From an uncultured Gammaproteobacteria bacterium (GTDB lineage Bacteria > Patescibacteriota > Patescibacteriia > UBA11705 > JABHMO01), in NCBI GenBank assembly GCA_964434235.1, contig CAYSUN010000001.1:18574-82573 (forward strand): a stretch of 64,000 bases of DNA, written 5' to 3'. A model generated the notes under the pieces. It worked only from the letters and a program-made list of their open reading frames with translations, was not told the origin of the DNA and ran no database searches. The stretch's first letter is position 1. Every line of letters begins with the position of its first letter. The position numbers and the translations under genes were made by a program. Positions 1 through 64,000 of this stretch are shown here, in pieces.

Positions 1-59
1 TTGTCGGGGAAATTGTTGGAGGGACTCAAACTTTAGCGAGTGGAACAGAACATAGTCAA

Positions 60-197
60 ATGAAAAAAATAATATTGATTGTGTTTTCGCTTTTACTTGT
101 AATTAATTTATTTTTTCTTGGGAAATATAAAACTCAATTATTGCAAAAATTTATAAAGAAAGTTCCTTGGTTCAAGGGTCGCCCAGCCCTTGAATAA
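60..197 (+). CDS. possible small hydrophobic peptide (45 aa, MKKIILIVFSLLLVINLFFLGKYK...)
   Basis: Short ATG..TAA ORF upstream of the VirB6-like gene with one predicted TM segment; read by eye, not in the ORF track (<60 aa); no recognisable SD. Confidence 0.15.
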   Translation: MKKIILIVFSLLLVINLFFLGKYKTQLLQKFIKKVPWFKGRPALE

Positions 198-288
198 TTA
201 AATTTGCGTTGTGTACAACTTTTTGATTTTAGCTTTGTTCCTAAACAAAAATTGTGTTATAATATAATCAAGATTTAATATTACTTGA

Positions 289-3200
289 ATGCTCAGTCAG
301 TTCAAGAAAATTTTTCATAGCCTTAGTGATAAACTGGGAAAGATATTCCGCTTTGTTAGGTTTTTGATTTGGCCAAAAAATAAGTGGGTCGGTAGGTTGA
401 TGCCTTTTGGTTTTGTGGCTGGTTTGCTTCCATTGACTGTTCATGCTGGTTTGTCTGAATTTCTTCTGTTCTTATTAAATTTCCTTTTATTTAAAATTGC
501 TCAATTGCTGGGTTGGATTGTTATGCAGATATTCGGAGTAGTTTTGATTGTTTCATCTTATAATAATTTTGTTACTCATCCAGCAGTTATCAAAGGTTGG
601 GTCTTGATGCGCGACATGTGTAATTTGTTTTTTGTGATGATTTTGCTTGTTATTGCTTTCATGGTTATTTTGCAAGTTAAAAAGTATGAGCCAACAAAAA
701 TGCTGTACCGAGTAGTGTTAGCTGCAATTTTGGTTAATTTTTCTAAATTGATTTGTGGTATAGTTATAGATTTTGCTCAGGTTGTAATGATGACTTTTGT
801 TAATGGATATGCAGCTTCAGCTGGTGGTAATTTAGTTAATGCTTTAAATTTGGATAGTTTATTATCGCTCAGTACTGATGAAAATATGGACACTGAAGCT
901 GCTTTCCAGATAACAGTAGCCATGATAGCAGCGATTGTTGTTTTAGTGGCGACTATTGTCGTTGTTTTCTTTATTTTAATTTTGTTAACACTTCGAATAA
1001 CTCAATTGTGGATATTAGTAGTTTTATCTCCATTTGCTTTTACTTTGGAAGCAGTACCAGTAGGGGGGTTTCAACAGCAAGCGTCCAAGTGGTTTACTCA
1101 ATTTGGTTGGACAGTAGCAGTTGGTCCGTTTATGGCTTTTTTCCTTTGGCTTAGTTTACTTGTTATGTCTGATCCTGGAGCAATAGTTGGAGACCTGAGT
1201 ACAGCTAGAAAAGTTCAATCAGTTAATAAGGCAAACTTTACTGATACGGGTGGCCATGCAACGGCCACAACAATGGAAGGTCTAACTCAAGCGGCTATTG
1301 GTTTGTCTATGCTTTTTGGTTCATTGATGATTGCTCAGGAAGCTGGAGGTATGATCGGTGATATGGCTTCAAAGGGTGTAGCTTCAACAAAATCAGCTAC
1401 AAAGTGGGCTGCTAATAAAATGACAGGTGGCGTGGCTGAAAAAGGTGGTGCAGCTGTCAAAGGTTATCAAGCAAAACGTAATGAGTTTAAACAATTAAAA
1501 TTGGCTAAATATGGACGAGCAGGAGAAAAAGTTATGGGTCTTCAGGCACAAGCGGGTAGAGTTCCTGGATTTCTTCTTAAAAATGTAGCGAGTGGTATTG
1601 GAGCAGTTGGAAAGGCAATTGATAAAAAGCGAGATGCAGCAAGAACTCCAGAAGAACGAGCAGAAAGAGCTAAAAAGAAAGAAGATAAGGCCAAGAATAA
1701 AAAAAAGAAAAGAGATAACCGAGCTAAACAGATAGACAAATATAAGAATAGCGCTTTCGGCAAAACCATGACAAAAAATTGGCAGAGTACAAATCCTATG
1801 GCTGAGATGTTTGCTAAACGAATTAAAACTGCACACCAAAATACAAAAAATGGTGAAGCAAAAGAATATTTGGCTGGTAAAACATTGGATGAACTAAAAG
1901 AAATTGCTAAAAATACCAGCATGCCTAGTACTATTAGAAATATGGGTGCCTTGGAACTTTCTAGAAAAGGTTATGAGGATGACGGTGATGATGTCGCACC
2001 AAACGAGAGAATGTCTGCTATAGAATATGCTAGAAATGCTCGTAATGATTTAGTTCGGTCTGGTGATAAGGAATCACTAAAAGCGTTTGATGATAATCTT
2101 GAAAAAGGACAGGCTAATATTTTATTCCATATCTCAACTGATGCTGAAAAGACTGCAATGGCTAAAAGGATGCAAAAAGGAGACTTGGAGATGAAAAGCC
2201 AGGGGCCAGAAGCTTTTGGAGATGTTGAGTTTATGGATTTTTATCGTAAAACGGTTGGAAACAAAAAATTTACTTCGACTATAAAAGATGCGTCTGGACG
2301 TGGTGAAGCTTATAGTGATGCAGTTAAAGGCTCCATGCCAAATATGGCTGAGCGTGTACATGTAGATTTAGCTGAACGTGGAAGTGCCGAAGGAATACAA
2401 AGAGAATTTGATTCACGCAAAGCCAAGTTGGATAAACAAATACAAGATGCGGAAATTTTAGGCAAGCCAGATGATGTCGCAAGATTGAAAACTGAAAAAA
2501 ATAAATTAGATCTCAATGGTGTTGGTGCGGAGATTAGAAAACAAATTGAAAAAGATCGAGATGGCTTTCAAAATACTCAAGCTTCAATTACTGGTAGTCT
2601 TGAGGATGCTTTTGGTGATAGAGATAATACAACTGGTAAATTAGATGGAAACATGTCATCTAAGGCGTTAGAAAAAATGGCAAAATATATAAAAAAGTCT
2701 GCAGGAAAAAATTTGGCTAATCTGGGTATTGATAAGTCAGCTGAGAAGGCAGAGAGCGAGGATCCAGATAGTGACAAGAAACCATCTACATCAACTATAG
2801 ATACTTTAGCGGATAACGTGAGCGAAAATCAATTAGTTCAAATGCTTAGGTCTGGTGAGGATGGAGCTGGTGACAAAGTTAATATTCTAGTAAGTAGAAT
2901 GTTGACTAGAGCAGACGATCCGGAAAATTCTAACTTAAAGGCGAGGTTGCAAACAATGTTACAGAAAAATAATGAGATAGTTGGTAGTTTAGATGATGAT
3001 GTCAGAAGGCGGGCGACGGAAAATTTCCCACCGGCCGAACCAAAGGCTGACAAAAAGGACGACAAAGATAATAAAGATCAACAAGGGCAACAAGCTTCAA
3101 GCGGGGACAATGCTCAATCTGGAAGTGGTCAAGATAAACCTCAATCTAAATCTAAACCTAAACCACAGGCTCAATCCCAGGCTGATAGCAGTAGTTATAC

Positions 3201-3438
3201 TTATAAAATTGGTGAGCCAGTTGAAATTAAGGGTGATGATGGCACAGTTCAGAAGTGTGAATATGCTGGGCAAGCAAACACGCAAGGTCATGTAAGAATT
3301 AAACAACAAAATGGCGATGTTATTGAAAGAAAATTAGACACTGTTTTGTTTACTAATAAAGTAATAGCTGAAAACATGAGAAAAGATCGAGATGCATTTA
3401 TGAAAAATAGATCTGGTGGTTATGATACTCAAGCATAA
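289..3438 (+). CDS. polytopic membrane protein, VirB6/TrbL (ConG/TcpH)-like type IV secretion component with a long charged C-terminal extension
   Basis: About 8 hydrophobic helices in the first ~330 aa, followed by a ~700-aa K/E/D/Q-rich hydrophilic tail with a small C-terminal beta domain. This architecture (N-terminal 7-8 TM plus a long C-terminal domain) is typical of Gram-positive VirB6 homologues. It sits in an operon with PrgI-like and VirB4 genes. Confidence 0.5.
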   Translation: MLSQFKKIFHSLSDKLGKIFRFVRFLIWPKNKWVGRLMPFGFVAGLLPLTVHAGLSEFLLFLLNFLLFKIAQLLGWIVMQIFGVVLIVSSYNNFVTHPAVIKGWVLMRDMCNLFFVMILLVIAFMVILQVKKYEPTKMLYRVVLAAILVNFSKLICGIVIDFAQVVMMTFVNGYAASAGGNLVNALNLDSLLSLSTDENMDTEAAFQITVAMIAAIVVLVATIVVVFFILILLTLRITQLWILVVLSPFAFTLEAVPVGGFQQQASKWFTQFGWTVAVGPFMAFFLWLSLLVMSDPGAIVGDLSTARKVQSVNKANFTDTGGHATATTMEGLTQAAIGLSMLFGSLMIAQEAGGMIGDMASKGVASTKSATKWAANKMTGGVAEKGGAAVKGYQAKRNEFKQLKLAKYGRAGEKVMGLQAQAGRVPGFLLKNVASGIGAVGKAIDKKRDAARTPEERAERAKKKEDKAKNKKKKRDNRAKQIDKYKNSAFGKTMTKNWQSTNPMAEMFAKRIKTAHQNTKNGEAKEYLAGKTLDELKEIAKNTSMPSTIRNMGALELSRKGYEDDGDDVAPNERMSAIEYARNARNDLVRSGDKESLKAFDDNLEKGQANILFHISTDAEKTAMAKRMQKGDLEMKSQGPEAFGDVEFMDFYRKTVGNKKFTSTIKDASGRGEAYSDAVKGSMPNMAERVHVDLAERGSAEGIQREFDSRKAKLDKQIQDAEILGKPDDVARLKTEKNKLDLNGVGAEIRKQIEKDRDGFQNTQASITGSLEDAFGDRDNTTGKLDGNMSSKALEKMAKYIKKSAGKNLANLGIDKSAEKAESEDPDSDKKPSTSTIDTLADNVSENQLVQMLRSGEDGAGDKVNILVSRMLTRADDPENSNLKARLQTMLQKNNEIVGSLDDDVRRRATENFPPAEPKADKKDDKDNKDQQGQQASSGDNAQSGSGQDKPQSKSKPKPQAQSQADSSSYTYKIGEPVEIKGDDGTVQKCEYAGQANTQGHVRIKQQNGDVIERKLDTVLFTNKVIAENMRKDRDAFMKNRSGGYDTQA

Positions 3439-3450
3439 TAATTTATTAAA

Positions 3451-5013
3451 ATGACTACAAATAAAAAAACAATTCCAGTACTAAAACAAATAGAACTACC
3501 AGAAAACGTAGCCAATGCTTTGTATAGCGAATTCGGTTATTCTTTAAATAATCAAATTAATAATGAACATGAATTAACTGTTATTCAAAGTTTTTCACTT
3601 GTGAAATTGCAAAATGATTTGTTTTTCAAAAAAGTTGAAGTGTCTGATATTGTACAAGAAATAATTGAGTGTTTGGGTATAAATAAAATCAAGGCAAAAA
3701 AAATTGCTTTAGATGTTTTGGGTAAAAAAATGTTATTACTTGATACTAAGTGGTTTGAGGGCGAAGTAAGTAAAAAAATAACCGAGCTTGGTGGAAATGT
3801 CAAAGATTATAAAGAAATCACTAATAAGTATATTGAAGAGGTTGTCCAAGAAACATTTTATCGTGAATTGTCAGAACAAAAAGAAAAACAAGCTGAAGAG
3901 GCGGAAAAATTAAGTCTTGTGGAAGAGATTGAAGCAGAGGCAGCGGTAGTTAAAGATCCTGAAGGAGAGAAAAAAGCAGCGATCGAAATATTTAGTAATA
4001 AGCTCAAAGATTTGTTGTATGTTAATGATTATGTGTTGAAAATTGAATTAAATATTAGATTGATTACGTTGCTTTTGCAAGAAATGGATGAAGGTGAATT
4101 AAAATCTTTTCATAGCAACTTGTTAAAAGCGATAAAAGAAAATCAAGAATTGATTACTGAACAAAAGATTAATTTAAAAGGCGAATTAGTCGAGCCAACT
4201 GTGGCTAATTGGGTCAAAAATTTTATTCGTGAAGTTGGTTTGGAGGGATCTCAAGTAAACTCATTGAAAAAAGCTAAATATTTAAGTAGCGCTGATAATA
4301 TTCAAGGTTTAAATGAAAACGAGAAAAGAGCAGTTGGTAATTTGTTTTTCCTTTATACTGCCCTAGAAACTTTTTACATTTTGGTGGAAAAATCTGGCAT
4401 TGATGATGTTCTGATACTGCAGTTAACTCCAGAAGAACAACAAGAGTTGAAGCAAGATGTGAAAAAAGCTGAAGAAGAAGATGACAAACAGTCAAAAACA
4501 AAATTAAATGAAGCTGGTGAATCAAAACCTGTGGATATTATGCAGTTGTATTTAGGTAGAGCTGAAGATAGAGAAAAAATCGACACAATTAAACAGCAAT
4601 TATCAATAGATACTCGTCGAGAATACGATAAAGTGGCTGATTACTTGAATGAAAATTTAAAGTCTAGATTTAAATTAAATATTATTGCGGCTATTGAGCT
4701 TTTGGCAGAAATTGGGTCGCTTGATGATTTACTTGCTCACGATGAAAGATATCAAGCGTATATGTACGGATTTTTTAAGCGTAATAATTTACAAGGTGAA
4801 GAAATCGAGTTCAAAAAAAATCCAGTGCAAGCTAAGTACGTTCAATATTTCTTAATGTTTGTATTTATGGAAAGACTTGGAATGAATAATGACAAAGCTG
4901 CTAGATTGGCTGCTAATGTTTCTCAAATATTTATGGCTCAAGGTGTTAGTCAATATGCTCAATTAGCGTACCTTGATTTGAATGATCATCAATTTAAATG
5001 GAGTGATTTATGA
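3451..5013 (+). CDS. hypothetical protein (acidic, coiled-coil-rich) of the T4SS-like operon
   Basis: 520-aa ORF 12 bp downstream of the VirB6-like gene; no motif recognised. Confidence 0.5.
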   Translation: MTTNKKTIPVLKQIELPENVANALYSEFGYSLNNQINNEHELTVIQSFSLVKLQNDLFFKKVEVSDIVQEIIECLGINKIKAKKIALDVLGKKMLLLDTKWFEGEVSKKITELGGNVKDYKEITNKYIEEVVQETFYRELSEQKEKQAEEAEKLSLVEEIEAEAAVVKDPEGEKKAAIEIFSNKLKDLLYVNDYVLKIELNIRLITLLLQEMDEGELKSFHSNLLKAIKENQELITEQKINLKGELVEPTVANWVKNFIREVGLEGSQVNSLKKAKYLSSADNIQGLNENEKRAVGNLFFLYTALETFYILVEKSGIDDVLILQLTPEEQQELKQDVKKAEEEDDKQSKTKLNEAGESKPVDIMQLYLGRAEDREKIDTIKQQLSIDTRREYDKVADYLNENLKSRFKLNIIAAIELLAEIGSLDDLLAHDERYQAYMYGFFKRNNLQGEEIEFKKNPVQAKYVQYFLMFVFMERLGMNNDKAARLAANVSQIFMAQGVSQYAQLAYLDLNDHQFKWSDL

Positions 5014-6230
5014 TATCTAATTTACAAGATGGCTATGTCTTGGTCAAAGATAAGGATGGAGAACTGAAATATTACAAAGAGGGAAAATTCTTCAGTATTG
5101 CAGAAATAGAAAAACAAAGACAAATAGCTTTACAAAAAAATACTAGTCCGAAAGAAAAAGTAGAACTTAAACCTGCTTATAGTTTTGATACTGTTAAACG
5201 TTCGGTTCAAGTTAAACAACCAGATCAAGTGAAGCAATCAGTTCAAGTTAGGCAACTGCCTGAAGATATAAGAAAAGAATTAAGAAAAATTGGTCCAGAA
5301 ATAGAAATCCCTAAATCGCACAAAAAACCTATTTTTCCGAGTAAATTGAAACCCTTGGATCTTGAACCAGAAGAGTTGAAACCGCACAGTGATTTTCATG
5401 AAAGAAGAAATCAAGATCAAGAATTGGTGCAAAAAAAAGTTGACGAAGTGATTGAAAGATTGAAAATTAAATTTAGTGATTCAAGTATAGAAAAAAGATT
5501 TAGAAATATTCTTCTAACTTATTTTCGTGGTATTCGTAAAGACAAAGAATTAGTCTATGTGCTTGGTTTGCCTAAAATAAGTGGTGGCATGGAATTGGAT
5601 GACACGAAGATTAAGATTATTTTGTCAGTTATTAACCAGCATGTGGAAGAATTAGAAAAAGATAGAAGACATTTGGCCAGTAAACCGTTGGCTGATGATA
5701 TTCAAGCGGTTGCTGATATGGAGCATAGATTGGCTCCACCACCACCAGCGATTATTCAAGATAATTCAAAGAATAATCAAGTGGAAAAAAATAGATTTCA
5801 GGCTAGGACTATGCCTAAGCCAGCTATTCAGCGTCCAACGCCAGTTAGTTTGAGTGCTAAAAGACCAGATAGACCGACAATTACAGATATAAAAAGAAGA
5901 CGTTTAATTGGGCCAGTCGAAGAACTTGAAATGATGAATATAGAAAATTTAAGAAGATTGGGAGAGAATGAACATGAAATTATGGAAGAAGTTTTGGAAA
6001 AAATTCAGATTTTAGCAGAGCAATCTTTATTAAAAAAGATTGAAGGTATTAATGCGTGGAAAAGTTCAGCTATCTATAAACTTTATTTGCAAATGACCTA
6101 TGAAGCTATTGTGAATAAGCGAAGTATTGCTGATATTATTGAACAACGGCAATTGAAAAATCAAGAAACTTTAACTTTAAGTGAATATGAAATGTTAGGA
6201 AATATAAATTCTAAATTGAATCTAGCCTAA
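5010..6230 (+). CDS. hypothetical protein with Pro-rich linker, T4SS-like operon
   Basis: ATGA start/stop overlap with the upstream gene (translational coupling); contains PPPPA and repeated VKQSVQV motifs. Confidence 0.5.
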   Translation: MISNLQDGYVLVKDKDGELKYYKEGKFFSIAEIEKQRQIALQKNTSPKEKVELKPAYSFDTVKRSVQVKQPDQVKQSVQVRQLPEDIRKELRKIGPEIEIPKSHKKPIFPSKLKPLDLEPEELKPHSDFHERRNQDQELVQKKVDEVIERLKIKFSDSSIEKRFRNILLTYFRGIRKDKELVYVLGLPKISGGMELDDTKIKIILSVINQHVEELEKDRRHLASKPLADDIQAVADMEHRLAPPPPAIIQDNSKNNQVEKNRFQARTMPKPAIQRPTPVSLSAKRPDRPTITDIKRRRLIGPVEELEMMNIENLRRLGENEHEIMEEVLEKIQILAEQSLLKKIEGINAWKSSAIYKLYLQMTYEAIVNKRSIADIIEQRQLKNQETLTLSEYEMLGNINSKLNLA

Positions 6231-6231
6231 T

Positions 6232-6690
6232 ATGCAACAATTTTTAGTCCCACAATTTATTGACGTTGAAGACAAAATCATCGGTCCTATTACCACAAGA
6301 CAGTTTGTGGAAGTTTTGGCGGGTGTTTTGTTTACTTTTATTTTTTATAAACTTTTAGCTTTTACATATTTTATTTTTGCAGCAATAATTATTTTGCCTT
6401 CAACTGGAATTATTGCTTTTGCAAAAGTTAGTGGACGGCCAATTCATTTTTTCTTGTTAAACTTTTTGCAAACTAGTAAAAGGCCAGCTCTTCGAGTTTG
6501 GAATCGGGCAGCCTATGTTAAGCAAGTTCAAGAAATAAAAAGTGAAATTAAGGAAAAGCCAAAGCCCCAGATTGTTAAAAATGTAATTTCCGGTTCAAGG
6601 TTAAGAGACGTTTCTTTGATTGTTAATACTGGTGGCGTTTATGAGTCGCATGAACCTGTTGTTGATGATAAATTAATGGCTAATAAATAA
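6232..6690 (+). CDS. PrgI/VirB3-like small membrane protein
   Basis: N-terminus FIDVEDKIIGPITTRQFVEVLAGVLF followed by two TM helices resembles the PrgI-family (Gram-positive VirB3) signature; immediately precedes the VirB4 genes, as PrgI precedes PrgJ. Confidence 0.5.
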   Translation: MQQFLVPQFIDVEDKIIGPITTRQFVEVLAGVLFTFIFYKLLAFTYFIFAAIIILPSTGIIAFAKVSGRPIHFFLLNFLQTSKRPALRVWNRAAYVKQVQEIKSEIKEKPKPQIVKNVISGSRLRDVSLIVNTGGVYESHEPVVDDKLMANK

Positions 6691-6724
6691 ATTTATATAA
6701 GTTAACATAAGATTATCAAGAAAT

Positions 6725-7393
6725 ATGGCTACAAAAAGCAGAATAACAACATCAACACAACTTTTTTTGGATATTGCAGAAATAAAAAATAATACTGTAA
6801 TAATGAAAGATGGAACACTTCGAGCAGTTTTAATGGTTTCAAGTGTCAATTTTGCCCTTAAATCTGAAGATGAGCAAGAAGCTTTGGTTTCTTCTTATGT
6901 AACCTTTTTGAATTATTTAGATTTCCCATTACAAATAGTAATTCAATCCAGGAAATTGGATATTGATAACTATTTAAAGAGAATAGAAGTTGCAGAAAAA
7001 GATTTAACTAATGAATTGCTTAAAAAACAAATAGTTGATTATAAAAATTATATTAATGAATTGGTTGAACTTGGTGATATTATGACTAAACATTTTTTTG
7101 TTGTTGTGCCGTACAGTGTTTTGGAAAGCAAGAAAAATGGATTTTTTGATAAAGTAGGTGCAGTTTTCACTCCGGCAAGAGTAATTCGTCTTAAAACTGA
7201 TAAATTTGAAAAATATTTACATGATTTAAATCAAAGAGTTGAGCATGTTTCTTCTAATATTACTTCACTTGGCATTACAGCAGTTCGATTGGATACCCAA
7301 AGTTTAATAGAGCTTTATTATAATGTTTATAATCCTGTTATGGCCAAGAGCCAAAAATTAGTAGATATTGATGAGCTAAGGGTAGAAAGATAA
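6725..7393 (+). CDS. VirB4/TraC-family N-terminal domain, encoded as a separate ORF
   Basis: FLDIAEIKNNTVIMKDGTLRAVLMVSSVNFALKSEDEQEALVSSYVTFLNYLDFPLQIVIQS matches the conserved N-terminal region of CagE/TrbE/VirB4-type ATPases; ends with TAATAA, 33 nt before the ATPase ORF. Confidence 0.5.
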   Translation: MATKSRITTSTQLFLDIAEIKNNTVIMKDGTLRAVLMVSSVNFALKSEDEQEALVSSYVTFLNYLDFPLQIVIQSRKLDIDNYLKRIEVAEKDLTNELLKKQIVDYKNYINELVELGDIMTKHFFVVVPYSVLESKKNGFFDKVGAVFTPARVIRLKTDKFEKYLHDLNQRVEHVSSNITSLGITAVRLDTQSLIELYYNVYNPVMAKSQKLVDIDELRVER

Positions 7394-7426
7394 TAATTTA
7401 TAATTTTAAATCTTGTATAATAAAAT

Positions 7427-9334
7427 ATGTTTAAACCCAATGATGTCAAGAAAAAACCAGTTTCTTCTGAGATACCAATTCCTAAATTAGAAATACTTAA
7501 CGAAACTGCTTCTATTAAAAATGAGGAAGTAAAAGCTTCAAAACAAAAAGAAGTTTTGGAACAAGAAAAAACGTATCGTAAGGGAATAACTTCGGTTTTG
7601 GATATAGTTGCTCCGGCTGCGTTTGAAGTAAATCCTGATCATGTTCGAATTGGCGGACTTTTTGCTAGAACTCTTTTTGTCATGACTTATCCAAGATATA
7701 TTAACGTTGGTTGGTTTTCTCCAGTTATAAACTATAACGCAACTTTGGATATTAGCATGTTTTTTTATCCAATTGAGGCTGGTGTAGTTTTGAAACAATT
7801 AAAAAATAAAGTTGGTATTTTAACAGCCCAGTTAACTTCAGATTCAGAAAAAGGAGCTCCTCGTGATCCACTTAGAGAAACAGCCCTTCAAGATATTGAG
7901 CAACTTCGAGATGATATTACTCAGGGTACTGAAAAGTTTTTTCAATATGCGTTATATGTAACTTTGTATGAAAAAACTATTAGTGAGTTGGATGTTTTAA
8001 CTGAAGACGTTGAAACTGTACTGGGAACAAGGTCAATAATTTCTAAACGGGTATTTTATCAAGCAGAGCAAGGCTTTAATTCAACAATTCCTATTTCTAA
8101 TGATGAATTAATGATAACTGCTAATCTTAATTCTTCCCCAATTGCTGCTTCATTCCCATTTATGTCCTCGGAGCTTACTTCTGATGATGGAGTTTTATTT
8201 GGTATTAATCGACATAATAACAGTTTAATTTTGTTCGATCGATTTTCTTTGCAAAATGCTAATGCCTGTGTGTTCGCTACTTCTGGAGCTGGTAAAAGTT
8301 ATACTATAAAACTGGAAATTTTGCGGAGTATGATGCTTGGAACAGATGTGATTATTATTGATCCAGAAAGAGAATATAAAAATTTGAATGACGCGGTTGG
8401 TGGAACTTATGTAAATATTTCCTTGAATTCTGATAGTAAAATTAATCCTTTTGATTTACCTCGAAAAATGGGTGATATGTCGGCGGCTGATGTTATCCGA
8501 AGTGCAGTCATTACTTTGAAAGGTTTAATGCGAATTATGCTTGGAAAAATGACTTTTCAAGAAGATTCTATTATGGATAGAGCTTTAATTGAAACTTATG
8601 CTAAAAAAGATATTACTGGTGAATCTGATCTAACCACAATCGAACCACCAATTATGCAGGATTTGTATGATGTTCTTGATGGAATGGATGGTGGAGCTGA
8701 TTTAGCTTTACGTTTGAAAAAATATACTTCGGGAACATTTTCTGGTTTATTTAATTCACCGACTAATGTAGACATGGCCAATCAATTAGTTTGTTTTAGT
8801 GTGCGTGACTTGGAAGATGAACTTCGACCAATGGCAATTTATAACATTGTTAATTATATTTGGAATGTAGTTCGATCGGAAGTAAAAAAGAGAATTTTGG
8901 TAATTGATGAAGCTTGGTGGTTATTGCAACATGAAGATTCAGCAAAATTTATTCACGCTTTAGTAAAAAGATGTCGTAAATATTATTTGGGAGTTACAAC
9001 TATTACACAGGATGTAAATGATTTTCTTTTGTCTCAATATGGTCAAGCGATTGTAACAAATTCAGCTTTGAAAATTTTGTTAAAACAAGCTCCTTCAGCT
9101 ATGGATTTGATTCAAAAAACTTTTCAATTAACTGAAGGTGAAAAATATTTACTTTTAGAATGTAATGTTGGTGAAGGAATTTTCTTTGCTGGTAGTCGTC
9201 ATGCTGCGATGAAAGTTGTGGCTTCTCCGCTTGAAGATAGAATGATTACAACTGATCCTCGACAGTTGTTAGCACAGGAAAAACAGAGAGAAGAAGAAGA
9301 GGCTAAGGAAGCTGAAAGAGAAAATACAGTTTGA
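7427..9334 (+). CDS. virB4: VirB4-like type IV secretion ATPase (central and C-terminal ATPase part)
   Basis: Walker A FATSGAGKSYT; Walker B ILVIDEAWWLL (the DEAW motif typical of VirB4/TraC); N-terminal region with the PRYINVGWFSPVIN..LDISMFFYPI motif seen in Gram-positive VirB4 (TcpF/PrgJ-like). Confidence 0.8.
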   Translation: MFKPNDVKKKPVSSEIPIPKLEILNETASIKNEEVKASKQKEVLEQEKTYRKGITSVLDIVAPAAFEVNPDHVRIGGLFARTLFVMTYPRYINVGWFSPVINYNATLDISMFFYPIEAGVVLKQLKNKVGILTAQLTSDSEKGAPRDPLRETALQDIEQLRDDITQGTEKFFQYALYVTLYEKTISELDVLTEDVETVLGTRSIISKRVFYQAEQGFNSTIPISNDELMITANLNSSPIAASFPFMSSELTSDDGVLFGINRHNNSLILFDRFSLQNANACVFATSGAGKSYTIKLEILRSMMLGTDVIIIDPEREYKNLNDAVGGTYVNISLNSDSKINPFDLPRKMGDMSAADVIRSAVITLKGLMRIMLGKMTFQEDSIMDRALIETYAKKDITGESDLTTIEPPIMQDLYDVLDGMDGGADLALRLKKYTSGTFSGLFNSPTNVDMANQLVCFSVRDLEDELRPMAIYNIVNYIWNVVRSEVKKRILVIDEAWWLLQHEDSAKFIHALVKRCRKYYLGVTTITQDVNDFLLSQYGQAIVTNSALKILLKQAPSAMDLIQKTFQLTEGEKYLLLECNVGEGIFFAGSRHAAMKVVASPLEDRMITTDPRQLLAQEKQREEEEAKEAERENTV

Positions 9335-9344
9335 AAACAAAAAA

Positions 9345-9982
9345 ACACTTAATCACTAAAACAAGAAATCAATAAAACATAAAAACAAGAAAACAAGGAA
9401 AAGAAAGATTCAAGTAACAAGCAAAACAGAACACGGAACACAAAACACGGAACATTAATCATAGAACATAGATCATAGAACAAACACTTAAGATGGTTTA
9501 GCACTGCCAACTCTTACCGCATCCCTTTAGGGTGCGTAGAACTTAAAACAAGGTTAAAAAGGCAGTAAAACCACTCCCTACCTGTCTATCGGTTTACATG
9601 CCGGAGGTATGCAGGCAGGCGTAATAAACACTTAAGCTGGTTTATTGCTTACTGTTTAACATTTAATGTTTAATATTTATTTACTTAATACTTAATCATA
9701 GAACATAGAATATAGATCATAGAGCATCAAATCAATAAATCATTTAAACACTTAATCACTAAAACAAGAAGTCAAGGAAAAGAAAGATCCAAGTAACAAG
9801 AAAAATTTAATACTTACTACCTGCCTGCCGGTTTACGTGCCGGAGGTGTGCAGGCAGGCTTAACACTTACTTTTTACTTTTAACTTTTAATTTTTAACTT
9901 TTTCAATTTACTGTTTATTTACTTAACACTTAATACTTAACACTTAACACTTACTTTTAACTTTTAACTTGTAACTTTTAAT
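9345..9982. repeat. tandem intergenic repeat block: two copies of a ~55-80 bp unit, each followed by a GC-rich hairpin, plus ACTTAA/CTTTTAA-type micro-repeats
   Basis: Unit ACACTTAATCACTAAAACAAGAA..GGAAAAGAAAGATYCAAGTAACAAG at 9345-9421 and 9748-9800; hairpin CCTGCCTGCCGGTTTACRTGCCGGAGGTRTGCAGGCAGG at ~9577-9619 and 9830-9858. Confidence 0.8.
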
Positions 9983-10561
9983 ATGGAACAAAGAAAAAAA
10001 ATTATATTAATCATTGTCGTTGGTGTTTTGATTATAGCGGGAATTATAACTTGGTTTGTAATTTCTGAAAAAAAAGCTAATTCAACATCAACGGAAACTG
10101 ATACTGTTGCTACTCTTTCGGGTAAACCAGTTGATGAAAAAAAAGCAATTGTGGCAGTAGCACCAACTCAAAAAGAAAAAGTGGAAGTTTCAGTTAAATC
10201 AGTTGTTACAACTTTTGTTGAGAGATTTGGAAGTTTTTCCAATCATGCTAATTTCTTTTCAGTCGAAGATATTGTACCAATGATGACAAGTTCTATGGCT
10301 AGTTGGGTACAAAATACTTATTTGCCAACATTAAGAAGAGAGTATGATCCACAAGGTTTTTATTATAGTGTACAAACAACTGCTCCTGTTGTGAGAATTT
10401 TGAAAGAAGAAGGTAATTATATGGAGATAATGGTAGAAACCCAAAGAGTTGAAGATAGAGAAGGACAAAAACAAAATTTTAATCAAGCTATTAAAATAGA
10501 TTTAGTTAAAAGTGGTGAGGAGTGGCTAGTTGATGGAGCATTTTGGCAAAAACAAGAATAA
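9983..10561 (+). CDS. hypothetical membrane-anchored protein
   Basis: N-terminal TM helix (ILIIVVGVLIIAGIITWFVI) followed by a soluble domain. Confidence 0.5.
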   Translation: MEQRKKIILIIVVGVLIIAGIITWFVISEKKANSTSTETDTVATLSGKPVDEKKAIVAVAPTQKEKVEVSVKSVVTTFVERFGSFSNHANFFSVEDIVPMMTSSMASWVQNTYLPTLRREYDPQGFYYSVQTTAPVVRILKEEGNYMEIMVETQRVEDREGQKQNFNQAIKIDLVKSGEEWLVDGAFWQKQE

Positions 10562-11258
10562 ACTAAAACGGCTATTCGAAAAAGTACTCAGTTATATTTT
10601 CCCAATTGAGTGTGTTAGCTGTCAAAAAGAGGGGGAGTATATTTGCTCCGCCTGTTTTGCTCAAATAAAACTGATTGAAAACTTTAGTTGTTTTATATGC
10701 AATCAAGGATCATTTGCCAAAGGTATTTGTCCCAAGTGTGAAGAAACCACTAGCATAGATCAAATAATTGTGGCTACAACTTATCAAGATAATATTGTTG
10801 GTAAGCTGGTTGAACAATTTAAGTACAATTATTTAGAAGATACCAAATATCTACTTAGTCGAGTCTTGATAAAACAAATTGAACAGAAAGAATTAACTAA
10901 TGTTTTGCGTAATAAAGTTTTAGTACCAGTGCCTTTGCACAAAAAAAGATTAGCGGAAAGAGGGTTTAATCAAGCGGAAGAATTAGCTAAATTATTAGCA
11001 GTTAAGTTTGATTCTCAGGTTAATACTACAATTGTGAGGAGAGTTGCTAACACAAAACAACAAGCAAAATTGAACAGAAAACAACGTTTGCAAAATCTTA
11101 TAAATGCTTTTAGAATAGATAGTGAAGGCAGTTGGCCTGAAGAAGTAATTCTCATAGACGATGTTTTAACTACGGGTACAACATTTACTGAGTTATGTAA
11201 ATGTCTTAAGAAAAATGGTGTTAAAAAAGTTGTTTGTATTGCTATTTGTCATGGATAA
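10530..11258 (+). CDS. comFC: ComF-family protein (phosphoribosyltransferase-type, ComFC-like)
   Basis: N-terminal Cys cluster (CVSCQKEGEYICSAC, CFICN, CPKCE) and C-terminal PRTase motif VILIDDVLTTGTT; true start may be an internal Met because the ORF overlaps the upstream gene. Confidence 0.7.
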   Translation: MMEHFGKNKNKLKRLFEKVLSYIFPIECVSCQKEGEYICSACFAQIKLIENFSCFICNQGSFAKGICPKCEETTSIDQIIVATTYQDNIVGKLVEQFKYNYLEDTKYLLSRVLIKQIEQKELTNVLRNKVLVPVPLHKKRLAERGFNQAEELAKLLAVKFDSQVNTTIVRRVANTKQQAKLNRKQRLQNLINAFRIDSEGSWPEEVILIDDVLTTGTTFTELCKCLKKNGVKKVVCIAICHG

Positions 11259-11262
11259 TAAT

Positions 11263-12372
11263 ATGGAAAAAAATCAAAAAAAAGTAAAAATTTTATTAAG
11301 CGGAGGAGGTACAATTGGTTCAGTCAGTCCGCTAATTGCTATAAAGCAAGAATTAGATAAACAGCAAATCCAAGCTGAGTATCTTTGGATTGGGACGGAA
11401 AACGGCATAGAAAAAGATATTGTTAGTAAACAGAATATTGAATTTAAATCTATAAATTCAGGTAAGTTAAGAAGATATTTCTCAGTTAAAAATTTTTTAG
11501 CACCGTGGCATACTTTTGTTGGTATTATCCAAGCTTTGAGAATTATAAATAAATTTAAACCAGATATAATTTTAACTGCTGGAAGTTTTGTTTGTGTGCC
11601 AGTGGCTATTGCTGGTTGGTTATCTAGAAAAATAGTTGTTGTTCATCAGCAAGATTTAAAAATAGGTTTGGCTAACAAATTGATGGTGCCTTTTGCTAAG
11701 CAAATAACTGTGACATTTGAAAAGTCAATTAAGGATTATAAAGCTAAGAAAGTAGTTTGGACTGGTAATCCTGTTCGGCAAGAACTTTTTTCTGGTGATA
11801 TTGAGCAGGGGCGTGCTATGTTCAATTTAGAAGCTGAATTACCAACATTATTAGTTATTGGTGGCAGCTTAGGTTCAGAAATAATAAATAAAACAGTTTT
11901 TTCTAGTGTGCCTGAACTAATTAAGACAATGCAAATCATTCATATTACAGGCAAAGGTCAAGTGATTGAATGGGTAGATAAAGAAAAATTTGGAACTAAT
12001 GTTACGAGATATCATTCTCAAGAATATCTTTATGATGAATTGGTTCATGCTTATGCAGTAGCTGATTTGGTTGTTTGTCGAGCGGGTATGTCTACGATGA
12101 CAGAGTTGTCAGCCTTGAACAAACCGATGGTTGTTATCCCGATTCCAGATAATCAACAAGAAGAAAATGCCCAATTTTTTGATAGTAAAAATGCAATCAT
12201 TTTGCTAGAACAAAAATCTTTAACTGAAGATCAGTTTATTACCATTGTGCAAGGTTTATTTAATAATCCAAATAGTTTAGCTCGATTGAAAAATAATTTA
12301 AAAAGTGTAATGTTGCCAGATGCCAATATTCGATATTCACAGCTGATTAAGGAATTGTTAAAAATAAATTAA
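11263..12372 (+). CDS. murG: MurG-like GT28 glycosyltransferase (UDP-GlcNAc:lipid I transferase)
   Basis: N-terminal KILLSGGGTIGSVSPLIAI (the GGGTGGH..P-type motif) and C-terminal GGSLGSEIIN; start placed at the ATG (MEKNQ) just after the comF stop, whereas the ORF track starts at 11215. Confidence 0.75.
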   Translation: MEKNQKKVKILLSGGGTIGSVSPLIAIKQELDKQQIQAEYLWIGTENGIEKDIVSKQNIEFKSINSGKLRRYFSVKNFLAPWHTFVGIIQALRIINKFKPDIILTAGSFVCVPVAIAGWLSRKIVVVHQQDLKIGLANKLMVPFAKQITVTFEKSIKDYKAKKVVWTGNPVRQELFSGDIEQGRAMFNLEAELPTLLVIGGSLGSEIINKTVFSSVPELIKTMQIIHITGKGQVIEWVDKEKFGTNVTRYHSQEYLYDELVHAYAVADLVVCRAGMSTMTELSALNKPMVVIPIPDNQQEENAQFFDSKNAIILLEQKSLTEDQFITIVQGLFNNPNSLARLKNNLKSVMLPDANIRYSQLIKELLKIN

Positions 12373-12382
12373 AATTATTAAT

Positions 12383-13015
12383 ATGAAAAATGATTTAGGT
12401 TTAGAATTGCGTGAGCAAGAAAAAATCATCAGAGTTGTAAATCATCACTTGATTGTGATTGTTCCACACGTTGTAATCTCTTTTTTAATATTAATTTTAA
12501 ATTTTTTCTTAATGTATTATTTGTTCATTCAGGGTTGGTGGGGTGCGGTTTTGTTTTTTGCTATAGTTTTGTCAGTTTTGTTTTACATGGTGAGGTTGGT
12601 TTTCTTGTATAAAAAAAATAAATTTGTTATTACCAATCAACGAATTATAGATTTTGAGCAGGTTGGTTTTTTTGAAAAATTTATTAATGAATTTACGTAT
12701 GCAAAAGTTGATAAAGCCTCAGCCGTTGTTAAAGGAATTGGTGGCGCTTTATTCAAATATGGTAATTTAAAATTAAATTTAATTGAAGACCTTGGTCCAT
12801 TTGAATTGTACAAAGTTCCAAGACCAATAGAATTACAAGAATTAATTAATAGTCAATTAGCCACTTCTGAAGAAAAGAAAGGAATTGAGCCTAGTGCTGA
12901 GCCTGTCAGTTTAGTTATGGCGGAAATAAACATGCTTGGTCGGTCAGAAAAAATTCAAATTTATAAAAAATTAAAAGCTGAATTATTAGCTGAAAAGCAA
13001 AAAAATGAATTTTAA
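12383..13015 (+). CDS. membrane protein with bacterial PH (YdbT-like, bPH_2) domain
   Basis: Two TM helices followed by ..FVITNQRIIDFEQVGFFEKF..YAKVDKAS..GNLKLNL.., typical of the bPH_2 family. Confidence 0.45.
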   Translation: MKNDLGLELREQEKIIRVVNHHLIVIVPHVVISFLILILNFFLMYYLFIQGWWGAVLFFAIVLSVLFYMVRLVFLYKKNKFVITNQRIIDFEQVGFFEKFINEFTYAKVDKASAVVKGIGGALFKYGNLKLNLIEDLGPFELYKVPRPIELQELINSQLATSEEKKGIEPSAEPVSLVMAEINMLGRSEKIQIYKKLKAELLAEKQKNEF

Positions 13016-13027
13016 CTTCGAAAATAA

Positions 13028-13459
13028 ATGTGCTATAATCATATGGTAGGAAAATCAAGGGAAAAAATAAAACATAGTCTTTTTTCTCGGTTTTTTGTGG
13101 TATTGGTAATTTTAGTGTCAATATTGTTAATTTTTGGTATTGCTCGGGAATATATGAGTAGAAATGAACTTGATAATGAAATTAACCAATTAGAAGATGA
13201 GTTACAAAGGTTAAAAGTACAAAAAAAAGATTTTTTAAGTTCAATAGAGTCATATGATAGCGATTTTTTTGTGGAGCAAGAAGCTAGGACAAAGTTCGAT
13301 ATGAAAAAACCTAATGAACAAGTAGTTATTATTCCGATCAGTGGTATTGTTAATAATCAAGATAATAATTCAGATGTTTTAGATAGTAATAAACAAATGG
13401 ACCAAAATCAATTAAATATTATGCAGTGGTGGCAATATTTCTTTGGTATAAAGTCTTAA
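13028..13459 (+). CDS. septum formation initiator FtsB/DivIC-like
   Basis: Single TM helix, coiled coil (NEINQLEDELQRLKVQKKDF) and the conserved ..VEQEARTKFDMKKPNEQVVII motif; start could be the ATG at 13043, just after a TGcTATAAT box. Confidence 0.6.
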   Translation: MCYNHMVGKSREKIKHSLFSRFFVVLVILVSILLIFGIAREYMSRNELDNEINQLEDELQRLKVQKKDFLSSIESYDSDFFVEQEARTKFDMKKPNEQVVIIPISGIVNNQDNNSDVLDSNKQMDQNQLNIMQWWQYFFGIKS

Positions 13460-13532
13460 TAAATCATATTTGGAATTAACTAATTTAAGTATTTTAATAA
13501 ATAGATTAGTTGATTACACTTAATTAATTTTT

Positions 13533-14549
13533 ATGGAAAGCACAGAGAAAAAAGGGAAAAAACTGGAGGGTCTTTTTCTTAAAATTAAAAAAAATATTAA
13601 AAAACCGAGTCGAATGGTAATCGCCATTATTGTTAGTAGTTTAGTTGTTGTTTTTTGTTTTTTGGGTATCGTTGGTTTAGGTGCATATCGATATGATTGG
13701 AATAATAAATTTGTAAAAACAATAACCAAAGCCTTACCTTTCCCAGCTGCGATTGTAGATGGCTCAGTTATAAAACTTTCTGATTGGAAATATGAGGTTG
13801 AAGGTGTGATGTTTTATTCTGAACAACGACTTGATGGTGTTGTCAAGGCTGATGTAGAAAAAGAAGTAATGGATAAGATGATAATGGAGAAAATTTTAGA
13901 AAAAATGGCGAAAGGTTATGGTGTAAAAGTTACAGACGAAGATATCGGTGAACAATTAGTGGTATTGGCAGAGCAAGTTGGTGGTATGGAAGAATTAGAA
14001 AATGTTGCTAAGGAATATTTTAATTGGGATCTTGAAACTTTTAAACAAAAAATTCTTCGACCTGAAACATTACGAATGAAATTAATTGAAAAAATATCAA
14101 CATCTGATAGAGCAAGAAAACAAGCTAAAGTTAAAGCAGACAAGGTATTAGCTGAAGTAAAAAGTGGCGATAAGGATTTTGCTGATTTAGCAGAAGAATA
14201 TAGCGATGATACAGGTTCAGCTGCAGTTGGTGGAGATCTAGGTTATTTTCCACGTGGTGTAATGGTTCAAGAGTTTGAGGATGTAGCTTTTTCTTTGGGC
14301 GTTGGCGATGTTAGTGATTTAGTTTTAACTGATTTCGGTTATCATATAATTAAGGTTAATGATCATATTTATCCAGAAGATGTCGTGGGAATTGACGATG
14401 GACAAACTGATGAAGACTTGGCTAATACAACTCAAGAAGAAGTTAGTGCTCAACATATTCTAATTTCAACCAAAGGTTATGATGATATACTTGCTGAGTT
14501 TGAAGAAAATGCTCGAGTTCATAAATTCGTAGCTTTGGATAGTGAATAA
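13533..14549 (+). CDS. PpiC-type peptidyl-prolyl isomerase (PrsA/SurA-like, membrane-anchored)
   Basis: Parvulin signature [43 protein letters not shown]; N-terminal TM anchor. Confidence 0.7.
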
Positions 14550-14570
14550 ACAATAAACATAGATGGACTT

Positions 14571-15278
14571 ATGGAGGACTTAAATCAACAACCTATTAAA
14601 GAAAATAATTCAATGAAATTTTTTTGGAAAATTGCATTGTCAGTTGCTATTACTATTATAGTAATTTCTTCTATTTTCTTTTATGTTTATCAAAAAACAA
14701 TCTCAGTGTCAGACCAATTAGCTTCTGATTTTAAGGAGCAGAATAACGTTCTTTTAGCTGAAAAAGATTCACTGTTGCAAAGTATTGCAACAAAAGAAAT
14801 GGAAACAAAAGAGATAAGTGAAAAATTGTCCGAAACTAGCCTAGCTGTTCATTTACCAATCAGATTTAAATACCCTGAATTATGGAGTCTAAGTTATTAT
14901 TACAATGTAACAGATGATGTTGTCAGTCCTTTTGAATTAGTTTTTAGTGATAGTAACGGAAGAGCTTATCTTAAGGTAGAATCACCGGTGCCATCTGTTG
15001 GCTTGGAACCATGGATTTTGACAGAGAAGGATGATTTGCCTGAGGGTGTTGATTATTATGAGTATGATGAAAATTTAAATATTGGTGAAATGGCTGGGGT
15101 GGAGAAAGATAGAGCCTTAATTTATCGGTATAAATACGCAGAAGATAGAACTTGTGTGCCAGCAAATGACGATGATAAGATAGGTTGGTTTTTTATGAGT
15201 TTTTCAACTTCCGCAGAAGATCCTGGTTTTTATATAAGTTTGTTTAATGAAATTGTTAAAAGTTGCCACGTCGAATAA
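14571..15278 (+). CDS. hypothetical membrane-anchored protein
   Basis: N-terminal TM (ALSVAITIIVISSIFFYVY), coiled-coil stretch, acidic C-terminus. Confidence 0.45.
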   Translation: MEDLNQQPIKENNSMKFFWKIALSVAITIIVISSIFFYVYQKTISVSDQLASDFKEQNNVLLAEKDSLLQSIATKEMETKEISEKLSETSLAVHLPIRFKYPELWSLSYYYNVTDDVVSPFELVFSDSNGRAYLKVESPVPSVGLEPWILTEKDDLPEGVDYYEYDENLNIGEMAGVEKDRALIYRYKYAEDRTCVPANDDDKIGWFFMSFSTSAEDPGFYISLFNEIVKSCHVE

Positions 15279-15281
15279 AGT

Positions 15282-16016
15282 ATGAAAAAATATTTTGCTT
15301 GCATTATCTTTAGCTTTTTAGTGTGTCTTAATGTTCAAGCTGAAACTTTTGTAACTGATATTTATGTTGATCAGCCAACTATTAGTAAAGGTTATACTGT
15401 CGTGAGTGAGGATGAAAATTTTCGTTTAGGAATTTATCCAGAAGTTTTAGCCAAAGAAACGAGAGTAGTAGTAAAACAATTTGACCAGAATGATTTTGTC
15501 TATCCTGAAAATTGGACTCCAATTAGTGATGTTTATGAATTTGATATTTTCAATAAACAAGCATTCCAAAACGAGAAACCTCTTATTATTAGAATTAAAA
15601 CACAAAAAGCATCAACTCATTTGAAGAAAATATTTTTCTGGAATGGTGTGATTGAACAATGGGTTGAATTGCCTTCGGAAACAGCTGACCTAGAAACAAT
15701 GAAATCAATTATTCATTTACCTTATGCGAAAATGGTTGTACTTGAAAATCAAGAAATATTAGGTATTGGTGATGCTAGCTGGTATGCTTATAAGGGTTGT
15801 ATGTGTGCGGCTTCACCTGATTATGCCAAAGGCACAAAGTTAAAAGTTAAAGATCTTGATACAAATAAGGAAATAGTTGTGACTGTAAATGATTACGGTC
15901 CAGACAGAAGTATTTTTCCAGAGCGAATTATTGATTTGGATAAAGTTGCATTTCAAGAATTAGGGAAATTAAGCTGTGGCGTCTTGAAAAATATATTAGT
16001 TACGGAAATAAAATAA
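15282..16016 (+). CDS. secreted RlpA-like double-psi beta-barrel (DPBB) protein
   Basis: Signal peptide; C-terminal DASWYAYKGCMCAASPDYAKGTKLKV..VTVNDYGPDRSIFPERIIDLDKVAFQELG matches the RlpA/DPBB_1 consensus (aSWYG..tAAh..lp.gt.v.VtN..nGk.v.VrvnDRGP...gRiiDLS.aAf..L). Confidence 0.65.
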   Translation: MKKYFACIIFSFLVCLNVQAETFVTDIYVDQPTISKGYTVVSEDENFRLGIYPEVLAKETRVVVKQFDQNDFVYPENWTPISDVYEFDIFNKQAFQNEKPLIIRIKTQKASTHLKKIFFWNGVIEQWVELPSETADLETMKSIIHLPYAKMVVLENQEILGIGDASWYAYKGCMCAASPDYAKGTKLKVKDLDTNKEIVVTVNDYGPDRSIFPERIIDLDKVAFQELGKLSCGVLKNILVTEIK

Positions 16017-16025
16017 AAATAAAAT

Positions 16026-16706
16026 ATGATAAGGTTTCGACAAGTTACAAAATTTTATGAGCCAGATACTTATGCGCTCAAAGGTGTTAATATCCACATA
16101 AAACAAGGAGAGTTTGTTTCGATTATTGGACAAAGTGGAAGTGGTAAAACAACTTTAGTGAAATTATTAACAGCTGAGGAAACTTTAACAGACGGTTCAC
16201 TTAATTTGAGTGGTTGGGATATTTCCAAAATTCATTATCGAGAGATCCCTTTACTTAGACGCCAAATAGGCGTGATTTTTCAGGATTATAAGTTGTTAGC
16301 TCAAAAAACTGTATACGAAAATATTGCGTTTGCTTTGGAGGCGTGTGGTGCTCCACATAAAAAAATAAAAGCAATTATTCCACAAATTTTAAGAGTTGTT
16401 AACCTTTCAAATAAAGCTGATCGTTATCCGAAGCAACTTTCAGGTGGAGAACAACAAAGAGTTGGGATTGCTCGATCTTTGATTCATAGACCAAAAATTT
16501 TGGTGGCGGATGAGCCAACAGGTAATTTGGATTTGACTAATACTCGGGAAATTGTTGATTTGCTAAAAAAGATTAACGAACTTGGCACAACTGTGATGTT
16601 AGTTACGCATGATCGTGATGTTGTAAATATGCTAAAAAAACGGGTGATTGTTTTGGATCGCGGGCAAGTAGTCAGTGATCAAAAGGTTGGTCGATATGTT
16701 ATGTAG
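16026..16706 (+). CDS. ftsE: cell-division ABC ATPase FtsE
   Basis: Walker A GQSGSGKTTL, ABC signature LSGGEQQRVGIARSL, Walker B ILVADEPTGNLD; followed directly by ftsX. Confidence 0.85.
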   Translation: MIRFRQVTKFYEPDTYALKGVNIHIKQGEFVSIIGQSGSGKTTLVKLLTAEETLTDGSLNLSGWDISKIHYREIPLLRRQIGVIFQDYKLLAQKTVYENIAFALEACGAPHKKIKAIIPQILRVVNLSNKADRYPKQLSGGEQQRVGIARSLIHRPKILVADEPTGNLDLTNTREIVDLLKKINELGTTVMLVTHDRDVVNMLKKRVIVLDRGQVVSDQKVGRYVM

Positions 16707-16712
16707 TTAATA

Positions 16713-17648
16713 ATGAAAATAAAAATAAAATATATGAATTATTCTTTTTTCCGAATAATAAAATTTGCAATTCAAGATTTCTATAGAAATTTTTGGTTAT
16801 CAATAGTAACTATTACAGTTCTAATTTTAGCTTTATTTTCAGTTAATATTTTAGTTTCCTTAAATGCTATTTCTGATAGTGTTATTAGTTCAGTCAAGGA
16901 CAAGGTTGATGTAAGTGTGTTTTTTCAGGCTGAAACGCCACAAGCTGTGATTGATAATTTTCAGCAAAAAATTGTGGCAATGGATGAAGTAGACAGTGTT
17001 TTGTTTATTGGTAAAAATGAAGCTTTGGATAGTTTTAAGGAAAAACATAGCGATGATCCAGCTTTGATGGAAGCGCTTAAGGAAGTCGAACAAAATCCTT
17101 TGTTAGATGCTTTAATTGTTAAGGCTACAGACACTGCTGGTTATAATAAAATATTATCAACTTTGAATTTACCAGAAAATCAAGAAGTCATTAAATATCA
17201 AAATTATACTGATCATGAAAAGATTATTAACCGAGTTTCTGTTTTGAGTGATAAAATTAGAAAATTCAGTCTTTCTTTGACAGTGATATTCTCAATTATT
17301 GCGATATTAATAGTTTTTAATGCAATTAGAGTCACAATCTATACTCATCGTGAAGAGATCGCAGTTATGCGCCTTGTGGGGGCTAGTAATTCATTTATTA
17401 GAGCGCCATTTTTGGTGGAAGGTATAATTTTTGCTCTTGTTTCTGTTTGTCTGGCTTCAATTGCTTTGTATGTTTGTTTTATTGCATTAACTCCATATTT
17501 AAGCGGTTTCCTTGAAACTTACAATTTTAGTTTAATTGGGTATTATCAAGCTAATTTTTGGCAAATTTTATTATCTCAGATTGGGGCAGTGATCCTTTTG
17601 AATATAGTAAGCGCGGGTGTGGCTATAGGTAAGCACCTTCGAGTTTAA
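16713..17648 (+). CDS. ftsX: cell-division permease-like protein FtsX
   Basis: TM1, large extracytoplasmic domain, three C-terminal TM helices; genomic context with ftsE. Confidence 0.8.
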   Translation: MKIKIKYMNYSFFRIIKFAIQDFYRNFWLSIVTITVLILALFSVNILVSLNAISDSVISSVKDKVDVSVFFQAETPQAVIDNFQQKIVAMDEVDSVLFIGKNEALDSFKEKHSDDPALMEALKEVEQNPLLDALIVKATDTAGYNKILSTLNLPENQEVIKYQNYTDHEKIINRVSVLSDKIRKFSLSLTVIFSIIAILIVFNAIRVTIYTHREEIAVMRLVGASNSFIRAPFLVEGIIFALVSVCLASIALYVCFIALTPYLSGFLETYNFSLIGYYQANFWQILLSQIGAVILLNIVSAGVAIGKHLRV

Positions 17649-17724
17649 GGGTTTACAATGTCCAAAAATCATGCTAAACTACTATTCGTAGTTAGCATTT
17701 TGTTATTTAGTCTATCGAAATAAG

Positions 17725-17813
17725 GAGAGGTGCCTGAGCGGTCGAAAGGGGCACCCTGCTAAGGTGTTAGATTCTAACGGGTCTCGAGGGTTCGAATCCC
17801 TCCCTCTCCGCCA
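17725..17813 (+). tRNA. tRNA-Ser (anticodon GCU), long variable arm, CCA encoded
   Basis: Cloverleaf read by eye: acceptor GGAGAGG/CCTCTCC, anticodon stem GCACC/GGTGT with loop CTGCTAA, long variable arm, T arm GGGTTCGAATCCC. Confidence 0.8.
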
Positions 17814-17903
17814 AAAATAGACATATAAACAAATAAGGGATGAGAAGCCTGCCCTGAGGTAGGAGCAAGCGACGAATCTCAGGGAATCCCTCCCTCTCCG
17901 CCA
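17814..17903 (+). repeat. short insert ending in a 20-nt direct copy of the tRNA-Ser(GCU) 3' end (GAATCCCTCCCTCTCCGCCA)
   Basis: Exact duplicate of tRNA positions ~17794-17813 at 17884-17903; att-site-like tRNA 3'-end duplication. Confidence 0.7.
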
Positions 17904-17996
17904 ATTTATTCGTTTTTTGGGCTTAAATATAGTGCAAAGGGCTAATCATAAAAATAGCGTAAATTACTTGTTGCAAATTAAAATCATAATAATTAT

Positions 17997-18086
17997 GGAG
18001 AGATGGCTGAGTGGTTGAAGGCGACGGTCTTGAAAACCGTTGAACCTGCAAGGGTTCCGTGGGTTCAAATCCCACTCTCTCCGCCA
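17997..18086 (+). tRNA. tRNA-Ser (anticodon UGA), long variable arm, CCA encoded
   Basis: Acceptor GGAGAGA/TCTCTCC, anticodon stem ACGGT/ACCGT with loop CTTGAAA, long variable arm, T arm GGGTTCAAATCCC. Confidence 0.8.
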
Positions 18087-18216
18087 AAGATTATCAATTC
18101 TTAATATCGGGATTTGAATGGGAAGGGGTAGGGAAACGGTAGTTTCCCGAGGAGGAAAGTTGGGAAACCTTGGGTTTCCCAAAGGAGCAAAGCGACGCTC
18201 AAGATCCCACTCTCAC
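18087..18216 (+). repeat. insert ending in a near-copy (19/20) of the tRNA-Ser(UGA) 3' end, with internal GGGAAAC/GTTTCCC hairpins
   Basis: ATCCCACTCTCACTCCGCC at ~18198-18216 versus tRNA ATCCCACTCTCTCCGCC; shares the motif GGAGCAA(A)GCGACG..TCARG with the first insert. Confidence 0.65.
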
Positions 18217-18242
18217 TCCGCCTAAAATAAACTTAATTTAAG

Positions 18243-18272
18243 CAGTTTCGCGTACGCGAAGCTGTTTTTTTT
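18243..18272 (+). terminator. rho-independent terminator
   Basis: Hairpin CAGTTTCGCGTACGCGAAGCTG followed by T8. Confidence 0.7.
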
Positions 18273-18295
18273 ATTGCTCTTTTTTGTGTAATTTT

Positions 18296-18328
18296 ATTTG
18301 CCTGATTTCGGAAAAATGAGTATAATTT
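18296..18328 (+). promoter_or_regulatory. promoter-like direct repeat DR1 (GGAAAAATGAGTATAATTTAGTTAGATTT)
   Basis: Contains a TATAAT box; 31/33 identical to the copy at 19903-19936. Confidence 0.5.
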
Positions 18329-18394
18329 AGTTAGATTTGGGTTCGGGTAGGAGGATTTTTGTAAAATTAATTTTTATTTTTTAATCCCAACAAT

Positions 18395-18823
18395 ATGATA
18401 GATCTTAAAAATGCTAATAAAAAACTTATTGATTTAATTTTTTTTGCCTTGGATAACGGAATCGATTCGGTTAAAACAGGTGACCTCTTAATACCATTTA
18501 TTGTTGCTGAAACAGATAGTAAAAAAACACTAAATAAGTTTGTACCAAAAGATTTTAGTAAAATGGAAGAATGTTTGCAAAAAGCTCAAGAATATATAAC
18601 CAAGCTTAATCCTTTACCAGATTTTATTGTGATTACGTTTGATGGGAAGGTAACAATTCAAGGCGAAAAAACAGAGGCGATAGTGGTCAAAGGATTTGAT
18701 AAAACACAAGATGAAGGGTTTGTATTTGCCCAGAGATATAAACCAAAAGCATTTTTAAAAAAGTTTTCTGTCATAGGTAATGCTGGTTACATGGGAAATG
18801 AATCAAACCCATTGAAAAAATAA
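18395..18823 (+). CDS. hypothetical protein
   Basis: 142-aa ORF inside the DR-flanked cassette; no motif recognised. Confidence 0.45.
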   Translation: MIDLKNANKKLIDLIFFALDNGIDSVKTGDLLIPFIVAETDSKKTLNKFVPKDFSKMEECLQKAQEYITKLNPLPDFIVITFDGKVTIQGEKTEAIVVKGFDKTQDEGFVFAQRYKPKAFLKKFSVIGNAGYMGNESNPLKK

Positions 18824-19073
18824 AAATTTACATCACTTGACACAGAATATGCGGTTCTGTTCGTCATCGTAACTTTTTTAACTATAATCATCTTTGGCAC
18901 TGGCAAGTCGCTTTATTCCAAATTATATCAGTGCCAAAGATCGCATATATACGAAAGTTGTGTGAAATAGCAAGAAATTCCTTACTTATTTTTTAGATTT
19001 TTTTTGGGAAATTTATTTTAGGTCAAACATGACTTGTGATAAAATATAATCATTATTATTAACTACTAAAATT

Positions 19074-19313
19074 ATGGAAAACCCGCAAATGGGCTCAACG
19101 CCCGAACAGCCAAAGAAAAAATGGAAAGTGCTAATCGAAATGGAAGGATATGGCAAAGATGGTGAAGAAATTACCGGCCCAGCTCTTTATGAAGAAGTAA
19201 TAGTTGAAGCAATGACTGCTGATGAGGCAGATGATGTTGTGACAAATATGGATTTTGGCAATCGTAGAGTAAGCTACGTAGAAGAACCGGAGGAAGTTAT
19301 AGAAGCTAAATAA
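19074..19313 (+). CDS. small acidic hypothetical protein
   Basis: 79-aa ORF preceded by a TATAAT-like box (tgataaaatataat). Confidence 0.4.
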   Translation: MENPQMGSTPEQPKKKWKVLIEMEGYGKDGEEITGPALYEEVIVEAMTADEADDVVTNMDFGNRRVSYVEEPEEVIEAK

Positions 19314-19342
19314 GTTGTATCATTCAAACAAAATTTATACTT

Positions 19343-19888
19343 ATGGAAGGTGAACAACATTTTTCCCCTAAAAAAAAGAAAAAGCCACTATTTTTGTATC
19401 ACGCATCGGCCAACAGGGAAATAGAAAATTTTGAACCTCGAGCAAAAAGTACACGTGACCCAGAAGAAGGTCCTGTTATTTTTGCCACCCCTGATTTTGC
19501 ACTTGCTACTACATTTTTAGTCAGCGAAGCAAATGATGAGTGGACTCAAATTGGAAAAATCAACAATACCCCTTACATGGTAATTATGGATAAAGAAAAA
19601 TTTTTGCTACATGATAAAGGTGGCTCAATTTATAAATTTTCGAATAATGGCTTTACTTCAGATCCAGACAAGGGTATGGGCGATGATGAATGGACCAGTA
19701 GAGATTCGGTTACTCCAATTGAAAAAACGGATGTTGAATCAGCTCTTGGGGCAATGATAGAAAATGGCGTACAAGTATTCTTCGTGGAGAAAGAAACATT
19801 CAGCAAGATTAAAGACTCCGCAGATAAGATCAGCATATTAAAAACACTTGAATCTGAAAATCAAAGACAAGGAAAAAATTTTGCGTGA
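19343..19888 (+). CDS. hypothetical protein
   Basis: 181-aa ORF; no motif recognised. Confidence 0.45.
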   Translation: MEGEQHFSPKKKKKPLFLYHASANREIENFEPRAKSTRDPEEGPVIFATPDFALATTFLVSEANDEWTQIGKINNTPYMVIMDKEKFLLHDKGGSIYKFSNNGFTSDPDKGMGDDEWTSRDSVTPIEKTDVESALGAMIENGVQVFFVEKETFSKIKDSADKISILKTLESENQRQGKNFA

Positions 19889-19902
19889 AATTGTAGTTTT
19901 GC

Positions 19903-19936
19903 TTTTTTCCTGTTTTGGGAAAAATAAGTATAATTT
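19903..19936 (+). promoter_or_regulatory. promoter-like direct repeat DR2 (GGGAAAAATAAGTATAATTTAGTTAGATTT)
   Basis: Second copy of the DR1 sequence, ~1.6 kb downstream. Confidence 0.5.
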
Positions 19937-20070
19937 AGTTAGATTTATATCACACAACACCGAGATAAGTAAAAGGGGATAGTTTAATATTTCTTGATCC
20001 ATAACTCCGTAAAAATGTTTATTTAATAAGGGGAAAAGAATATAATTAAATTAAAATAAATTATAACAAT

Positions 20071-20829
20071 ATGAAACATATTATAAGTTGGAAAGTGTTT
20101 TTTGTTTTATTAGGATTGGCAATGATCAGCATAATTTGCGTATTTCCATACATTCTCACTGTTCAGGGGGAATTATTAAATAAAATTGGCCAGCCGATTC
20201 AGGTTATATTCATCGCTCAATTTATTCAAAGCCTTATTCTTTTTTCTATTGTTATATTTTTTGGGCTTTTTTTTGCAAAAAAATTAAATTTTCAACTTCC
20301 ACTTATTGAAAAAATATTAGAAAAAAAAGATTATAAGTCAATATTAAAAAATATTCTAGGAAAATCAGTCCTCTCAGGAATTATCGTGGCCATTGCCATC
20401 TATGTATTAGATATTCTTTTTTCTATAAATGGTGCGATTATTACCACCCACGAAAACTATGCCCCAATATGGCAAAAATTGCTCGCAGCTGTTTACGGAG
20501 GGGTGGCTGAAGAAATTCTAATGAGATTATTTTTGATGCTGTTCTTTATTTGGATTAGTGTGAAATTATTTAGAAAAACAGAAACTTCGAAATTAGGAAT
20601 AATCATATCAATTTTTCTCTCGGCTATAATATTTGGTTTGGGACATTTGCCGATTACAGCTTCTGTAACCGCGATTACACCTATAGTTATAGGTCGAGCA
20701 ATTATTTTAAATGGAATCGGCGGAATTGTTTTTGGCTGGCTTTTTTGGAAAAAGGGTCTTGAATCAGCAATAATTGCTCATTTTACTGCGGATATTTTTT
20801 TATTAACCATTTTACCTTTGGTTTTTTAA
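20071..20829 (+). CDS. CPBP-family intramembrane metalloprotease (CAAX protease/Abi-like)
   Basis: Polytopic; motifs VAEEILMRLF (EExxxR), FGLGHLP (FxxxH) and IIAHFTADIF (HxxxD/N). Confidence 0.7.
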   Translation: MKHIISWKVFFVLLGLAMISIICVFPYILTVQGELLNKIGQPIQVIFIAQFIQSLILFSIVIFFGLFFAKKLNFQLPLIEKILEKKDYKSILKNILGKSVLSGIIVAIAIYVLDILFSINGAIITTHENYAPIWQKLLAAVYGGVAEEILMRLFLMLFFIWISVKLFRKTETSKLGIIISIFLSAIIFGLGHLPITASVTAITPIVIGRAIILNGIGGIVFGWLFWKKGLESAIIAHFTADIFLLTILPLVF

Positions 20830-21149
20830 AATATATTAAAAATATTAAACTTAATTAAATAATACAAATGCTACAATAGTAAAAGCCACAGATAGTCATA
20901 TAAACGTAAATGTATTCTTTAATTCTGGAGGTGGCTACATTTAGGAGGCAAAAGTTTAAGGCGAATGGAAGTATTATGATAATTATTTCGGTGGTGAATC
21001 AGTGGCTGGTAAACATGAGACTATTAAAAAAAATAAAAGTATGAGTTTTTCTGGACAAAAGCTATAAAAAGACCTATAATTATTATAATTATTGGGTATT
21101 TGACGCTTGAATCTTGGCACAACTTTAGTCAATAAATAAAAATAAAAAT

Positions 21150-21671
21150 ATGAAAAAGTTTTTAACAAAATTAGTTACACCGTTAATGCCTGAAGATATT
21201 GGTGAAATCCATATTAGTTGGGAGTTCCCAGAATTTGTCCAACAAGAAAGAAGTCGAGCTTGGTATGTGGTATTTTCCTTGTTACTCGCTTTGTTGATTT
21301 TGTATGCAGCTTTTACAGCGAATTTTTTGTTTGCCATAATTCTATTACTTGGTTCATTTGTAATTATTTTTCAATATTTTCAACAAGCTAGGAAATTGCC
21401 AATGGTTATTGGTCAAGACGGTATTATTATAGATACCCAGTTTATTCCATATAAGGCTTTGAAAAGTTTTTCCATTGTTTATGAACCGCCAGTTATTAAA
21501 CTTCTTTATTTAGATTTTAATAGTTCTGTACGAAAAAGTTTACCAGTTCCACTTGAAGATGTTAATCCAATCAAAGTCCGAGAAATTTTACTTAATTATA
21601 TTGAAGAAAACTTTGAAAGAAAAGAAGAGTCATTTGATGAAACATTTGAAAGAGTCTTGCGTTTAAGATAA
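21150..21671 (+). CDS. hypothetical membrane protein (2 TM)
   Basis: Two adjacent TM helices (WYVVFSLLLALLILYAAF, FLFAIILLLGSFVIIF) and a soluble C-terminal domain. Confidence 0.45.
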   Translation: MKKFLTKLVTPLMPEDIGEIHISWEFPEFVQQERSRAWYVVFSLLLALLILYAAFTANFLFAIILLLGSFVIIFQYFQQARKLPMVIGQDGIIIDTQFIPYKALKSFSIVYEPPVIKLLYLDFNSSVRKSLPVPLEDVNPIKVREILLNYIEENFERKEESFDETFERVLRLR

Positions 21672-21725
21672 ATATAATTTAAAGTAATTAAATTACAGTT
21701 ATCTGTTTTTTGTTTATATGATTTT

Positions 21726-21802
21726 GTCCTCATAGCTCAGTTGGATAGAGCGTCAGCTTGCGGAGCTGAAGGTCGGAGGTTCGAGTCTTCCTGGGGACAC
21801 CA
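21726..21802 (+). tRNA. tRNA-Arg (anticodon reads GCG), CCA encoded
   Basis: Strong similarity in arm structure to bacterial tRNA-Arg (TAGCTCAGTTGGATAGAGC D arm; GGTCGGAGGTTCGAGTCTTCC T arm); anticodon loop TTGCGGA. Confidence 0.7.
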
Positions 21803-21806
21803 TTTT

Positions 21807-21828
21807 AAGCTGATTTTCAGCTTTTTTT
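21807..21828 (+). terminator. rho-independent terminator after the tRNA
   Basis: Hairpin AAGCTGATTTTCAGCTT followed by T7. Confidence 0.6.
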
Positions 21829-21969
21829 GTATAAATTTTTGAGTTGACGATTTATAATAAATATGATAATTTTTTATTGGAATGTATATTAACAATTATA
21901 AAAGGATTAATGCAAACAAAGATAAATTAATAAGCCAACTTGCTAGCAATCACTTAAAAGGAGAATTGA

Positions 21970-22527
21970 ATGAAAGTTATTCAAAACAAAATCGAGGGTG
22001 TTTTTGAATTTATTGCGACTGATATTGAAGAAACTAAAGTTCTAAGAAAATTGATCAAAGCTTGTAAACCTGGAAATAAATTGAATTATGGTGGATATAT
22101 AGATAATCCGGATAATTCTAGGAGTTTGAATTTCCATTTTGGAGCGAAGAAAAAAATACAAAGAAAAAGAATTAGTGCTTATGCTACTTTGAAAATTATT
22201 GTGCCAGTGGGTGGAATACAGTTGAGTTTAGCTGGAAATGATAAGGAAGATTTAGATAATATTAGGACCTTGCGTGATATTTGTCGTTTGGGGTCAGATG
22301 AGGTCATTTTTCTTAGCGGAACTGAGATTGATGGTTTAGTATCTATCGTTATTGCACCTAGCAATTGTAAGGTTTGTGGAGCTAAAATTGCTGATCTTGT
22401 AAGTTCTGAATTTAATATTTGTGAAACGTGTGCTGGTAACTGTGAGCATGAGTATGAGGAAATATATGTTCGAGGTGTTGGTTTTCGTGATTTTTGTGGA
22501 TTGTGTGGACGAATGAAAGGAGCGTGA
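21970..22527 (+). CDS. Cys-rich hypothetical protein, tandem paralogue A (CxxC..CxxCxxxCxH..CxxC)
   Basis: About 50% identical to the following ORF over its whole length; C-terminal CKVCGAKI..CETCAGNCEHEY..FCGLCGRMKGA. Confidence 0.55.
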   Translation: MKVIQNKIEGVFEFIATDIEETKVLRKLIKACKPGNKLNYGGYIDNPDNSRSLNFHFGAKKKIQRKRISAYATLKIIVPVGGIQLSLAGNDKEDLDNIRTLRDICRLGSDEVIFLSGTEIDGLVSIVIAPSNCKVCGAKIADLVSSEFNICETCAGNCEHEYEEIYVRGVGFRDFCGLCGRMKGA

Positions 22528-22528
22528 T

Positions 22529-23152
22529 ATGAAAATTATTCATGATGAAAAAGAGGGTGTGTTTGTTTTTATTGCGAGAGACGTTGAGGAAACAGAAGTT
22601 TTGAGAAAGTTGATCAAGGCTTGTCAACGAGGAAATAAATTGGATTATGGTGGGCGAAAAACAAATCCGGATAATTCTATGAGTTTAGATTTTTATTTTG
22701 GAGCTAAGGAAAAAGAAGTAGTAAGAAGACTTAGTGAGTGTTGTATTATAATTGATACAGTGCATGTGGGTGGTATACATTTAAGGTTGAAAGGAATCGA
22801 AAATCAAGATCAGAATAATGTTAGAGCATTGCGTGATTCCTGCTATTTCGGATCAGGTGAATTAACTTTTCTTCGTGGGACAGAGATTGATGGTTCAAAA
22901 GCTATTATTGTTGTAGCAGGTTATTGTAAAGTTTGTGGAGGTAAAATTACGGATTCGGGTAGTTGTGAATATAGGGTTTGCAAAAAGTGTGCTGATAAAT
23001 GTAATCATCAATATGTTCATGGATATATTCATGGTGGAGAAATATCACTTGGTAGGGGGGTGTATTGTGAATTGTGTGGACGAGTGAAAGATAATGAAAA
23101 CGTTTTTCCGATTCTTAAACAGGGAGAATCTGGCATTGTGGAAATTTTGTAA
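22529..23152 (+). CDS. Cys-rich hypothetical protein, tandem paralogue B
   Basis: MKIIHDEKEGVFVFIARDVEETEVLRKLIKAC.. parallels paralogue A; CKVCGGKI..CKKCADKCNHQY..YCELCGRVKD. Confidence 0.55.
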   Translation: MKIIHDEKEGVFVFIARDVEETEVLRKLIKACQRGNKLDYGGRKTNPDNSMSLDFYFGAKEKEVVRRLSECCIIIDTVHVGGIHLRLKGIENQDQNNVRALRDSCYFGSGELTFLRGTEIDGSKAIIVVAGYCKVCGGKITDSGSCEYRVCKKCADKCNHQYVHGYIHGGEISLGRGVYCELCGRVKDNENVFPILKQGESGIVEIL

Positions 23153-23160
23153 ATTACATT

Positions 23161-23193
23161 ACGGAAGATTAAAATAATCTTCCGTTTTTTTTG
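23161..23193 (+). terminator. rho-independent terminator
   Basis: Hairpin ACGGAAGATTAAAATAATCTTCCGT followed by T8. Confidence 0.7.
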
Positions 23194-23244
23194 TTTAAAT
23201 AACATGCTAAAATATATAAAGAACAATATAACAATTGAAATATA

Positions 23245-25293
23245 ATGAATTTAGAGACCAAAATAAGCGAATTAACTAGAGTCGGCAAAACAACTGGCTC
23301 ACGATTAAAAAATCTCGGTTTGGAAACTGTGGAAGATTTGATTTTTTATTTTCCTTTTCGTTATGAGGATTACAGTATTATTAAATCAATCAACAGTTTA
23401 ATACCTGGTGAGCCGGTTACGGTTAAGGGTAAAATTCAACTAATTGCCAACCGGCGAAGTTGGCGCAAAAGAAAAATTATTACTGAGGCGTTAATTTCAG
23501 ATGAAACTGAAACAGTGAAAATTATTTGGTTTAATCAACCATTTTTAACAAAATCATTGAAAGTCGGAGATGAAGTTTTCATTTCAGGTAAATTAGACGA
23601 AGACCGATTGCAATTTGTTAGTCCAGATTATGAAAAAGTTCGAACAGAAAATATTCATACTGCTAGACTGGTGCCAGTTTATCATTTAACGCAAGGCGTA
23701 ACCCAAAAGCAACTTCGCTTTTTGCTTAGTCAATGTCGTTCAGTTATGCAAAGTTTGCCAGAATATGTGCCTCAAGATATTTTGCAAAAATATAAATTTT
23801 TAGATTTAAATTCAGCTTTGTCAAATATTCATTTCCCTGAAAACAAAAAAATTGCTGAGCAAGCTAAATTGCGTTTACAGTTTAATGAACTTTTTTTAAT
23901 TCAGTTGGCTATTCAAAAGGAAAAACAACTTTTGAAAGAAAGCAAAGCTTTGAAAATTAAATTTTTACAAAAACAAACTAAGGATTTTGTGGAATCTTTG
24001 CAATTTAAATTGACTGATGCGCAAAAAAAATGCTCTTGGGAAATTATTCAAGATTTAGAAAAAGATCGACCAATGAATCGTTTACTTGAAGGTGATGTTG
24101 GTTCTGGTAAAACAGTAGTTGTAACTCTTGGTATGTTGAACTGTATTTTGAACGGGTACAAAGTCGTATTGATGGCTCCGACAGAAATTTTAGCTGAGCA
24201 ACATTACCAGACTTTGCGCAAGTTTTTTGTTAAACAAAAATTTAATTGTGCATTATTTACAGGTAGCAAAAGAGAGATCAATGGGGAAAAAATTAGTAAG
24301 ATAAAAATTTTGGATATTTTAAAACAAGGTCAATTTGATCTTGTTATAGGCACTCAAGCTTTAATTCAGGCAGGCGTTGAAATAAAAGATTTAGGTTTGG
24401 TGGTGGTAGATGAACAGCATCGTTTTGGAGTGAGTCAAAGAAAGGCTTTGGTAAATAAGAGTCAAAAAAACGGCTATTTGCCTCATTTCCTTTCCATGAC
24501 AGCTACACCGATTCCTAGAACTTTAGTTTTAACTTTGTATGGTGATTTGGATTTGTCTATAATCAATCAAATGCCAGCGGGACGAAAACCAATTTCAACT
24601 AAAGTTGTTTATGAAGGCGACCGTCAAAAAGCGTATGACTTTATAGGCCAGGAAATTAGTCACGGTCGCCAAGTTTTTGTTATTTGTCCACTGATTGATC
24701 CTAGTGATAAGGCGGGAACTAAATCAGTTAAACAAGAATTTGAAAGATTAGATAAAGATATTTTTCCTGATTTGAAAATCGGACTAATGCATGGCAAATT
24801 AAAATCAATTGATAAACAGTTGATAATGCAAGAATTTGCTGAACATAAAATTGACATATTAGTTTCAACTTCAGTTATTGAAGTTGGTATTGATGTGCCC
24901 AATGCTTCCATTATGATGATTGAAGGTGCTGATCGATTTGGTTTGGCTCAATTGCATCAGTTTCGTGGACGGGTCGGACGAGGTGAACATCAATCTTATT
25001 GTTTTCTTTTTACTGATAATAATTCACCACTGACAAAAAAAAGATTAAAATATTTAGAACAGTGTAAAGATGGATTTAAACTAGCGGAAATGGATTTACA
25101 ACTTCGTGGACCTGGAGAAGTTTATGGCGTTCAACAATCAGGTTTGCCTGATTTAAGAATTGCCAGCTTAACAGATTTATCTTTAATTCAAAAAGCGCAA
25201 GAAGAAGCACGAATTTTATTACAAAATGGTAATTTAAGTCAAAATTTACAAGTCGTGGTTGATAAGCAAAAAATCAGTTTGCATTTTGAATAG
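23245..25293 (+). CDS. recG: ATP-dependent DNA helicase RecG
   Basis: Walker A GDVGSGKT, DEQH box (VVVDEQHRFGV), motif TATPIPRT, HQFRGRVGRG; RecG-type N-terminal wedge region; 682 aa. Confidence 0.85.
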   Translation: MNLETKISELTRVGKTTGSRLKNLGLETVEDLIFYFPFRYEDYSIIKSINSLIPGEPVTVKGKIQLIANRRSWRKRKIITEALISDETETVKIIWFNQPFLTKSLKVGDEVFISGKLDEDRLQFVSPDYEKVRTENIHTARLVPVYHLTQGVTQKQLRFLLSQCRSVMQSLPEYVPQDILQKYKFLDLNSALSNIHFPENKKIAEQAKLRLQFNELFLIQLAIQKEKQLLKESKALKIKFLQKQTKDFVESLQFKLTDAQKKCSWEIIQDLEKDRPMNRLLEGDVGSGKTVVVTLGMLNCILNGYKVVLMAPTEILAEQHYQTLRKFFVKQKFNCALFTGSKREINGEKISKIKILDILKQGQFDLVIGTQALIQAGVEIKDLGLVVVDEQHRFGVSQRKALVNKSQKNGYLPHFLSMTATPIPRTLVLTLYGDLDLSIINQMPAGRKPISTKVVYEGDRQKAYDFIGQEISHGRQVFVICPLIDPSDKAGTKSVKQEFERLDKDIFPDLKIGLMHGKLKSIDKQLIMQEFAEHKIDILVSTSVIEVGIDVPNASIMMIEGADRFGLAQLHQFRGRVGRGEHQSYCFLFTDNNSPLTKKRLKYLEQCKDGFKLAEMDLQLRGPGEVYGVQQSGLPDLRIASLTDLSLIQKAQEEARILLQNGNLSQNLQVVVDKQKISLHFE

Positions 25294-25384
25294 ATTAGTA
25301 GTTGATGTTGACAGTGAGCAGGCATTTTGCTAAAGTTTTTCTTGATTGTTTGATAGTAGTTTAATTGACTAGGAGGATCAATAA

Positions 25385-25765
25385 ATGGAAAGCGTAAGGG
25401 ATAAAAAATGCCCACACTGTGCTCGCTTGATCCAAATTGAACAAAATCAAACTAAATTTTTTCTTGATGAATTTTGGCATTCTGAATGTTTAATTCGCTA
25501 TGCACTAAGTCAGATTGCTCAGTCTTTTGGTCATAAAATTGAGATTATCGGTTTTCTTATGGGCATTAGAGGTAATTATACTAAGTTTGAAAGAGCTTTA
25601 TTGGTTATTTGGGTGAAAATTGCAAAGCAAGAAAATACTGATTTTGAAGTTCGAGAGTTAGTTCGAGATTTGTTAGTCCATTTATTCCAATACACGCCAG
25701 AAGAATTAACTAATACTTATTGGTCTGGTAGTGTTGTTTCAATTTACAAGGTAATGTCTGCTTAA
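25385..25765 (+). CDS. hypothetical protein (N-terminal CxxC)
   Basis: 126-aa ORF; no motif recognised beyond CPHC. Confidence 0.4.
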   Translation: MESVRDKKCPHCARLIQIEQNQTKFFLDEFWHSECLIRYALSQIAQSFGHKIEIIGFLMGIRGNYTKFERALLVIWVKIAKQENTDFEVRELVRDLLVHLFQYTPEELTNTYWSGSVVSIYKVMSA

Positions 25766-25773
25766 AAAATAAA

Positions 25774-25808
25774 ACTGATCGCAATCTGGCGGTCAGTCTT
25801 TTTTTTTG
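25774..25808. terminator. bidirectional rho-independent terminator between convergent genes
   Basis: Hairpin ACTGATCGCAATCTGGCGGTCAGT flanked by A-run and T-run. Confidence 0.65.
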
Positions 25809-25812
25809 TAAT

Positions 25813-26748
25813 TTATTCTTGTGTGATTTTTGCTAATTGATCAGGAAAGTTTTGATAAATTAAATTTATTGCTTTAATGGCTATTGTTCTTAGCGTTTTT
25901 CGGTCATTGTTTTTTTTGCAGTTCTCAAGTTGGCTATTAAATTCATCAACCAAAGCATCAATTTCTTTGACCATGTCTGGGTTACTCAATTGAATTATTT
26001 TTTCTGCAACTGATGATAAACCATTTCTAGCAAAATATTTTTGGTAATGGGGAATTGGACTTATTTTTTGAAATATATCATCAGCAACATCATCATCAGT
26101 TAAATGTAAACAACCCCAAGCATTAAAATAATCTGGATTAAGTGTGTAGTTTGCTCTTTCCATTTCTTCTTTTACTCGCAAACTATCACGTTTAAGTTTT
26201 TTTTGTATTAATTTCTGATCATCATTAGCAAAAGGAAAATCCTTTCTTTCAAAAGTTTCAGGATCAACATAGTTTGGCCCATATATAAGCAGTTTTGCTT
26301 GATTAGCAATATCAAGTAATGGTTGAATAATCTGTTTTTGTTGACAAATAGGTAGGAGTTCGTTGAATTTATCAGCTAAGCGGTCAAATTCTTTTATAGC
26401 GTCAGGATGGCTGAGAATTTTTAATGTATTAGCATAATCGTTATCTCTGTAAGCGTGCGGTCGGCGATAGCTTTCAATATAGTGAAAAACTGGTTTTACT
26501 TTGTTTAAATATTGCAAACCATCTTTTAGTAGACCTATATTTCCTGCCCAAACATTGAATGAATCACTTAATAAGCCGGTTTCTGAAGTTTTCATTCCTT
26601 CCACAAGTCTTAGTCTATATTCTCGACGTTCTTCAGCGTCAGATTTGAATTTAATCATTTCTCCAGAGTCTGGAGAAACAAGACCCTCCAAAGAAGAATC
26701 TTCTTTAGAGGTTTGGGGTTGATCTTTTTTCCTAAAAGGGTTGAACAT
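25813..26748 (-). CDS. hypothetical protein with internal duplication
   Basis: Two similar ~50-aa segments (LSHPDAIKEFDRLADKFNELLPICQQK.. / LSNPDMVKEIDALVDEFNSQLENCKKN..). Confidence 0.5.
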   Translation of the reverse strand: MFNPFRKKDQPQTSKEDSSLEGLVSPDSGEMIKFKSDAEERREYRLRLVEGMKTSETGLLSDSFNVWAGNIGLLKDGLQYLNKVKPVFHYIESYRRPHAYRDNDYANTLKILSHPDAIKEFDRLADKFNELLPICQQKQIIQPLLDIANQAKLLIYGPNYVDPETFERKDFPFANDDQKLIQKKLKRDSLRVKEEMERANYTLNPDYFNAWGCLHLTDDDVADDIFQKISPIPHYQKYFARNGLSSVAEKIIQLSNPDMVKEIDALVDEFNSQLENCKKNNDRKTLRTIAIKAINLIYQNFPDQLAKITQE

Positions 26749-26761
26749 ATTTATAGTAAAT

Positions 26762-27382
26762 TTATGAGTTGGCTGATTTATCTAATTTATGAATAATATC
26801 ATCAGCAATTTTTTGATCAATAGGCATGTTTAAGAGTTTTTTTAAATCTTTTTTAGGTACTAGGCTAACTGTCCAAACTTCTTCAACTTCGCCATCTTTT
26901 CTGTGAAAATCTGCTTGAGTTGGTGTTCCTCCAATTCTTTTGGCCAAATAATATCGTGTTAACGTTGTGGTTTTTGTATAGTCACCTAAATAACCGGTGA
27001 TTTCGGTAAGTAAACCAGTTTCTTCCAAAGCTTCCTTAACGGCCGTTTGCTGTAAGGTTAAAGTCGGTTCAATTCTGCCTTTGGGAAAGGTGTGTTCATA
27101 TCCGCCAAAATGATTACTTGGTTCATATATCCAAATTCTGCCATCTGGTTCCTCAATAATTACGCCAGTAGATTTTTTTAAATAACTGTTTGGAGGCAAT
27201 TTAAATTCCGGTTCTTGGTTTTTTAGATCAACATCTGGTATATTTGCGAACTCTGGAGCTTCTTTTATACTTTCAAATTTAACGTCGTTAATTTCTAATC
27301 CTTCGCAAAAAGTTGTTTTTGAAAAATTAACTATTTCATTCGGATCTTTTAGTGGATCTTGTTCTTGTTCAAATTTAAACAT
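26762..27382 (-). CDS. NUDIX-family hydrolase
   Basis: Nudix-box-like GGYEHTFPKGRIEPTLTLQQTAVKEALEETGL (REx2EE-type core KEALEETG). Confidence 0.5.
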   Translation of the reverse strand: MFKFEQEQDPLKDPNEIVNFSKTTFCEGLEINDVKFESIKEAPEFANIPDVDLKNQEPEFKLPPNSYLKKSTGVIIEEPDGRIWIYEPSNHFGGYEHTFPKGRIEPTLTLQQTAVKEALEETGLLTEITGYLGDYTKTTTLTRYYLAKRIGGTPTQADFHRKDGEVEEVWTVSLVPKKDLKKLLNMPIDQKIADDIIHKLDKSANS

Positions 27383-27488
27383 ATCTTTTGGTTTAATTGC
27401 AGTTATATTAATTTCAATAATTGATTAACTTCTGTAACTTGAATAGTGCCAATTATTTAGAGTGGATTGAAAAGTTTTAACAGAAGTA

Positions 27489-28655
27489 CTATTTCTTAAT
27501 TTTTTTTATAAAATAATAAAACGAACTTAAAATCGGAATATTTAGGGCAATTGTGAAAATTAATAATAGTAAGAGTATTATTAAGTCTGGGATGTTTTCG
27601 ACATTTAATTTAACCCATAGTGGTACAGTAATATTCGTTGCATAAAAAAGGTGAAGGTATGTTGGAATAAATATTACGGTAATAATAATTATTAAACTAT
27701 TTAGCTGACCTAAAAGTATTTTTGAAATATCTTTATCAACTATCGTTGATTTTAAATATTTTAGAAAATTGTTTTTATTTTTCTCAAACTTTTCCTCTAA
27801 TAAATTATAGGTTTTTTGCGAACTGTCAATTATAAAACCGATTGGTGCTAATGTTAATATAAGTAGAAAAATATTTTGTAATTTCAATTCTTGAATTAAA
27901 GAAAAATATAAACTGGTCGAGATATTGCTTATTACACCGAGTGGCTTATACAGTATTATTACAATAGAAAAAACAATGACTGAAAAGAAAATAGTTAAGA
28001 TATTACCAAGAAATGAAAATATTGATTTTTTGTTCAGCCCAAAATTTATGAAAGTATAAATACCAATAAAAATAATTGCACTGAACAAACTTAATAACAA
28101 AATATTTGAATTGTTAATTGCCATCGGTAGTGTATACGTGAAAAGTATTGTCAAAATAATGATACTACTAGCAAAAATTTTCCAACTTTTTTTATATAAC
28201 AAAACAAATAATAAAAATAATATTATTAAAATAGCTTTCAGAATAATGGGGGAGCGGTATTTACTAATTATTTGATAATTTTCAAATGAGTAATTATTTT
28301 TTGTTAAAATTAATTTGTCTCTAGTTTGAAATCGTTCAAAAACAGAATCAACTTGATTTTTATAATGGCTTACTCCAATGAGTTGATTTTTGTTTTCTCC
28401 AGATTTTATTTTGACTTCAAATTCTTGAAAAATAGCTAAGGGGTCTAAATATTCATCATATTCTTCAAAGTTTTCTGCGATAATTTCAGTTATTTCTCCA
28501 ATGAAATAAGTTTCTTTTAGTTGAGTATCATTAGCAATATTTTGCTCTTCAAGTATATTTTCAGAATCTACCGTTGTTTCTTGAGCTATGGCAACATGGC
28601 CAATAAAAAAGAATATTAACAAAATAATGATTATTTTTGAGTACTTACTTTTCAT
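27489..28655 (-). CDS. hypothetical polytopic membrane protein (signal peptide, extracytoplasmic domain, ~7 TM)
   Basis: Hydrophobicity pattern only. Confidence 0.45.
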   Translation of the reverse strand: MKSKYSKIIIILLIFFFIGHVAIAQETTVDSENILEEQNIANDTQLKETYFIGEITEIIAENFEEYDEYLDPLAIFQEFEVKIKSGENKNQLIGVSHYKNQVDSVFERFQTRDKLILTKNNYSFENYQIISKYRSPIILKAILIILFLLFVLLYKKSWKIFASSIIILTILFTYTLPMAINNSNILLLSLFSAIIFIGIYTFINFGLNKKSIFSFLGNILTIFFSVIVFSIVIILYKPLGVISNISTSLYFSLIQELKLQNIFLLILTLAPIGFIIDSSQKTYNLLEEKFEKNKNNFLKYLKSTIVDKDISKILLGQLNSLIIIITVIFIPTYLHLFYATNITVPLWVKLNVENIPDLIILLLLLIFTIALNIPILSSFYYFIKKIKK

Positions 28656-28657
28656 AA

Positions 28658-29989
28658 TTATAATAAATTTAATAATTGATTAACTTCTGTAACTTGAATA
28701 GAATTATTTTGTTTTTTAGGAATTATAATATTTTTAAATCCTAATTTTTTAGCTTCCTGAACTCTTTTTTCTAAATTGATAACCGACCGAACTTCACCAC
28801 CAAGTCCAATTTCACCTATGGCAATAGTATCTTTGCTAATGGGTTTATTTCTGAAAGCTGAAATAATAGCGAGAGCAACAGCTAGATCAATAGCTGGTTC
28901 AGTTACTTTTAATCCGCCGACAATATTTAAATGAATATCTTGATTGTTTAGATTGATATTCGCTCTTTTGAATAAAACGGCTGAAAGCATTTGCAATCTA
29001 TTTTGATCGTAGCCCGACGTTTTTCTTTGCGGATAACCAAAAATAGTTGGAGTGACCAGAGCTTGGACTTCAATCAGAAAAGCTCGAGTACCTTCCATAA
29101 AACAGGAAGTTACAGTTCCAGGTGTGATATTTGTTTCATTGGAAAGGAATGCTTTTGTTGGATCTTTTACTTCAGCTAAACCTTTGTCCGTCATTTCAAA
29201 AACCCCGATTTCATTAGTTGAGCCAAAACGATTTTTACTACTTCGAAGTAATCGGAAACCGTGTAATTTATCTCCTTCCAAGTATAAAACTGTGTCAACT
29301 AAATGTTCTAATGTTTTTGGGCCAGCCACCGAGCCATCTTTAGTAACGTGCCCAGTAATTAAAATTGGGATGTTGTTTTGTTTGGCTGTTTGCAAAAGTT
29401 TAACGGTGCAAGCTCGTATTTGGCTAACATTGCCTGATTCAGAATCAACATCTGATGAATAAACAGTTTGAATTGAGTCAATTATTGCGATGCTGGGGTT
29501 GATTGTTTTTATAGCCACGCAAACTTCTTCAATGTTTGTTTCACTTAAAAATTTTAAATTGATAGGTTTATAACCCAGTCGATCAATTCGAAGTTTTATT
29601 TGGCTGGCAGACTCTTCACCTGAAATATAAAGCAGGGGAGCGTTTTGATTTTCTAGACTTTGCAATATTTGTAGAACTAGAGTTGATTTTCCGATACCTG
29701 GTTCGCCACCGAGAAGAGTAATGCTTCCTTTGACAATTCCACCACCAAAGATTTGATCAATTTCTACTAAATTGGTTTTCATTCTTTCAAAGTGTTCAAG
29801 TTTAATGTCGTTAAAATCAGTTAATTTCCCAGAGTCAAATTGTAGTTCTTGTTTTTTTGATTTTTTGATTTTTTGATTTACTGACTCTTGAATTGTTCCC
29901 CAAGCACCACACTCAAGACAGCGTCCTGACCACTTAGGAAACTGTGCATCGCATTTTGAACAGGTGAAGATTGTTTTAATTTGAGCCAT
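28658..29989 (-). CDS. radA: DNA repair protein RadA/Sms
   Basis: N-terminal zinc finger CSKCDAQFPKWSGRCLECGAW, Walker A GGEPGIGKSTL, RadA signature KNRFG, Lon-protease-like C-terminal domain. Confidence 0.9.
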   Translation of the reverse strand: MAQIKTIFTCSKCDAQFPKWSGRCLECGAWGTIQESVNQKIKKSKKQELQFDSGKLTDFNDIKLEHFERMKTNLVEIDQIFGGGIVKGSITLLGGEPGIGKSTLVLQILQSLENQNAPLLYISGEESASQIKLRIDRLGYKPINLKFLSETNIEEVCVAIKTINPSIAIIDSIQTVYSSDVDSESGNVSQIRACTVKLLQTAKQNNIPILITGHVTKDGSVAGPKTLEHLVDTVLYLEGDKLHGFRLLRSSKNRFGSTNEIGVFEMTDKGLAEVKDPTKAFLSNETNITPGTVTSCFMEGTRAFLIEVQALVTPTIFGYPQRKTSGYDQNRLQMLSAVLFKRANINLNNQDIHLNIVGGLKVTEPAIDLAVALAIISAFRNKPISKDTIAIGEIGLGGEVRSVINLEKRVQEAKKLGFKNIIIPKKQNNSIQVTEVNQLLNLL

Positions 29990-30003
29990 TTTATTAAATA
30001 AAA

Positions 30004-31377
30004 TTATTTAATGGTAATTGGACAAGTCCCTGCACCAGGCACAGCTTGAAATAATTTCTCAGCATGGTATTTGTCAATTATTCTTTGTTTTCCAGCTTTT
30101 CGAACTGAAACAGCTTTACCAGCCCCAAACATTTCACCACCAATCGCAGCTTCTTCTAGATTTTTATAATTACCACCAGTCCATTTGCTATTTTGATAAC
30201 CGCCATCACCAGCAGTACATTCTGACTTACCTTTATCAAAAGCATTTTCTTTGCAACGTTTGACAATTAATTGTTTCCAAGATTCAGTTAGTCCTTTTTC
30301 AATATTTGTACCACCATTACAACCTCCAAGTTTAAGTGTGTTACCAAGACTGGCCGTTCCACTGTTGTGATAAAGATAAAGTAAAGTGGCAATATCAGAA
30401 TCACTTAATTTACTAAGATCGCCTTTACAAATAGTATTAATCTTTTTTATGGCGAGCATAGTCATGCCAGTTACACCCATTACCTGAACTTTATCTAAAA
30501 TAAGGCGTGAATCATTTTTTAGTATAGGACTAGTTGATACCCCGATTTGGTTTAAGTAATAGGCAGTATCTGCCCCGCCTGTCCAGCCTTTCATTGACGC
30601 TGTCCAAGTGTCATATTTGAATTGGTACAAACCTTTGAAACAAGCACAATTTACTAATCCAGGTCTAAAGCCAGATTCATGTTCACACATTCCCACTAGA
30701 ATATTATAATTGAAGTTACCGCAAGCAGCAAAGTCTTTCATGAGTTGAACTAGTGAGTTTTTGTCTGGATGAGGATCACTATTTGTTGGCACACCGCAGT
30801 ATTCAAGAACTGAGTTTTTAGGGGCAGGACATTTACCACCTGATCCACCACTTATCCAGCCTTCTCCATCTGCTTTTTCCGCATAAACTGGATCTATGTT
30901 AAAATCCAGTGGAATGTTTTCAATTAAAGTGGTTTTTAGATTGGTTAAATTTGGATTAATTGTGTTCAAAATAATGTTTGTAATTAATAAAATTACTAAA
31001 CCTAATAAAGCGCTGGTCATCATTGATTTTGATTTTTGTATACCTGCTGGATAAGCACCAGCTAAAACATAAAAAAGTCCACCAATCATAAAGACAAGAG
31101 TCGCCACAATAGAGCCCAAAATTATACCATAATTGTAAATACCAACTAGATATTCAACAATCCAAGGTGATGAAGAAAATTTTCCTCCTTCAACCATAAC
31201 TTTTGATAAAGATGGCATGTTGGGAATTGGAATGCTGATTTTAGGTTGAATGGCTTCTTTTGCTTTACTTTCTGATGTGGTTGTTGCGCTTTGTGCAGAA
31301 ACAGAAGGAACCAAACAAATGCTAACGAGAAGACAGGTTAGGCTAAATAAGAATAAAATTTTAGTTTTATTTCTCAT
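30004..31377 (-). CDS. secreted/membrane-anchored protein with lytic-transglycosylase (SLT)-like domain; N-terminal signal plus two-helix module shared with the next gene
   Basis: SLT-like motif GMCEHESGFRPGLVNCACFKGLYQFKYDTW (ES..GLMQ-type); N-terminus is signal peptide + WIVEYLVGIYNYGIILGSIVATLVFMIGGLFYVLAG + ..ALLGLVILLITNIILNTINPNL. Confidence 0.5.
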   Translation of the reverse strand: MRNKTKILFLFSLTCLLVSICLVPSVSAQSATTTSESKAKEAIQPKISIPIPNMPSLSKVMVEGGKFSSSPWIVEYLVGIYNYGIILGSIVATLVFMIGGLFYVLAGAYPAGIQKSKSMMTSALLGLVILLITNIILNTINPNLTNLKTTLIENIPLDFNIDPVYAEKADGEGWISGGSGGKCPAPKNSVLEYCGVPTNSDPHPDKNSLVQLMKDFAACGNFNYNILVGMCEHESGFRPGLVNCACFKGLYQFKYDTWTASMKGWTGGADTAYYLNQIGVSTSPILKNDSRLILDKVQVMGVTGMTMLAIKKINTICKGDLSKLSDSDIATLLYLYHNSGTASLGNTLKLGGCNGGTNIEKGLTESWKQLIVKRCKENAFDKGKSECTAGDGGYQNSKWTGGNYKNLEEAAIGGEMFGAGKAVSVRKAGKQRIIDKYHAEKLFQAVPGAGTCPITIK

Positions 31378-31418
31378 GTGTTCTGATAATAATAAAATTT
31401 ATAAACTTTGTTTTTGAA

Positions 31419-33770
31419 CTATTTTGCAATATAACCTTTGTTGGTTTTGTACCAGTTAGATGTTCCAGCTCCACACTGTTTTAAATCTACAACGCCAGTA
31501 ATTGCTTCAGATGGGGTAAGTGCTTTTTCACACGTTCCACCAGGTGTGAATGTTCCCTTCAGATTTACGCAGGTTTCAGGACTTGTTTTTATGCCGTTTT
31601 CGGGATTTGTCAATCCTAGGGAATAAGCAATTAAATCGCTTTTGCAACAACCAGATTCGCCTGCATCTAAATTATCTTCGGGGAAAAACACAATGTTTGC
31701 AACTGTTCCTGATCCTCCGCCATGGACACATTGATTTGTTGATCCTGCATTTGATGAAATTGGATTTAAGTTTTCGATGGTGCCATTTCCATTACTAACA
31801 CATTTACTCATTAAATCATTTTGCTTATATGTGTCTTTGTTGGCTTTAGGACAACCTGTTGCAGCACATTCTGATGACCAGCCTGTGTTTGATTCAACTA
31901 TTTTTCCTTCGCCTAGTGAAATAAATACATGTTGAAGTGTGCCACCGTTACATCGGAACATTGCTCCGGCCGGAAGTAGACTTGGATATTTTGATGCAGC
32001 CCCACCACCAACAATAAGAGCTTTCCATCTTAAGTCAGTTAGTTGAGGTCCTAAGGCTCCAATACAAGTAGCGCCTGGTAGTTTGCAACCAGAGTTTTTT
32101 AAAATTCTTGAAGATATTTTAGCACAACTATTTGGCGCTGTGAGGAAGTCTTTTGCATTAGCCCAAGCAGTACCAACATTTTTTATGTCAGTTGAAGTGC
32201 ATTTCAAAAGTGAATTGTAGCAACCTGTACCACTATTGAATTTAGAGTAATCTGGAAATTTGGATGCATCCGCTTCTGGACATTCCCCAGTTGAAGGATC
32301 AAAGTTGGGTGGGTTGTAAGCGCTATCATCTGCCGTTGTTAAATTAGCTGCTATTCCATATTCACCTGGTTTATAAAAATAGGTAGAATCTGCTATTCCG
32401 CAATCATCCCAGATGTCTTGAGCAGAGGCTGTTTTTAGACCTCGGTGAACTGGATCATTTATACCATATACTCCTCCAGAATAACTGGTTAAAACTATGT
32501 AATGACCATTTTTAGTGAATTTGCACTTTGGATGATCTCTTCCAATTGACCTAATTATAACTGGAATTCCTTTTGAAAGTAATTCAATAAGTTTTGGGTC
32601 ATCTTTTGGTCTGTTCCAAACAGATTCTGATTTTAGTCCGTTTGCAGTAGCCAATTCTGCCATCCCTTTGTCATCAAAACCACAACAAGTCTGAGCTTTG
32701 CTTCCAGAAACAGAGCCAGCTGGTGCGCGGATGCCATTTAGCTGTATCCATTTAGCAACGTCAGGTGGAGTAACACTAATTCCATAATAGTTCAAAACCA
32801 TTGCAGATGAAGTTAGTCCACAGCCAGAAGATTGAATCACGTTAGTGTTGGGAGTGCCACCAGTGCTATTTGTCATTTTTGAATTTTTACAAAATTCTAC
32901 AAAATTATTTGCGCCCCATGGGTTTTTACTACACCACGCTGAATCTTTGACATTTGGATTGTTACAAAGTTCAGAAACTTTGTAAGTCTTTTCTAGCCAT
33001 TCACAGTAATTTACATCAGTTTTAGGATATTTGTCATTTTTAAATTTACAAGAAAAAATACCAAATTGAGGTGGGTTAGAAATGCCTGGCATTTCCATTT
33101 TGTAACCCGCAGTACCACAGGCGACCGCATATTTACCTAGGCCAGGAACTTCAACCTTACCATTTTGATAACTGCAATTATTGCCAGTTAGAGGATAACA
33201 TGCCCATTGTATGTCAGTCTGAGCATAGTAAACAACTTTTCCTGTGCCAGTTGGGGTGTTTGTTACTGGAGTATTTGCAAATTCACTTTCATTGATTACT
33301 CCATCTGAGACAGATTCAATTAGCGTTGTTTTTAGATTTACTAGATTGGGGTTTATTGTATTCAAAATAATGTTTGTGCACATGAGAATAACCAGACCGA
33401 TTAAAGCACCAGATATCATTGATTTAGCTTTTTGTATTCCTGATGGATTTGCGCCTGCCAGAACATATAATAATCCACCAATCATCAAAATCAGTGTAGC
33501 CACGATTCCTCCAAAAATTATTCCATAGTTATAAATTGCAACTAAATAATCAACGATCCAATTGGTTACATATGTTTGACCAGGAGTGAATTTAATGCTA
33601 TCCCAGGCATCTAGACCAGGAATTTCTACACGAACTTTCGGAGCTGGTAGTTCAACTTCTTCCTGCACTTTTTGACTGTATGTGAGATGAAGAGGTATTA
33701 AAATGAAAACAAAAATAATAATTGTTGAAAGAATGATTTTTTTATAATATTTTTTTTTTGTTTTTGTCAT
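31419..33770 (-). CDS. large Cys-rich secreted protein with peptidase-C39-like (papain-fold) domain; shares N-terminal two-helix module with 30004-31377
   Basis: SSGCGLTSSAMVLNYYG resembles the C39/C39_2 catalytic-Cys motif; the N-terminal ~110 aa are paralogous to the downstream gene. Confidence 0.5.
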   Translation of the reverse strand: MTKTKKKYYKKIILSTIIIFVFILIPLHLTYSQKVQEEVELPAPKVRVEIPGLDAWDSIKFTPGQTYVTNWIVDYLVAIYNYGIIFGGIVATLILMIGGLLYVLAGANPSGIQKAKSMISGALIGLVILMCTNIILNTINPNLVNLKTTLIESVSDGVINESEFANTPVTNTPTGTGKVVYYAQTDIQWACYPLTGNNCSYQNGKVEVPGLGKYAVACGTAGYKMEMPGISNPPQFGIFSCKFKNDKYPKTDVNYCEWLEKTYKVSELCNNPNVKDSAWCSKNPWGANNFVEFCKNSKMTNSTGGTPNTNVIQSSGCGLTSSAMVLNYYGISVTPPDVAKWIQLNGIRAPAGSVSGSKAQTCCGFDDKGMAELATANGLKSESVWNRPKDDPKLIELLSKGIPVIIRSIGRDHPKCKFTKNGHYIVLTSYSGGVYGINDPVHRGLKTASAQDIWDDCGIADSTYFYKPGEYGIAANLTTADDSAYNPPNFDPSTGECPEADASKFPDYSKFNSGTGCYNSLLKCTSTDIKNVGTAWANAKDFLTAPNSCAKISSRILKNSGCKLPGATCIGALGPQLTDLRWKALIVGGGAASKYPSLLPAGAMFRCNGGTLQHVFISLGEGKIVESNTGWSSECAATGCPKANKDTYKQNDLMSKCVSNGNGTIENLNPISSNAGSTNQCVHGGGSGTVANIVFFPEDNLDAGESGCCKSDLIAYSLGLTNPENGIKTSPETCVNLKGTFTPGGTCEKALTPSEAITGVVDLKQCGAGTSNWYKTNKGYIAK

Positions 33771-33782
33771 TTTTGTTTTAAA

Positions 33783-35072
33783 TTATTTTAGGTTTATCAA
33801 ATGTAACCCTTGTGTTGTTTTGTCAGTGTAATACAATTTTGAACCATCTTTTGAAACTTGCATTTGTTCAATTGAATATCCAACCTCTGGTTCAGCAACA
33901 AAACTTTTAACACCTGTTTGTAAATTTATTTTGTATATATAATCAGGAATGTCATCAGCTAAAGCAGGAACTAACCCAGCGCCATAAGGTAGTTCTTTTG
34001 GTACTGCACAGTACATTTCAGTGTTTGAAGAAAAAGTACATTTGTCAGCCCAAGTGTTCAGTTTTAGACTGTAATTGTTTTGACCAATATTATTTCCTGA
34101 AGCATCCACTACATATAAAAGTGGCTTGTGATCAGAAAATTGATTTTGAACACTATAAACTAATTTGTTTCCATCTGGAGACCATTCTATTTGTGGGTCA
34201 TAACCATTAAGGTTTATTGATTTGAAATTTTCTTCATATTGACCCAAGAAAAATAGTTCACTTGTCGAAGCAGATTTGGCAGTTTTGTAACTAGCAATTA
34301 TTTTGTTATTTGGTGACCATTCAGTAATAAAATTATTTGCTTCATCACCCATGTATTCAATGTATTTTTGATTTGAACCATCAGCATTAGCCGTTCCTAA
34401 GAATTTATATTCTGGATTTGGGTTATCATCTTTAAAAACAATTTGACTGCCAGTATTATTAAAACCAAAGTCAGTCCAATCTTTTGGTAAACTTATTTGT
34501 TTGTCGTTTTCAAAGTTGTACAGAATATTTGAGCCATCGGGAAATTCCAAAATTGCTTTTTCTGAGTTTGGTGCCCATGTTATATTCTCAACATTTTTAT
34601 AAGTTCTATTTGAGTATAATTCATGATCTCCATAAAATGTTATTTTTTGAAAAAGTCCAGTGTTCTTATTGTAAACTATAGTGTCATTTCCATCAGGAGT
34701 TAATGCTAGACTATCAACAGTTTGAAGACTTAAATTTGTTATGGCAGTAATACCCCCTTTCGCATATGAGTCAGCAGTTGTTTCGTAATCAATTTCTGGA
34801 GTTATTTTAATAACAGCGTTAAAATCACTTTCCTCCGCGACTTCAGCTTGTGGAACTTCAGATTCTCCTGGAGTGAAAATTCCAGGTTGCTCACCTTGAT
34901 TAGCTCCTTCTAATTGTTTGATATCAATCTCTGTTTTTTCACCAACTTCTTCATCAATGACGATTGATTTGAAAAATAATTGGTAAATACCTAGTCCAAT
35001 TAAAATACACAAAAGAATAAACGCAAATATTAAAGCAATCTTTTTCCAGTCAAAGTTTTGTAAATTGAACAT
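33783..35072 (-). CDS. membrane-anchored beta-propeller protein (TolB/PD40-like repeats)
   Basis: N-terminal TM; repeated W/SP(D/N)G(N/S)K(I/L)(V/A)(Y/F) motifs (TPDGNDTIVYN, APNSEKAILEF, WSPNNKIIASY, WSPDGNKLVYS, SKDGSKLYYT). Confidence 0.55.
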   Translation of the reverse strand: MFNLQNFDWKKIALIFAFILLCILIGLGIYQLFFKSIVIDEEVGEKTEIDIKQLEGANQGEQPGIFTPGESEVPQAEVAEESDFNAVIKITPEIDYETTADSYAKGGITAITNLSLQTVDSLALTPDGNDTIVYNKNTGLFQKITFYGDHELYSNRTYKNVENITWAPNSEKAILEFPDGSNILYNFENDKQISLPKDWTDFGFNNTGSQIVFKDDNPNPEYKFLGTANADGSNQKYIEYMGDEANNFITEWSPNNKIIASYKTAKSASTSELFFLGQYEENFKSINLNGYDPQIEWSPDGNKLVYSVQNQFSDHKPLLYVVDASGNNIGQNNYSLKLNTWADKCTFSSNTEMYCAVPKELPYGAGLVPALADDIPDYIYKINLQTGVKSFVAEPEVGYSIEQMQVSKDGSKLYYTDKTTQGLHLINLK

Positions 35073-35096
35073 AATTTTATCTTTATTTTATGAATT

Positions 35097-36680
35097 TTAG
35101 AATAAACCTGAAATGTCGCCACTTAAAGCTTCTGCTAAAACTACTCCAGCTAAAACTGCAGCCACAATAATAATTATTACAGGTAGAATTGGACCGACAC
35201 AAAATGCACAAGTAGAGCAACACATTCGGCAACCTTTGATTATTTTTATAATAACTTTAAATACTTTTCCTATTTTGCCACCAAATTTAGTAAACCACTG
35301 GGCAATACTACAACTAAATTTAAATTGTTTAGTTGGTAAACAACTGTTGAATTTTTTCATTGGATTCATTCTATCTATACAATCAGTAGCGTTTTTTCTG
35401 GCCATTGCTTTCATTTTATTGGCTTTTTGATTTGCCATTTCTTTGGCTTTTTGTTTAACGAGGTCAGCATTTTCCTTCATTGATCTTTGTCTTATGGCGT
35501 TTAACTGTAGTTGCATCTGTTTTGCCTTTTGTTGCATGGCTTTGGCTTGGGCAATCGGGGATTGTCTTTGGTTTGACTCGTTTTTGTTTTCTGATCCGCT
35601 TGGTTTGTCTTCTGGGGAAGGTGGTTCATCTTGATTTTCGCTGTAGGGCGTAGTGCCCTCTTTTTCGGATTGTTTTTGTTTGCGAAAATCTTGTAAACTT
35701 TGATTTTGATCTTGTTGTCTTTTCTGATCAATGGCCCGTTGTCTATCAAGTTGTCTTTTTATAGATCTTTCATGATCAGCATCACCAGTTGTTCTACCGC
35801 CAAGTGGTTCAGCATACCTAGGTTTTGCTGGTGGAGTAGGTTGTTGTTGCTGTTGTTGTTCAGAAGCTCTTTGCTGATTTACCGGGGGTGCAGAAAGATC
35901 TGGGATGTTGCCGTCAGCCATTTGAGTGGCAGCTTGATTTTGTTTGTTTTTTTCTTGATCTGAAAATTCGCCTTCAGGATTTGTTGAGGTGGATTCTGGT
36001 TCTGTTGGGTTATTGGTTTCCTGTTTTTTTGCTTCTTCATCCCCATTCTTTCCATCTTCAGATTTTAAATTGTCAGATTCTGGGTTGTCATTTTTTGGTT
36101 CTTCTGTTTGATTGTTGTTGTCAGGTTTTCTATTGTCAACAAAAGCTGGACTTGGATTACTGGCGTCGTTGTTATTATTCTTGCTATCGTCGCCGTTACC
36201 TTCTTCATCTTCTTTACTGTCGTCGTCATCATTCTGATTTTTTGAAGTTTTTTTCTTGGCTTCGGCAAGCGCTTGGCCATCAGCTGTTTTTTTGCCTCCA
36301 GCGGTTGGCTTACCAGATTCTTGTCCTGGTATTTCGGGTTTCTTTTTTTTGGTTTTTTTCTTTTTCCTAGTATTTTCGTTACTGCTTGTAGTAGTTCGAT
36401 TGTCTTGGTTCATTAAACCATTTTCAGCAGGATCTTTAGTCTCAATTTTTTGCCTTGATGATTGGGTTTGTGGAGTTAGATTTATTTCGATCTCTTTTTC
36501 TTCAGGTTCAATTTTACTGGTTATTGAGATTTCTTCTTGTTCTTCAGTTGGCGGGTTAGATTGATTATTTGATTTATTCGGAGTAATTGTTTGATTATCT
36601 AAAACAATATTAGCATTACTCGGTAATGATTTTAGCTCTATACTTTCATTTTTATCCTTTGTTTTATTATCGTCTGCCAT
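35097..36680 (-). CDS. highly disordered, charged (K/E/D/N/Q/P-rich) protein with Cys-rich C-terminal tail anchor
   Basis: ~480 aa of low-complexity charged sequence (poly-Q, KKKKTKKKK, NNNN runs), then CRMCCSTCAFCVGPILPVIIIIVAAVLAGVVLAEAL at the C-terminus. Confidence 0.6.
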   Translation of the reverse strand: MADDNKTKDKNESIELKSLPSNANIVLDNQTITPNKSNNQSNPPTEEQEEISITSKIEPEEKEIEINLTPQTQSSRQKIETKDPAENGLMNQDNRTTTSSNENTRKKKKTKKKKPEIPGQESGKPTAGGKKTADGQALAEAKKKTSKNQNDDDDSKEDEEGNGDDSKNNNNDASNPSPAFVDNRKPDNNNQTEEPKNDNPESDNLKSEDGKNGDEEAKKQETNNPTEPESTSTNPEGEFSDQEKNKQNQAATQMADGNIPDLSAPPVNQQRASEQQQQQQPTPPAKPRYAEPLGGRTTGDADHERSIKRQLDRQRAIDQKRQQDQNQSLQDFRKQKQSEKEGTTPYSENQDEPPSPEDKPSGSENKNESNQRQSPIAQAKAMQQKAKQMQLQLNAIRQRSMKENADLVKQKAKEMANQKANKMKAMARKNATDCIDRMNPMKKFNSCLPTKQFKFSCSIAQWFTKFGGKIGKVFKVIIKIIKGCRMCCSTCAFCVGPILPVIIIIVAAVLAGVVLAEALSGDISGLF

Positions 36681-36699
36681 TTGAGAAATTTTGATAGAT

Positions 36700-37012
36700 T
36701 AGATCGAAATTACATGAAAAATATTAATATCTAAAATTAACAGATATTATTTTGAAATACGGTCTTTGTTTTTGTATTTTCTGTTAATATTGTATAATAA
36801 TTATACTTTAGCGTCAAAAGCAAAAGTGGGTAAATACACAAGAAATCAAAAAACCAAGAAAACAAGAAAGCAAGAAAGTATGAAAGCAAATACTTAGCCT
36901 TTGTAAAGTATCTTAAGCTACCCTTTGTTTCTTAGTTTCTTATTTCTTTATTTCTTTATTTCTTTTTAACTCACTATTCATTACTTATTTACTTAACACT
37001 TAACTTAACTCT
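36700..37012. repeat. divergent promoter region rich in CAAGAAA/TTTCTTG and TACTTAACACTTAAC word repeats
   Basis: Same repeat vocabulary as the 9.3-10.0 kb block. Confidence 0.6.
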
Positions 37013-38125
37013 ATGAAAAAATTTATTTTGGTTTTGATTTTATGTTTGTTGGCTATTCCAGCTGTTACTTTAGCGGGTGGATCTTCAGATGAAAATGTTT
37101 TTATTCCAAAAGAACAAGTAATTTCTGATAATTATTTTGTTATTGGTAATACAGTTGATATTTCAGGTACATTAGAAAAAGATGCTTACATTATCGGACA
37201 AAATGTCGTAATTAGTGGAACTATTAAAGGTGATTTGATTGGCGTTGCTAACAGTTTAAGAATTGACGGAGTAGTTGAGGGTAATGTTCGATTTTTAGCT
37301 TCTGAAATGGATATCAAGGGTGAAGTTTATAAAAATATTACAGTTGCTTCTGGTAATTTAGTTGTTTTAGGCAAATTAAATCAAGATTTAATTGGAGCAG
37401 TTGGTTCTGCTGATTTACAAGGCGAAATGTTGGGGAATGTAAATCTTGTGGCTAGCAAAGTAAATGTGGATAAAAATATTGCTGGTAATTTATCATTACG
37501 TTTAGATGAAAATGGGACAATGTCTTTTGCTGAAGAAGTGGAAATTGGAGGAAATTTAGCTTATTCTCCAATTAAAAAGGAAGTTGAGGGTTTATCTGGA
37601 GTAACGGTTGTAGGAGAAACGAAGTTATTGAAAATAAATAAAAGTCTTAATATTAACAAAGCGTATAATTATATTTATTTATATAGTCGAATTGCTTATT
37701 TTTTATCTTTGTTGATGATAGTTTTAGTAATGTTAAGTTTCATGAAAAAATTTACTGTTCAGTTATCTTCACTTTTAGCCAAAGAACCACTTAGATGTTT
37801 TAATAAAGGTTTTTGGTTTGTAATTTTAGTTCCGCTTGTTTGTTTGCTCTTGTTGTTCACTTTGGTTGGTTTGCCATTGGCCGGGATACTTATGGCTTTG
37901 TATATTATAGTTTTTTATATTAGTAAAATTTTTGTTGGGTTAGCAGTTGGTATGGTTGTCTTGAAACAAGATTTTACAAAAGCAAAGTTAATTTGGCCAG
38001 CAGTGTTAGGTGTATTTTTAGTTGTAATTGGAGTTTCAATACCATTTATTGGTTTTCTGGTTAACTTATTGCTAACTTCCGCTGGGTTTGGAGCGCTTTA
38101 TATAATTTTGAAAAGGGAAAAGTAA
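37013..38125 (+). CDS. membrane protein with N-terminal signal, bactofilin-like beta-helical repeat region, and C-terminal multi-TM domain
   Basis: Repetitive G-x-hydrophobic pattern (GNTVDISGTLEKDAYIIGQNVVISGTIKGDLIGVANSLRIDGVVEGNV..) typical of DUF583/bactofilin-type beta-helix; ~5 TM helices in the C-terminal 150 aa. Confidence 0.4.
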   Translation: MKKFILVLILCLLAIPAVTLAGGSSDENVFIPKEQVISDNYFVIGNTVDISGTLEKDAYIIGQNVVISGTIKGDLIGVANSLRIDGVVEGNVRFLASEMDIKGEVYKNITVASGNLVVLGKLNQDLIGAVGSADLQGEMLGNVNLVASKVNVDKNIAGNLSLRLDENGTMSFAEEVEIGGNLAYSPIKKEVEGLSGVTVVGETKLLKINKSLNINKAYNYIYLYSRIAYFLSLLMIVLVMLSFMKKFTVQLSSLLAKEPLRCFNKGFWFVILVPLVCLLLLFTLVGLPLAGILMALYIIVFYISKIFVGLAVGMVVLKQDFTKAKLIWPAVLGVFLVVIGVSIPFIGFLVNLLLTSAGFGALYIILKREK

Positions 38126-38228
38126 AAAGTAAAGAAACAAACAGTGTTAAGTATTAAGTGTTAAGTATTAAGTATTAAGTAAATTTGTAATATTCGTAGA
38201 TTCGTAGCTAATTCGTAATTTGTAAACT

Positions 38229-39596
38229 ATGAACATAGATAAATCAATTTTCAAAGCTTATGACATTCGCGGAGTTTATCCTTCGCAAGTTAATAAGGAA
38301 ATGGCTTATAAATTAGGCCAATCTTTTGCTGAATTTATGAAAGTAGAGCTTCAAAAAGATAATTTGAAATTAGTTGTTGGGCAAGACATGAGATTGTCGT
38401 CTTCAGAATTATTTGAAGCTTTAACTGCTGGAATAACTGATCAAGGTGTTGATGTTGTCGATATTGGTTTAGTTTCAACTCCAACCTTTTATTTCGCAGT
38501 AGCTAAATTTGGTTATGATGGTGGAATTCAAGTTTCAGCTTCGCATAATCCTTCAGAATATAATGGATTTAAAATGGTTAGAGGCGGGGCAGTGCCGATT
38601 AGTGGAGATACTGGAATTTTGGAATTAGCCGTGTTGATGGCTGAGCAAGAGTTTGTGCCAACGGAAAATAAAGGCGTGATTGAAAAGCATGAAAATATTC
38701 TTGATGAGCATTTAGCTTATGCTTTGACTTGGGCTGATTTGTCAAAAATTAAACCACTGAAAATTGTAATTGATTCAGCTAATGCGATGGGCGGACCATT
38801 GTTTGAAAAACTTTTTGAAAAATTGCCTTGCGAAATTATAAAATTAAATTTTGATTTAGATGGAACTTTCCCAGCTCATGAAGCAGATCCACTAAAAGAT
38901 GAAAATAACAAACAATTACAAGACAAAGTTTTGGAAACCAAAGCTGATCTTGGAATTGCACTTGATGGTGATGGGGATAGAATATTTTTTATTGATAATA
39001 CAGGCAAAACGATTGAGCCAGCAATTATTAGGGGAATACTGTCACAAATATTTCTGGCCGATAACCCTGGAGCTACTATTTGCTATGATATACGGCCAGG
39101 CAAAATTACCATTGATATGATCGAAGAAGCTGGAGGTGTGCCAGTTGTCACAAGAGTTGGACATTCTTTGATAAAAGAAAAAGCTCGAGAAGTTGGAGCA
39201 GTTTTTGCCGGTGAATCAAGTGGACATTTTTTTGTAAAAATGCCTTTTGGTATTTTTGAAATGCCAATGATTGTAACTTTAAAATTGTTAGAAAAATTTT
39301 CTCAGTCAAATAAAACAGTGGCTGAGCAAGTCGCGCCACTGTATAAATATGCTCATTCAGGTGAAATAAATTTTTCTGTTGAAGACAAAGCAGAAGTATT
39401 TAATCTTTTGGAAGAAAGATATGGAGCTAATCTGATTTATGATTTTGATGGTTTAAGTTTTGAGTGGTCTGATTGGTGGTTTAATGTTCGACCATCAAAT
39501 ACAGAAAATAAAGTTCGCTTGAACTTGGAAGCAATATCAGAAGATATAATGAAAGAAAAGCGTGATGAGGTCTCGGACTTTATAAAATCAGCTTAA
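38229..39596 (+). CDS. phosphomannomutase/phosphoglucomutase
   Basis: Active-site loop SASHNPSEYNGFK, metal-binding ALDGDGDRIFF, sugar-binding GESSGH. Confidence 0.85.
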   Translation: MNIDKSIFKAYDIRGVYPSQVNKEMAYKLGQSFAEFMKVELQKDNLKLVVGQDMRLSSSELFEALTAGITDQGVDVVDIGLVSTPTFYFAVAKFGYDGGIQVSASHNPSEYNGFKMVRGGAVPISGDTGILELAVLMAEQEFVPTENKGVIEKHENILDEHLAYALTWADLSKIKPLKIVIDSANAMGGPLFEKLFEKLPCEIIKLNFDLDGTFPAHEADPLKDENNKQLQDKVLETKADLGIALDGDGDRIFFIDNTGKTIEPAIIRGILSQIFLADNPGATICYDIRPGKITIDMIEEAGGVPVVTRVGHSLIKEKAREVGAVFAGESSGHFFVKMPFGIFEMPMIVTLKLLEKFSQSNKTVAEQVAPLYKYAHSGEINFSVEDKAEVFNLLEERYGANLIYDFDGLSFEWSDWWFNVRPSNTENKVRLNLEAISEDIMKEKRDEVSDFIKSA

Positions 39597-39661
39597 GATA
39601 TTTTTAAACGTGAAAAGAGGCATCCTAGTGGGGATGCCTCTTGCTGTTGAAGGGGGAAAAC

Positions 39662-40447
39662 CTAGCGCTTTGCCGTTTTCTTTGATTCATAGGAAAGCCT
39701 TGAACTGAGCTTTCCCCTTGTTGCCATGGGAACAATTGCCAGAATCTTTTCCAACCGCGGATCCTCAATCGAGAAAATGTGCATTTCCTGATAAAGTGTT
39801 TCGGCGGCCGTGTCGATTCGATTGTTTTGAATCATGGCAAAAACCAATTCGTACATCCATGGGTCAGTGGAAGGGTTCCACTGTTCCAGGTCAAACAGCT
39901 CTCGCAGGTTGGAATATTCACCCTTTACGTCGAGGAGTTTTATTCCCCTCATCGCCTTGATTTGTTCGATTCTTTTCTTGGCATACCGCATTTCCATATT
40001 CAGGGGAATCCAGCCTTGTCCAATGTAGTCAGAAATGGTCCAGAGTTGTTCTTTCTTCATCGCGTAATCGTAGAATTCCATGATGAGCTGTTGCTTCTCT
40101 TTCTTTTCAGAACTTGAAAATCCAAAGCTCAAAAACGTATGAGCCTTGGTTGGTTGACCTTCCGCCAAAAAGTTTCTGAACGTCTGCATCTTAACATTTG
40201 AAAGTAAACTGAACTTCTCATTTCTGAAGTACGTACGCAGAGTTGCGGCATGCTCAAGAATGTAGTCATTCAATTCGAAGAATGCGTCCTTCGTTCTTTC
40301 TCCTTCAATTCCGTTAATTTTCAAAGTTGCGTATTCCAATGCAAGTTCACTGCATTCTTCAAAAACTTCTTCTTGCGTTTTGAAGCAACCGGAAAAGGTT
40401 GAAATCGACACTATCGCTACAATTACCAGAACCAATGCGTTCTTCAT
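39662..40447 (-). CDS. putative lipoprotein (GC-rich foreign island)
   Basis: Signal peptide with lipobox ISTFSGC; markedly higher GC than the flanking genes. Confidence 0.5.
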   Translation of the reverse strand: MKNALVLVIVAIVSISTFSGCFKTQEEVFEECSELALEYATLKINGIEGERTKDAFFELNDYILEHAATLRTYFRNEKFSLLSNVKMQTFRNFLAEGQPTKAHTFLSFGFSSSEKKEKQQLIMEFYDYAMKKEQLWTISDYIGQGWIPLNMEMRYAKKRIEQIKAMRGIKLLDVKGEYSNLRELFDLEQWNPSTDPWMYELVFAMIQNNRIDTAAETLYQEMHIFSIEDPRLEKILAIVPMATRGKLSSRLSYESKKTAKR

Positions 40448-40642
40448 GTGGGATCTCCTGTGAAAGGTTGAAAAATTATAAAATGAACTTCAAACTAATA
40501 GCAGTATAGCACATATTTATATTTTTGTCAACAGTAGCTTGTTTTGATTATGATTGGTCTTATATAAGTAAATAAAGATAGTTGTTTATTTTATGATTAT
40601 TTATGTGTAATTTTAGATTAATTTTTTGTTTATCTTATCGAT

Positions 40643-40671
40643 ATTGACATAATATAAAATATATGCTATAA
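40643..40671 (+). promoter_or_regulatory. sigma70-type promoter TTGACA-17bp-TATAAT
   Basis: cgatattgacataatataaaatatatgctataattacaag; a second TTGACA at ~40689 and the SD AGGAGA precede the ATG at 40720. Confidence 0.6.
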
Positions 40672-40719
40672 TTACAAGAATCTGTTTATTGACAATCTAC
40701 TAAAAAAAAGGAGAAAATC

Positions 40720-41133
40720 ATGAAAATGCGTATTGAGGATGCAATTGTAGCATTTGTTGAGGCAGTTCTGCCTCGTAGTAGCGTGGGGAAGGTTCTGCAT
40801 GTTTGTCTGAACTTGACCTACGAGCATGTGCTCGGGGAAGAGTACACTGTGAAGCAACTTGTTCCTGATGAAGGTTCGGAGTGGGACGTTGAGGAAAGGT
40901 ATTCTGATGAGTTGAGGTCTAGGACAATTGGTGATAAACAAGAGTGGTTAGTTGATATGCCAGTCAGTGCGGGTTTCGGGTTGGCTGGTTCTGGCATCAA
41001 GGTTTTGGATGGAAATATTCCGTACCTTGATCGTCATGATGAGATGGCTTGGCAGTACGAACTTCAGTTCGTGCCCTTGTCAGTTACAGCACAATTTCGA
41101 CAGCTCAAGCGGTCGAAGATCAAGTCAGCCTAG
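40720..41133 (+). CDS. hypothetical protein (GC-rich island)
   Basis: 137-aa ORF with strong SD (AAAAAGGAGAAAATCATG); ends ..KSA followed by a palindrome. Confidence 0.5.
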   Translation: MKMRIEDAIVAFVEAVLPRSSVGKVLHVCLNLTYEHVLGEEYTVKQLVPDEGSEWDVEERYSDELRSRTIGDKQEWLVDMPVSAGFGLAGSGIKVLDGNIPYLDRHDEMAWQYELQFVPLSVTAQFRQLKRSKIKSA

Positions 41134-41147
41134 GCTGACGAAGGAGG
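41124..41147 (+). promoter_or_regulatory. intercistronic palindrome + SD (GTCAGCCTAGGCTGAC GAAGGAGG), copy 1
   Basis: Perfect 16-bp palindrome immediately followed by a consensus SD; repeated at 41565-41587. Confidence 0.6.
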
Positions 41148-41151
41148 CAAG

Positions 41152-41574
41152 ATGTTTGCTTTTTTGACGTTCCTCATTACATTGGTTCTGCACCATTTCG
41201 TTATAAGGTATTGGGGTTGGGCAGAGATGGGGGATGTCTGGGTGTATGTGGCTTCTCTCGTTTCCTTCTTGGCCATGGTTGGACTGGCTATTGGGGTTGA
41301 GCTGATGAAGAGGGATTTAGCTGTGGTCGGAGCCTTTGGTAAGAAGATCCTTTCCGGATTCTTTGAGCTTGTCACAGCTGGAGTATTTCTCGCAATTCTG
41401 TTTGTACCCTTTTCCGTATGTCTTTTCCTGGCTGTAAAAGAAACAGGAACTATGACGGTCGGGATGTTTCTACTGGACTATTTGGGGTCAGGAGTTGTCT
41501 TCGTTGGTTCTGTTTTTGCAGGGAGGTTTTTTAGAGCCTTTTTCAAGAAGTTATACAACAGCAAGTCAGCCTAG
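41152..41574 (+). CDS. hypothetical 4-TM membrane protein (GC-rich island)
   Basis: Four hydrophobic helices; ends ..SKSA then the second palindrome+SD copy. Confidence 0.5.
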   Translation: MFAFLTFLITLVLHHFVIRYWGWAEMGDVWVYVASLVSFLAMVGLAIGVELMKRDLAVVGAFGKKILSGFFELVTAGVFLAILFVPFSVCLFLAVKETGTMTVGMFLLDYLGSGVVFVGSVFAGRFFRAFFKKLYNSKSA

Positions 41575-41587
41575 CTGACGAAGGAGG
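41565..41587 (+). promoter_or_regulatory. intercistronic palindrome + SD, copy 2, followed by a 4-codon remnant ORF (ATGATGAAGATTTAA)
   Basis: GTCAGCCTAGCTGAC GAAGGAGG; the downstream cistron appears truncated. Confidence 0.55.
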
Positions 41588-41623
41588 ACGGATGATGAAG
41601 ATTTAAGCTTACATGAAAAATCA

Positions 41624-41661
41624 CCCCGTCACCACCATGTGGTCGACGGGGTTTTGTTTTT
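41624..41661 (+). terminator. rho-independent terminator
   Basis: Hairpin CCCCGTCACCACCATGTGGTCGACGGGG followed by TTTTGTTTTT. Confidence 0.7.
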
Positions 41662-41744
41662 AAATAAAAGAAGATGAATCCTAGACCAGAAATTCAAAAG
41701 ATTATCAGCGAAGTTCAAGCAAATCATACTTAGTGAACATAAAG

Positions 41745-41777
41745 TCCACCACTGCCAAGTAGTTGGTGGATTTTTTT
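41745..41777 (+). terminator. rho-independent terminator
   Basis: Hairpin TCCACCACTGCCAAGTAGTTGGTGGA followed by T7. Confidence 0.65.
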
Positions 41778-41833
41778 GTGTATTTTGAGTATAATATTGA
41801 AGAATTATATGTTTTGTAAATTAATATTTTATT

Positions 41834-42715
41834 ATGATTGGTATTTTTGACAGTGGGCTTGGCGGTCTGACAGTTCTAAAAGAAATTCGAAAGGTTTTGC
41901 CTGCGTATGATTACATGTATCTTGGTGATACTTTACATTTACCTTATGGCAATAGAAGTGATGAGGCTATTTTTGAATTAAGTCGCCGAGCTTGTGATTA
42001 TTTGTTTTCGCAAGGTTGTAAATTAATTATAATTGCTTGTAATACTGCCAGTGCCAAGGCTTTACGAAAACTTCAGCAAGAGTATTTGCCGGCCGTTAAT
42101 TTGCAGATTTCTCCACTACTCCTTCGACAAGCTCAGGATTCGGTCGAAATGACAAATAAGAATATACTTGGTGTAGTACGGCCAGTGGCGGAAAAAATTG
42201 CGAAACTCGGATATGAAAAAATCGGTATGATTGGAACAAAGGGAACTGTTAATTCAAATATTTATGTGCTAGAATTAAAAGAGCAAATGATTAAAGAACA
42301 AAGGAGTAGCGAGGCTGAATTTAAGATTAGTGTAGAACAACAAGCCACTCCACTTTTGGTACCATTGATTGAAGAGGGTTGGCTTAATGAACCAGAAACA
42401 GAATCTATTTTATCAAAATATTTAAAACCCTTGCAGGAAAAAGGTGTGCAATGTTTAATTTTGGGTTGTACACATTATCCACTTTTAATTAAAAAAATAA
42501 AAAAAATTCTTGGGCCGAGTTGTTATGTACCCAATCCAAGTGAAATAGTAGCGGAATCTTTGAAAGATTATTTGATTAAACATTCTGAACTTGAAAAAAA
42601 ATTACCAAAAAATGGGCGTGTTAGTTATTTTGTAACTGATTTGAATGATAATTTTCGTCAAGTGGCTGAGGCTTTATTCGGTGAGAAAATTAAGATAACC
42701 AAAGTAAAATATTAA
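41834..42715 (+). CDS. murI: glutamate racemase
   Basis: IGIFDSGLGGLTVL, IIACNTAS and LGCTHYPLL motifs (both catalytic Cys contexts present). Confidence 0.85.
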   Translation: MIGIFDSGLGGLTVLKEIRKVLPAYDYMYLGDTLHLPYGNRSDEAIFELSRRACDYLFSQGCKLIIIACNTASAKALRKLQQEYLPAVNLQISPLLLRQAQDSVEMTNKNILGVVRPVAEKIAKLGYEKIGMIGTKGTVNSNIYVLELKEQMIKEQRSSEAEFKISVEQQATPLLVPLIEEGWLNEPETESILSKYLKPLQEKGVQCLILGCTHYPLLIKKIKKILGPSCYVPNPSEIVAESLKDYLIKHSELEKKLPKNGRVSYFVTDLNDNFRQVAEALFGEKIKITKVKY

Positions 42716-42847
42716 GAATAATTTTGCTTTAAACTTTTATATAATTAAAATTCTAAACATTTAAATAAAAATCATAAAAATAAAACTATAAAACTTCCAG
42801 CACTTTATAATTTGAATCGATAAAATGTCGGAATAAAAATTAGATCT

Positions 42848-44011
42848 ATGCTTACATTAATTATTTTTTTAGCGATTTTAGGTGTAATGGTATTTTTTCA
42901 TGAACTTGGTCATTTTTGGGTTGCCCGAAAATTTGGTGTAAAAACTGATGAGTTTGGTTTTGGTTTTCCACCAAGAATTTGTGGTTGGAGAAAAATTAAA
43001 GGTAAAAGAAAGTTTTTTTGGGGGAATGAAGATGCTGAAAAAATAGAATCAGAAGACACAATATATTCTTTGAATTGGATTCCAATAGGCGGATTTGTAA
43101 AAATAAAAGGTGAAGATGGTGAAGCTAAAAAAGAGCCTGATAGTTTTGGTAGTAAAAAAGTTTGGCAAAGAATCGCAATTTTGAGTGCTGGAGTTACTAT
43201 GAATCTTCTTTTGGCTTTAGTTTGTTTGATTATTGCTTTTATGATTGGCGCACCTCAGGTTGTTGATCAAGATTTAGCTTCTGCTAAAGTTGAGAATCCT
43301 AAAATTCAAATAATGAGTGTTTTGCAAGGTTCACCTGCGGAAAATGTGGGAATTCAAATGGGTGATGTTGTTTTATCTATTAATGATCAAACTTTTACAG
43401 AAGTTGTGCCTTTGCAAAATTTTATTAATGAAAATGAAGAGCAGGAACTGTTTTTTAAAGTTCAAAGACTTGATGAAGAAAAAGAGTTTACAGTTCAAGC
43501 TGAAATGCTTGCACAAATGCAGGAAGTGGGCGTGGGCATTGGTTTAGCGAAAACTGGGATAGTTTCTTATCCTTGGTATAAATCAATTTGGCTTGGTTTC
43601 ATGGCAACTGTATCTATGTTTGTGCAAATAATAGTTGCTTTTTATACTTTGATAAAAAATTCAATTATTGGACAACCTTTGGGAGTTGATTTGGCTGGAC
43701 CGATTGGCATTGCTGTTATGACTGGCCAAGTGGCGCGTATGGGGTTTGTTTATATTTTACAGTTTGCAGCTTTGTTATCATTGAATTTAGCTATAATTAA
43801 CTTTTTACCGTTCCCAGCCCTTGATGGCGGACGAGTATTATTTTTAATCATTGAGAAAATTAGAGGCAAGGCAGTTAATCAGAAAGTTGAACAAATAGTT
43901 CACGCTTCAGGCTTTGCTTTGTTAATGTTTTTAGTGATAATAGTAACGGGTAAAGATTTATTTAGATTTAAGGATTTCTTCATTAATTTATGGCAGACCA
44001 TATTTTCATAA
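42848..44011 (+). CDS. rseP: RIP metalloprotease RseP (site-2 protease, M50 family)
   Basis: HELGHFW zinc motif in TM1, PDZ domain, LNLAIINFLPFPALDGG motif. Confidence 0.85.
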   Translation: MLTLIIFLAILGVMVFFHELGHFWVARKFGVKTDEFGFGFPPRICGWRKIKGKRKFFWGNEDAEKIESEDTIYSLNWIPIGGFVKIKGEDGEAKKEPDSFGSKKVWQRIAILSAGVTMNLLLALVCLIIAFMIGAPQVVDQDLASAKVENPKIQIMSVLQGSPAENVGIQMGDVVLSINDQTFTEVVPLQNFINENEEQELFFKVQRLDEEKEFTVQAEMLAQMQEVGVGIGLAKTGIVSYPWYKSIWLGFMATVSMFVQIIVAFYTLIKNSIIGQPLGVDLAGPIGIAVMTGQVARMGFVYILQFAALLSLNLAIINFLPFPALDGGRVLFLIIEKIRGKAVNQKVEQIVHASGFALLMFLVIIVTGKDLFRFKDFFINLWQTIFS

Positions 44012-45048
44012 ATCAAGCAGAGATAATGCCAACGAATAGAGATTCTTCGCTAGACGACGAGAACTCTAGATTTATCGAATCTGAAAATTTAGAGCAAATT
44101 GCTAGTCTTGCTTTAGAAAAAAGGATTAAGTTAGATAATTTTTTTGATTTATCAAAATATCCAATTATTGAGAACGATTTTTTGCACAAGAAAAAAGATT
44201 TATATCAAATTGAGGATACTGATATTGTTATTCAAAGAGCTGAATTGAAAGCTCAGTTAGTCGAGATAAAAAGACGCTTACTTGAAGATTCAGATTTGAA
44301 CTTGTCTGAAAAACAAAAATTAGAAGCAGAAAAAGAAAGCTTTCAAAAAAAAGTTTCTAATTTACAAGTTCAATCGACTGGTACAATGCAAGGTTATGCA
44401 GAATTAGCCACAAGAAAAAAAAATCGATTAAGAACGAATTGGGTTAATTATGTGTTGGGAGAGGTTCAGATTATTGCAGATATTTTCTCTAAAGAAAACA
44501 TAGCTGGACAATATCACTTTGAGGATTTGCAGGCTGTTGTTTTAGCTTTTAAAGCTAAGATGGATGAATATTTAGTTCGTGAAGCCCAACTTAAAAGCGC
44601 TTTGACTGGTTTGCAAGAAATCGACCAAACAAAAGCAAAACAAGACTTGGCTTTGTTGGAATCCGAACTTAAAAATGTTTATTCAGCTAAAAAAGATTTT
44701 ATTTTGCAGGGTATGAATTCTTTGCATTTTGTAGCTACTCAAATGTTGGAAGTTTTGCGAAATGATATCGAGCAAGGTGAAATAAGAAGAAAGTTTACTT
44801 CAGGAAATCTTAATTTAGATAGTGTGTTTGACATTATAAATAATCATGAACCGCAAGCAATTATCGAACAAGTAAGGGCCATGCTTTTAGCAGATTATGA
44901 TAATGCGAATTGGCGGAAATTTATAAATATATATTTAAATAGCTTAGATTTAAGTGATTCTACGGCTGTACAAAAAAAAATAAATTCTTTATTAAACATT
45001 TTAACTGTGGTAACTTATGCCGATGAAAAAAAACAAAAAGCGAATTAA
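43990..45048 (+). CDS. hypothetical coiled-coil protein
   Basis: 352-aa ORF overlapping the rseP 3' end by 22 nt; no motif recognised. Confidence 0.45.
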   Translation: MADHIFINQAEIMPTNRDSSLDDENSRFIESENLEQIASLALEKRIKLDNFFDLSKYPIIENDFLHKKKDLYQIEDTDIVIQRAELKAQLVEIKRRLLEDSDLNLSEKQKLEAEKESFQKKVSNLQVQSTGTMQGYAELATRKKNRLRTNWVNYVLGEVQIIADIFSKENIAGQYHFEDLQAVVLAFKAKMDEYLVREAQLKSALTGLQEIDQTKAKQDLALLESELKNVYSAKKDFILQGMNSLHFVATQMLEVLRNDIEQGEIRRKFTSGNLNLDSVFDIINNHEPQAIIEQVRAMLLADYDNANWRKFINIYLNSLDLSDSTAVQKKINSLLNILTVVTYADEKKQKAN

Positions 45049-45769
45049 GTTTAATCTAATTGGAATAATTTTAGTGTTCCTTTTAGCAGTTTTTGTTTTT
45101 GTTTTGCTTTTTGTTAGTTACATGTATCAAGATTTAAAAAGTGTTCAGCAAGGAGTTTTTAATTTAACGGAGGAAGTTAAAATTACCAATGACAAAATTG
45201 ATCAATTTTCAATTACAGATGAACAAACAGCTCAAAAATCATTAAAGTTTACTGAAGCAACTAAAAAGTGGGATATTTATCAAAATAGTGAATACAAATT
45301 CCAATTTAAAAATCCGTTACCTTGGGGTAGCTTTAGCTTGTTAGCTAGTTATAATGAAGGAGATCATGAACCGTCTTCAGTCCAAGGTTTATTTGCTGGT
45401 GCTAGTAAATCTGAAGCCTTGAGCTTAGTTTTGATTGATTATGATAAGTTTCAAGGTGTTAATTATGCAAGTCATGAAGTAGAGCAATATTTAGTACAAA
45501 GCAGTTTAGGTGAATGTAATATAGAAATTTTTGCCGCTTTAAAAAAATTGAATTTAGGCGAAATTCGTAATTGTTTTGTGCGAGAAAATATTTTAAATCA
45601 AAAATACCTTGTATATCGTTATTACAAAGATTACGATGTGTTTGGCGCAGCTAAAAATAATTTGGTTATGGTTTATCCTCGTGAAAATTTTTATGTTTAT
45701 AGTTTCTTGAAAGATGATGTTTCAGCTGAAGTGGATTATTTTATCCAGAGTTTAGTTTTCATGCATTAA
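45017..45769 (+). CDS. hypothetical membrane-anchored protein
   Basis: N-terminal TM (LIGIILVFLLAVFVFVLLFVSYMY), then a soluble domain. Confidence 0.45.
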   Translation: MPMKKNKKRIKFNLIGIILVFLLAVFVFVLLFVSYMYQDLKSVQQGVFNLTEEVKITNDKIDQFSITDEQTAQKSLKFTEATKKWDIYQNSEYKFQFKNPLPWGSFSLLASYNEGDHEPSSVQGLFAGASKSEALSLVLIDYDKFQGVNYASHEVEQYLVQSSLGECNIEIFAALKKLNLGEIRNCFVRENILNQKYLVYRYYKDYDVFGAAKNNLVMVYPRENFYVYSFLKDDVSAEVDYFIQSLVFMH

Positions 45770-45779
45770 AAAAAATGGT

Positions 45780-45925
45780 ACAATGATTTTGCATAAAAAC
45801 TAATTACGAATCAGCTACTAATCTACAAATTACAAATTACGAATCAGCTACTAATCTACAAATTTACGGATTGAAAATTTAAAATAAAAAATACAAATTT
45901 AAAATAAAAAATAAAAATTGCAAAT
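45780..45925. repeat. tandem ~30-bp repeat TTACGAATCAGCTACTAATCTACAAATTACAAA (x2) plus AAATTTAAAATAAAAAATA (x2)
   Basis: Exact tandem duplication; related copies at 38190-38228 and 56993-57110. Confidence 0.75.
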
Positions 45926-46672
45926 ATGCCAGTAAAAAAGAGGGGAAGTTCTTTGTCTGAAAAAAAAGACAAACCAAAAACAAAAAAAGAATCAGTTTTA
46001 ACTAGTGATCAGATTCGGATAAGACTATTAAAAACTGAAGTTCATTATTCCAAAGGTTTAGCCATTAGTATCACAGTTTTAATTTTCTGTGTGTTTATTG
46101 CTTTTGGGGTTTTATTTAGTGCTATGTATTTGGAAACGAGAGCATCTCGAGTAATGTTCCAAGAAGCTCTAAAAGATGTTTTACCTGCAGGGTTTAACAT
46201 TGATTCTGAATATAATGTAACGGCAGATAATGTTGATGAAGAAGTTTACGATGAAGATATTGTTTATGATGATGTTGAAGAAAATTTAACTTTGTCTGGG
46301 GTAAATATGGACTTTGAAACTTGGCTAAGTTTTTCTAAATATGGAGTTCTAGTGTATTTTCCAAACTCTTGGACTTATTTTGATCGACCATTTGAAAAAC
46401 AAATACATTTTTTTGCTGATGGTTTAGTCCGGGCTGATAATTCAACTGAAATTGGTGATTTAGTTGTTTCTTTTGCTGATGAAAATAACTATAAAGAGTT
46501 AACGGCTAAATTAGTTTCTGTGGCTGGTAAAATTGGTTTTCGTTATGATCTTGGAGATAGTCAAGAAATCATCATTGCTAATAACGATAAATACATTGAA
46601 ATTTCTTATACCAATGAGTTAGAACAAGAAGTAGTTGAACAAATATTAGAAAATTTTCAAATTATTGAATAA
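45926..46672 (+). CDS. hypothetical membrane-anchored protein
   Basis: Basic N-terminus then TM (LAISITVLIFCVFIAFGVLFSAMYL). Confidence 0.45.
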   Translation: MPVKKRGSSLSEKKDKPKTKKESVLTSDQIRIRLLKTEVHYSKGLAISITVLIFCVFIAFGVLFSAMYLETRASRVMFQEALKDVLPAGFNIDSEYNVTADNVDEEVYDEDIVYDDVEENLTLSGVNMDFETWLSFSKYGVLVYFPNSWTYFDRPFEKQIHFFADGLVRADNSTEIGDLVVSFADENNYKELTAKLVSVAGKIGFRYDLGDSQEIIIANNDKYIEISYTNELEQEVVEQILENFQIIE

Positions 46673-46692
46673 TAAATAAAATTATCCACTAA

Positions 46693-46718
46693 AGGGGCTG
46701 TAAAAGCCTCTTTTTTAT
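46693..46718 (+). terminator. rho-independent terminator
   Basis: Hairpin AGGGGCTGTAAAAGCCTCT followed by T6. Confidence 0.6.
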
Positions 46719-46826
46719 TAGTTGAAAATGATTAAATTTGCTATAATATTAATGATAAATATAATGTTATAAAGTGAACAAAGATAACGCTCAAAGTTTT
46801 TTTGTTTTACTAATTTAAAAAAAATT

Positions 46827-47819
46827 ATGATTAAAATTGCAATCAATGGCTTTGGCCGAGTTGGTCGAGCAGCTTTTAAAATCGCTTTAACAAAAAAGAA
46901 TCTTCAGGTTGTGGCCATTAATGATCTTGGTGAAATAAATAATTTAGCTTATCTTTTGCAATATGATTCTGCTCATGGTCAATTTGATAAAAAGGTTTCT
47001 GTAAAAGGAAATGATTTAGTGGTAAACGGGAAAAAATATCCAGTTTCTGCAATTGCTGAACCAAACAAATTACCATGGAAAAAATATAAAGTTGATGTGG
47101 CTTTGGAATGTACTGGCGTTTTTAAACAAAAGAGTGATATTGCCAAGCATCTAAAAGCTGGTGCGAAAAATGTTATTCTCTCAGCTCCAGCCAAGGATGA
47201 TGCAGTTAAAACTGTTGTCAGAAGTATTAATGATCATGATGTGAAAAAAGAAAATATTGTGGCTAATGCATCATGTACAACAAACTGTGTGTCGCCAGTT
47301 ATGGCTGTTTTGGAATCTGCTTTTGGCGTAGAAAAAGCTTTGTTAACAACTGTCCACGCAGTAACTTCAAGTCAAAGAACAGTTGATCTTGCTGATAAAG
47401 GTGATTGGCGTCGTGGTCGTTCAATTTTAGGTAATGTTATACCCACAACAACAGGAGCAGCTATTGCTACGGGCAAAGTTTTGCCAAGTTTAGTTGGTAA
47501 ATTTGATGGTATGTCAATTCGAGTTCCAGTTATTACTGGCTCGTTGATTGATGTTGTGGCTTTGCTAAAAAAAGATGTTACAGAAGAACAAGTAAATAAA
47601 GCTTTTATTAAATATTCGAAAATGCCACAATATAAAGGAATTTTAGAAATTGCTTCCAGTGAATTAGTTTCTTCTGATATTATCGGCAATCCAGCAAGTG
47701 CAATTGTTGATTTGAAATTTACCAAGGTTGTGGCTGGTAATTTGGTTAAAGTTTTGGCTTGGTATGATAATGAGTGGGGATATGCTAATCGTTTAGTTGA
47801 AATGGCAACTAAGGTGTAA
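46827..47819 (+). CDS. gap: glyceraldehyde-3-phosphate dehydrogenase
   Basis: NAD-binding INGFGRVGR; catalytic ASCTTNC. Confidence 0.9.
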   Translation: MIKIAINGFGRVGRAAFKIALTKKNLQVVAINDLGEINNLAYLLQYDSAHGQFDKKVSVKGNDLVVNGKKYPVSAIAEPNKLPWKKYKVDVALECTGVFKQKSDIAKHLKAGAKNVILSAPAKDDAVKTVVRSINDHDVKKENIVANASCTTNCVSPVMAVLESAFGVEKALLTTVHAVTSSQRTVDLADKGDWRRGRSILGNVIPTTTGAAIATGKVLPSLVGKFDGMSIRVPVITGSLIDVVALLKKDVTEEQVNKAFIKYSKMPQYKGILEIASSELVSSDIIGNPASAIVDLKFTKVVAGNLVKVLAWYDNEWGYANRLVEMATKV

Positions 47820-47918
47820 GTGGAAAATAAGGAAAAACAAGTAACAAGGGGAAACAAGAAGCAAGGGAAAAAAAGGAACAGGAAAACAAAGAACAAGAAA
47901 AAATAAATAACAAGGAAT

Positions 47919-48269
47919 ATGCAGACATATGATTTAACTGAAAGAATGTTTAGGTTTGCCAGAGATATTCGTTGTTTAGTAAATTCCTTACCAAAAAAGA
48001 CCACAAATTTTGAAGATGGACGTCAAGTTGTTCGATCTTCTGGCTCTGTTGGCGCGAATTATATAGAAGCGTCAGAACCATTGGGATTCAAAGATGAATT
48101 GCACAAGCTGAAAATTTCAAGGAAAGAAGTTAAAGAGACGATTTATTGGTTGAAGTTGATTATGTCTCAAAATAATATTGAATTACTGACGGATATTTCT
48201 AAGCTAATTGATGAAGCAACGCAAATATTAAAAATTTTATCAACTATTATTAAAAAGTTACAAGACTAA
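47919..48269 (+). CDS. four-helix-bundle protein (23S rRNA intervening-sequence protein family)
   Basis: FRFARDIRCLVNSLPKK...VRSSGSVGANYIEA...EVKETIYWLKL is characteristic of the TIGR02436-type family. Confidence 0.65.
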   Translation: MQTYDLTERMFRFARDIRCLVNSLPKKTTNFEDGRQVVRSSGSVGANYIEASEPLGFKDELHKLKISRKEVKETIYWLKLIMSQNNIELLTDISKLIDEATQILKILSTIIKKLQD

Positions 48270-48311
48270 TTTTTTTGAATCTTGGTACTTAATTATTGTT
48301 GCTTATAGATT

Positions 48312-49100
48312 ATGTTTTTCTATTTATTACTATTTATTATTGGAGCTTGTGTGGGAAGTTTTTTGAATGTTGTTATTCTTCGCTTGCCACAAAAAAAGTC
48401 AATTGTTAAAGAAAGTTCGCACTGCCCAAATTGCCAAAAGAAATTGAAAGCTTATGATTTGATTCCAGTTATTAGTTTTTTTCTTTTGGGAGCAAAGTGC
48501 CGGAATTGTCAAAAGAAAATTTCTTGGCAATATCCAATTGTTGAATTAGTTTGTGCTGGTTTATTTATTTTTTTGGGCTATCATTATCAAATTTTGACTA
48601 ATTTTGCTAATCCAATTTTTTATCGGGATTTAGTTTTTGTTTCTACTTTGTTAATAATATTTGTGACTGATTTAAAATATTATTTGATTTTTGATGCGGT
48701 GACAGTTCCTCTTATGATTTTTGCTTTTTTGATTAATTTTTTCATACTAAGTAATTCAAATAACTATTGGTCAGTTTTTATAAATTTAATTGTGTCGGCT
48801 GTTATTGGCGGTGGTTTCTTTTTACTTCAATACATTGTGTCCAAAGGTAAATGGATTGGTGGTGGAGATATCCGTTTGGGTTTTTTAATGGGATTTATGC
48901 TCGGCTGGCCAATGATTTTAGTTGCTTTAGTTATCGCCTATTTAGTAGGAGCAATTATCAGTATATTTTTAGTAATTGGTAAAAAGAAAAAAATGAAAAG
49001 TGAAGTTCCTTTTGGTGTGTTTCTCAGTTTCGCTACATTTGTAGTTTTGATTTGGGGTAACCAGATTTTGAATTGGTATTTAACGCAATTGGGGATTTAA
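48312..49100 (+). CDS. pilD: prepilin peptidase (A24 family, PilD-like)
   Basis: N-terminal tetra-Cys CPNC..CRNC zinc motif, catalytic Asp contexts (FVTDLKYYLIFD; GGGDIRLGF), 6-8 TM. Confidence 0.85.
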   Translation: MFFYLLLFIIGACVGSFLNVVILRLPQKKSIVKESSHCPNCQKKLKAYDLIPVISFFLLGAKCRNCQKKISWQYPIVELVCAGLFIFLGYHYQILTNFANPIFYRDLVFVSTLLIIFVTDLKYYLIFDAVTVPLMIFAFLINFFILSNSNNYWSVFINLIVSAVIGGGFFLLQYIVSKGKWIGGGDIRLGFLMGFMLGWPMILVALVIAYLVGAIISIFLVIGKKKKMKSEVPFGVFLSFATFVVLIWGNQILNWYLTQLGI

Positions 49101-49365
49101 AGTGTTGAGTGAAAAAAAGTTAAAAGGCTTGCCCTGAACTTAACGTCTTATAGCGTTATAGTTCGGGGTAAAAGTTAAAAGTAAGTGTTAAGCCTGCCTG
49201 CCGGCAGGCAGGTATTAAGTAATAAATTTTTCTTGTTACTCGTTACTTGAATCCTTCTTTTCCTTGTTTTCTTGTTTTTATGTTTTATTGATTTCTTGTT
49301 TTAGTGGTTAAGTGTTAAAATGATTTCTTGATTTGTTGTTTTCTTGTTTTCTTGATTAAAAATGT
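49101..49365. repeat. inverted copy of the 9.3-10.0 kb repeat unit plus the collapsed palindrome CCTGCCTGCCGGCAGGCAGG
   Basis: 49232-49315 is nearly exactly the reverse complement of 9345-9421; palindrome at 49193-49212. Confidence 0.8.
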
Positions 49366-49884
49366 ATGCGCGGATTTAGTTTAATTGAACTTATGATTTC
49401 TATAGCCATTGTTGGGTTAATAACTTCAATGGGAGTTTTAAGTTTTTCTGGACATAACGACAGAAAGAATTTTGACAATAGTATTAAGCTTTTAGAACAA
49501 AAAATTATTGAAACAAAAATATCTGCTTTAGCTGGGCAATTAGATAATAATGAATCAACTCCGATGTATGGGCTTCAGCTCGGTCAGAATAAAAAAGAAT
49601 ATTTTACATATTTTGATATAAATGGCAATTGCCAATTTGATAATGGTGAAACTATCAAAGAAACAGTAACTTTGCCAGATCAAGTTGAATTTATTTCTTC
49701 TTCGGTAAATGGTTTTTGTTTTCAGAGAGATTCAAGTGTGGACCATGTTTGTGCTTTTGGTGGTAATTGTAGTTTTGTTGGAAATTATACCTTATATTTA
49801 CAAGCACTTAAAATAAAAAAAGGCGCCAGTCTTAGCCTTAATAGTGAATCTGGTAATGTTAGTCTTGAACAGTTTGATTTATGA
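49366..49884 (+). CDS. type IV pilin-like protein (prepilin N-terminal cleavage/methylation motif)
   Basis: MRG|FSLIELMISIAIVGLITSM: Gly, conserved Glu at position +5, hydrophobic helix. Confidence 0.7.
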   Translation: MRGFSLIELMISIAIVGLITSMGVLSFSGHNDRKNFDNSIKLLEQKIIETKISALAGQLDNNESTPMYGLQLGQNKKEYFTYFDINGNCQFDNGETIKETVTLPDQVEFISSSVNGFCFQRDSSVDHVCAFGGNCSFVGNYTLYLQALKIKKGASLSLNSESGNVSLEQFDL

Positions 49885-50513
49885 TAAAAATTAAAACTAA
49901 TAATCAAGGACAAACTTTGATTGAAGCAGTCGTGGCTGTAGCTATCATTGGTATAGCTATGGTTGGTTTTTTGTCTAGATCAACTCAAAATTATTTAGCA
50001 ATTAGTGAAACTTTGGAACGAAATCAAGCTTTGAATTTGGCTAGAGAATCAATTGAAATAGTCCGTAATATGAGAGATAGTAATTGGCTGAAGGGTTGTT
50101 TTGATCCTGCTGACTCAGATAATTGTAAATACTGGAATTCTGGTTTGCATGTGGGCAATGAATATCGAGCTGTAATTGTTTTTGATGAGGACACCACTCA
50201 TTGGGTATTAGATTTTATTAATAATGATTTTGATAGTTGTATAGAAAATGAACAGTGTCGTTTGTATCAAAGGGAGTATGGTTTAATTGATGGCAATAGT
50301 TCAAATGCTGAGCCATTAGATTTTTATCGACAGGTTGAAATGCGACCAATTTGTGAAAGCCAAACAGCTTGTGGTGGTGATGGAATCTGTATGTCTGGTG
50401 AAGCTTGTCCTGATAAACAAATTGGTATTGAAGTTATTTCTCGTGTTCGCTGGCATCGGACAAATGGTTGGCGTAATGTGATATTAACTGATTATTTATA
50501 TAATTGGCGATAA
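49881..50513 (+). CDS. pilin-like protein, Cys-rich (minor pilin candidate)
   Basis: NNQG|QTLIEAVVAVAIIGIAMVGF prepilin-like N-terminus; ATGA overlap with the upstream pilin. Confidence 0.55.
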   Translation: MIKIKTNNQGQTLIEAVVAVAIIGIAMVGFLSRSTQNYLAISETLERNQALNLARESIEIVRNMRDSNWLKGCFDPADSDNCKYWNSGLHVGNEYRAVIVFDEDTTHWVLDFINNDFDSCIENEQCRLYQREYGLIDGNSSNAEPLDFYRQVEMRPICESQTACGGDGICMSGEACPDKQIGIEVISRVRWHRTNGWRNVILTDYLYNWR

Positions 50514-50517
50514 TAGT

Positions 50518-53500
50518 ATGCGTAAAAAAAATCAATCAGCTGAAAAAATTGAAGATTCTACCATTGTTGAAGAACCTCAATTTTCCATGGAACAAATAGC
50601 TGAGCAAAGCAAAGAAAAAATTATTGAGATCAGCCAAAGGAAGGCAGAAAAAATACAAAAGCAAGATGAATTGTTAGATCGAATAATTGATATTAACCAG
50701 CAATCATTGACTGAAAATGTTCCAGAGCAAGAACTGCAATTTTCTGATGTGAAAAATAAAATTGATGAGTTAACAGATCAAATTTTTGATGTAGAAACTA
50801 TGCTCAAGCGATTCAAGGATGGTTTTGATTACGCTCAGCTAAGTTTAGTCTTAGAACGCATTCAGCAAGTTTTCAATGATTTAGAAACAGTTATTTCGCA
50901 AGCTAATAATGAGGTAATTAAAACGGAAGCTCGAATTAAGTTATTGATTAGTTCCAAAGAAAAATTAATTGCCAAACAGCAAAAGTTAAAAGGTTTTTGG
51001 CAAAATTTATTTAAATCCAAAGAACAAGATAAGACTGCTCAGTCAATATTAAAAGCTGAAGAAGATTTACTTCAGTCTCGAAACAATCTTTATCTAGATA
51101 AAGAATCTTTAGCCACAATTCAACGTGAAAAAGAACGTCTTGGTGCTAAACAAGAAAAGCTCTTGATTGCGGCCCAGATTAGGAACTTTGATTCAACTGT
51201 TGTTTCTAAATTAAGTTTAATAGATGAATTGCTGGATGATGATTTGGTAATGGCCTATGAATGGGAGTCTATGCAAATTGTAGTGCCAACAAAAATAGAA
51301 AATTTGTCTAGTAAACTTGAAACTCCTTTAACTGAAGAAGAAAAAACTAAACTTTATAATTTGCTTGAGCGGAGATTTAGAATCAGCAAAGACGAGAAGC
51401 CTGTAGATAAAGAGAGCAAGTTGAAAGAACTTGATGCAGAAATCGAAGCTATGCGAGGGAGGAAAGAAGCTGATTTTCATTTTGGTTTTGATTCAGAAAG
51501 AGAAGAAATGAAAAGTTTCTTGCGAGAGATGACTGAACAATACGGTGCGGTTGTTGGGTCAGACCATAAGCGAGTTTGTAAAAATTGGTTGAACTTATTT
51601 ATTCGTCACAATATAAAGCCAGAGTTAGATGCTCTAACCCAAGAGATTATTGATAAACAGCCAACAGAAGAAGTCCAAGCAGAAGTAGCTAAAAATATTA
51701 AGGCATATATAGATAGTACTTATCACACATCAGTAAATTTGAAACATTGGGAAGATTTAGCCATAAAATGTGAGCCAGAGGCTTGGCTTGGTATGAGAAA
51801 AGTTTTGTTGGCTTCAGGAGAGTATTCAGCTGAAAGTATTAAAGATTTTGAAGATTGGTATGCTGATATTTTAATAGAAAAGAATTTGTTTAGCGGAGGT
51901 TCAGAATCTTTTGCCGGTTCAACGGCCGTCAGTAATATAGCAAAAATTGAACATTTTCAGTCATTGCCAAGAATGTACGAATTTTGCGTGAGCCATGATC
52001 CTAGCCATACAACCACAGCTACAATTCGTGCCATGAAAAATTTATTGGTCAAAAGTGATCAAACGGAATTGGCAGAGTTTTTACAAAATCTACCACAGCA
52101 AACCAGAAATATGTTTGAAGTATTAATCGACCCAAATTCAGCTTTAAATTTTTATGGTGAAAGTGAAGGACTTCGTTTTGAAGACTTTGCTTTGGTTGAG
52201 CCTGAATTAACTTTAATGAAAGAAAAACTGGTAAAAGATTTAAGGAAAAAAAATTGGAGCGATCAGGCAATTCGCGAAGCCTATAATCTAACTGGTAATA
52301 AATTTGAGGTTCTTGAAAATTTGAAAAAATTAGTATTAGGTTTGGGATTAAATTTTTCTGAGTTTGCTCAAGCCTATTTTCGTCAATTGTTTCGAGATTT
52401 TGACCCGAAAAACGCAGATGATCTAAAATTTTTGGATTTATATTGCAAGGAAACGGGTCTTGAAAAAGAGAGAATTTGTTTGGATCTCGGTTCTGTTATT
52501 ATTGAATCGCCAACCAATAAATTAATCGCTTCTTTAGCGTCGCCTGAACACGGTGACAACGTGCATTTTTGTGAGTTAATATTAACGGAAGAAGCTAAAT
52601 TCCCTGAAGAGGTAATAGCCAAGTTAAGAAAAATTTATTTAAAAGATGAAGTAAAAAAGCAAGCTAAATTAAGGCAAGATTTAGTGGTTCTCAGTGTGAT
52701 GATTTCTGCAAATGAGAAATCTGGGATTCTGAAAAATATTATAGAAGTATATGATTTTGATAATCCATTAGAAGTTTCTAATCTAGAAAAAGTTGTGGCT
52801 TATTATTTATACTTGCAGAGATTTATAGAATATAAGGAACTTTATGTTGATAAAGATTCACCAAACTTACGGTCAATAATAGACGAAAAGATAATGAGTT
52901 TAATGAGCTTGAAAGAAGTTGAAGAATATTTAAGCGAGATTATAAAATCTTTAGCTAGAAGTTCTCAAATTTCTTTTATTCAAAATGCTGATAAAACAAT
53001 TTGGAAATTAGTTTACGGAGAAGAGGCAGTAGAGAAATTTTTAGATGTTTTGCCAACTGACTCACAAGAAAAAAGAAATGCTTTTACACATAATGATTAT
53101 GATCGCACAACTGAATTTTTTAAATTTATGTGTGTTGGCAATGATAAGACAACTTTAAATCAAGAAAACCTAAATATTTTTACTCAGTACGTTCAGCGAT
53201 TTGGTCTTTCGAAAACTCGGCTTTTGTTTGACTATGCTCGAAATATAATTTTGTTCAAGGAACAAGGAATTGATCTGCCCTACCATCAAGAGCAAGACGG
53301 AATAGATTCATTTGATAAGCTGGAAGAAAAATTTAAAAAAATAAAAGAAATTTTGTTTGGGGAAGAAGAAGTTTCTGATATGGCTAATTTATCTAACTTG
53401 GAAGTTGAATTTCTCAATGTTATGACTGGTAAAAGTACTCATCGTTTTGATAGAGGTCGGCCAGATATGCAAAGGATTATTAACGATTGGAATAATGATA

Positions 53501-54702
53501 GTAAGTCTGAAGAAATAGTTCCAAAACCAGAAGAATATCAATCGTTCTCGTTGGAAGTTCAACGAGCAAACGTTACGGTCGATGTAGACGTTATTCGTAA
53601 TGAGTATGAAGAGTTAAAAATGAATATTTTAGAGGCTTGCAAAGATCCAGAAGATGTCCAAGGATTAAAAGCTAGAGCCTTGTCGATTATTAAGCAAAAA
53701 ATATTAGAGATTGAGCAAATGGTTGATGCTAATCCAGAAAATTCTTTTATCCAAAAACAATTAGTCAATTATCAAACTATCCACCAGAATTTGGGACAGG
53801 TCAATGATTTGGATCAGTTGTTAATTGCGTTACTGTCAGTAGAAAAAGGTTTTGCTCTTAAAAATAATATTGATTCGATAGTTCGAGAAATTTTAATAAA
53901 AAAAGTTTTTCGAATGAATTTTTCCGAAGATACTTTAGCTCAGTATATTGGCGTTTTAGAAAAACCAATTTCAGTAAAAGGAGTTTTGGGAATGGTTAAT
54001 ATAGTTAATAATTTTATTAAGGATCATGTTATAAATTTAAGCCGAAATAATCAAGAGGGCTATTGGAGTGAAGAGGCTTGGCAGAAAATATTAGCGACTA
54101 AAAAGAATTCTAAGTTAATTGATGTTACTAAAGTTTTTAAAACACAAATTGATGCCCTAACCAAAGAAATTAAAAGTGCCAAAGTCGAAGACGTGTTGGA
54201 GCCTTCGCTGGCAGTTCAGTTTATTCCTGATCGTGGTTTTGTAGGCGAAATGTCAGGATATTTAGCTGATGTTTGTTACACAGCTGAGTATCCATTGTTA
54301 AAAAAATGGCCGAATGTTGTTCCGTTTAAGTTAGTTTATACGGCTGATGATGGATCAAAAGAGTTCCTCGGTTCAGTCTTGGTTTTTGAAGTAACACAAA
54401 AAAATGGGGAAAAGGCATTGCTTGTTAGAGCTTTTGATGTACCGCAAGAAGAAGATTTTAATATAAGTAAATGTATTGAGAGCTTTTTAGATGCCATGCA
54501 AGATTTGGGTAAAAAGCGTGGAGCTACAAAAGTGCTGGTGCCTGGAGTTAATGGCGCAATCTCCAATTATTTAATGACAGTTGCACACATAAAACAATAC
54601 GTAACTGATAAAACCGCTGTGTCTTTAGCTGAAGAGTTTAAATTTAATGGGGAAAGTTATAATTTAACAGATAATTGTTTTGTGGCTAGAGAGATAAAAT
54701 AA
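50518..54702 (+). CDS. giant hypothetical protein (1394 aa) without signal peptide or TM, coiled-coil N-terminus, embedded in the pilin operon
   Basis: Continuous ORF; 5 nt after the upstream pilin-like gene and 2 nt before the next pseudopilin gene. Confidence 0.6.
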   Translation: MRKKNQSAEKIEDSTIVEEPQFSMEQIAEQSKEKIIEISQRKAEKIQKQDELLDRIIDINQQSLTENVPEQELQFSDVKNKIDELTDQIFDVETMLKRFKDGFDYAQLSLVLERIQQVFNDLETVISQANNEVIKTEARIKLLISSKEKLIAKQQKLKGFWQNLFKSKEQDKTAQSILKAEEDLLQSRNNLYLDKESLATIQREKERLGAKQEKLLIAAQIRNFDSTVVSKLSLIDELLDDDLVMAYEWESMQIVVPTKIENLSSKLETPLTEEEKTKLYNLLERRFRISKDEKPVDKESKLKELDAEIEAMRGRKEADFHFGFDSEREEMKSFLREMTEQYGAVVGSDHKRVCKNWLNLFIRHNIKPELDALTQEIIDKQPTEEVQAEVAKNIKAYIDSTYHTSVNLKHWEDLAIKCEPEAWLGMRKVLLASGEYSAESIKDFEDWYADILIEKNLFSGGSESFAGSTAVSNIAKIEHFQSLPRMYEFCVSHDPSHTTTATIRAMKNLLVKSDQTELAEFLQNLPQQTRNMFEVLIDPNSALNFYGESEGLRFEDFALVEPELTLMKEKLVKDLRKKNWSDQAIREAYNLTGNKFEVLENLKKLVLGLGLNFSEFAQAYFRQLFRDFDPKNADDLKFLDLYCKETGLEKERICLDLGSVIIESPTNKLIASLASPEHGDNVHFCELILTEEAKFPEEVIAKLRKIYLKDEVKKQAKLRQDLVVLSVMISANEKSGILKNIIEVYDFDNPLEVSNLEKVVAYYLYLQRFIEYKELYVDKDSPNLRSIIDEKIMSLMSLKEVEEYLSEIIKSLARSSQISFIQNADKTIWKLVYGEEAVEKFLDVLPTDSQEKRNAFTHNDYDRTTEFFKFMCVGNDKTTLNQENLNIFTQYVQRFGLSKTRLLFDYARNIILFKEQGIDLPYHQEQDGIDSFDKLEEKFKKIKEILFGEEEVSDMANLSNLEVEFLNVMTGKSTHRFDRGRPDMQRIINDWNNDSKSEEIVPKPEEYQSFSLEVQRANVTVDVDVIRNEYEELKMNILEACKDPEDVQGLKARALSIIKQKILEIEQMVDANPENSFIQKQLVNYQTIHQNLGQVNDLDQLLIALLSVEKGFALKNNIDSIVREILIKKVFRMNFSEDTLAQYIGVLEKPISVKGVLGMVNIVNNFIKDHVINLSRNNQEGYWSEEAWQKILATKKNSKLIDVTKVFKTQIDALTKEIKSAKVEDVLEPSLAVQFIPDRGFVGEMSGYLADVCYTAEYPLLKKWPNVVPFKLVYTADDGSKEFLGSVLVFEVTQKNGEKALLVRAFDVPQEEDFNISKCIESFLDAMQDLGKKRGATKVLVPGVNGAISNYLMTVAHIKQYVTDKTAVSLAEEFKFNGESYNLTDNCFVAREIK

Positions 54703-54704
54703 TT

Positions 54705-55277
54705 ATGAAAAAAGGTTTTTCTTTAATTGAAATGTTGGTAGTTATGGCAGTTTTTATGACCATTATGCTGGTGGTTAGTGATATTTTTTTATCAGTTTCT
54801 AGTTCACAAAAAAGTAGTTTAATAAAACAAAGAGTAATGGTAGATATGCAGTATACTTTGGAACAAGTCGCGCAAATGATTAGATTAGGGCAACTTGATT
54901 ATCGCTCTGGCTCTAGTTCTAGCCCTAACCTTAATCAGTATGAACATTTAAAATTAATAAGTAGTACAGGCGAAAAAATGATGATTGGTATGGATGATAG
55001 CAATTGTGATAGTCCTGCGGAAACTTGTTTAGTGTTAATTAAAAATGAGGTTGTAACTGTTCTGTCTCCTCCAAGCTTTAATGTCACAAGATTTGATTTT
55101 ATCAGAACTCCTAGTGAAAGTCCGTACCAATTTAATCAATTTACTCAAAAATACAAGAGCGATGCTCAACCTCAAGTGACAGTTTTGCTTGAAGGTGTGT
55201 CAACTATTGAAACAGAAAAATCAATTAAGCCAATACTTTTACAAACGACAATCAGTTCTCGATATTATGAAAGATAA
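54705..55277 (+). CDS. pseudopilin / minor pilin (prepilin-type N-terminal methylation domain)
   Basis: MKKG|FSLIEMLVVMAVFMTIML. Confidence 0.7.
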   Translation: MKKGFSLIEMLVVMAVFMTIMLVVSDIFLSVSSSQKSSLIKQRVMVDMQYTLEQVAQMIRLGQLDYRSGSSSSPNLNQYEHLKLISSTGEKMMIGMDDSNCDSPAETCLVLIKNEVVTVLSPPSFNVTRFDFIRTPSESPYQFNQFTQKYKSDAQPQVTVLLEGVSTIETEKSIKPILLQTTISSRYYER

Positions 55278-56067
55278 ATTATTACAATCAGAGCAAGGAA
55301 ATGTTTTGGTTTATGCGCTTTTAACGATTGCCGCGATTTTAAGTTCCTCGATAGTAATTTCTAATATTATTAATGGTTCAATCGGGCACAGTGGCTTGAT
55401 TGCCAGTTCTGAAGAAGCTTTTTACAGCGCTGAAAGTGGATTGGAAAAAACTTTGTATACAATTCGAAAAGAAGACAATTTACCTCAGAGTGGCTCTTGT
55501 GACATAGATAATATCGATTGTGAAGTTGAAGTGAGTAATGATAAAGTTAATTATTTAATGTTGGATTTAGAAAGAAATCAATCAGTTCAAATTGATCTTT
55601 TTGATCCAGAGAATAATTTGCATTCTAGTGGTGTTGATTCATTTGCGATGGAATGGGCAAATTCTCAAACTTGGCTGGAAGTTAGTATTGTGGAGTGGCC
55701 AAATGATTATGTTTTTAGTTGGCCTAATTTATTAGGTCAAGTTAACGTAGATGATTTACCGACTCAAAAATTTTTATATAGTGGTGGACAAGATTTTAAT
55801 TTAGCTATAAATAACTATTTTGTAAAAACAAAAAATTATAGAGTTCGAATTAAAGCTTTGTATGGAAATGCTGATGATTTAATAATTAAACTTTATGGGA
55901 CGGATAATGGTGGTGTGCCAATTGCTTTTCCTAATTATTTAACAATTGATGCTGTTGGTAAATATCGTGATTCAAGTCAGCGACTGTCTGTAGAAATGCC
56001 AAGATATTCTTCTTTACTTGGCTTGTTTGATTATGTGCTATTTAGTGAAAGTGTTATAACAAAATAA
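55267..56067 (+). CDS. PilX-like pilus assembly / minor pilin protein
   Basis: N-terminal QGNVLVYALLTIAAILSSSIVISNII hydrophobic segment as in PilX-type proteins; start chosen at the internal ATG (MKDKLL) overlapping the upstream stop by 11 nt, whereas the ORF track starts at 55189. Confidence 0.45.
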   Translation: MKDKLLQSEQGNVLVYALLTIAAILSSSIVISNIINGSIGHSGLIASSEEAFYSAESGLEKTLYTIRKEDNLPQSGSCDIDNIDCEVEVSNDKVNYLMLDLERNQSVQIDLFDPENNLHSSGVDSFAMEWANSQTWLEVSIVEWPNDYVFSWPNLLGQVNVDDLPTQKFLYSGGQDFNLAINNYFVKTKNYRVRIKALYGNADDLIIKLYGTDNGGVPIAFPNYLTIDAVGKYRDSSQRLSVEMPRYSSLLGLFDYVLFSESVITK

Positions 56068-56110
56068 AATTTAATATTAAAAACAAAAATTTAAGGAGTG
56101 AACAAATATT

Positions 56111-56992
56111 ATGCTTTGGATAGTTTTTACATTAGTGGCCATGCTTTTGTGGTCAGCAGTAAATATTTTAGATAAATATATAATTGGGCATGAGCTTCGC
56201 GATCCAATTTTAGTTACTACGATTTTTGGTTTTTCTATTAGTTTACTTTTTATATTTTTAGGACTTTTTACTGGAGCTATTATTATTCCAGTTAAATACA
56301 TGTTACTTTCTATGCTTGGCGGTTTGGTTTATGCGACGGCCATTATTTTTTATTATTCTGCTATGAAAAAGATAGAAGTCTCACGCATAGTGCCGATTAT
56401 TGCAACGGAACCTTTAATTATTGCGATTGTGGCTTTCTTCTTATTTGGTGAAAGCTTAAAATTAATTCAATATATTGGGATCGGATTAATCGTATTTGGA
56501 GCAATTCTGATTACTCATAAAAAATATGGTGATAAGGTAAATATGCATAAGTTTTATGCTATGGCTTTCCTTTGTACTTTGCTTTTTGGATTGAGAAATA
56601 TTTTAATAAAATATGTAACAATTGGAGTAGACTTTTGGCCGATGTTATTTTGGCTTGGCGTAGGAATGTTTATTGCCCCTTTGATTTTGCTTTTCTTTCA
56701 TCATCCACATATTAGAGAACAGGCCAAGAAAGGTGTTTTGCATTTGTGTTTAACTGCTCTTTTGTCTGGTTTAGCTTTAATTTTCTTCACCAAGGCAATT
56801 TCGATTGGTTCTGTGTCTTTGGCTTCTGCTTTGTTGGCGACAAAACCAATGTTAGTTTTTTTTATCGCTACTTTTTTAAGCTTTTTTCACCCTGATATTA
56901 TAGTTGAAAAACATACGAAAAAAGTTTTACTGAAAAAAATGACCGCTGTGGCTTTGATTGTGGCTGGTGGGATCTTTGTACTCATTCAGTGA
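56111..56992 (+). CDS. EamA/DMT-family transporter
   Basis: 10 TM helices in a two-fold-repeat arrangement. Confidence 0.6.
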   Translation: MLWIVFTLVAMLLWSAVNILDKYIIGHELRDPILVTTIFGFSISLLFIFLGLFTGAIIIPVKYMLLSMLGGLVYATAIIFYYSAMKKIEVSRIVPIIATEPLIIAIVAFFLFGESLKLIQYIGIGLIVFGAILITHKKYGDKVNMHKFYAMAFLCTLLFGLRNILIKYVTIGVDFWPMLFWLGVGMFIAPLILLFFHHPHIREQAKKGVLHLCLTALLSGLALIFFTKAISIGSVSLASALLATKPMLVFFIATFLSFFHPDIIVEKHTKKVLLKKMTAVALIVAGGIFVLIQ

Positions 56993-57110
56993 TTACAAAT
57001 TACGAATTGGCTACGAATCTACGTATTACGAATAGGAAAAACAAATTTACAAATATTACGAATTACACTTTACTAATTACCAATTACTCTTTACTAAATA
57101 TTCGCCTGTG
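56993..57110. repeat. TTACGAAT-type word repeats (TTACAAATTACGAATTGGCTACGAATCTACGTATTACGAATAGG..)
   Basis: Related to 45800-45870 and 38190-38228. Confidence 0.6.
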
Positions 57111-57126
57111 TTAATTTACTTATAAT

Positions 57127-59145
57127 ATGAATATAACTGAATCGAAAAATCGTTTGGAGAAATTAAAAGATCAGCTTCGAGAGACTGATCACGCTTATTA
57201 TACTTTGGATAAGCCGATTATGTCTGATTCAGCAAGAGATAGTTTGAAAGATGAAATTGAAAAAATCGAGAAACAGTTTCCAAATTTAATTACTTCAGAT
57301 TCACCAACTCAGAGAATCGGTGGTCGAGCTTTGGGTCGATTCAAAAAAGTTAAACATGAAATTCCTAAATATTCTTTAGATGATGTTTTTAGTTATGAAG
57401 AAGTTCGCGAATTTGATGAACGAGTAAAAAGATTTTTGAAAATTCCGATTAACTCAGACCTAGAATATACTTGCGAATTGAAAATTGATGGTTTGAATAT
57501 GTCTTTTCATTATAAAGATGGTTTATTTGAACGAGCAGTTACTCGAGGTGATGGTGTGCTTGGCGAGGACGTTTCTCATACTGTTAAGACGATTAAAAGT
57601 TTACCTTTGAAATTAAATAAAAATGTTGATATTGAACTTGGTGGTGAAGTTTATATGCCAACCAAAAGTTTTGAAAAGTTAAACAAAAAAGGCCCAATTC
57701 AATTTGCTAATCCGAGAAATGCGGCCGCTGGTACGGTGCGCCAATTAGATCCAATGGTGGCTGCTTCTCGAGATTTAGATATTTTTTGTTGGGCTATCTA
57801 TAAGTTAAAAGTTAAAAGTGAAAAGTTAAAAGTAAATACTCAGGTTGAAATGCTTGAAAAAATGAAAGAGCTTGGATTTAAAGTTAATCCAGAATACAAA
57901 AAAGTAAATAATATTGAAGAAGCAATTAAATTCTGTGAAAGTTGGCAAGACAAAAGAGCTAAACTTCCTTATGAAATTGATGGAATTGCGATCAAGGTAA
58001 ATCGAATTGATTGGCAAGAACGATTAGGCCGAGCATCAAAATATGTTCGCTGGGCTACAGCTTATAAATTTCCAGCCGAAGAAGCGACTTCTGTAATTGA
58101 AAATATTGTTTGGCAAGTTGGTCGAACTGGCGCCTTGACTCCAGTTGCTCATTTAACGCCAGTTAGTTTAGCTGGGTCGATTGTCAGTCGGGCAACTTTG
58201 CATAATATTGATGAATTAAGAGAAAAAGATATTAGAATAGGCGACACAGTAATTTTGCATAAAGCTGGAGATATTATTCCAGAAATTATTAAACCATTAC
58301 TCAAATTAAGAACTGGAAAACAAAAAAAAGTGGAAGCACCAAAAAATTGTCCGATTTGTCAGGCGAAAGTTGAAAGGATGGATGGTGAGTCAGCAATTCG
58401 TTGTACAAATAAAAATTGTTTTGCTCAAGATCAAGAAAGATTAATTCATTTTGTTTCGCGTAAAGGTTTTGATATTGATGGTTTTGGAGAAAAAATTGTT
58501 GAACAATTAATGCTGGAAAAGTTGGTTACAAATTTTTGTGATATTTTCGAACTTAAAAAAGGTGACTTGCAAGTGCTAGATCGTTTTGCGGAAAAATCAG
58601 CTGAAAATTTAGTTCAAGCTATTGAAAAAAGCAAATCTGTTTTGTTAAGTAAATTAATTTTTGCTTTAGGCATTCGTTATGTAGGCGAAGAAAATGCTAG
58701 CTTACTAGCCAAACAATATTCCGATCGAACAATTTCTATGTTTTTAAAAAACATTAAGCAAGCAAAAGTTACTGATTTGGAAGAAATTGAAGGTGTTGGT
58801 AAAATTGTTGCTCAAGCAGTTTTTGATTATTTTCACAATGAAGATAATTTACAAAAACTATTAAAACTTGAAGAACTTGGTGTTGTTTTGAAAAGAGTAG
58901 AAGTTTCACAAGTAAAATCCTCAGTCTTTGGAAAAACTTTTGTTTTAACTGGTAGTTTAGTCAGTTTATCCAGAGATGAAGCCAAGGCTTTGATTAAATT
59001 AGCTGGAGGTAAAGTTAGCTCGACTGTGAGTGCTAAAACTGATTACCTTGTTGTTGGTGATGAACCGGGTTCTAAATACAAAAAAGCAGTAGAATTAAAA
59101 GTGAAAATACTTGAAGAAAAAGAATTCATGAGTTTGATTAAATAA
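57127..59145 (+). CDS. ligA: NAD-dependent DNA ligase LigA
   Basis: Adenylation motif CELKIDGL, OB fold, Zn finger CPICQAKVERMDGESAIRCTNKNC, HhH, C-terminal BRCT (GKTFVLTGSL..); contains an in-frame repeat-derived insert at ~57795-57840. Confidence 0.9.
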   Translation: MNITESKNRLEKLKDQLRETDHAYYTLDKPIMSDSARDSLKDEIEKIEKQFPNLITSDSPTQRIGGRALGRFKKVKHEIPKYSLDDVFSYEEVREFDERVKRFLKIPINSDLEYTCELKIDGLNMSFHYKDGLFERAVTRGDGVLGEDVSHTVKTIKSLPLKLNKNVDIELGGEVYMPTKSFEKLNKKGPIQFANPRNAAAGTVRQLDPMVAASRDLDIFCWAIYKLKVKSEKLKVNTQVEMLEKMKELGFKVNPEYKKVNNIEEAIKFCESWQDKRAKLPYEIDGIAIKVNRIDWQERLGRASKYVRWATAYKFPAEEATSVIENIVWQVGRTGALTPVAHLTPVSLAGSIVSRATLHNIDELREKDIRIGDTVILHKAGDIIPEIIKPLLKLRTGKQKKVEAPKNCPICQAKVERMDGESAIRCTNKNCFAQDQERLIHFVSRKGFDIDGFGEKIVEQLMLEKLVTNFCDIFELKKGDLQVLDRFAEKSAENLVQAIEKSKSVLLSKLIFALGIRYVGEENASLLAKQYSDRTISMFLKNIKQAKVTDLEEIEGVGKIVAQAVFDYFHNEDNLQKLLKLEELGVVLKRVEVSQVKSSVFGKTFVLTGSLVSLSRDEAKALIKLAGGKVSSTVSAKTDYLVVGDEPGSKYKKAVELKVKILEEKEFMSLIK

Positions 59146-59259
59146 TTATAGTGTTAATTGATAGAATGTGATTTAAAATAATGGTACGAAGTTAATATGT
59201 AGATCTTTTAATGTCCCTCTTACTAATAGTTGGATTTCAAAAACGCAAAGGGGAACGCT

Positions 59260-59397
59260 ATGACGAAACTACTTTTTCCTGCGAAGTTTTTTGGTGAGAA
59301 GGTATTGGCTGTAGGTTTAGCTGGAATTCTTGCTGTTGCATTTGTTGTTGTTTACTGTGGGGTTGCTGTTAATGCTGGGGTTGATAAGTATTTGTAA
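59260..59397 (+). CDS. possible small hydrophobic peptide (45 aa, MTKLLFPAKFFGEKVLAVGLAGILAVAFVVVYCGVAVNAGVDKYL)
   Basis: SD-like AAAGGGGAACGCT upstream of the ATG; single TM; followed by a hairpin + T-rich stretch at ~59406-59435; below the ORF-track size cutoff. Confidence 0.3.
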   Translation: MTKLLFPAKFFGEKVLAVGLAGILAVAFVVVYCGVAVNAGVDKYL

Positions 59398-59473
59398 ATT
59401 AACTATCCTCGTTTCTTAAACGGGGATTTTTATTGCCTTTTAAGTAGAATTTTGTTATAATTTCTGTGAATTT

Positions 59474-59764
59474 ATGAATATAAACAAAGAACATATTGAG
59501 CATTTAGCCAATTTGGCTAGATTGGGTATAACGGAAGAAGAAAAAGAGAAATACGCTGAGCAGATTTCTTCTGTTTTAGATTATTTTACTGAATTGAATG
59601 AATTAAACACTGACAACGTTGAACCTTTAACGCATGTTTTTGAATTGGAAAATGTTGTCCGTCCAGACAAAGAAGTTCGCACCGTAGAAGCGGATAAAGT
59701 TTTGGCCGAAGCACCAGAATTAGAAAAAAAACAAGTTAAAGTTAAGGCTGTTTTTGATAAGTAA
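59474..59764 (+). CDS. gatC: Asp/Glu-tRNA amidotransferase subunit C
   Basis: N-terminus IEHLANLARLGITEEEKEKYAEQISSVLDYF typical of GatC; directly upstream of gatA. Confidence 0.8.
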   Translation: MNINKEHIEHLANLARLGITEEEKEKYAEQISSVLDYFTELNELNTDNVEPLTHVFELENVVRPDKEVRTVEADKVLAEAPELEKKQVKVKAVFDK

Positions 59765-59921
59765 TGTAATTTCACAGTTTATTGTTTATTGCTTATTTAT
59801 TTTTTACTCACGACCCGCCTACCGGCCGGCTCACAACTTAATTCTTACCTACTTAACACTTAATACTTAATACTTATTTACTCACCATTAACACGTTAAA
59901 TATGGACGCAGGTATGTTATT

Positions 59922-61340
59922 ATGAAATTAAATACTCTTACAATAAAAGAAGCTCATGCTGGTTTGAGCCAAAAACAATTTTCTTCGTCAGAATTGACTA
60001 AGTCTTGTTTTGATGCAATTAGAGAAAATGATGATAGTTTGAATGCTTTTATTACAATTACAGAAGATCTTGCGTGTATTCAAGCAGAAAAAGTTGATAA
60101 GAAAATTAAAAAAGGTGAAAAGATTAGTGTCCTAGAAGGTATTCCTACTGCTATTAAAGATAATATTTTAGTTGAAGGTATCAAGGCAACTGGTGGTTCA
60201 AAAATTTTGTCTAATTATATTGCTACTTATGATGCTACAGTTATTAAAAAACTTAAAAAACAAAATTCTGTAATATTGGGAAAAACTAACTTAGATGAAT
60301 TTGCCATGGGCGGTTCAGGTGAAACGTCAAATTTTGGTTCGACCAAAAATCCAATTGATAAAACTCGGGTGCCAGGAGGATCATCTAGTGGTAGCACTGT
60401 AGCTGTAGCTTCCAACGAAGCGATATACGCCTTGGGTTCAGATACTGGCGGTTCAGTTCGCCAACCAGCTGCACTTTGTGGTGTGGTTGGTTTTAAGCCG
60501 ACTTATGGTCGCGTTTCTCGTTTTGGATTGATGGCTATGGCTTCAAGTTTTGATCAAATAGGAACTTTAACAAAAACAGTAGAGGATGCTTCATTTGTAT
60601 ATGAACAAATTGTCGGTTTAGATAAATTGGATGCAACAACGGTAAACAAACCTGTAACTTTAGATTTGAATGGTAATCTAAAAAATTTTAAAATTGGTGT
60701 ACCTCAGGAATATTTTATTAAAGGTATGGATGAAGGAGTAGAAAAAGTTGTCAGAAAAGCAATAACTAAATTAGAAAAAGCTGGCGCACAAATAATTCCA
60801 ATCAGTTTACCAATGACTAAATACGCCTTGGCTACATATTATATTTTAATGCCAGCGGAAGTTTCTTCAAATTTAGCTCGTTACGATGGTGTTCGTTATG
60901 GATATCGAGCGGAAGCTGGCAATTTATTAGAAATGTATTTAGAATCAAGAGCCAAAGGTTTTGGTGATGAGGTGCGTCGAAGAATTATGCTTGGAACTTA
61001 TGTTTTATCTTCTGGGTACTATGATGCTTATTATAAAAAAGCTCAAAAAGTCCGTCGTTTGATTAAACAAGATTTTGATAAAGTTTTTGAAACTGTAGAT
61101 TGTCTCGTTACACCAACTTCCCCAACTACAGCGTTTAAACTTGGTGAAAAATTTAATGATCCATTAACAATGTATTTGGCTGATATTTTTACAGTTTCAG
61201 TTAACGTGGCTGGTTTACCAGCAATTTCAATTCCTTGCGGTTTAAGCAATAAATTACCAGTCGGTCTTCAGTTTATTGGTAAACCATTTGATGAAAAAAC
61301 TCTTCTTCGTTTAGCTCATAATGCAGAGCAAATATTGTAA
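59922..61340 (+). CDS. gatA: Asp/Glu-tRNA amidotransferase subunit A (amidase)
   Basis: Amidase signature GGSSSGSTVAVAS; catalytic Lys context AIKDNI; Ser-cis-Ser-Lys family. Confidence 0.9.
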   Translation: MKLNTLTIKEAHAGLSQKQFSSSELTKSCFDAIRENDDSLNAFITITEDLACIQAEKVDKKIKKGEKISVLEGIPTAIKDNILVEGIKATGGSKILSNYIATYDATVIKKLKKQNSVILGKTNLDEFAMGGSGETSNFGSTKNPIDKTRVPGGSSSGSTVAVASNEAIYALGSDTGGSVRQPAALCGVVGFKPTYGRVSRFGLMAMASSFDQIGTLTKTVEDASFVYEQIVGLDKLDATTVNKPVTLDLNGNLKNFKIGVPQEYFIKGMDEGVEKVVRKAITKLEKAGAQIIPISLPMTKYALATYYILMPAEVSSNLARYDGVRYGYRAEAGNLLEMYLESRAKGFGDEVRRRIMLGTYVLSSGYYDAYYKKAQKVRRLIKQDFDKVFETVDCLVTPTSPTTAFKLGEKFNDPLTMYLADIFTVSVNVAGLPAISIPCGLSNKLPVGLQFIGKPFDEKTLLRLAHNAEQIL

Positions 61341-61366
61341 ATGATTTAATAATAAGTTTCACCAAT

Positions 61367-61813
61367 ATGGTGGATGTTACTTGGAATTTTAATGTAATAG
61401 ATTATGCTGTTTTAATCGGTATAGTTGCTATTTTGTTAGTTGCTGGAGTTGCTAAATATTTTTCTATAAAAAATGAATCACTTGATGGTATTGATCGTAA
61501 ATTTTACAAAGAAAGATGGAAAAGTATACAGGATTTGATGTCTTATGGAAAAGAAATGAATTATAAATTAGCAGTAATTGAGGCTGATAAACTTTTGGAT
61601 CAAGCTTTGAAAGATTTACATTTTTCAGGTGAGACAATGGCCGAAAGATTAAAATTAGCTTCTTATAAATTTCCGAATCTTAAAAAAGTTTGGTGGGCAC
61701 ATAAGGTTCGTAATCTTATTGTTCATGATGTGCGTTATCAATTAAAATTTAATGAAGCGAAAAAGGTTGTTTCTTTATTCCACAATTCTTTAACTCTTCT
61801 TAAAATAATATAA
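61367..61813 (+). CDS. hypothetical membrane-anchored protein
   Basis: N-terminal TM (AVLIGIVAILLVAGVA). Confidence 0.45.
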   Translation: MVDVTWNFNVIDYAVLIGIVAILLVAGVAKYFSIKNESLDGIDRKFYKERWKSIQDLMSYGKEMNYKLAVIEADKLLDQALKDLHFSGETMAERLKLASYKFPNLKKVWWAHKVRNLIVHDVRYQLKFNEAKKVVSLFHNSLTLLKII

Positions 61814-61814
61814 T

Positions 61815-63020
61815 ATGAAAAAAATTTTAATTATTATTTTCGCAATGTTATTATTGATGCCAAGTTTAAGTCCTGCTTTGGCTAGTACGTCCGATTTATC
61901 GATTGATGTGGGCAATGTTCGTTTTTCAAAAAATACAAATAATTTATTAGTGGGTGATACTGTGCGGGTTTATGCTGCTGTAGCCAATAATGGAGATACT
62001 GACGCGCTTGGCTATATTGCTTTTTATATTAATAATGAAACAACAATGATCGGTAGTGCTGAAGTTTCAGTTTTAGCGGGTGGCTATTATGACGAAGTTT
62101 ATGTTGATTTTACTGTGCCTGATGATGATTTCCGTTTGTTGGTTAGTCTTTTATCTGTTGTGCCAACTGATTCAAATTTGAATAATAATAATATTCTTAC
62201 TCAAAAGTTTAATGTTCAGGGAGATAATGATGGTGACGGAATTGGTGATGATACTGACGCTGATGATGATAATGATTCTTTAACGGATGCTCAAGAAATT
62301 CAAATGGGAACAGATCCATTGCTGAGGGACACAGATGGCGATGGTGTTTTGGATGCGGATGATTTATATCCTTTAGACCCCAATAAATACAAAGATGAAC
62401 CAATTGTAATCTCGCCCGAACCAGAGCCAGAAATAAATCCAGAACCAGTCCCTCAACCTAAACCAGTACAAAAAGCTTACATTCAACCAGTTGTAAAAGT
62501 AGTGGAAAATAGCAATAAAGAACCTGAAAGTACAGAACCAATTTTGGTGGAAGATTTTTATAATTCACCGGCCGTTGAACTTTTGCAAGAAGTGAAAATT
62601 AATGTTAATCAGATAAACTGGAATACTTATAGTTTTAATTTTGATACAAATATAATGGATTTAAATATTGATAGTTTAGAGTATCAATGGATTTTTGGCG
62701 ATGGCACGGATAGTCCTAAAAACACTGAGCATCGCTTTCGTGGGACTGGGCAATATTTTGTAACGTTAAAAGTTAAAGGTCCATTTAATAATTTTATATA
62801 TGACAATGTAACGATTGATGTTGAGTTTTGGTCAGTTTATAATTATTGGTTGTGGATTATTTTATTGGTGTTTATAACTATTGGTTTTTTGTACACTTAT
62901 GAATTTAAACACACAAGTGGTAAACTAAATTCTAAAAATGAACCAAGAAAAGTTGTAGGTAATGATGAATTGAGAAAGCCTAAAAAAAGAAAAATAGAAG
63001 AAGATAAATCAGAAAATTAA
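61815..63020 (+). CDS. surface protein with TSP3-like Ca-binding Asp repeats and PKD-like domain, C-terminal TM anchor
   Basis: Signal peptide; DGDGIGDDTDADDDNDSLTD..DTDGDGVLDADD; PKD-like WIFGDGTDSPKNTEHRFRGTGQYFVTLKV; C-terminal TM YWLWIILLVFITIGFLY + KK-rich tail. Confidence 0.6.
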   Translation: MKKILIIIFAMLLLMPSLSPALASTSDLSIDVGNVRFSKNTNNLLVGDTVRVYAAVANNGDTDALGYIAFYINNETTMIGSAEVSVLAGGYYDEVYVDFTVPDDDFRLLVSLLSVVPTDSNLNNNNILTQKFNVQGDNDGDGIGDDTDADDDNDSLTDAQEIQMGTDPLLRDTDGDGVLDADDLYPLDPNKYKDEPIVISPEPEPEINPEPVPQPKPVQKAYIQPVVKVVENSNKEPESTEPILVEDFYNSPAVELLQEVKINVNQINWNTYSFNFDTNIMDLNIDSLEYQWIFGDGTDSPKNTEHRFRGTGQYFVTLKVKGPFNNFIYDNVTIDVEFWSVYNYWLWIILLVFITIGFLYTYEFKHTSGKLNSKNEPRKVVGNDELRKPKKRKIEEDKSEN

Positions 63021-63034
63021 AATTAAAAATAAAA

Positions 63035-63553
63035 ATGAAAAAGTATTTTGTAGTTTTTACCTGTTTATTTGTTTTGTTACTTAGCCCAGCTTTGGCTAAG
63101 CAAAGTTATAATTTAACTTTGGGTGAGGCTTATATTAAATATAATCAAATCGGTTGGCAGAATTATGAATTTTATGTAATTACTGATTTGGAAAATAAAG
63201 ATGGCTTAACTTATGAATGGACGTTTGATAATAAATCCTCGTTTTCATCAGAAAAAGTAAGGTATTTTTTTGCCAAAGGCGAACATACTATAAAATTAAA
63301 AGTTGAAGATAACTATGGTAATGTTCGTTACGATACAGTTCGTTTGAATATTCAGTTTTGGTCGTTGAAAAATAATTGGTTTTGGTGGGTGGCGTATTTA
63401 ATAGTTGTGATGTTAATTATCTATTATTGGGCGGCCAAAATAATGTATTTACTTAATCGACCGAAAATAAGTAAAGAAGCAAGATACTTTTTGGACTTAC
63501 TGGATGAACATGGCTGGATTGATGAAATTATAAAACATCACGCAAAAAAATAA
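63035..63553 (+). CDS. small PKD-like domain surface protein, paralogue of the C-terminal part of the upstream gene
   Basis: Signal peptide; YEWTFDNKSSF..HTIKLKVEDNYGN; C-terminal TM WFWWVAYLIVVMLIIYYW. Confidence 0.55.
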   Translation: MKKYFVVFTCLFVLLLSPALAKQSYNLTLGEAYIKYNQIGWQNYEFYVITDLENKDGLTYEWTFDNKSSFSSEKVRYFFAKGEHTIKLKVEDNYGNVRYDTVRLNIQFWSLKNNWFWWVAYLIVVMLIIYYWAAKIMYLLNRPKISKEARYFLDLLDEHGWIDEIIKHHAKK

Positions 63554-63554
63554 A

Positions 63555-63670
63555 TAAGTTGAAAGTAAAAAGTTAAAGGTTTATATAGAGAAAAATTATG
63601 TAAAAGTTAAATAGTTCAGATTGTCTTGGTAGTTTAACTTTATAAACTTGTAACTTGTAACTTTTCCCAA
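63555..63670. repeat. AAAGTTAAA / AACTTGTAACTT word-repeat region
   Basis: Shares AACTTGTAACTTTT with 9960-9980 and AAAGTTAAAAG with the ligA insert. Confidence 0.55.
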
Positions 63671-63674
63671 CATT

Positions 63675-64000
63675 ATGTACATGATTTTACGTTGGTTGAT
63701 AAACGCTATTGGTTTATTGGCCATTGGTTATTTTATACCGGGGATTGAAGTGGCCAGCCTTTATTACGCCATGATTTTGGTCGTAGTTATCGGCTTGGTT
63801 AATTTTGTTCCAGGAATGATTCTAAAAATTATAACTTTCCCAATCAATATTATTACTTTGGGAATTTCCAATTTGATAATAAATGCTTTTATCTTTTGGT
63901 TTGTGGCCAGTTTTATTCAGGGTTTTGATATTACTGTTTGGTGGGCTGGTTTTCTTGGCGCTGTAATTTATACAATGATAACAACTTTTAGTGGTTGGCT
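63675..64000 (+). CDS. phage-holin-4-like / DUF360-family small membrane protein (3' end truncated by window)
   Basis: MYMILRWLINAIGLLAIGYFIPGIEVASLYYAMILVVVIGLVNFVPGMILKIITFPINIITLGISNLIINAFIFW.. matches the 4-TM Phage_holin_4_2-type pattern. Confidence 0.5.
   Translation, partial: MYMILRWLINAIGLLAIGYFIPGIEVASLYYAMILVVVIGLVNFVPGMILKIITFPINIITLGISNLIINAFIFWFVASFIQGFDITVWWAGFLGAVIYTMITTFSGW

Follow-up and report, generated by a model that had tools for sequence, protein, structure and literature searches.

The window, by which we mean the whole stretch of 64,000 nucleotides that was analysed, contains a ligA gene whose coding sequence holds a short tandem array of heptanucleotides. The features of the gene are as follows.

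57127..59145, + strand: ligA, NAD+-dependent DNA ligase, 672 aa (ORF and homology)
57672..57683, + strand: the 12-mer TGAAAAGTTAAA, within the ligA codons for the conserved SFEKLNK (direct-repeat family D2)
57802..57836, + strand: heptanucleotide tandem tract of five units in ligA (TRF and codon resampling)
57820, + strand: single G off the repeat consensus, making codon 232 GAA (Glu) (read directly)

The LigA ORF is intact and keeps every catalytic motif as well as the Zn finger, HhH and BRCT. E. coli LigA (2OWO) matches the window protein over residues 8-671 (E=3.6e-159), and Pfam, run on an identical database protein (P0001), gives PF22745, PF01653, PF03120, PF03119, PF12826 and PF00533. 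The domains run in the LigA order of Ia - NTase - OB - four-Cys Zn finger - HhH - BRCT, and motif I (KxDG), with its adenylated lysine, is accompanied by NTase motifs III, IIIa, IV and V, the motifs reading ELKIDG (K119), GGEVYM, FANPRNAAAG, EIDGIAIKVN and AYKFPAEE. Residues K119, D121, G122, E174, K290, K314 and C408/411/426/431 are invariant, and the fold of the protein agrees with LigA structures. The heptamer tract does not reveal a new ligase function.

A heptanucleotide tract in a LigA hairpin

The tract is 35 bases long (AAGTTAAAAGTTAAAAGTGAAAAGTTAAAAGTAAA) and consists of the units AAGTTAA AAGTTAA AAGTGAA AAGTTAA AAGTAAA; together with base 57837 it encodes, in frame, residues K226-N237 (KLKVKSEKLKVN), flanked by Y225 and T238. 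Tandem Repeats Finder (TRF) assigns it a period of 7, 4.6 copies, 92% matches and a score of 57. When synonymous codons were resampled with the peptide held constant and codon usage set to that of the window, period-7 identity averaged 0.57, as against 0.86 in the tract (P=0.002), and across 18,438 in-frame 36-nt coding windows from 58 ORFs an identity of at least 0.80 occurred only in four overlapping windows at the tract. The DNA is periodic beyond the demands of peptide and codon usage, and the initial annotation was right to see a repeat-derived, in-frame segment here. Its head-to-tail 7-nt units, which run beyond the chance length in the genome, also mark the tract as a long simple sequence repeat (LSSR), a kind with units of 5-11 nt.

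A perfect (AAGTTAA)n would place an in-frame TAA stop at codon 232, and all frames of a perfect AAAGTTA repeat give K-V-K-S-stop-K-L; intergenic arrays of relatives also contain the variant unit AAAGTGA. The 12-mer TGAAAAGTTAAA at 57672-57683 is identical to 57819-57830 within the tract and lies in codons whose product, KSFEKLNK, is the clade consensus; it is a possible local template or source of microhomology for the tract. Rfam matched three tRNAs in the window and nothing at the tract or the arrays.

The segment had been placed between the adenylation and OB-fold regions. Its actual position is within the adenylation (NTase) domain, after motif IIIa (FANPRNAAAG) and before motif IV (EIDGIAIKV). 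An AF2 model predicts a strand at 218-229, a turn at K230-S231, a strand at 232-233 and a helix at 239-248, with pLDDT of about 79-83, and so agrees with the earlier suggestion of a loop in showing a strand-turn-strand extension of a hairpin; in the model, this hairpin is probably solvent-exposed, at the protein surface.

We compared hairpin length (CWAIY..TQ) in 74 LigA sequences, namely that of the window and 73 diverse ones, which included distant LigAs (at most 56% identity) from a genome-contig search with clade-alignment patterns of universal motifs. The length was 15 in 50 of the 74, with a range of 11-18 plus one outlier, and 19 in the window. On this comparison the bacterial hairpin normally has a nearly fixed length. 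The loop itself has 12 residues in the window against a clade mode of 6, with the consensus NGKELK, and the net gain of the hairpin is +6 relative to the clade, +4 relative to the bacterial mode, +3 relative to E. coli and +1 relative to T. filiformis, rather than the 11-14 inserted residues first supposed. Alignment to orthologues shows the segment to be unconserved in distant LigA and thus lineage-specific, as had been proposed. It is likely that the tract swaps the 6-residue turn of the clade for a 12-residue lysine-rich strand-turn-strand at the tip of the beta-hairpin. We saw no evidence for a function of the added residues; the four net positive charges in the loop might bring a modest gain in putative DNA affinity. 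Lineage-specific inserts and surface loops of variable length are known from LigA. A cyanobacterial LigA (L084), for example, has a 28-residue insert at the same hairpin; the position tolerates extra residues with catalytic motifs unaffected, although that insert, unlike the window loop, is a peptide without obvious periodicity.

Repeats at the same codons in relatives and in spacers

Tandem repeats of several kinds occupy the hairpin codons of related ligA genes.

L001 loop: AAAGTCA x3.9
L002 loop: AGTCCAA x3.4, 100% matches (heptamer AAAGTCC)
L004 loop: AAAAGGG x3.7, 100% matches
L005 loop: 9-mer AAAACACAG x3.9
L006 loop: octamer CACGAAAA x5.9

Heptamer units that are 100% identical occur at the hairpin even in relatives with genes of 50% G+C, and the hairpin codons of the short-loop relatives that were examined contain no tandem repeats. 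Within this group of Patescibacteria, short tandem repeats with differing units have come to occupy these codons time and again. In four ligA genes of the heptamer clade every indel falls in the loop, with zero gaps across 1,995 nt elsewhere, and identity is 59-80% in the loop versus 82-92% outside it; the loop changes much faster than the remainder of the gene. Turnover of units and copies faster than that of the flanks, a further property of LSSRs, is seen in this way in related species, not in strains of the window species. Across 115 loci, unit-specific words were confined to a loop and, in the same or a sister genome, to the spacer directly preceding ligA; the heptamer array in that spacer of the relatives lies about 740 nt upstream of the loop.

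All hairpin alleles, from 120 relatives and 27 metagenome loci, are in frame. The 27 loci came from a loop-region search of metagenome contigs, and none is nearer to the window than the relatives already known. A flank-anchored pattern for strain variants, TGTTGGGCTATCTAT N{9,39} ACTCAGGTTGAAATG, had 0 matches in metagenome and genome contigs, a 43-aa loop-centred protein search gave nothing usable, and the protein cluster of the window LigA has one member; with no strain-level ligA alleles found, copy-number polymorphism is unobserved in the window species.

Related sequence lies between genes of the window itself.

9869..9981, - strand: intergenic array of the AAGTTAA-type heptamer family, 16 copies (TRF)
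49116..49190, + strand: intergenic AAAGTTAAAAG words flanking a palindrome (word search)

There are 8 occurrences of the word AAAGTTAAAAG in the window versus 0.37 expected, a count reached by 0/100 shuffles. Four occurrences are intergenic (9877 and 9954 on the - strand, 49116 and 49171), two are in ligA and two in other ORFs. The sharing of words with intergenic repeats had been noted before, and these four matches confirm it, although 63560-63580, one of the places then cited, carries the related AAAGTAAAAAGTTAAAGG and not the exact word. Membership of the tract in the same heptamer family as the intergenic arrays is borne out by longer matches: the tract has in common with the array at 9869-9981 the 18-mer AAGTTAAAAGTTAAAAGT (at 9953) and a 16-mer (at 9873), its 26-mer matches 9869-9978 in that array with 2-3 mismatches where 0 matches are expected, and it shares the 15-mer AAAAGTTAAAAGTAA with position 49170. 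TRF gives ACTTTTA as the + strand consensus of the 9869-9981 array, which corresponds to AAAGTTA on the - strand, and the array ends directly upstream of an ATG at 9983. The words at 49116-49190 adjoin a G+C-rich palindrome, GCCTGCCTGCCGGCAGGCAGG, at 49192-49213. The 11-mer word is also present at 15836, in an ordinary K-L-K-V-K beta-strand of another ORF, so short matches can arise from codon usage alone.

In a window that is 89.5% coding, 18 period-7/8 arrays are intergenic, 2 are coding and 1 lies at an edge. Several unit families and periods, A-rich 7- and 8-mers, coexist in the genome. Arrays of the AAAGTNA family often stand just upstream of start codons, and the orientation of the arrays relative to downstream genes is inconsistent. 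The spacer immediately upstream of the window ligA has other units (ATTACGA/ATTACTA), so no nearby donor array is visible.

Comparison with known heptanucleotide repeats

In many bacteria, no class of long SSR is more abundant than heptanucleotide repeats, which are ascribed to polymerase slippage and rarely tolerated in ORFs (PMC4679880, citing Mrazek, 2007; PMC4692102). The arrays reported here resemble the heptanucleotide LSSRs of prokaryotes (Mrazek et al., 2007, cited through PMC4679880 and PMC4692102): head-to-tail 7-nt units exceed the length expected by chance, are mainly intergenic, as are 18/21 of the period-7/8 arrays in the window, and are rare in ORFs if the unit length cannot be divided by 3. 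The ligA array departs from LSSRs in lying in frame and centrally within the catalytic domain of an enzyme that is essential, and arrays at the ligA site do so in recurring, with units that differ, at identical codons of several lineages. In the literature searched, we found no description of Patescibacteria as hosts of heptanucleotide LSSRs.

TAACTGA repeats, of two to dozens of heptamers, are found in Beggiatoaceae, cyanobacteria and Bacteroidetes (MacGregor, 2015, PMC4679880), mostly a few nucleotides upstream of start codons and in a minority of cases inside ORFs (PMC4679880). As in those repeats, the 7-residue cyclic peptide is identical in any frame and one orientation is barred by stop codons. 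The units here are AAGTTAA/AAAGTNA and not TAACTGA, however, and the ligA tract, unlike TAACTGA repeats, requires a variant unit to avoid TAA. It is also internal to a conserved domain, whereas the intragenic TAACTGA arrays of BOGUAY mostly fall in hypothetical proteins or at the ends of proteins. A third comparison is with the three tandemly repetitive heptanucleotides of Calothrix PCC7601, GGGGA(T/C)T in Nostoc and GGGAATC in Xanthomonas (PMC4692102), which are likewise genome-wide intergenic tandem families of variable copy number, preferentially near ORF ends. Those heptamers are G-rich, with a G-quadruplex proposed, whereas the present arrays are rich in A and are predicted to lack structure.

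Origin and significance of the tract

The tract is probably a hypermutable heptanucleotide SSR of the AAAGTNA family that was seeded or refreshed from spacer arrays and that a permissive hairpin tolerates. Its creation and remodelling would come from slipped-strand mispairing, or from template switching (gene conversion), in which the loop and spacer arrays take part. Since a 7-nt unit cannot grow singly in an essential ORF, the array would change in 3-unit (21-nt) steps or a ready-made array would be copied in one step, and selection would retain the in-frame, stop-free products, which in the window would be reflected in the G at 57820. We infer both this mechanism and the direction of copying between arrays. 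That 7-, 8- and 9-mer units stand at the same codons and that indels in the heptamer clade are confined to the loop is more in keeping with a hotspot of slippage or template switching than with transposition, and the hairpin may have been hit repeatedly because it would be solvent-exposed and changes in its length would spare catalysis. Two other routes were dropped: a lone 21-nt local duplication leaves the 7-nt period inside each 21-mer unexplained, and unit-by-unit growth in situ would frameshift an essential gene at every step.

It is unlikely that a single ancient heptamer insertion took place in an ancestor that the P0012/21/22/28 clade shares with the window lineage, to be mostly lost by slippage deletion and kept periodic in the survivors through concerted evolution. 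The window loop does align in frame with that of L003, as GAAAAG[T/G]TAAAAGTAAA[T/A]AC[T/G]CAG, and this alignment with a separate heptamer clade makes one old insertion with many losses conceivable; the window, L001 and L003 loops share their frame, with GAA co-positioned and 3' junctions near-identical, and repeat tracts are readily deleted. An AAAGTNA array encodes the same cyclic peptide in every frame, however, so the shared frame is not independent evidence of homology, and the AAAGTGA unit is already present in spacer arrays. A single insertion would also require loops to have reverted independently, many times over, to precisely 6 residues. Bootstrapped NJ joined the heptamer clade with three short-loop lineages at 89% and never, in 200 replicates, exclusively with the window, in a crude tree whose poorly supported deep nodes leave room for a single insertion and in which the window's own placement has 51%.

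Selection at the protein level for a lysine-rich amphipathic hairpin, its periodicity a by-product of A+T-rich codon usage, strikes us as quite improbable. The genome is A+T-rich and favours AAA, TTA and GTT, the beta-strand at 15836 has KLKVK with the same words, and the resamples already average 0.57; yet the identity of the tract lies well outside those resamples and is unique among the coding windows, the identical heptamers at the site extend to genes of 50% G+C, and in the heptamer clade the indels of the gene are all concentrated at the hairpin.

We give very little credence to a discrete mobile repeat element (MITE- or REP-like) inserted into ligA, even though the same words occur in intergenic repeats, some of them adjoining a conserved G+C-rich hairpin, and mobility was likewise weighed for TAACTGA repeats (MacGregor, PMC4679880). 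Element mobility, which the initial annotation had read from the shared words, does not follow from them: what is shared is a tandem array and not a bounded element, in stretches of at most 18 nt made of tandem heptamers alone, and multiple bounded copies are lacking. The G+C hairpin module is missing from ligA, and relatives have other units and periods at the same site. Around the tract, terminal inverted repeats, a target-site duplication and an element boundary are all absent, and the search for flanking inverted or direct repeats returned only the heptamers themselves. The tract is a simple-repeat expansion of an ordinary kind in an unusual place, with no evidence of a jumping element, and reveals no new mobile element.

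Least credible is a functional nucleic-acid signal (a protein-binding site, internal promoter, frameshift site or phase-variation switch), for although family arrays often precede start codons, like the TAACTGA repeats proposed to be bound by a regulator (PMC4679880), and, as in contingency loci, the unit has a length not divisible by 3, a promoter and terminator scan found no such site at the tract, its RNA folds less than shuffles (z=+2.0), 120/120 alleles are in frame, array orientation follows no rule relative to downstream genes and ligA is a housekeeping gene.

The tract shows that a simple repeat with a unit length not divisible by three is able to survive within the catalytic domain of an enzyme that is essential and highly conserved, and that a single hairpin can serve again and again, in different lineages, as the place where repeats land or expand. 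The loops provide a natural map of insertion tolerance in LigA, and a caution for annotation and alignment pipelines, in which low-complexity Lys-rich peptides can pass for 'insertions'. They also offer a small system in which one can test whether genes in the reduced genomes of Patescibacteria receive sequence from intergenic repeat arrays. A broader proposal is that in this clade of Patescibacteria DNA passes between spacer arrays and coding sequence: heptamer or octamer arrays of spacers, the ligA-upstream array of relatives among them, would be the source of copies that template switching or gene conversion places in essential proteins, at permissive loops and linkers (the LigA hairpin, the RadA linker). 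The proposal is doubtful at present; if true, spacer-to-gene copying would be a recurrent, repeat-driven path to protein loop innovation in reduced genomes.

Position and periodicity of the ligA tract

The tract lies within a ligase gene identified from its open reading frame and homology.

57127-59145, + strand: ligA, NAD+-dependent DNA ligase, 672 aa
57802-57836, + strand: heptamer tract AAGTTAA AAGTTAA AAGTGAA AAGTTAA AAGTAAA, read from the sequence

The encoded protein aligns end to end with the LigAs of E. coli (2OWO; E=3.6e-159) and T. filiformis, and is complete for the catalytic motifs, four-cysteine zinc finger, HhH and BRCT. Tandem Repeats Finder reports the tract as a period-7 array of 4.6 copies with 92% matches, translated in frame as K226-L-K-V-K-S-E-K-L-K-V-N237 and flanked by Y225 and T238-Q239. 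Direct reading of tract and ORF bears out the sequence, frame and peptide given in the initial annotation, whose observation was largely correct. The 12-mer TGAAAAGTTAAA inside the tract (57819-57830) has an exact copy 137 nt upstream, at 57672-57683, where ligA encodes the conserved SFEKLNK; the pair may represent microhomology or a local template.

Among 18,438 in-frame 36-nt windows from the 58 called ORFs, period-7 identity of at least 0.80 was found only in four overlapping windows, all at the tract. The word AAAGTTAAAAG occurs 8 times in the window against 0.37 expected. When the tract peptide was held fixed and codons were drawn by the window's own codon usage, only 0.2% of 200,000 synonymous re-encodings reached the tract's period-7 identity of 0.86. 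Given this uniqueness, word excess and re-encoding result, the periodicity is a property of the DNA and goes beyond what a peptide rich in Lys, Leu and Val would bring in a genome rich in A+T, and the segment is repeat-derived, as initially proposed. With 2-3 mismatches, the tract's 26-mer core can also be found in the intergenic array at 9869-9978, against an expectation of no matches. Short matches by themselves are weak proof, since a 2.3-unit match in another ORF at 15836 (T-K-L-K-V-K-D-L) resembles ordinary coding sequence.

The initial annotation placed the segment between the adenylation and OB domains and counted 11-14 extra residues; both position and size need correction. The tract falls within the adenylation (NTase) domain, with motif IIIa (FANPRNAAAG) before it and motif IV (EIDGIAIKV) after it, and its residues align with E. 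coli LigA residues about 226-237. An AlphaFold2 model built on 30 relatives, which agrees with solved LigA structures, places a turn at K230-S231 between a strand (218-229) and a second, short one (232-233), followed by a helix at 239-248, with pLDDT of about 79-83; from this strand-turn-strand arrangement, the tract is predicted to lengthen a beta-hairpin. The loop between CWAIY and TQ is most commonly 6 residues in the 120 closest LigAs (55-73% identity; Falkowbacteria/Kuenenbacteria-like Patescibacteria) versus 12 in the window. In a diverse set of 74 LigAs (73 species-representative sequences and the window), the CWAIY..TQ segment is 15 in 50, ranging from 11 to 18 with one cyanobacterial outlier of 43, versus 19 in the window. 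Net gains are +6 over the clade norm, +4 over the bacterial mode, +3 over E. coli LigA and +1 over the T. filiformis enzyme. Conservation of the tract peptide across distant LigA orthologues, which the initial annotation named as refuting its proposal, was not seen, and the claim of lineage specificity stands. Of the 73 diverse LigAs, only one departs greatly in length: L084 (uncultured cyanobacterium, CAVPGX010000009.1), which has 28 residues, PQGWDLPSDAVDATQLDLLAGLNPHQKTVSAPLP, inserted at this hairpin.

Repeats at the same codons in relatives

We retrieved ligA DNA for relatives with long loops; no tandem repeat was found at the hairpin codons of the short-loop relatives examined.

Table. 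Loop repeats in ligA of relatives: locus (protein), repeat, gene G+C
L002 (P0022): AGTCCAA x3.4, 100% identical units; 51%
L004 (P0012): AAAAGGG x3.7, 100% identical units; 51%
L001 (P0028): AAAGTCA x3.9; 50%
L003 (P0021): 14-mer of two heptamers; 50%
L006 (P0004): octamer CACGAAAA x5.9; 39%
L005 (P0002): 9-mer AAAACACAG x3.9; 38%

In a bootstrapped NJ tree of LigA with the loop masked (200 replicates), the four heptamer carriers P0012, P0021, P0022 and P0028 formed a clade with 100% support, and this clade joined three short-loop lineages with 89% support. The window grouped exclusively with the heptamer clade in 0 of 200 replicates, and the octamer and 9-mer carriers made up a third group. 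A single old insertion followed by many later losses is a less likely alternative. In its favour, the loops of the window, L001 and L003 can be aligned in frame, and the NJ tree is crude; against it, many exact reversions to six residues would be needed, and it conflicts with the 89% node.

Across 1,995 aligned nt, the four heptamer-clade genes (82-92% identity) have zero gaps outside the loop; all indels fall inside it, where identity is 59-80%. These alignments show the behaviour of a simple-sequence repeat that is hypermutable and sits where changes are tolerated. In L005, ligA's other length-variable stretch, before motif IIIa, holds a second tandem array, AGCAAGACA x2.8 at 10559-10583, some 130 nt 5' of the one at the hairpin.

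Intergenic arrays and shared words

Period-7 and period-8 arrays are a feature of this genome. Of the 21 in the window with at least about three copies, 18 are intergenic, in a window of which 89.5% is coding sequence and 10.5% spacers. Many stop just 5' of start codons and may face either way with respect to the gene that follows; an ACTTTTA x16 array, for example, ends at 9981, ahead of an ATG at 9983. That array belongs to a 650-bp intergenic region (9335-9982) consisting almost entirely of short tandem arrays of differing units (AAAACAAT, AGAACAT, GTTTAAT, CATAGAA, AAATCAAT and ACTTTTA), with no Rfam match. Two copies of a composite unit, at about 9578-9637 and 9818-9871, also lie in the region; the unit includes a G+C-rich hairpin, and a simpler palindrome of that hairpin's stem occurs at 49192-49213. 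Further spacer arrays of several unit families lie at 36839-36965, 38143-38181, 45824-45917, 49254-49354 and 59836-59876.

Coding termini too are abutted or entered by arrays: at 38110-38133, GAAAAGGGAAAAGT followed by AAAAGTA units spans the 3' end of the gene at 37013-38125, and gene ends are overlapped at 16006-16026 and 62983-63042. A second coding tandem repeat with a unit not a multiple of 3 is the octamer AATCAAAA (x3.9, 95%) at 29849-29879, - strand, in radA (28658-29989). It encodes NQKIKKSKKQ, within the linker that follows the zinc finger of RadA, and its gap-free alignment to the S. pneumoniae RadA linker indicates no net insertion.

Words shared by the ligA tract and the intergenic arrays are an 18-mer at 9953 and a 16-mer at 9873, both on the - strand, and a 15-mer at 49170. 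Among 115 loci, GGAAAAGGGAAAAGT is confined to the P0012 loop and the ligA-upstream spacer of the same genome, AAAGTCCAAAGTC to the P0022 loop and its own upstream spacer, and AGTGAAAAGTCAAAAGTC to the P0028 loop and a sister genome's upstream spacer. These spacer arrays lie about 740 nt 5' of the loop, in the same orientation. Such unit-specific words suggest exchange between spacer and loop arrays, which may have run in either direction. The window's own ligA-upstream spacer carries units other than the tract's, and that of P0028 (L001, 2853-2990) has, in place of heptamer arrays, a long nested palindrome with outer arms ATCGCATGTATCCCGCTAAAG / CTTTAGCGGGATACATGCGAT and inner arms GGAGACCCGACG / CGTCGGGTCTCC.

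Origin of the tract

The initial annotation took the segment as evidence of element mobility, which over-reaches. No support was found for a bounded mobile element: a search around the tract found neither terminal repeats nor target duplication, and the G+C hairpin module beside some intergenic arrays is missing from ligA. Nor is there support for a regulatory, frameshifting or phase-variation role, as a scan found no promoter or terminator match at the tract, its RNA is less structured than shuffles, and every observed allele is in frame. Protein-level selection alone is contradicted by the rarity of equally periodic re-encodings and by the confinement of heptamer-clade indels to the loop.

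A perfect heptamer array encodes the same seven-residue cycle in every frame, and for AAAGTTA this cycle is K-V-K-S-stop-K-L. The tract's single departure from consensus, G57820, changes TAA to GAA. Relatives already carry the AAAGTGA variant unit in their spacer arrays, which makes import, as opposed to repair, a possible source of it. Unit-by-unit growth is impossible, because a single 7-nt gain or loss would frameshift an essential gene. We infer that the tract would change length by multiples of three units, or that a ready-made array would be copied in one step through template switching or gene conversion, with selection afterwards for products that stay in frame and lack stop codons. 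Such a mechanism is consistent with the shared words and with the relatives whose units are 100% identical.

In many bacteria, heptanucleotide arrays are described as outnumbering every other class of long simple-sequence repeat; they are chiefly intergenic, and polymerase slippage has been proposed as their cause (Mrazek 2007, as cited in PMC4679880 and PMC4692102). MacGregor (PMC4679880) reported TAACTGA arrays upstream of start codons, their orientation constrained by stop codons; a small number were intragenic, most of these at protein termini. The ligA tract is the same kind of object, from another unit family and another host group. Unlike the TAACTGA arrays, it is internal to a catalytic domain, at loop codons that have been occupied recurrently across lineages.
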